This document shows positions 1 to 3,273 of a stretch of DNA of 3,273 nucleotides, one piece after another. Where the stretch lies: the NCBI RefSeq assembly GCF_003334255.1, contig NZ_QOWU01000123.1, one strand, 5' to 3'. This DNA comes from Escherichia coli (GTDB taxonomy: Bacteria; Pseudomonadota; Gammaproteobacteria; Enterobacterales; Enterobacteriaceae). A model generated the notes under the pieces. That model saw nothing but the letters and a program-made list of their open reading frames with translations. It did no database searches and was not told where the DNA came from. A program made the translations under genes and the position numbers. Position 1 is the first letter of the stretch. The number at the start of each line of letters is the position of its first letter.

Positions 1-29
1 ATCGACGATTGCTGGAAAGGCTGGGCCAT
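1..29 (-). CDS. 5' end of an outward-reading ORF of unknown function (MAQPFQQSS..., runs off the left edge); mirror copy of the start at 3261
   Basis: Minus-strand ATG at 29..27 preceded by the reverse complement of GGAGGAG at 39..33; nine codons are visible before the window edge. It lies inside the left inverted-repeat arm, so it is sequence-identical to the right-arm start. Only a few codons are visible, so coding status is tentative. Confidence 0.3.
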
Positions 30-132
30 ACTCCTCCGGCAGAAGCAGAAAAAGCTTATTATGCTTCCATCGGAAACAATGATCTGGCAGCCTGAGTTCA
101 CAGATAAAACACTCTCCAGGAAACCCGGGGCG
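17..132. repeat. Left arm of long inverted repeat (at least 116 bp)
   Basis: Reverse complement of 3158..3273 equals 17..132 at 115 of 116 positions; the single mismatch is at 78 (A) versus 3212. Pairing stops at 133/3157. The outer end coincides with the window edge, so the repeat may be longer. Confidence 0.93.
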
Positions 133-458
133 GTTCAGATGGGCGTCTAAGTTACCAATTCTCGTCTGATGGCTACATACGGCGGTCAGTTTACGCTTAC
201 AAAACTACAGCCCTGGGTAGTTGCAGTTCAGGACGTTGGGATGATCAGGATGAATGGGGGGAGCAAGCACGGGGAATCAGAGATGCAATTAATGCTAAAC
301 TTGATGATCCGCACAAATGGAAAAGGAAAAAATGCAGGTTGCATATGGAATTCTCCCGGGATGGCACGGCTTTAAAAATATCAACCAGTGACGGCGATAA
401 AGCCTATTGCGAAGCGATAAAGTCAGCAGCCCATAAAGCTAAATTCCCGGCTTTCAAG
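108..458 (+). pseudogene. TolA C-terminal domain (domain III)-like ORF fragment; no in-frame start, 3' end interrupted or displaced by the IS256-family element
   Basis: The frame containing 108..575 is open after a TAA at 105..107 and has no ATG or GTG before 345. Positions 276..458 translate to IRDAINAKLDDPHKWKRKKCRLHMEFSRDGTALKISTSDGDKAYCEAIKSAAHKAKFPAFK. From memory, E. coli TolA ends ...IKSAIESKF...KTCTLRIKLAPDGMLLDIKPEGGDPALCQAALAAAKLAKIPKPP...; the two Cys (codons 333..335 and 408..410) are 25 residues apart in both, with DG and GD at the same offsets. The overlapping ORF from ATG 169 is in a different frame, and a G6 run at 256..261 separates the two frames. Confidence 0.5.
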
Positions 459-459
459 G

Positions 460-481
460 GAGTGTTAGAAATTCTGTGTCA
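460..481. repeat. Putative left terminal inverted repeat of the IS256-family element
   Basis: GAGTGTTAGAAATTCTGTGTCA matches the reverse complement of 3065..3086 (GAGCGCTCAGAATTCTGTGTCA) at 16 of 22 positions, including a perfect 12-bp core. It lies 33 bp upstream of the transposase ATG. Confidence 0.35.
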
Positions 482-514
482 TTCCAGTAATATACAACCA
501 AAAAGGAATGACAC

Positions 515-1046
515 ATGTCCCAACCCTTCGATTTCGATAAAGCGCTTAAGGCCCTCCAGTCCGGCCAAGCATTAACCGGCAAGGATGGTATCCTAACGCC
601 ATTAATCAAACAGTTAACAGAAACCGCTCTGGCCGCTGAACTCGACTCCCATCTGGCTCAGGATGTTGAAGTCAATCGTAAAAATGGTTCCGGAAAAAAG
701 ACCATTAAAGCCCCGACTGGCAGCTTTGAGCTGGCAACTCCACGTGATCGTAATGGTTATTTTGAACCCCAACTGGTGAAGAAGCACCAGACCACGCTGT
801 CTGATGAGCTCGAGCGCAAGATCATTCGCCTGTTCGCGCTGGGGATGAGCTACCAGGATATCAGCCGGGAGATCGAAGATTTATCCCCTTCAGTGTTTCC
901 ACGGCTACCATCAGTGCGGTTACCGATAAAGTCATTCCTGAGTTAAAACAGTGGCAGCAGCGCCCGCTGGAGAAGGTTTATCCCTTCGTCTGGCTGGACG
1001 CCATTCACTATAAAATCCGCGAAGATGGGGGTTATCAGAGCAAGGC
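515..1046 (+). pseudogene. IS256-family transposase, 5' portion; frameshifted near 884..888 and then interrupted by IS2
   Basis: ATG at 515 with AAGGA at 503..507. The translation MSQPFDFDKALKALQSGQALTGKDGILTPLIKQLTETALAAELDSHLAQ...TPRDRNGYFEPQLVKK... carries motifs I recognise from IS256-type (Mutator-like) transposases. The starting frame stops at 944..946, but the homologous sequence continues one frame over from about 883 (IPFSVSTATISAVTDKVIPELKQWQQRPLEKVYPFVWLDAIHYKIREDGGYQSKA), implying a 1-nt indel in the C run 885..888. The frame is then broken at 1047 by IS2. Confidence 0.85.
1042..1046. repeat. IS2 target-site duplication, left copy (AAGGC)
   Basis: AAGGC immediately precedes the IS2 terminus TAGACTGG at 1047 and is repeated at 2378..2382, directly after the other terminus. 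Confidence 0.9.
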
Positions 1047-1087
1047 TAGACTGGCCCCCTAAATCTCCAGACAACCAGTATCACTTA
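1047..1087. repeat. IS2 terminal inverted repeat (insC-proximal end)
   Basis: About 41 bp, imperfectly matching the reverse complement of 2336..2377. Shared blocks are CCCC, TCCAGACA and TATCACTTA. It contains the internal palindrome TATCACTT-ATTT-AAGTGATA at 1079..1098. Confidence 0.6.
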
Positions 1088-1137
1088 TTTAAGTGATAGT
1101 CTTAATACTAGTTTTTAGACTAGTCATTGGAGAACAG

Positions 1138-1503
1138 ATGATTGATGTCTTAGGGCCGGAGAAACGCAGACGGCGTACCACACAGGAAAAGATCGCAATT
1201 GTTCAGCAGAGCTTTGAACCGGGGATGACGGTCTCCCTCGTTGCCCGGCAACATGGTGTAGCAGCCAGCCAGTTATTTCTCTGGCGTAAGCAATACCAGG
1301 AAGGAAGTCTTACTGCTGTCGCCGCCGGAGAACAGGTTGTTCCTGCCTCTGAACTTGCTGCCGCAATGAAGCAGATTAAAGAACTCCAGCGCCTGCTCGG
1401 CAAGAAAACGATGGAAAATGAACTCCTCAAAGAAGCCGTTGAATATGGACGGGCAAAAAAGTGGATAGCGCACGCGCCCTTATTGCCCGGGGATGGGGAG
1501 TAA
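1138..1503 (+). CDS. insC: IS2 OrfA (InsC), 121 aa helix-turn-helix regulator and N-terminal part of the OrfAB transposase
   Basis: ATG at 1138 with GGAGA at 1128..1132. The translation [56 protein letters not shown]...LLPGDGE matches the IS2 InsC sequence as I remember it. The ORF-track start at 1093 is an upstream in-frame extension without an RBS. Confidence 0.95.
1455..1461 (+). other. IS2 programmed -1 ribosomal frameshift site (A AAA AAG) joining insC to insD
   Basis: AAAAAAG lies in the insC/insD overlap, and insD is in the -1 frame relative to insC. This is the known IS3-family recoding arrangement that produces the OrfAB transposase. Confidence 0.8.
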
Positions 1504-2366
1504 GCTTAGTCAGCCGTTGTCTCCGGGTGTCGCGTGCGCAGTTGCACGTCATTCTCAGACGAACCGATGACTGGATGGATGGCCGCCGCAGTCGTCACAC
1601 TGATGATACGGATGTGCTTCTCCGTATACACCATGTTATCGGAGAGCTGCCCACGTATGGTTATCGTTGGGTATGGGCGCTGCTTCGCAGACAGGCAGAA
1701 CTTGATGGTATGCCTGCGATCAATGCCAAACGTGTTTACCGGATCATGCGCCAGAATGCGCTGTTGCTTGAGCGAAAACCTGCTGTACCGCCATCGAAAC
1801 GGGCACATACAGGCAGAGTGGCCGTGAAAGAAAGCAATCAGCGATGGTGCTCTGACGGGTTCGAGTTCTGCTGTGATAACGGAGAGAGACTGCGTGTCAC
1901 GTTCGCGCTGGACTGCTGTGATCGTGAGGCACTGCACTGGGCGGTGACTACCGGCGGCTTCAACAGTGAAACAGTACAGGACGTCATGCTGGGAGCGGTG
2001 GAACGCCGCTTCGGCAACGATCTTCCGTCGTCTCCAGTGGAGTGGCTGACGGATAATGGTTCATGCTACCGGGCTAATGAAACACGCCAGTTCGCCCGGA
2101 TGTTGGGACTTGAACCGAAGAACACGGCGGTGCGGAGTCCGGAGAGTAACGGAATAGCAGAGAGCTTCGTGAAAACGATAAAGCGTGACTACATCAGTAT
2201 CATGCCCAAACCAGACGGGTTAACGGCAGCAAAGAACCTTGCAGAGGCGTTCGAGCATTATAACGAATGGCATCCGCATAGTGCGCTGGGTTATCGCTCG
2301 CCACGGGAATATCTGCGGCAGCGGGCTTGTAATGGGTTAAGTGATAACAGATGTCTGGAAATATAG
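1461..2366 (+). CDS. insD: IS2 OrfB (InsD), 301 aa DDE integrase-like catalytic domain
   Basis: Open frame from GTG at 1461 to TAG at 2364..2366. The translation ...[21 protein letters not shown]...[50 protein letters not shown]... matches IS2 InsD as I remember it, with the IS3-family DDE region. It overlaps insC in the -1 frame. Confidence 0.95.
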
Positions 2367-2377
2367 GGGCAAATCCA
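2336..2377. repeat. IS2 terminal inverted repeat (insD-distal end)
   Basis: Reverse complement TGGATTTGCCCCTATATTTCCAGACATCTGTTATCACTTAAC aligns imperfectly with 1047..1087. Confidence 0.6.
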
Positions 2378-2382
2378 AAGGC
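2378..2382. repeat. IS2 target-site duplication, right copy (AAGGC)
   Basis: Direct repeat of 1042..1046, immediately after the IS2 terminus at 2377. Confidence 0.9.
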
Positions 2383-3053
2383 AGTTTATACCGTACTGGC
2401 GCTGAATCTGGAAGGCAAAAAAGAAGTCCTGGGCCTGTATTTGTCGGAAAGCGAAGGCGCTAACTTCTGGCTGTCAGTATTAAGTGATCTGCAAAACCGT
2501 GGCGTTGAAGACATTCTGATTGCCTGCGTGGATGGGCTGACCGGCTTCCCTGAAGCGATAAACAGCATTTATCCGCAGACAGAGGTACAGTTGTGCGTCA
2601 TTCACCAGATACGTAACTCGATTAAATATGTGGCGTCAAAACACCATAAAGCGTTCATGGCCGACCTGAAGCCAGTGTATCGTGCGGTGTCAAAAGAAGC
2701 AGCGGAAACGGCGCTGGATGAGCTGGAAGCGAAATGGGGGCAGCAATATCCGGTGGTGCTCCAGTCCTGGCGCCGCAAGAGGGAAAATCTGTCAGCGTAC
2801 TTCCGCTATCCGGCGAATATCCGCAAGGTGATCTACACAACCAACGCGATAGAATCAGTCCACCGCCAGTTCAGGAAACTGACCAAAACCTAAAGGTGCT
2901 TTCCCAAATGAAAACAGCCTGTTGAAGCTACTTTATCTGGGACTGATGAACGCACAGGAGAAATGGACAATGCCCATCCAAAGCTGGAATTTGACATTGT
3001 CGCAGTTAGCCATTTATTTTGAAGGGCGGCTGAATAATGTGATGACGCTGTAG
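2378..3053 (+). pseudogene. IS256-family transposase, 3' portion; additional frameshift at about 2891
   Basis: Resumes exactly after IS2 (...YQSKA / VYTVLALNLEGKKEVLGLYLSESEGANFWLSVLSDLQNRGVEDILIACVDGLTGFPEAINSIYPQT...) and runs to TAA at 2891..2893. Homology then continues one frame over from 2892 (KGAFPNENSLLKLLYLGLMNAQEKWTMPIQSWNLTLSQLAIYFEGRLNNVMTL) to TAG at 3051..3053, implying a 1-nt insertion near 2891. The motifs DILIACVDGL...FP and KW.MPIQ.W are typical of IS256-family transposases. Confidence 0.85.
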
Positions 3054-3064
3054 AATTTTTAACG

Positions 3065-3086
3065 TGACACAGAATTCTGAGCGCTC
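3065..3086. repeat. Putative right terminal inverted repeat of the IS256-family element
   Basis: Inverted partner of 460..481; begins 12 bp after the transposase stop. It contains the 8-bp palindrome GAGCGCTC. Confidence 0.35.
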
Positions 3087-3107
3087 TCAAATTAAAATCA
3101 TCGATAT

Positions 3108-3137
3108 TTAACAAGTTTAAATTATTAAGATTATTTT
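3108..3137 (+). promoter_or_regulatory. Candidate sigma70-like promoter in the AT-rich spacer, reading rightward into the right repeat arm
   Basis: TTAACA at 3108..3113 (5 of 6 to TTGACA), then 17-18 bp to TTATTT/TATTTT at 3131..3137. The surrounding 3087..3157 is about 80 percent A+T. Such matches occur readily by chance in AT-rich DNA. Confidence 0.2.
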
Positions 3138-3157
3138 AATCAAGATTAAAAGTGAAT

Positions 3158-3273
3158 CGCCCCGGGTTTCCTGGAGAGTGTTTTATCTGTGAACTCAGGC
3201 TGCCAGATCATCGTTTCCGATGGAAGCATAATAAGCTTTTTCTGCTTCTGCCGGAGGAGTATGGCCCAGCCTT
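3158..3273. repeat. Right arm of long inverted repeat (at least 116 bp)
   Basis: Reverse complement is identical to 17..132 except at one position (3212 C versus 78 A). The arm runs to the last base of the window. Confidence 0.93.
3261..3273 (+). CDS. 5' end of an outward-reading ORF of unknown function (MAQP..., runs off the right edge); mirror copy of the start at 29
   Basis: GGAGGAG at 3253..3259, then ATG at 3261; the frame is open to the window edge. Same sequence as the left-arm copy because it lies in the inverted repeat. Confidence 0.3.

Follow-up and report, generated by a model that had tools for sequence, protein, structure and literature searches.

The window, which is the whole 3,273-nt stretch of DNA analysed here, is a nested pile of insertion sequences (IS) from an IncK2/Z- or IncI-like Escherichia coli plasmid, and it sits where the nikB side of the transfer backbone meets an acquired island carrying ireA (siderophore receptor). 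Its features, each with the basis of the assignment, are:

1-137, plus strand: assigned as the 3' end of a left IS629/IS1203-like (IS3-family) element (translation of the OrfB C-terminus; identity to complete copies)
138-198, minus strand: left end of ISEc23 (IS66 family), terminal 61 bp (terminus GTAAGCG on the minus strand; continuity in L001 and L004)
199-206, no strand: one copy of the 8-bp ISEc23 target duplication, AAAACTAC (comparison with L001 and L012)
199-457, plus strand: internal fragment of a gene for a TolA C-terminal domain (99.6% identity to the intact 131-aa gene of pNMBU-W12E19_01, L012)
458-3088, plus strand: IS256-family element, frameshifted and split by IS2 (NF033543 matches both halves)
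1047-2377, plus strand: IS2, 1331 bp (terminal repeat; BLAST boundaries 1047-2377; OrfB profile)
3089-3152, no strand: 64-bp AT-rich spacer native to the ireA island (contiguity in L017 and L018)
3153-3273, minus strand: assigned as the 3' end of a right IS629/IS1203-like element, inverted (translation; continuation in identical plasmids)

DNA between the arms

All of the DNA between the two terminal arms is assigned, to the end of ISEc23, the TolA-like fragment, the IS256-family element with its IS2 and the ireA-island spacer. Positions 138-198 are continuous with a complete ISEc23 (tnpA-tnpB-tnpC) in L001 and L004, the remainder of which is replaced or interrupted in the window by the left IS629-like copy. 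The boundary of ISEc23 at 198 is fixed by its 8-bp target duplication: in L001 the far end of the element reads ...GCCAT AAAACTAC / GTAAGCGTC... and the window-side end ...CGCTTAC / AAAACTAC AGCCC (slashes marking the boundaries), and a single AAAACTAC is found in the uninterrupted gene of L012. On IncI/K-type plasmid backbones this TolA-like gene sits downstream of the nikB relaxase gene; the NCBIfam TolA matches of the 199-457 fragment are weak and fall below the curated cut-offs, and backbone homology ends at 457.

The IS256-family element contributes about 1295 bp of its own sequence in two parts (458-1046 and 2383-3088) with imperfect terminal repeats (GGGAGTGTTAGAAATTCTGTGTCA and GAGAGCGCTCAGAATTCTGTGTCA), and a related copy found in another context (H174) also ends at 3088. 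RefSeq annotates it as 'IS256 family transposase, frameshifted', and together with ireA it forms a single-copy module in about 310 genomes. The IS2 that splits it is flanked by a 5-bp target duplication, AAGGC, read directly at 1042-1046 and 2378-2382, and its OrfB matches NF006918 (IS2 transposase TnpB) at 724 bits. Beyond the IS256-family element comes the adjoining spacer (3089-3152), which in the chromosomal islands L017 and L018 runs on as ...GATTAAAAG / CATTACAACC toward ireA. The DNA between the arms that does not belong to the IS256-family element amounts to 384 bp (138-457 plus 3089-3152), about what the initial annotation had estimated (roughly 400 bp).

The inverted repeat and the identity of its arms

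A repeat search of the window places the arms of the inverted repeat at 17-137 and 3153-3273 (121 nt, 98% complementary, 2 mismatches), with a spacing of 3015 nt. The repeat is genuine and far above chance expectation: exact inverted matches reach 61 nt in the window, whereas those of 100 shuffled sequences average 12 nt at their longest and never exceed 16 nt. Its mismatches fall at 78/3212 and 133/3157. The first is the only one within 17-132 / 3158-3273, where our recount agrees with the 115 of 116 complementary positions given in the initial annotation; the second had been taken for a sharp end of pairing, but four more bases pair beyond it (134-137 / 3153-3156), and pairing stops exactly at the IS termini (...GGTTCA at 137 and TGAAT... 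at 3153). The suspicion that the repeat might extend past the window was borne out by relatives that are 100% identical over 135-3273: in these, the 16 bases past the right window edge are the exact reverse complement of window positions 1-16, so that the arm is at least 137 nt long.

The arms very probably (roughly 93%) represent the right end (3' part of orfB together with the right terminal repeat) of two tail-to-tail copies of an element of the IS629/IS1203 group, cut by the window edges. The left arm consists of the last 30 codons of orfB (3-92), a stop codon (93-95) and a right terminal repeat ending in ...CCCGGGGCGGTTCA at 137; its translation, RRLLERLGHTPPAEAEKAYYASIGNNDLAA followed by the stop, matches the C-terminus of the 296-aa OrfB of a complete copy, a protein that matches the NF033516 profile (IS3 family transposase) at 314 bits. 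The right arm begins with the right terminal repeat, starting TGAATCGCCCCGGG at 3153, and continues on the minus strand with the stop and the last 25 codons of orfB (translation RLGHTPPAEAEKAYYASIGNDDLAA, then stop). The termini of the arms, ...GGCGGTTCA (137) and TGAATCGCC... (3153), have the 5'-TG...CA-3' terminal inverted repeat of the IS3 family; the left terminal repeat of the element is TGAACCGCCCCGGGAATCC..., and the complete copy at 9779-11088 of L001 begins TGAATCGCCCCGGG and finishes CCCGGGGCGGTTCA. Placing the arms at the left (5') end of the IS was rejected on the annotated transposase orientation in L001, which makes them the right (3') end.

Complete 1310-bp copies in L001, L003, L004 and L016 have ends that share 98.5-99.3% identity with the left arm. 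On the right, a complete 1310-bp copy with TGAA...TTCA termini is present in NZ_CP060062.1, L003, L006 and L011, all of which are 100% identical to window positions 135-3273. The window itself holds only the last 25-30 orfB codons, and the frameshift and OrfB domains are read from complete relatives, whose copies have orfA and orfB with an annotated programmed frameshift and an AL1L pseudoknot, as in the IS3 family, and whose IS transposase is recorded with the Pfam domains HTH_Tnp_1 and rve. Of 5426 complete E. coli genomes, 4264 contain a match to the 1310-bp IS and 3043 a full-length copy (80% or more of its length); genomes having any show a median of 4 places, and chromosomes and plasmids alike carry the IS. 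Copies about 96% identical carry the annotation IS1203 or IS629 family. At clean insertions elsewhere it is flanked by 3-4-bp target duplications (GTCC in L018, GGC in L003). Other tail-to-tail inverted pairs of the same IS occur in L016 (513 bp apart) and L015 (3.8 kb apart); the IS256-family fragments beside these pairs were considered as the window's element and rejected, being unrelated to it at the nucleotide level.

A third type of IS, overlooked in the initial annotation, thus explains in full a repeat that had been thought beyond the reach of the IS elements present. Of the origins proposed there, an inverted duplication of a gene 5' region does not fit arms made of the 3' end of a transposase gene and a terminal repeat, and the termini of one larger element do not fit arms that come from two distinct 1310-bp elements and represent the right end in each. 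The recent duplication deduced from the near-identity of the arms holds in the form of transposition copies; the near-identity itself may fail further out, two copies on one related plasmid being 95.4% identical over their full length.

Junctions and possible history

The left junction, where the IS end meets ISEc23 (137/138), is absent from complete E. coli genomes (BLAST of 1-470 and of the whole window) and from PLSDB plasmids (BLAST of the whole window and of 40-240), both searches returning two-piece, non-contiguous matches only; exact scans with 33-nt junction sequences gave 0 hits in GTDB species-representative genomes and 0 in JGI metagenomes. An exact-protein look-up of the 143-aa N-terminal IS256 fragment retrieved 10 loci, all with ISEc23 or another IS66-family element on the left and none with an IS629-like copy there. 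The junction looks like a lineage-specific insertion. The left copy is probably full-length; its outer part lies beyond the window, and it could be a fragment. Compared with the resident copy types, the left arm differs at 2 positions from the right-hand type and at 1 from a third copy, matching neither exactly. A resident copy probably transposed in the IS3 manner (copy-out-paste-in via a circular intermediate) into ISEc23, 61 bp from the ISEc23 end, possibly with loss of adjacent DNA.

The right junction recurs, identical at every base, in metagenome contigs and in several independent complete plasmids. In relatives the right copy has no target duplication (AAAAG / IS / GTTTT), so it owes its present position to rearrangement at the IS and not to simple insertion. 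The relatives that lack this copy (L007, L008, L009 and NZ_CP116070.1) were considered as the empty site and rejected: the chromosomal ireA islands identify AAAAG as ancestral, which makes the IS-less plasmids products of imprecise excision.

An unlikely alternative is an effect of assembly, whereby the contig would end in a collapsed multi-copy IS, one arm would be misjoined, or one arrangement of a mixed population would have been captured. Both arms reach the window edges at about the k-mer length of an assembler (137 and 121 nt), as in a short contig broken in a multi-copy IS; the IS is indeed multi-copy, and the left junction is unique to this sequence. Both junctions, however, lie exactly on IS termini, which is the signature of transposition and not of a chimeric join, and makes the collapsed-repeat artefact raised in the initial annotation improbable for them; the right junction is confirmed by the independent plasmids and contigs, and the arms differ at 2 positions, hence are not one collapsed copy.

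The one consequence of the arrangement is that its two inverted homologous copies can recombine through RecA, so that the 3-kb junk segment would be inverted and further plasmid rearrangement promoted; the IS629-like pair fits the earlier suggestion of a possible substrate for RecA-mediated inversion. That the pair is an active module, repeatedly inverting or mobilising the 3-kb segment and driving movement of the ireA island between IncK/I plasmids and chromosomes, is very unlikely.

Also very unlikely is a composite transposon, in which the inverted IS629-like copies and the 3-kb segment would move as a unit via the outer (left) IS ends. The IS-cargo-IS geometry is that of Tn5- and Tn10-type elements, but the cargo is merely IS debris and a gene fragment, and the two-arm unit was found at no second site or record among complete E. 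coli genomes, PLSDB plasmids, GTDB representatives and JGI metagenomes. All relatives share the interior but have ISEc23 in place of the left copy, so that the arms were gained singly, in situ. Transposition of IS3-family elements goes through a circle in which the right and left ends abut, and a unit with a left end on either side would therefore be expected to serve poorly as a substrate.

Although the inverted repeat encloses a discrete segment, a programmed phase-variation switch, inverted by a site-specific recombinase acting on the arms, can be practically dismissed: no gene for a serine or tyrosine recombinase appears within or alongside the segment, either among the window's ORFs or in the annotation of relatives, every ORF that matches a family is either a transposase or the TolA-like fragment, the arms are IS ends rather than short recombinase sites, the interior has no intact non-transposase gene to switch, and the relatives, which lack the left arm, all show one orientation.

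The arrangement as two tail-to-tail IS copies has no designed function and is ordinary rather than a new structure; only the left junction is so far unrecorded. The value of the assignment lies mainly in annotation, where the proper label for the repeat is a truncated pair of known IS copies and not a new repeat class or switch, and in the lesson that a long inverted repeat at both ends of a short E. coli plasmid window calls for a check of multi-copy IS ends first. The locus preserves, in compact form, how IS copies accumulated and were excised step by step around a plasmid-borne ireA island.

Comparison with known systems

The IS629/IS1203/IS3411 group of the IS3 family comprises 1310-bp elements abundant in E. 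coli O157 and Shigella. The copies described here resemble them in length (1310 bp), in their TGAACCGCCCCGGG... termini, in the programmed -1 frameshift between orfA and orfB, in the rve-type OrfB and in the 3-4-bp duplications at clean insertions. The right copy is about 96% identical to sampled copies annotated as IS1203 family; unlike the named IS629 and IS1203, these isoforms bear no RefSeq label more specific than 'IS3 family transposase'.

As in the composite transposons Tn5 and Tn10, a segment lies between two inverted copies of one IS. Unlike in these, the segment in the window has no selectable cargo and gives no sign of having moved as a unit, its flanking copies were gained stepwise, and the use of two like ends, in contrast with Tn5 and Tn10, is disfavoured by the IS3-family mechanism.

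Nothing of substance, beyond a particular left junction unrecorded so far, distinguishes the window from the IS graveyards found at the borders of IncI/IncK/IncF accessory modules and in pathogenicity islands of ExPEC, such as the ireA island. Like them, it combines nested insertions (IS2 in the IS256-family element, the IS629-like copy in ISEc23 and, in relatives, ISEc45 in ISEc23) with module borders that have no target duplications and with several lineage-specific variants of one region.

Identity of the inverted repeat

A repeat search places the two arms at 17-137 and 3153-3273 (121 nt, 98% complementary, 3015-nt spacer). Exact inverted matches in the window reach 61 nt, against longest matches that average 12 nt and never exceed 16 in 100 shuffled sequences, so that the repeat noted in the initial annotation is confirmed. 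The arms mismatch at two positions, 78/3212 and 133/3157; the latter had been taken for a sharp end of pairing, but four further bases pair beyond it and the limits lie at 137 and 3153. The suspicion that the repeat exceeds the window is borne out by relatives, in which the first 16 bases outside the right edge complement window 1-16 exactly; the repeat is therefore longer than its visible part.

Either window end, compared by BLAST with 5426 complete E. coli genomes, matches thousands of places, labelled "IS3 family transposase" or "IS3-like element IS1203 family transposase". In plasmid NZ_CP060062.1 of E. coli G6/7 (L001; IncK2/Z, MOBP), with practically the same sequence over window 135-3273, the right arm extends into a complete 1310-bp element (L001 9779-11088; termini TGAATCGCCCCGGG... 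and ...CCCGGGGCGGTTCA) with minus-strand orfA and orfB and an annotated programmed frameshift. This continuation identifies the arm as the 3′ end of the element, made up of the final orfB codons with their stop, followed by the right terminal repeat. Translations of the left (RRLLERLGHTPPAEAEKAYYASIGNNDLAA) and right (RLGHTPPAEAEKAYYASIGNDDLAA) arms, each followed by a stop, are OrfB C-termini that match the full copy's 296-aa OrfB, a protein with a 314-bit match to NCBIfam NF033516 (IS3 family transposase). The full element is matched in 4264 of the 5426 genomes, and over at least 80% of its length in 3043 (median of 4 places per genome having any); copies about 96% identical to it are labelled IS1203 or IS629 family. 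Since both arms correspond to the 3′ end of one element, the "repeat" is a tail-to-tail pair of a common IS, each copy truncated by a window edge.

Relative to the left arm, the right copy has two base differences and a third copy on related plasmids has one. On a single plasmid, L003, two full-length IS629-like copies (12639-13949 and 19081-20391) are only 95.4% identical and differ at just 3 positions over their right-end 137 bp, so the near-identity of whole copies cannot be predicted from how closely the visible arms agree.

DNA between the arms

An origin can be assigned to every base between the arms:

138-198, terminal 61 bp of the IS66-family element ISEc23, which runs on into complete tnpA-tnpB-tnpC in L001 and L004
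199-457, internal fragment of a TolA C-terminal-domain gene; backbone homology ends at 457
458-3088, frameshifted IS256-family element split by IS2
1047-2377, IS2 (1331 bp), with the 5-bp duplication AAGGC at 1042-1046 and 2378-2382
3089-3152, AT-rich spacer that belongs natively to the ireA island

The boundary at 198 is fixed by the 8-bp target duplication AAAACTAC, made upon insertion of ISEc23 into the TolA-like gene, which is found at both ISEc23 ends in L001 and once in the uninterrupted gene. In intact IncI/K-type backbones this gene sits between the nikB relaxase gene and trbC. ISEc23 of relatives carries ISEc45 (IS110 family).

The IS256-family transposase frame is broken near 885-900, ORF 515-946 terminating out of frame; because all plasmid relatives share the lesion and chromosomal copies are likewise annotated as frameshifted, the window's copy is long dead. 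In L002 (GCA_000407805.1; 10670-17881) the IS256 halves lie about 7.2 kb apart, and window homology stops at 1184, within IS2, and restarts at 2284, pointing to additional DNA within IS2.

The IS256-family element, spacer 3089-3152 and the siderophore receptor gene ireA make up a single-copy module present in about 310 complete genomes, for the most part on chromosomes, and the comparison suggests its capture onto IncK/I plasmids along with the IS256 border. In the chromosomal loci L017 and L018 (locus positions 2200-4860) the module is part of an ExPEC island, and its IS256-family element contains an IS629-like copy at window-equivalent position ~560, with the 4-bp duplication GTCC in L018; in the plasmid lineage it bears IS2 instead.

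Junctions of the two copies

The right copy shows no target duplication in relatives (AAAAG/IS/GTTTT); cleanly inserted copies of this IS are flanked by 3-4-bp duplications (GTCC in L018, GGC in L003). Chromosomal islands read GATTAAAAG/CATTACAACC at this site, which puts the right copy at a joint at which the island sequence downstream has been replaced. Relatives lacking the copy (L007 12625-12645, L008, L009 and NZ_CP116070.1) read GATT/CA/GTTTTGAGG, and the filled form (window 3141-3160, L001 11080-11100) GATT AAAAG (1310-bp IS) GTTTTGAGG. At AAAAG the chromosomal ireA islands have GATTAAAAG/CATT..., indicating that AAAAG is ancestral and that the IS-less plasmids are imprecise excisions, with 1313 bp gone, a TT microhomology at the joint and the IS terminal CA retained.

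Ten loci with the same frameshifted IS256 fragment have window 135-3273 or 135-3147 in common, their left neighbour being ISEc23 except in L003, where another IS66-family element has gone in 76 bp from the end of ISEc23. The left junction (IS629-like right end/ISEc23, 137/138) is absent from all ten, and from complete E. coli genomes, PLSDB plasmids, GTDB representatives and JGI metagenomes; the most plausible reading is that a resident IS629-like copy inserted into ISEc23 in this lineage alone. This left copy may be full-length or a fragment. The left-end ~80 bp of ISEc23 was struck independently at least twice (window 138-206; L001 2841-2856; L003 9596-9684), the IS629-like copy lying 61 bp from its end in the window and the IS66-family element of L003 76 bp.

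Origin and alternatives

Repeated strikes on an IS-rich region leave nested copies in opposite orientations. A pair of homologous copies in inverted orientation is a valid substrate for RecA-dependent inversion, and this part of the earlier interpretation stands. The initial annotation is upheld as an observation and only partly as an interpretation.

The arms could also have arisen by a chimeric join, or collapsed repeat, in assembly; this is unlikely, since both junctions fall exactly at IS termini, the right one recurs in independent complete plasmids and the arms differ at two positions. The window may be a short contig broken within a multi-copy IS, as suggested by arms of roughly k-mer length (137 and 121 nt) at both edges. 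A composite transposon, with the IS pair and interior moving as one unit, is also unlikely: its cargo would be junk, each arm was gained separately, the unit was found at no other place in the collections searched, and it would offer two left ends, unlike the right-left end junction through which IS3-family transposition works. A programmed switch driven by a site-specific recombinase is unsupported in a segment with neither such an enzyme nor an intact non-transposase gene.

Tail-to-tail pairs of the same IS elsewhere, with spacings of 513 bp in L016 (BEN5202 chromosome) and 3.8 kb in L015 (pEGY2), mark the configuration as commonplace. Both the IS and this kind of arrangement are known. The excision seen in the IS-less plasmids resembles a described process, the IEE-dependent excision of IS629 with small adjacent deletions (PMC9943667).

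Follow-up and report, generated by a model that had tools for sequence, protein, structure and literature searches.

Domain III of Escherichia coli TolA (residues ~330–421; PDB 1S62, 3QDP, 1TOL, 2X9A) has the fold α1-β1-β2-α2-α3-β3, with two cysteines at a characteristic spacing, DG/GD turns and a C-terminal edge strand that carries an aspartate and a basic residue at positions D418 and K420. In the host protein this domain is joined to a membrane anchor that is coupled to TolQR (domain I) and to a long helical domain II, and the gene is part of the tolQRA-tolB-pal cluster. Strand β3 (TolA 415–420) is the edge at which TolA-III binds TolB, colicin N and the phage protein g3p by β-strand addition. 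In the 1993 work of Levengood-Freyermuth, Click and Webster, overproduction of TolA-III in the periplasm reportedly made cells tolerant to colicins and their outer membrane leaky.

Small lipoproteins encoded on mobile elements are also known, including Llp of phage T5 and Cor of phages phi80, N15 and HK022, which have been proposed to block the entry of competitors at the outer membrane and which target the receptor FhuA. These are the nearest functional analogy to the gene family described here. They have no sequence or fold relationship to the TolA-III lipoprotein, and whereas Llp and Cor mask the surface receptor FhuA, the TolA-III lipoprotein would mimic a periplasmic co-receptor.

The window, that is, the whole stretch of 3,273 nucleotides of E. 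coli DNA that was analysed, had been noted for an ORF fragment at 108–458 resembling TolA-III. Translation of 108–575 gave one open frame containing ...IRDAINAKLDDPHKWKRKKCRLHMEFSRDGTALKISTSDGDKAYCEAIKSAAHKAKFPAFK, i.e. IRDAINAKL...KKCRLHMEFSRDGTALKISTSDGDKAYCEAIKSAAHKAKFPAFK, up to position 458, and the peptide quoted from 276..458 in the original prediction was recovered from it exactly and in the same frame. The other two forward frames were full of stops, the minus strand was without a notable competing ORF, and neither the other frames nor the other strand of the window contained a comparable, let alone better, match to TolA.

A search with Pfam profiles, as had been proposed with the original prediction, gave a significant match of the 86-residue fragment (201–458) to the TolA C-terminal family PF06519 (E=5.3e-12, model positions 10–79 of 96), which in an intact homologue extended over model positions 10–92 of 96 (E=4.2e-14). 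With the NCBIfam TolA models (TIGR02794 / NF007065) the match was confined to the C-terminal ~80–110 profile positions, with E-values of 3e-14, 1.9e-11 and 1e-9. Using phmmer against PDB sequences, the E. coli TolA-III chains 1s62, 3qdp, 2x9a_B and 1tol were identified at E ~1e-7, together with full-length TolA cryo-EM entries; the alignment was gapless over 80 residues and reached the extreme C-terminus of TolA. In the window fragment two cysteines lie 25 residues apart, as do C363 and C388 of E. coli TolA, and the DG/GD positions align without gaps, in agreement with the coincidence claimed beforehand. Judged by this similarity, which is far above chance, the segment 201–457 is a piece of a gene for a TolA C-terminal-domain (PF06519) protein. 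The only modest identity between the window subfamily and E. coli TolA-III (32%, 27 of 84 positions) could be taken to speak for a chance or low-complexity match, but profile E-values of 1e-12 to 1e-14, the gapless alignment, the conserved disulfide cysteines and a superposition of the predicted fold at 1.1 Å refute that reading, leaving it a negligible probability.

The resemblance does not extend upstream of position 201. When 108–200 was aligned with intact genes and with plasmids that carry ISEc23, it could be rejected as gene sequence; these bases are IS ends, the open frame across them is accidental, and the 5' boundary given in the original prediction was off by 93 bases. The features of the window are collected in Table 1.

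Table 1. Features identified in the 3,273-nt window
Feature	Position	Strand	Basis and remarks
Right-hand end of IS3-family (IS1203-like) element	1..137	+	Outer terminus ...CCCGGGGCGGTTCA abutting 138
ISEc23 (IS66-like) terminal remnant, 63 bp	138..200	.	Identity to ISEc23 ends; inverted-repeat end ...GCTTAC
Internal fragment of TolA-III lipoprotein gene	201..457	+, frame 3	Codons 29–113 plus 2 nt of codon 114, of 131
IS256-family insertion sequence ending the gene fragment	458..3088	+	Imperfect 24-nt terminal inverted repeats GGGAGTGTTAGAAATTCTGTGTCA / GAGAGCGCTCAGAATTCTGTGTCA
IS2 within the IS256-family transposase gene	1047..2377	+	Inverted repeat 1056–1087 / 2338–2369; L001 annotation IS2 family transposase
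Inverted second copy of IS1203-like element end	3153..3273	-	Inverted repeat; sister-plasmid annotation

Comparison of the window with itself revealed an inverted repeat of 121 nt (17–137 / 3153–3273, 98%), and the whole 3-kb segment is bracketed by two inverted IS1203-like ends (1–137 and 3153–3273). Records matching this end carry the name 'IS3-like element IS1203 family'. Annotation was available from sister plasmids (G6/7, G8 and pDETEC45, which match the window from 135 to 3147 or further at 100%), the right copy being annotated in one of them as the 3' terminal part of an IS3 family transposase. By alignment, 138–200 shows complete identity to the end of ISEc23 as present on plasmids L001 and L003, and the ISEc23 genes (tnpA/tnpB/transposase) are annotated in the sister plasmids immediately upstream of the gene fragment. 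The junction at 137/138, where the IS1203-like end meets the 63-bp ISEc23 remnant, had no record in the E. coli or plasmid collections; at this position the sister plasmids instead have ISEc23 running on leftwards, with its far end truncated in L001.

To the right of the gene fragment, the assignment of 458–3088 to the IS256 family is based on its sequence and ORFs and on the identical stretch in L001, which is annotated accordingly. The transposase gene of this element is frameshifted and split by IS2 (ORFs 515–946 and 2351–2893), and IS2 is flanked by a clean 5-bp direct duplication, AAGGC (1042–1046 / 2378–2382). Between the right end of the IS256-family element and the IS1203-like end there is an AT-rich stretch of 64 bp (3089–3152) that is unannotated in the sister plasmids. 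Beyond the IS3-family element, the sister plasmids carry the siderophore receptor gene ireA.

Homology of the fragment to intact genes begins at 201 (AAAACTACAG..., codon 29) and ends after 457, and 255 nt of the fragment contain one mismatch relative to an intact gene of plasmid pNMBU-W12E19_01 (L002:5917-6312). Compared with this gene, the window copy is without the start codon, the signal peptide, the lipobox and the last 18 codons, which encode helix α3 and strand β3. In the sister plasmids, L001 among them, a 5' piece of the gene (MGVNKIVMLAILVSFVAGCAPLHPSNCHKTT and a stop; MGV...NCHKTT and a stop) was found beside a relaxase gene ~4 kb upstream of the fragment, the two pieces being separated by ISEc45, transposase fragments and ISEc23. 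The orphan 5' piece (L001:3994-4086, 31 codons) is annotated as 'hypothetical protein, incomplete'. The KTT codons (AAAACTAC) are present on both pieces of the gene and constitute an 8-bp target duplication, as expected for insertion of an IS66-family element, which ties the two halves of the gene together. The alignments show that ISEc23 inserted at codons 29–31 and split off the start codon and signal peptide.

The 3' end was lost differently. The missing 55 bp of the gene are absent from the whole window, and direct reading of the sequence at 450–457 / 3089–3096 revealed no target duplication flanking the IS256-family element. A simple insertion of this element that left the 3' end of the gene beyond it is ruled out by these two observations, which indicate that the right flank came from elsewhere and that the downstream DNA was lost or replaced, one flank having been exchanged or deleted. 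As shown by comparison with intact genes, the IS256-family element stands in place of everything after codon 113. Helix α3 is thereby lost from the window copy, as is strand β3, through whose edge TolA-III binds its ligands.

With no start codon, no signal peptide and neither its last helix nor its last strand, the window copy is almost certainly dead, that is, unable to make an exported or ligand-binding protein. It had been predicted to be a pseudogene with no start codon and a C-terminus cut or displaced by an IS, which agrees with the split by ISEc23, with the IS256-family end and with the NCBI annotation of the identical sequence in the sister plasmids as 'cell envelope integrity TolA C-terminal domain-containing protein; incomplete; missing C-terminus' (pseudogene). 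Expression of the fragment from an internal start with retention of some activity would require ORF 339–575 (TTG/ATG, MHMEFSRDG...), which exists in the window, and public collections list the same truncated product among their predicted proteins (P0145). However, this product would have no signal peptide, helix α1 or strand β3, would be without the first cysteine of the disulfide pair and would end in IS-encoded residues; neither export to the periplasm nor a TolA-III fold would be possible for it. An active product of ORF 339–575 is effectively ruled out by this anatomy, and we regard it as extremely improbable. The window copy is an ordinary remnant wrecked by insertion sequences, already labelled as such by NCBI's pipeline, of a gene family that NCBI had already named; as yet another gene destroyed by insertion sequences nested in each other it is of no importance in itself.

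The intact gene has 131 codons, encoding a signal peptide, a linker of ~25 residues with two further cysteines, and one TolA domain III. The fragment had also been considered a possible remnant of a larger envelope protein, which is contradicted by the parent being a predicted lipoprotein of 131 aa; the intact homologues that the original prediction had proposed to look for were identified on IncI-complex plasmids, on pO157 and in lambdoid prophages. The start assigned by NCBI/PGAP to the same gene varies between an upstream ATG giving 143 aa (L004:5881-6312) and the start giving 131 aa (L002:5917-6312). The latter is preceded by a Shine-Dalgarno sequence (GAGGAG) and is the only start that yields a canonical lipoprotein signal peptide; the 143-aa start call is probably wrong. 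The N-terminus of the intact homologue contains a lipobox (MGVNKIVMLAILVSFVAG followed by C) with Ala at position +2, and the product is predicted to be exported and lipidated and, under the standard +2 rule, to be directed to the outer membrane, at its inner face.

Among 1.84 billion representative proteins, 99 relatives were identified in an exhaustive search with HMMER. Nearly all of the full-length relatives were 115–165 aa in size and had a lipobox (scored with the pattern [LVI][ASTVI][GAS]C), even at only ~27–30% identity to the query, and the combination of lipobox and short length across such divergent relatives indicates that short TolA-III lipoproteins are a broad class. The GD motif was invariant across 38 homologues, and family-wide conservation was also seen for the DG/GD turns and the 25-residue spacing of the cysteines. 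Of the cysteine pair, C98 was invariant and C73 was present in 36 of 37 homologues, the disulfide being predicted from these residues. At the position of TolA D418 an Asp was found in 29 of 37 sequences, and K or R occupied the position of K420 in 30 of 37. Residue conservation in the alignment shows that the ligand edge of β3 is retained in the intact homologues. In the window subfamily β3 reads GFDMRG (strand 124–130) as opposed to PLDFKP in E. coli TolA, and given this difference and the identity of 32% noted above, the ligand specificity of the subfamily may differ from that of host TolA-III. The ratio dN/dS between plasmid and prophage copies was ~0.10, which indicates that the intact gene is functional and under purifying selection.

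The predicted fold was assessed on the intact protein, the window fragment being without the last helix and strand. An AlphaFold2 (AF2) model of the intact homologue, based on a 38-sequence alignment, had pLDDT >95 over residues 45–131. The best PDB matches identified by Foldseek were all TolA-III structures, with 3qdp at TM 0.92 and rmsd 1.1 Å, and included 2x9a (If1 g3p-TolA complex), 3qdr (ColA complex), 1tol (M13 g3p fusion), 1s62 and 4g7x. The superposition on TolA-III that had been suggested as a structural check of the prediction was thus obtained. TonB C-terminal domain (TonB-CTD) structures were weak matches (E at least 8.6e-3, ~1e-2; TM 0.37–0.44). The TonB-CTD has a distantly related α/β fold, and the match to TolA-III is better by many orders of magnitude; membership of the TonB-CTD family is ruled out, no Pfam TonB_C match having been reported and the Foldseek TM being at most 0.44.

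Although the intact product is a member of the PF06519 family, it is not a bona fide TolA of the Tol-Pal system, because its scores are below the curated cut-offs of the NCBIfam TolA equivalogs (52.8 bits vs 213; 43.9 vs 59.45), because it has neither domain I nor domain II, with a lipoprotein signal instead, and because its gene lies outside the tol-pal operon. In contrast to host tolA, the homologues are found on plasmids and prophages, beside relaxase/trbC, hok/psiA/toxB or Q/holin/lysozyme genes. In prophages the gene is preceded by that of a second lipoprotein of 142 aa (WP_000506936; L005:4340-4768, L007:3422-3850). Like the window subfamily, this paralogue, annotated as 'TolA', is a short lipoprotein that has one TolA-III domain, and the two genes form a tandem in the same Q-to-lysis interval. 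It is much closer to the host domain, with 50 of 84 positions (60%) identical to host TolA-III and the C-terminus VLDFKP, compared with 27/84 for the window subfamily; the paralogue and the window subfamily share 26 of 84. The tandem lipoprotein pair was observed in lambdoid prophages at L005:4340-5314 and L007:3422-4396.

Taking the locus and its intact relatives together, an inactivated fragment of a gene whose intact lipoprotein product may compete with host TolA-III is probably the best explanation overall. Tethered in the periplasm at the inner face of the outer membrane, the TolA-III domain of such a lipoprotein would compete with host TolA-III for partners bound by β-strand addition. 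Candidate partners are the N-terminus of TolB, the TolA-binding site of colicin N and g3p-N1; colicin A, at the opposite face, is a further possibility. In TolA, proline substitution at the β3 residues D418/K420 abolishes binding of colicin N, g3p-N1 and TolB (Ridley and Lakey, PMC4339652). When the N-terminal 19 residues of TolB, a 25-residue Gly-Ser linker and the domain were modelled as one chain using AF2, peptide residues 3–7 adopted a β-strand, with low pLDDT (~53 mean over residues 1–10), no control and a strand partner that was not visible. The expected result of competition would be tolerance to group A (Tol-dependent) colicins and filamentous phages and/or altered Tol-Pal function, and colicin tolerance, a leaky outer membrane, or both could be the benefit for which the mobile element is selected. 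It is plausible that the protein competes for TolA ligands in the periplasm or acts as a decoy for them, and we put the complete proposal, that the intact homologues are exported, lipidated, sorted to the outer membrane and compete with host TolA-III for its ligands, just short of an even chance.

The gene is common. Using 201–458 as a gene-only query, 607 PLSDB plasmids were matched; the same query matched 1267 of the 5426 complete E. coli genomes (~23%), where 525 places were on plasmids (95–99% identity) and 820 on chromosomes (~90% identity). On pO157 it is located between a hok/psiA leading-region remnant and toxB, whereas on chromosomes (lambdoid prophages) and in phage mEp460_ev081 its place is a 'moron' slot with the Q antiterminator gene on one side and the holin/lysozyme genes on the other. 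The Q-to-holin interval is the slot of the stx genes in Stx phages. In PHROGs the gene belongs to family 5772, of 'unknown function', and neither prophage/plasmid paralogue matched any defence model of PADLOC-DB 2.0 at E<=1. Some IncI-complex plasmids carry the gene directly after a nikB-type relaxase gene and before trbC. In the prototype IncI1 plasmid R64 (L009:17391-22418), however, nikB abuts trbC with no gene between them, which rules out a core IncI transfer gene; its absence from R64 marks the gene, on comparison of these plasmid sequences, as accessory cargo and not as part of the core transfer machinery.

These neighbourhoods bear on a different function, in which the lipoprotein is a modulator of Tol-Pal that serves the mobile element and gives no protection. 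It would capture the TolB N-terminus at the outer membrane such that TolA could not pull TolB off Pal, and the loosened outer membrane would favour phage lysis and release, the release of vesicles or toxins, or DNA transfer. Such a function would fit the position of the prophage gene in the late region, where holin and lysozyme follow immediately downstream, that of the plasmid gene after a relaxase gene, and the induction of EDL933_2012, a gene of prophage CP-933O that is described as TolA (either paralogue is possible) and that was up 32-fold along with phage genes upon ciprofloxacin treatment in a transcriptome study (PMC11125564). It would also fit the full tol (leaky) phenotype of TolA β3 mutants that have lost TolB binding (PMC4339652). 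On the other hand, a gene that is missing from R64 is no core transfer gene, the gene persists on the non-mobilizable pO157, and the TolB binding on which modulation depends is itself putative. We consider modulation in place of protection unlikely, while noting that modulator and decoy effects are not mutually exclusive.

With competition for TolA ligands as the preferred reading, the family and the tandem prophage paralogue may together represent widespread, unrecognised lipoprotein 'co-receptor mimics' on mobile elements, intercepting the epitopes by which group A colicins and filamentous-phage g3p bind TolA, or the N-terminus of TolB. This extension is tentative and, in our judgement, somewhat doubtful. 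If it were true, tolerance to colicins or phages, or a tunable stability of the outer membrane, would be conferred on about a quarter of E. coli strains, and either tolerance or modulation of Tol-Pal would provide a simple example of molecular mimicry by mobile elements. A full-text literature search, which covered few subscription journals and leaves absence unproven, found no functional study of short TolA-III lipoproteins from plasmids or prophages and no published function for the family. We regard the parent family as of modest value, being common, conserved and a copy of the domain exploited by colicins and filamentous phages for entry.

In plasmids related to R64, the nikB-trbC junction appears to be a spot for the insertion of cargo, where the TolA-like gene is accompanied by a small hypothetical ORF. 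In pHUSEC411like, integrase and IncQ-type rep genes are additionally present at this junction.

Follow-up and report, generated by a model that had tools for sequence, protein, structure and literature searches.

Insertion sequences of the IS256 family transpose by a copy-out/paste-in mechanism, generate 8-bp target duplications and prefer A/T-rich targets (PMC7780238), and passage through a circular intermediate has been established for both IS256 and ISCth4 (PMC7780238). The element that we describe here, from Escherichia coli (contig NZ_QOWU01000123.1), resembles IS256, ISCth4 and IS1414 in having a single 400-aa DDE/Mutator-type transposase, a length of ~1.3 kb, imperfect ~24-bp terminal repeats and 8-bp A/T-rich duplications. 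Its transposase shares ~46% protein identity with that of IS1414, which carries astA, while by eye this element does not. Unlike a typical family member, the copy studied here is dead, with two frameshifts and an IS2 nested inside it, and has no duplication, since its left flank has been exchanged. NCBI annotation names the element only by the generic term "IS256 family transposase."

IS copies with unmatched flanks are a textbook signature of recombination between copies, of IS-mediated adjacent deletion or of replicon fusion. The present copy fits this signature, with one ancestral and one foreign flank, a breakpoint at the IS tip and loss of the former neighboring DNA, but differs in that its partner copy and reciprocal product were not found among E. 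coli genomes and metagenome contigs. A close known counterpart is the chromosomal ireA island of ExPEC (CFT073, APEC O1 and S88 type), which has the same relic, right flank and ireA at ~99% identity, whereas our module lies on an I-complex-derived plasmid and is bounded by the left tip of the relic and by IS100. In CFT073-type chromosomes the relic itself is truncated or split near a point equivalent to position 557-562 of the window, by which we mean the whole 3,273-bp stretch of DNA analyzed. Its features are as follows:

1-137, plus strand: end of an IS3-family (IS629/IS1203-like) element; tip ...CCCGGGGCGGTTCA at 137, the rest running leftward beyond the window
138-200, minus strand: IS66-family (ISEc23-like) terminal stub, 63 bp; terminus at 200, reverse complement beginning GTAAGCG
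201-457, plus strand: internal fragment of a TolA C-terminal-domain gene (nt 121-377 of 432), from an I-complex plasmid backbone (mobA-nikB-TolA-like)
458-481, plus strand: left terminal inverted repeat, GGGAGTGTTAGAAATTCTGTGTCA; terminus fixed by L003, L008 and L019
458-1046, plus strand: left part of the IS256-family relic; transposase start codon at 515
1047-2377, plus strand: IS2 (IS3 family) nested in the relic, 1331 bp; duplication AAGGC at 1042-1046 and 2378-2382
2383-3088, plus strand: right part of the IS256-family relic; right terminal repeat at 3065-3088
3089-3096, no strand: AAATTAAA, surviving right copy of the original 8-bp duplication, present on both sides in L003 and L004
3089-3152, no strand: chromosomal ireA-island sequence, AT-rich and intergenic (64 bp), with no differences in L003 and L004
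3153-3273, minus strand: terminal part of another IS629/IS1203-like element, oriented opposite to the one at 1-137

Termini and nested anatomy of the element

Two independent copies with perfect 8-bp duplications place the ends of the element at 458 and 3088, for a total span of 2631 bp. The first is an intact 1295-bp relative of 90% identity on the Klebsiella pneumoniae plasmid CP052264.1 (L008, 2444-3738), whose homology bounds are exactly equivalent to 458/3088 and which lies between two perfect copies of GATTTTTT; the second is the chromosomal ireA-linked copy (L003 and L004), with identical ends and an exact AAATTAAA on either side. The termini of an intact copy in E. coli GF130 (L019, 94% identity) agree with these positions; this copy has no duplication, its two flanks are contiguous in no other genome, and it supports the termini only. 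The first-pass annotation had placed the ends at 460 and 3086 and allowed that they might be off by a few base pairs, which proved correct (each lay 2 bp too far in), but the correction reveals no duplication. Aligned in register, the left and right terminal repeats agree in 18 of their 24 bases, including an unbroken core of 12 nt.

The span reaches 2631 bp because an IS2 is nested inside, and subtracting it leaves 1295 bp; neither this nesting nor the fragmentary state of the TolA-like ORF figures in the first-pass annotation. Positions 1047-2377 have the length of IS2 (1331 bp), two overlapping ORFs (1093-1503 and 1461-2366) annotated as "IS3-like element IS2 family transposase" with a programmed frameshift, and a 5-bp duplication; the uninterrupted relic in L003 has only one AAGGC, evident as a 5-bp overlap of two alignment blocks. 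The 2.6-kb "IS256 element" is two nested elements, and 458-3088 is a single decayed copy of a 1295-bp IS256-family IS that has suffered two frameshifts in addition to the IS2 insertion: a window-specific 1-nt deletion at 884/885, which shifts the transposase frame, and an extra T at 2891, which is common to the chromosomal copies.

Assignment to the IS256 family, as the first-pass annotation had proposed, holds: the reconstructed 400-aa transposase matches NF033543 ("IS256 family transposase") with 413.7 bits (E = 4.9e-124; curated cutoff, 150), and at 1295 bp without IS2 the element falls within the compact ~1.2-1.5 kb of the family and has imperfect terminal repeats. The 8-9 bp duplication expected of the family is likewise borne out for the element type, at 8 bp in the two independent copies (L008 and L003/L004), but not for the window copy, whose unmatched flanks reflect flank exchange and so are no argument against membership. 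Intact 400-aa transposase ORFs with an identical left repeat are present in relatives from both E. coli (L019) and Klebsiella (L008).

An ancestral right flank and a left flank within a TolA-like gene

At the corrected ends, the element is flanked by GCTTTCAA on the left (450-457) and AAATTAAA on the right (3089-3096). As these agree at only 4 of 8 positions in AT-rich DNA, we conclude that a target duplication is absent in the window, consistent with the earlier failure to find a direct repeat around the element. Comparison with uninterrupted homologous loci, namely the TolA-like gene of pTX313-1 and two related islands without the element (L011 and L012), identified the left flank as foreign and the right flank as ancestral. 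The two islands have a single AAATTAAA at the insertion point. Where the locus is uninterrupted, ireA ends with its stop codon ~145 bp rightward of the element. The native left flank of the island reads ...CCTAAATTAAA/GGGAGTG (element start after the slash). The element occurs together with the ireA-island right flank in ~290 genomes, and the window copy differs from the chromosomal copies at 14 positions (~1% divergence). The element originally inserted once, at an AT-rich intergenic AAATTAAA site of the chromosomal island immediately downstream of the siderophore-receptor gene ireA, with a normal 8-bp duplication. The window element retains the ancestral right flank (AAATTAAA, island DNA and ireA), while its left tip meets the interior of the TolA-like gene in a base-precise join.

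The TolA-like fragment at 201-457 is 97.3% identical to intact genes on pTX313-1 (L005) and pO111-CRL-115 (L018), and homology stops at 457. In pTX313-1 the intact homologue is a 432-bp gene (L005, 2381-2812) that continues past this point as CAATCCGGAAG...TAG, where the window has GGGAGTGTTAG... instead. The gene is broken within codon 126, after which the window reads AAATTAAAATCATCG..., and its final 55 nt (18 codons plus the stop) are missing. Its remaining 3' sequence (CAATCCGG...) is absent across the whole 99.8-kb plasmid G8 and was not found in pDETEC45 up to 20 kb from the junction (43 kb examined). At the other end, the fragment is cut at 200/201 by the end of an IS66-family element, and the 5' portion of the gene is found upstream on the I-complex backbone.

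The reading frame through ...AKFPAFK goes on as GVLEILCHSS... until a stop at 575. Because the match to the homologue ends at 457, the K of AFK is a hybrid codon, with AA from the TolA-like gene and G from the IS, and the first-pass annotation was right to read the tail as IS sequence. The open frame at 339-575, which extends back to at least 138, does not represent a gene but is chimeric, combining the tip of an IS66 element, internal TolA-like sequence and an IS256 end. Even the intact 143-aa homologue scores below the cutoffs of the full-length TolA equivalogs (53.4 bits for NF007065, where the cutoff is 213, and 44.9 bits for TIGR02794, where it is 59.45), the TolA NCBIfam profiles matching its C-terminal domain only. 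The product is a small TolA C-terminal-domain protein, distinct from TolA.

The junction between the TolA-like gene and the IS is 100% identical in four complete, independently assembled plasmids (Germany, China and a pig-feces isolate), and four metagenome contigs of differing sample origin carry it too. Among the titles and abstract openings that a literature search on ireA, plasmids and ISs returned, none deals with it.

Routes to the exchanged flank

A break located exactly at the transposon tip points to transposase chemistry, rather than random breakage, as its origin. We consider it likely that the window element is an island-derived IS copy whose left flank was exchanged by insertion and recombination, bringing ireA to the plasmid. 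Because neither the partner copy nor the reciprocal product was found, the exact route, in two steps, is one that we infer. First, a copy of the IS would have inserted into the TolA-like gene between 457 and 458, duplicating GCTTTCAA. Homologous recombination between this copy and the ireA-linked copy would then have fused the two replicons, with subsequent imprecise excision at other ISs; in a variant of this step, the DNA separating two direct copies on the same molecule would have been deleted. Either way, the product would be a single hybrid copy joining the TolA 5' part, the IS and ireA, with loss of the TolA 3' end and the reciprocal junction. This recombination would have carried ireA onto the plasmid, and the IS2, ISEc23 and IS629-like insertions would have been added later.

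In support of insertion and recombination, the +1 T frameshift shared by the window element and the chromosomal copies places them in the same lineage. On plasmid G8, island homology extends through ireA to a point equivalent to L003 position 8939, where IS100 interrupts it, and no second copy of the element was found there. Counting against this reading, the ireA-linked copy already had the +1 frameshift, so that the transposase must have come from another copy; the intact relatives supply such a source, making both insertion of a copy and mobilization in trans plausible. The 14 positions that differ from L003 show an even spread and, judged against the L008 outgroup, mixed polarity, and so are uninformative on a crossover; comparison with L003 and this outgroup revealed no mosaic marking a crossover point within the element.

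The predicted intermediate or reciprocal junction (right IS end, GCTTTCAA, then CAATCCGG...) was found neither among the complete genomes of E. coli (5,426) nor in the metagenome contig collection. Like the lack of a crossover mosaic, this weighs against the two-step route.

An unlikely alternative is a one-step intramolecular event, in which an ireA fragment and the element were already on the plasmid and an active IR-IR junction or IS dimer, or the left end of the element, attacked the nearby TolA-like gene, deleting the intervening DNA without there ever being a separate second copy. Such an event would yield the same product (one original and one new flank, no duplication, and loss of the intervening DNA and the TolA 3' end), and it is consistent with the reciprocal junction being found nowhere among the E. 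coli genomes and metagenome contigs. Deletion pathways of this kind are described for IS30, another copy-out/paste-in element (PMC9333248). Against this, the standard outcome for the IS256 family is simple integration of the circle (PMC7780238). The inactivating frameshift is also older than the divergence from the chromosomal copies, so that transposase would be needed in trans. Finally, no plasmid with both the native left flank of the island and an intact TolA-like gene was found, outside the plasmid-borne matches to that flank (39 of 1,131).

We give almost no credence to a simple insertion into the TolA-like gene whose duplication was missed through misplaced termini or has decayed. The initial ends were indeed 2 bp off and the flanks do share 4 of 8 bases, but the termini defined from three further copies still give GCTTTCAA versus AAATTAAA. 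The right flank is ireA-island DNA over 64 bp and not the TolA 3' end, whose continuation is absent from the plasmid, and the element has diverged by just ~1% from the chromosomal copies. Decay along with the element, as offered in the first-pass annotation, is contradicted by an intact right copy of AAATTAAA, by only 14 differences within the element and by a left flank 97% identical to the TolA-like gene. A clean duplication with an intact TolA-like stop codon upstream, which that annotation said would overturn its account, was looked for at the fixed termini and not found. With AAATTAAA and island DNA at right and TolA at left, the duplication was neither missed nor decayed; the left flank was replaced. 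Flank comparison, the absent TolA 3' end and the fixed termini together refute a simple insertion. The first-pass observation is therefore confirmed and its interpretation partly supported: its suggestion that an element-mediated deletion or rearrangement removed the 3' end of the ORF agrees with an ancestral right flank, an exchanged left flank and the absence of the 55 nt from the plasmid.

A chimeric assembly join at repeated sequence is scarcely credible, although both window ends are repeat sequence and one metagenome contig (L015) looks suspiciously doubled, since the junction lies in unique sequence and is contradicted as an artifact by its recurrence in the four independently assembled plasmids and four metagenome contigs.

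The mismatched flanks are an ordinary scar of IS-driven rearrangement, an event of a known kind, and beyond correct annotation the significance is small. In terms of method, the locus is a clear example of a missing target duplication that marks a secondary rearrangement, with comparative loci recovering the original duplication. For epidemiology, it places ireA, a siderophore-receptor virulence factor, on I-complex-derived plasmids in commensal/probiotic-type and hospital-associated E. coli, with the IS tip as one boundary of the transferred segment. Beside the TolA-like gene, the I-complex backbone carries a 297-bp ireA-like remnant of 86% identity. More tentatively, the junction could be the footprint of capture of the chromosomal ExPEC virulence gene ireA onto I-complex conjugative plasmids at this remnant, possibly a hint that plasmids and chromosomal islands have repeatedly exchanged a TolA-like/TonB-dependent-receptor module with the help of homology.

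The real ireA adjoins the TolA-like gene exactly at the site of the remnant, a coincidence that random insertion, as in the two-step route, leaves unexplained.

Neighboring insertion sequences

The left end of the window (1-137) forms a 121-nt inverted repeat of 98% identity with 3153-3273. A whole 1311-bp copy with the same end as the 1-137 element lies at 79778-81088 of NZ_CP060058.1, where the annotation gives an IS3 family transposase and notes an ALIL pseudoknot; the element is IS629/IS1203-like, a name that the annotations of other matches also carry.

The 63 bases of the 138-200 stub match many records at 98-100%. At the position of the stub, plasmid G8 has a full ISEc23 (annotated ISEc23 tnpA/tnpB/tnpC) with ISEc45 nested inside it and an 8-bp duplication, AAAACTAC, around it; bases 201-208 of the window are one copy of this duplication. 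Both this duplication, seen through G8, and the GTAAGCG terminus, presumably the conserved tip of the IS66 family, place the stub in that family. Because the junction of the TolA-like gene with the IS256-family relic is also present on contigs without the ISEc23 insertion (L013 and L014), it predates that insertion.

Two plasmid matches covering 49% of the window (H12 and H16) proved uninformative, being other contexts that share pieces of IS3-family, IS2-like and other IS256-family elements. The IS629-like end (1-137) is joined to the ISEc23 stub in none of the records of the E. coli and plasmid collections, and the best-matching records there align to the window from base 135 onward.

Ends of the IS256-family element

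The whole window (3273 bases) consists of stacked pieces of mobile elements of E. coli plasmid origin. Plasmids of strains G8 (NZ_CP060058.1) and G6/7, and CP055726.1, share positions 135-3273 at 100% identity; in plasmid pDETEC45 the 100% match covers 135-3147.

Features of the window
1-137: end of an IS3-family (IS629/IS1203-like) element; inverted copy at 3153-3273 (121 nt, 98%)
138-200: IS66-family terminal stub, 63 bp; complete ISEc23 at the same place in plasmid G8
201-457: internal fragment of a TolA C-terminal-domain gene
458-3088: IS256-family element, with IS2 inside
1047-2377: IS2, 1331 bp; 5-bp duplication AAGGC at 1042-1046 and 2378-2382
3089-3152: AT-rich DNA, found downstream of ireA in chromosomal islands

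The reconstructed transposase matches NF033543 (413.7 bits, profile search), and an intact relative was found on Klebsiella pneumoniae plasmid CP052264.1. Nucleotide homology between the Klebsiella copy and the E. coli relic is bounded exactly by the equivalents of 458 and 3088, and the Klebsiella copy has a perfect GATTTTTT repeat on both sides. Chromosomal E. coli copies beside the siderophore-receptor gene ireA (L003 and L004) have identical ends and a perfect AAATTAAA repeat, a sequence present once at the insertion point in related islands without the element. Together, these matching ends and flanking repeats define an element of 1295 bp, reading GGGAGTG...GCTCTC, with imperfect 24-bp terminal repeats that match at 18 positions. 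Its target duplications of 8 bp, in A/T-rich sites, agree in length and target with what is expected of the IS256 family (PMC7780238). IS2 is complete and nested in the transposase gene with a clean AAGGC duplication, and is present in all examined carriers of the junction between the TolA-like gene and the element. The relic variant in a metagenome sequence (L016, 619-620) is missing 54 bp, corresponding to window 766-819, and is otherwise collinear, IS2 included.

Within the element, 475-485 (inner left terminal repeat) pairs with 505-515 (transposase ribosome-binding site and start codon) in a perfect 11-bp stem; the RNA fold of this region is -19.5 kcal/mol (z = -3.6). Insertion sequences commonly use a device that blocks translation of read-through transcripts from outside, and the stem looks like such a block.

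A replaced left flank

The first-pass annotation had placed the ends at 460 and 3086, saw no flanking repeat, and offered misplaced ends, decay, or rearrangement as the reason. Each end was indeed 2 bp too far in, but beside the true ends stand GCTTTCAA (left) and AAATTAAA (right), so the duplication is absent as reported and misplacement is ruled out as its cause. Decay fares no better. The right-hand AAATTAAA is the remaining half of the ancestral duplication and is followed by 56 more bp of island DNA, the whole of 3089-3152 being identical to chromosomal loci; on plasmid G8 the island homology extends through ireA up to an IS100 boundary. The window copy belongs to the ireA-linked lineage: it carries that lineage's +1 T frameshift at 2891, and only 14 differences, evenly spread, separate it from L003, against 133 for the intact Klebsiella copy. 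The surviving AAATTAAA, the island DNA, and the low divergence from L003 show that the duplication did not decay; rather, the left flank has been swapped for plasmid DNA.

That plasmid DNA is the TolA-like gene. Intact, the gene is 432 bp long and occurs on plasmids of pO157 type and IncK/Z, including pTX313-1 (L005) and pO111-CRL-115 (L018), where it adjoins the relaxase gene; it matches the window at 97.3% identity up to base 457. Beyond it, the intact gene reads CAATCCGGAAG...TAG and the window reads GGGAGTGTTAG; the break falls within codon AAC, with loss of 55 nt (18 codons and the stop). As first described, the frame ...AKFPAFK continues into the element as GVLEILCHSS.... The 5' side is likewise cut, at 200/201, by insertion of ISEc23 (IS66-family), which is full length in plasmid G8 (NZ_CP060058.1 72840-76833), with ISEc45 nested in it and an 8-bp duplication, AAAACTAC. 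Because the fragment is truncated on both sides, the reading frame across it, which is listed from 339 but stays open back to at least 138, is no gene but a chimera.

The 5' part of the TolA-like gene lies upstream, in the mobA-relaxase backbone, while the 3' remainder was found neither anywhere on plasmid G8, which also counts against decay, nor within 20 kb of the junction in pDETEC45. With an ancestral right flank, a plasmid-derived left flank, and no TolA 3' end on G8, the supported alternative is a rearrangement that removed the 3' end of the reading frame. Flanks that do not match on the two sides of an insertion sequence are a well-known mark of such IS-mediated events. Assembly artefact is ruled out, as the same junction is present in other complete plasmids (100%) and in metagenome contigs. 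Two of these contigs (L013 and L014) have the junction without ISEc23, so the junction is older than the ISEc23 insertion. The finding is of value for annotation and local epidemiology only.

Possible routes to the junction

That the break coincides exactly with the transposon tip points to transposase chemistry. Transposition in the IS256 family is by copy-out/paste-in, yielding simple insertions (PMC7780238), and a two-step route is the most economical. A copy would have entered the TolA-like gene at 457/458 and then undergone homologous recombination with the ireA-linked copy. This would have either fused the replicons, with excision following later at other insertion sequences (IS100, for example), or deleted the DNA between direct copies, leaving a single hybrid copy and no TolA 3' end. 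The transposase, or the inserting copy, could have come from intact relatives in E. coli (L019) and Klebsiella (L008), whose left repeats are identical. The main rival is a one-step intramolecular deletion via an IR-IR junction or IS dimer, a route described for IS30 (PMC9333248). The reciprocal junction was not found in 5,426 complete E. coli genomes or in the metagenome contig collection, and comparison with L003 and the Klebsiella copy gave no crossover mosaic inside the element; with neither, the two-step and one-step routes are not separable here.

Random insertion leaves a further coincidence unexplained. I-complex backbones carry a 297-bp ireA-like remnant (terminator and 3' end; 86% identity to ireA) about 100 bp downstream of the TolA-like gene and convergent with it, and the real ireA of the window's plasmid lineage has the same orientation and relative position. 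Homology may have aided exchange, or such plasmids may formerly have had a full receptor gene.

Positions of the ireA-like remnant
L018 (pO111-CRL-115): 3838-4131
L005 (pTX313-1): 2863-2962
L015 (ERZ779896 contig): reverse strand, after the TolA stop

The metagenome contig L015 (reverse-strand 2518-11095) holds the TolA-IS256 junction and also a TolA 3' end that is intact and has an ireA-like gene after it. Between the two lies an approximately 2.7-kb repeat in two copies, inserted at TolA 220-227. Either this double structure is a true duplication, or the assembly ran through two alleles.

Other rearrangements around the element

An intact copy of the element (94% identity, full 400-aa transposase) lies between pptA and an RHS region in the E. 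coli GF130 chromosome (L019, 2501-3795). It has no target duplication at its ends, and its two flanks are contiguous in no other complete E. coli genome; by its flanks, it is a second copy located at a rearrangement junction. The relic linked to ireA begins only at about window 557 (~557-562) in chromosomes of the CFT073, APEC O1, and S88 type, and in some such genomes the island left flank and the element's initial ~105 bp are at a distant locus (for example NZ_CP126926.1, 931705-932110 versus 4727809-4729069), indicating that another rearrangement split the relic in those lineages.

At the left of the window, ISEc23 is reduced to 63 bp and abuts the IS629-like end at 137/138, a join with no record in E. 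coli or plasmid collections. The IS629/IS1203-like ends at 17-137 and 3153-3273 are 98% identical and inverted, with the same end inward, and enclose 3015 bp, perhaps as a composite-transposon-like or invertible arrangement, or perhaps simply because the contig ends in repeats. In plasmid G8 (NZ_CP060058.1 79778-81215), 127 bp of foreign sequence come after a 1311-bp IS629-like element and take the place of 18 bp of island; immediately to the right of the IS256 end in pDETEC45 (L017), the IS629-like element is absent, the 127 bp are kept after CA, and AAAAG is lost. These differences show that more small rearrangements took place between the relic and ireA.

Follow-up and report, generated by a model that had tools for sequence, protein, structure and literature searches.

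A very probable remnant of an IS256-family insertion sequence, split by IS2 and inherited with ireA, in Escherichia coli

Insertion sequences of the IS256 family encode DDE transposases of the Mutator superfamily and move by copy-out/paste-in transposition. Imperfect terminal inverted repeats of approximately 20–30 bp and a target duplication of 8–9 bp are expected of family members, as are a single transposase ORF free of programmed frameshifting and a DDE triad accompanied by a C/DxxH motif in the helical insertion domain. The ISCth4 transposase, represented by several structures (6xg8 and related entries), has an active site composed of D175, D241 and E348, together with a CxxH motif at C262/H265 (PMC7780238). 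In the virulence islands and plasmids of E. coli, insertion sequences that are nested or decayed receive PGAP pseudogene annotation, and the locus described here does not differ from them in this respect.

The window, which is the whole 3,273-nt stretch of E. coli DNA that was analysed (assembly GCF_003334255.1, contig NZ_QOWU01000123.1), reads as a stack of mobile elements on the basis of its sequence and ORFs. An IS256-family insertion sequence of 1295 bp that was split by IS2, adjoins ireA and has been inherited with ireA after one insertion very probably survives at positions 458–3088 as a non-functional remnant. The pieces are already known, in that PGAP annotates them as “frameshifted; incomplete” transposase pseudogenes in identical plasmid sequences. 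The PGAP label for the element is “IS256 family transposase” only, with no ISfinder element name. Literature searches combining ireA with IS256 or transposase yielded survey papers only, with nothing on the remnant.

Alignment to full-length relatives resolves the IS256-family element into a left part (458–1046, plus strand), which carries transposase codons 1–177 from an ATG at 515, and a right part (2383–3088, plus strand), which carries codons 178–400. Copies with five different flanks were used to set the ends, giving a size of 1295 bp for the intact form. The left terminal repeat at 458–481 (GGGAGTGTTAGAAATTCTGTGTCA) agrees with the reverse complement of the right terminal repeat at 3065–3088 at 18 of 24 positions by by-eye count. 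When IS2 and one copy of its AAGGC duplication were removed from the window and both indels were mended, a repaired ORF of 400 aa was obtained, which differs at 11 of its 400 residues from the intact annotated transposase WP_097752252.1. So few differences after repair of only the indels and the IS2 insertion place the homology far beyond chance. The repaired protein scores 410 bits against the NCBIfam model NF033543 (IS256 family transposase; cutoff 150), matches Pfam Transposase_mut (PF00872) over residues 10–373 (E = 5e-103), and matches the ISCth4 transposase structures (E = 6e-113). Its residues D162, D228, E335 and C249/H252 align with ISCth4 D175, D241, E348 and C262/H265, respectively, after correction for the +3 offset of the PDB chain index. 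The element resembles other IS256-family members in its 1295-bp length, in its transposase, a single ORF of about 400 aa whose DDE and CxxH residues align with those of ISCth4 TnpA (PDB 6xg8), in its imperfect terminal inverted repeats, which are about 24 bp long, and in the 8-bp target duplication of undisturbed copies. The window copy differs in having two frameshifts, a nested IS2, the missense change W311R and an exchanged left flank, and is very probably dead.

The closest intact allele, WP_097752252.1, lies at another locus in E. coli strains GF130 and A37. Relative to this allele the element is a mosaic: 59 codons differ within the first 540 nt and 6 within the remaining 660 nt at the 3′ side. 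Intact relatives have one continuous transposase ORF, and the window copy does not, being broken at 885–886, 1047 and 2889–2891. Since the relatives are continuous, the broken frame marks a pseudogene and not another family. W311R (TGG to AGG, 2780–2782, plus strand), placed by alignment to relatives, affects a Trp whose conservation extends to the ISCth4 transposase; it is further damage that the earlier note had not listed.

Three-frame translation and alignment bore out the earlier note's claim that the IS256-family transposase carries three independent inactivating lesions, all of which were found where the note had put them. From the ATG at 515 the transposase is read in frame 2 for 123 native codons, after which the reading is out of frame until a stop codon at 944–946. 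The product of this ORF (515–946) is therefore 143 aa, comprising 123 native and 20 out-of-frame residues. Transposase homology continues in frame 1 from approximately 887 to 1046 (FSVSTATISAVTDKVIPELKQWQQRPLEKVYPFVWLDAIHYKIREDGGYQSKA). Beyond IS2 it is back in frame 2 (2383–2890) until a TAA at 2891–2893, and from there it runs in frame 0 to a TAG at 3051–3053. The alignment to the closest intact IS256-family transposase that the note had proposed placed the two indels at 885–886 (lesion 1) and 2889–2891 (lesion 2).

IS2 occupies 1047–2377 (plus strand), matching the note's insertion point of 1047, and is flanked by AAGGC at 1042–1046 and 2378–2382. This pentamer is single-copy in uninterrupted relatives and represents a 5-bp target duplication. 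The insertion cuts the transposase after codon 177, between the catalytic residues D162 and D228. As in other IS2 copies of the IS3 family, the element is 1331 bp long with a 5-bp duplication, and orfA (1138–1503) and orfB (1461–2366) overlap at an A6G slippery site (1455–1461). Both TnpA (276 bits, cutoff 229) and TnpB (724 bits, cutoff 597) are full length by NCBIfam, and for the identical sequence PGAP gives WP_165836147.1, an IS2 transposase with programmed frameshift. The IS2 copy is apparently intact and differs in nothing notable from IS2 elsewhere; it is an ordinary copy that landed in another insertion sequence.

Programmed −1 frameshifting is used by IS3-family elements, including the IS2 of the window, and the frame changes of the host transposase could by analogy be programmed recoding that still yields a transposase, either full-length or alternative. 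We regard this as having next to no probability. Intact relatives encode the 400-aa transposase in one continuous ORF that shifts at neither site, a slippery heptamer is absent from both frame-change sites by reading of the sequence, and lesion 1 is restricted to one plasmid lineage. The IS2 insertion, moreover, separates the catalytic residues regardless of recoding. The frame changes are better read as disabling lesions, and each is described below.

Lesion 1 (885–886, plus strand) was placed by aligning the IS2-excised window to seven relatives, together with an exact k-mer check. All of the relatives read TTATATGCCTTC at this position and the window reads TTAT-CCCCTTC. Lesion 1 is a replacement of three bases by two, ATG to CC, in codons 124–125, with a net loss of one base, and the resulting shift of frame sits upstream of all catalytic residues. 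The earlier note had placed the indels in or near homopolymers. That description fails for the ancestral sequence at 885, which is ATG in all relatives, and the alignment indicates that the C run at 885–888 is a product of the mutation and not a pre-existing homopolymer. An 80-nt probe over lesion 1 matched exactly only in the plasmids CP060058, CP060062, CP116070 and CP055726; the ATG form was present at 96.3% identity in approximately 295 other records. No copy with lesion 1 but without IS2, or with IS2 but without lesion 1, was found in complete E. coli genomes or PLSDB.

Lesion 2 (2889–2891, plus strand) is a +1 insertion, again placed by alignment to relatives. Here AAAACCTAAAGG is found in the window and in every ireA-linked relative. 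The nearest intact allele (GF130 and A37), which in a mosaic element is only locally the nearest relative, reads AAAACTAAAGG at this site, making C the extra base. The more distant STECUZB006, itself annotated with an internal stop, reads AAAACCAAAGG, making T the extra base. The inserted base is therefore ambiguous between the extra C of ACC and T2891, with C the more likely. The note had described an extra T at about 2891 that creates a TAA; the position and the TAA agree with our reading, and the T does not hold against the nearest intact allele. The insertion puts TAA (2891–2893) directly after Thr347, 12 residues past E335, and the last 53 residues of the transposase are lost. The lost segment aligns with ISCth4 almost to the C-terminus. 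This 3′ truncation alone would abolish transposition, presumably immobilising the copy, because the lost segment is conserved and the copy is fixed at one locus. Consistent with a fixed copy, the median number of copies per genome with any match is 1.

A 78-nt probe over lesion 2 matched 303 genomes, 190 of them exactly, and approximately 300 of the 303 carry the lesion. Sampled matches at 98.7% identity have equal query and subject spans, which indicates a substitution with the extra base kept, and a one-base gap against the probe was seen only in the A37-type intact allele. Strain S88 and the type strain DSM 30083 are among the genomes with lesion 2, whose hosts include humans, poultry, cattle, pigs, dogs and a beluga whale. 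In 2009C-3133, lesion 2 is the sole disabling lesion, and deletion of one C from its sequence gives a 400-aa ORF.

The earlier note had held sequencing error to be a live alternative, by which short homopolymers would have been misread or misassembled at one or both frameshifts and IS2 alone would interrupt the frame. Short runs do adjoin both sites (CCCC at 885–888; AAAA/CC at 2885–2890). The window core (138–3147), however, is base-identical in the three plasmids compared, which come from strain G8 from a human in Germany (CP060058), a human in China (CP116070) and pooled pig faeces in the UK (CP055726), and a fourth plasmid, CP060062 from the German isolate G6/7, a sister of G8, matches the core at 100% by BLAST. 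In addition, the approximately 300 complete genomes with lesion 2 come from many laboratories and hosts, and lesion 1 turns three bases into two different ones, which a run-length miscall is incapable of doing. As far as assemblies can show, sequencing error is accordingly extremely improbable. Because identical bases recur in independent assemblies, we conclude that both frameshifts and the IS2 insertion are real mutations and that sequencing error is not tenable.

Chromosomal copies of the remnant adjoin ireA, an iron/siderophore-receptor gene, in convergent orientation. An 8-bp duplication, AAATTAAA, is present on both sides of the element in 2009C-3133 and DSM 103246 and on the right side only in the window. 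Its presence on both flanks argues for a single ancestral insertion. The left flank of the window, a TolA-like fragment, would have been exchanged in some later rearrangement, with loss of the left AAATTAAA, and this part of the history appears more complex than a simple vertical series. Most chromosomal copies have an IS3-family insertion near element position 557–562, and alignment to relatives revealed a 12-bp deletion in a subset of copies.

The distribution of the lesions indicates their order. Lesion 2 is placed as the oldest, predating the spread of the ireA module, lesion 1 and IS2, because it is common to every ireA-linked copy examined and to approximately 300 genomes and stands alone in 2009C-3133. 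Lesion 1 and IS2 are placed as younger because they are limited to four plasmids and the window. The earlier note had inferred that decay of the element was already under way, or went on, around the IS2 hit; decay before the arrival of IS2 agrees with this order, as lesion 2 is shared by ireA-linked copies that lack IS2, such as that of 2009C-3133. We propose that the element would first have inserted beside ireA, making the 8-bp duplication AAATTAAA. A single-base insertion after codon 346–347 would then have produced an immediate TAA and removed the 53 C-terminal residues, presumably immobilising the copy, and the remnant and ireA would have spread together across many E. coli lineages. One of these lineages now resides on mobilizable plasmids (one typed IncK2/Z), and in it the ATG-to-CC change at codons 124–125 and the insertion of an active IS2 after codon 177 would have followed, in either order.

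Hundreds of genomes carry the remnant in linkage with ireA, and the ORF at 515–946 still has its start codon and encodes 123 native residues. These make up most of the N-terminal region, which binds DNA in transposases of the IS256 family. Both the linkage and the retained ORF would suit a remnant that has been kept for use, either through a 143-aa N-terminal product that represses related elements or through a regulatory or structural role next to ireA. This reading is very unlikely. The 5′ region is broken differently by lineage, by the IS3-family insertion near 560 in chromosomal copies and by lesion 1 and IS2 in plasmids, and the N-terminal product is thus not conserved. Missense changes also pile up, including at a conserved Trp. 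The convergent orientation means that the remnant cannot supply a promoter for ireA, and co-occurrence with ireA is explained by plain physical linkage. We accordingly give little credence to the ideas that the 515–946 product is still expressed and dampens intact IS256-family relatives in trans, or that the remnant is retained beside ireA for regulation, and continue to regard the element as a non-functional remnant inherited with ireA.

The remaining parts of the window flank the element. A gene fragment resembling a TolA C-terminal domain (177–455, plus strand; PGAP annotation of the identical plasmid sequence) lies outside the element and abuts its left end; its NCBIfam TolA matches are weak, both below cutoff. 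The window is bounded on the left by the end of an IS3-family (IS629-like) element at 1–137 (minus strand), which is without a counterpart at the same site in the four plasmids. A second IS3-family copy at 3153–3273 (plus strand) has the same end, inverted relative to 1–137, and is found in three of the four plasmids. The two ends differ at 2 of 121 positions. The window departs from the four plasmids only to the left of base 138, where it has the IS3-family end and they have an IS66-family tnpA. The simplest reading of this boundary would be one further IS3-family insertion at 137/138 into plasmid-type sequence. The junction of the IS3-family end with base 138, unique to the window, gave no match among GTDB representative genomes or JGI metagenome contigs. 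A special explanation for IS3-family and IS66-family ends abutting the same base 138 was considered and dropped, a later IS3-family insertion sufficing without coincidence.

Taken by itself, the locus is a standard example of how insertion sequences land and decay in one another near a virulence gene, and as routine decay it would be of little importance. It does illustrate how, in the absence of reads, independent assemblies can serve to check a frameshift that seems to lie in a homopolymer. The 3′ frameshift provides a stable marker of the common descent of the ireA module across chromosomes and plasmids, and the combination of lesion 1 and IS2 marks the plasmid-borne ireA lineage, known from human hosts in Germany and China and from pigs in the UK.

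Most sites that match the IS256-family remnant (window 458-3088) lie on the chromosome (560 of 607), and ireA, the gene it adjoins, is chromosomal in the fetched genomes apart from three plasmid records. In these plasmids (CP060058, CP116070 and CP055726; 56-100 kb), the surroundings of ireA are crowded with IS66, IS110, IS3, IS21 and IS256 family elements. CP055726 is typed as a mobilizable IncK2/Z plasmid of the MOBP class.

Comparison of the flanks of the remnant demonstrated that in strains 2009C-3133 and DSM 103246 an 8-bp target duplication, AAATTAAA, is present on both sides, whereas in the window (450-460 and 3089-3096 compared) and in the plasmids it is found on the right only. The left flank in the window and plasmids is instead a truncated TolA-C-terminal-like gene, which in other matches adjoins phage lysis genes. 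Together, the right-only duplication and the truncated gene imply that the left flank was exchanged.

Both borders of the window (1-137 and 3153-3273) are formed by one and the same terminus of an IS629-like element of the IS3 family, with the two copies inverted relative to each other and differing by 2 mismatches in 121 nt. The right-hand copy was found in three of the four matching plasmids, and the left side is an IS66-family tnpA in all four, so the source of the window seems to have gained one additional IS3-family insertion at 137/138. In CP116070 this right-hand IS3-family copy is missing, and the sequence departs from that of the window past base 3147.

At the chromosomal ireA loci, most copies of the remnant carry an IS3-family element inserted near element position 557-562, and a subset (MDR_56 and DSM 103246) has additionally lost 12 bp, in frame, around window 2691-2702. 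On the evidence of these insertions and deletions, decay of the remnant took independent paths after the common first lesion. Two codons have each changed more than once. For codon 173 (window 1030-1032), the intact GF130/A37 allele reads CGT, other remnants read TGT and the window reads GGT. At codon 82 (window 758-760), the intact allele has ACT and 2009C-3133 has TCT, and the window shares TAT with most remnants.

When set against the intact GF130/A37 allele, the remnant is a mosaic (window 515-1046 versus 2383-3053). Across the first 540 nt, 59 codons differ, of which 50 are synonymous, while in the other 660 nt just 6 differ. This uneven distribution of differing codons suggests that variants of the IS256-family element recombined in the past.

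Follow-up and report, generated by a model that had tools for sequence, protein, structure and literature searches.

The window, that is, the whole stretch of 3,273 nucleotides analysed here (Escherichia coli, contig NZ_QOWU01000123.1 of assembly GCF_003334255.1), carries a complete copy of IS2 within the broken transposase gene of an IS256-family element; all stranded features lie on the plus strand unless stated otherwise. The pentanucleotide AAGGC occurs at 1042..1046 and again at 2378..2382, and the segment between the two copies, 1047..2377, is exactly 1331 bp long, as the first-pass annotation had reported. A repeat search, together with the single AAGGC of the uninterrupted relatives described below, identifies the pair as a target-site duplication. 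The segment begins with TAGACTGGCC and ends with GGCAAATCCA; at its left junction, which carries A15, the preceding outer sequence reads ...CAGAGCAAGGC. The repeat extends over 5 bp only: the bases to the left of its two copies differ (GAGC and ATCC), as do those to the right (the first IS2 bases versus AGTTTA). When 1,933 window positions are checked for a 5-mer that recurs at offset 1336, only 1042 gives a match.

The segment 1047..2377 is a full-length IS2, a member of the IS3 family, that has kept insC, insD, the A6G slip site and its two terminal repeats free of indels. Alignment to IS2A of E. coli K-12 MG1655 (1331 bp, an annotated mobile element) gave 8 substitutions and 0 indels (99.4% identity), with zero differences past IS2 position 900; a count of this kind had been proposed as a check on the first-pass assignment, and it reveals no substantial divergence. 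The two copies share their 1331-bp length, the layout of IRL, orfA, A6G, orfB and IRR, the 5-bp target duplication and the InsC sequence. IS2 has a left repeat that starts with TA and a right repeat that ends with CA, and here the termini, IRL (42 bp, 1047..1088) and IRR (41 bp, 2337..2377), form imperfect inverted repeats with a 1-base offset; IRR is the same as in K-12 IS2A, and IRL differs from it at positions 15, 32 and 42, with G15A at window 1061 and widespread lineage variants at the other two. A further variant, at IS2 position 43 (window 1089) and paired with that at 42, falls just inside the IRL boundary. The 42-bp IRL, the 41-bp IRR and the role of the A6G −1 frameshift site in IS2 have been described previously (PMC3299598).

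The product of insC (orfA, 121 aa, 1138..1503) is the same as K-12 InsC and matches NCBIfam NF006928, 'IS2 repressor TnpA', with 276 bits against a cut-off of 229. The programmed −1 frameshift site A AAA AAG (A6G) at 1455..1461, which would yield OrfAB from the two overlapping reading frames, is unchanged in comparison with K-12, and insD (orfB, 301 aa, 1461..2366) is open, its product differing from that of K-12 by a single residue, R70W (C to T at window 1668). InsD matches NF006918, 'IS2 transposase TnpB', with 724 bits against a cut-off of 597, and its Pfam domains are HTH_21 (residues 55-104), rve (124-227) and rve_3 (216-281), the DDE integrase core of OrfB being recognized by rve (PF00665, E=2.9e-18) and rve_3 (E=3.4e-18). 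The first-pass description of insC, insD and the frameshift site as intact holds, and PGAP labels the identical plasmid copy 'IS3-like element IS2 family transposase, programmed frameshift'. IS2 itself is common: megablast with 1047..2377 as query found it in 4,748 of 5,426 complete E. coli genomes (23,051 places), with full-length matches at ≥99% in 2653 records. Three other IS2 copies that were fetched are flanked by the 5-bp repeats ATTAC, ATGCG and TTGCG; the 5-bp rule for this IS3-family element is therefore seen in the gathered data.

The outer element spans 458..3088, as defined by alignment to four uninterrupted copies, and measures approximately 1295 bp once IS2 and the duplication are subtracted, with homology running from GGGAGTGTTAG to GCGCTCTC. 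Members of the IS256 family have terminal inverted repeats of approximately 24-30 bp, an 8-9-bp target duplication and a single long gene for a Mutator-like DDE transposase. Here the terminal repeats are IRL at 458-481 (GGGAGTGTTAGAAATTCTGTGTCA) and IRR at 3065-3088 (reverse complement GAGAGCGCTCAGAATTCTGTGTCA), which match at 18/24 positions. The joined central piece of the transposase matches the IS256-family model NF033543 with 304 bits against a cut-off of 150 (405 bits for the intact relative in strain A37), and the N-terminal piece matches profile positions 14-88. The nesting of IS2 in an IS256-family transposase gene, which had been put forward as known biology and not as novelty, is confirmed. 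A target duplication belonging to the outer element itself was not found in the window; AAATTAAA is present on the right only (3089-3096) and the left flank reads ...GGCTTTCAA, whereas chromosomal relatives linked to ireA have AAATTAAA on both sides. The missing duplication fits a copy that has undergone recombination or rearrangement and is no argument against membership of the IS256 family.

The transposase frame of the outer element is not intact, being split by IS2 and also broken at two other places. Its 5' part (515..1046) carries a lesion at 884-887, a 1-bp deletion plus two substitutions (TTTAT-CCCC versus TTTATATGCC), so that the first open reading frame ends early (515..946); this lesion is absent from all IS2-free copies aligned. 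The 3' part (2383..3053) contains an extra C at 2889/2890 (AAAACCTAAAGG versus AAAA-CTAAAGG in A37), with a TAA at 2891-2893. When 1046 is joined to 2383, the central sequence reads ...IREDGGYQSKAVYTVLALNLEGKK... in one frame. The earlier proposal that removal of 1047..2382 makes the transposase frame continuous again is thus correct for the central segment, but not for the gene as a whole, which is also broken at 884-887 and 2889/2890. PGAP marks the interrupted gene 'frameshifted; incomplete' and the IS2-free ireA-linked copies 'frameshifted'.

Four uninterrupted copies of the outer element, of the kind that the first-pass annotation had suggested looking for in related strains, read CAGAGCAAGGCAGTTTATACC and contain a single AAGGC exactly at the position of IS2 in the window. 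These empty-site relatives are 98.9-94.2% identical to the outer element of the window; they include full-length copies at 98.9% (2009C-3133, KC-Dl-1 and others) and the copy in strain A37, which is 94.2% identical and encodes an intact 400-aa transposase, and a left-truncated copy at 99.1-99.2% is found in CFT073 and many ExPEC strains. The closest of them, the ireA-linked element of ExPEC/STEC chromosomes (2009C-3133, KC-Dl-1 and CFT073; 98.9-99.2%), has the same extra C and the same right flank AAATTAAA. In contrast to these chromosomal copies, the window copy is interrupted by IS2 and bears the added 884-887 lesion, and its left flank is a TolA-like plasmid fragment instead of a second AAATTAAA. 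An IS2-free allele of the window's own outer copy, defined by the TolA-fragment left flank and the 884-887 lesion, was not found, the best IS2-free relatives being those at 98.9-99.2%; for this reason, the empty site is reconstructed from relatives and not from an immediate ancestor.

Because all four uninterrupted copies have one AAGGC at the site, the locus is best read as a simple IS2 transposition with a 5-bp target duplication. A single event would have placed IS2 in the ...Q-S-K|A-V... stretch of the IS256-family transposase gene, duplicating the target AAGGC. IS2 moves in two steps, by a copy-out/paste-in route: cleavage at IRR and transfer to IRL produce a figure-of-eight that is turned into a minicircle, in which the joined ends make the strong promoter Pjunc; both ends then attack the target, which generates the flanking direct repeats (PMC3299598). 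The window would be the product of one such event. Since 2009C-3133, KC-Dl-1 and CFT073 also have the extra C at 2889/2890 in their ireA-linked copies, which lack IS2, the outer transposase gene was very probably dead, that is, a pseudogene, before IS2 arrived. As the gene was already broken, the insertion would have been selectively neutral, with no cost to the host. We infer the following sequence of events: the target would have been an already frameshifted pseudogene in the IS-rich ireA (siderophore receptor) module of IncK2/Z plasmids, IS2 would have entered it, and the insertion would then have been inherited passively with the plasmid.

A 120-mer spanning the nested junction at 1046/1047 was recovered from 3 of the 5,426 complete E. 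coli genomes, and one more plasmid with the junction is in PLSDB. All four carriers are IncK2/Z plasmids: NZ_CP060058 (G8) and NZ_CP060062 (G6/7) from human faeces in Germany, CP055726 (pRHB13-C14_3) from a pig farm in the UK, and NZ_CP116070 (pDETEC45) from a human rectal swab in China. They are 100% identical to the window over 135..3147, extending to 135..3273 in three of them, with the same IS2, junctions and outer frameshifts and with ireA downstream; over the 3,013 bp of 135..3147, three carriers compared directly show 0 differences, and the G6/7 plasmid has one base difference, which lies inside IS2. They differ from the window in that a truncated copy of ISEc23 (IS66 family) replaces its first 134 bases, with the same breakpoint, and pDETEC45 differs further in having lost the right-hand IS3-family element. 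Because the nested locus matches across plasmids from Germany, the UK and China, the IS2 insertion is older than the dispersal of the plasmid module, but the spread of the module is itself recent.

The order of features in this IS-dense part of the plasmids is ISEc45, truncated ISEc23, the TolA-like fragment, the IS256-family element with IS2, the IS3-family element, ireA and IS100kyp. On the identical plasmid, PGAP annotates the TolA-like fragment (177..455) as what remains of a plasmid gene whose product has a TolA C-terminal domain, and the fragment is cut off by the outer element; its matches to TolA are weak, and intact homologues on many plasmids match up to 457. In the window, both outermost segments belong to an IS3-family element that is not IS2: the terminal 137 bp of one copy at 1..137, ending ...GGGGCGGTTCA, and, at 3153..3273 on the minus strand, the terminal 121 bp of another copy in inverted orientation, for which plasmid G8 has the PGAP label 'IS3 family transposase, programmed frameshift, ALIL pseudoknot'. 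The first end and the reverse complement of the second (3153-3273) are identical at 119 of 121 bases. None of the four carrier plasmids has the left end at this position, and the exact left junction of IS3-family end and TolA-like fragment (window 1-520) is covered by no record among 5,426 complete E. coli genomes or in PLSDB. Because the left end was matched at this place in no record, the window stems from an unsampled variant of the nested locus, whose source replicon lies outside these collections. An Rfam scan of the window at the gathering threshold returned no match.

Three changes in the window IS2 are absent both from K-12 IS2A and from the two nearest relatives: G15A in IRL, the silent C319A (window 1365), and C622T (window 1668), which causes InsD R70W within the HTH_21 domain. 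The remaining differences from K-12 IS2A, at IS2 positions 32, 42/43, 606 and 900, are each common to at least one of the two nearest fetched copies. When IS2 copies are ranked by identity, two records match at 100% and a third at 99.9%, all of which are the same nested locus, and the next best reaches 99.7%. An exact 61-mer around T622 was recovered from 3 of 5,143 IS2-bearing records (16,309 places in 5,426 genomes), all of them carrier plasmids, and an R70W-bearing IS2 was found nowhere else in these complete genomes, among which are the three host strains with their chromosomes. InsD was also searched against 1.84 billion cluster representatives, and the 70 spanning residue 70 were aligned. 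This residue, in the motif P-T-Y-G-Y-R-R, is arginine in 64 of them, down to 36% identity, and the only tryptophan belongs to a fragment with unrelated upstream sequence. R70W thus radically alters a near-invariant arginine of HTH_21.

Residues 12-19 of IRL are important for recognition by the transposase (Lewis et al., PMC3299598), and G15A falls among them. A15 was sought in IS2 copies that have spread and was seen elsewhere only in a decayed copy at a single IS2 locus by bglB, which occurs on four chromosomes and is apparently one shared locus; the copy fetched, from 90-3040, is frameshifted according to its annotation, has lost 4 bp by deletion and is without A319 and T622. Among the copies searched, neither A15 nor R70W occurs in any IS2 that has multiplied. 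We infer that G15A and R70W would impair transposition. G15A could be harmless, as it gives IRL the base that IRR has at the corresponding position. Most simply, G15A, C319A and R70W would have arisen after insertion, in a copy under no selection; it is possible that an unsampled parental IS2 lineage already had them, three substitutions being few.

Taken on these grounds, it is very likely that the locus reflects a simple IS2 insertion into a dead host gene that was then passively inherited, and that the copy is resident and attenuated or inactive. The copy keeps every structural part for movement (IRL, IRR, orfA and an open orfB together with the A6G slip site), and it would have gained one change in the recognition element of IRL, G15A, and another in HTH_21, R70W. 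Because daughter copies are not detectable, it is most likely attenuated or inactive, even though their absence from three sequenced hosts is in itself weak evidence of inactivity. The first-pass annotation had instead proposed a recent, possibly still active copy, and an IS2 that inserted very recently, is fully active and can still transpose would explain why InsC is the same as in K-12, why insD is open with only one substitution, why the slip site and IRR are unchanged, and why indels are wholly lacking and the duplication is perfect. PGAP calls the IS2 gene intact and not a pseudogene, and the identity of the locus across four plasmids leaves little time since their divergence. Such an insertion is nevertheless unlikely. 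Three changes are found in none of the three comparators, one of them within the IRL recognition element and another replacing by tryptophan an arginine kept in nearly all representatives; the signature is found elsewhere in 0 of 5,426 genomes; and the insertion precedes the dispersal of the plasmids to three countries. The proposal of a recent and possibly still active element is therefore not supported by these data, and a resident, decaying IS2 remains the preferred reading.

A more elaborate reading concerns the origin of the module itself. With AAATTAAA kept on the right only and a fragment of a plasmid gene on the left, the sequence suggests that the ireA module reached the plasmid by recombination between two IS256-family copies and not by simple insertion. 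It is, however, quite improbable that the locus as a whole records a recent capture of chromosomal ireA onto conjugative-type IncK2/Z plasmids by this route, and that, in the source of the window, inverted IS3-family copies on either side of the TolA'-IS256::IS2 segment make it a mobile composite unit. In a minor variant, an ATG in the IRR of IS2 (2351) may drive a putative hybrid 180-aa C-terminal fragment of the IS256 transposase with regulatory activity. A consensus scan of 900-2500 for promoters and terminators detected no promoter-like site and one terminator-like site, which equals the chance level; because the scan is at chance level, it lends no support to an outward-reading promoter or to expression of the hybrid reading frame.

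That IS2 came instead by recombination or a larger rearrangement, with the two AAGGC copies matching by coincidence, is extremely improbable. The region around IS2 is heavily rearranged, and neither the outer element nor the right-hand IS3-family element has a target duplication of its own, but a chance match of flanking 5-mers has a probability of only approximately 0.0013-0.0015 at the background rate computed from the window. The outer sequence is moreover colinear across the join, and exactly one AAGGC in every relative is the signature of simple insertion. The coincidental reading was rejected on the basis of this empty-site alignment and the rarity of a 5-mer match. A chimeric contig in which the IS2 repeat was misplaced inside the IS256-family gene has a negligible probability and was rejected for the IS2 junctions: multi-copy IS2 often confuses assemblers, both ends of the window consist of repeat sequence and no database record joins its left 134 bases to the remainder, but both junctions and all of 135..3147 recur base for base in plasmids that different laboratories, in different countries, assembled independently as complete circles, and neither an exact 5-bp duplication nor private SNPs are expected of a mis-join.

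The nested IS2 is already known and is ordinary biology, since RefSeq annotates the identical form, and it has little meaning beyond bookkeeping. A perfect target duplication, even together with open reading frames, is not enough to show that an insertion sequence is recent or active; in the present case, copy-specific substitutions and a search for daughter copies gave a different answer from the integrity of the duplication and reading frames. The nested IS2 junction, being clean and unique, could serve as a lineage marker for ireA-carrying IncK2/Z plasmids, which are found in humans and pigs on two continents.

The outer IS256-family element (458-3088) lacks an 8-bp target duplication of its own, as seen when its ends (window 458-481 and 3065-3096) were compared with those of two IS2-free relatives, L002 and L004. 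Chromosomal IS256-family copies linked to ireA carry AAATTAAA on both sides, whereas in the window it is present on the right side only. The left flank is instead what remains of a plasmid-type gene for a TolA C-terminal-domain protein (177-455, plus strand), which the outer element truncates at 457/458. The one-sided AAATTAAA and the TolA-like fragment on the left suggest that the outer element is a hybrid produced by recombination between two copies. Intact TolA C-terminal-domain genes are frequent among E. coli plasmids; some records show them beside the relaxase gene nikB.

Two frameshift lesions interrupt the outer transposase, both independent of IS2. The lesion at 884-887 is confined to this plasmid lineage among the copies seen; the other, an extra C at 2889-2890 that creates a TAA stop codon at 2891, is common to all ireA-linked copies examined, including that of CFT073. 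An ORF of 180 aa (2351-2893, plus strand) starts at an ATG within the IRR of IS2, at the 3' end of insD, and continues in frame past the right junction into C-terminal sequence of the outer IS256-family transposase. This hybrid ORF is probably fortuitous, because no promoter-like site was found near it.

At the left end of IS2, positions 42-43 (window 1088-1089) are polymorphic between AA and TT. These two bases form the centre of the palindrome ATCACTTA-NN-TAAGTGAT, so that the change is equivalent to an inversion of that centre; the palindrome falls within IRL residues 39-48, the site reported to bind the OrfA repressor. AA is the majority form, and TT together with G at IS2 position 32 was matched in approximately 600 records. 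A15 of the IRL was found elsewhere at a single locus, adjoining bglB in strain 90-3040 (L013), where the IS2 copy is decayed, with a 4-bp deletion and an annotation as frameshifted. A 65-mer matching this locus occurs in four chromosomes, each with 26-27 IS2 places.

Both ends of the window (1-137 and 3153-3273) are inverted terminal parts of a further IS3-family element other than IS2, with 119 of 121 bases identical; the PGAP label for this element is IS3 family transposase, with an ALIL pseudoknot. No database record has the left copy here: on the far side of the same breakpoint, 137/138, the records carry a truncated ISEc23 of the IS66 family. The right-hand element has no target duplication in G8, and it is missing from pDETEC45 (L011, 7990-8020, against window 3140-3160). 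That plasmid retains the terminal CA of the element and has lost the adjacent AAAAG, reading GATT|CA|GTTTTGAGG; the site is one of imprecise loss of the IS rather than an empty site.

The usual home of ireA is the chromosomal pathogenicity islands of ExPEC. Here it is located on IncK2/Z plasmids (NZ_CP060058, locus L001, and NZ_CP060062) of strains G8 and G6/7, which came from the faeces of a healthy individual in Germany and may belong to a commercial probiotic E. coli preparation. The recombination suggested for the outer element would have transferred the ireA module onto an IncK2/Z plasmid.
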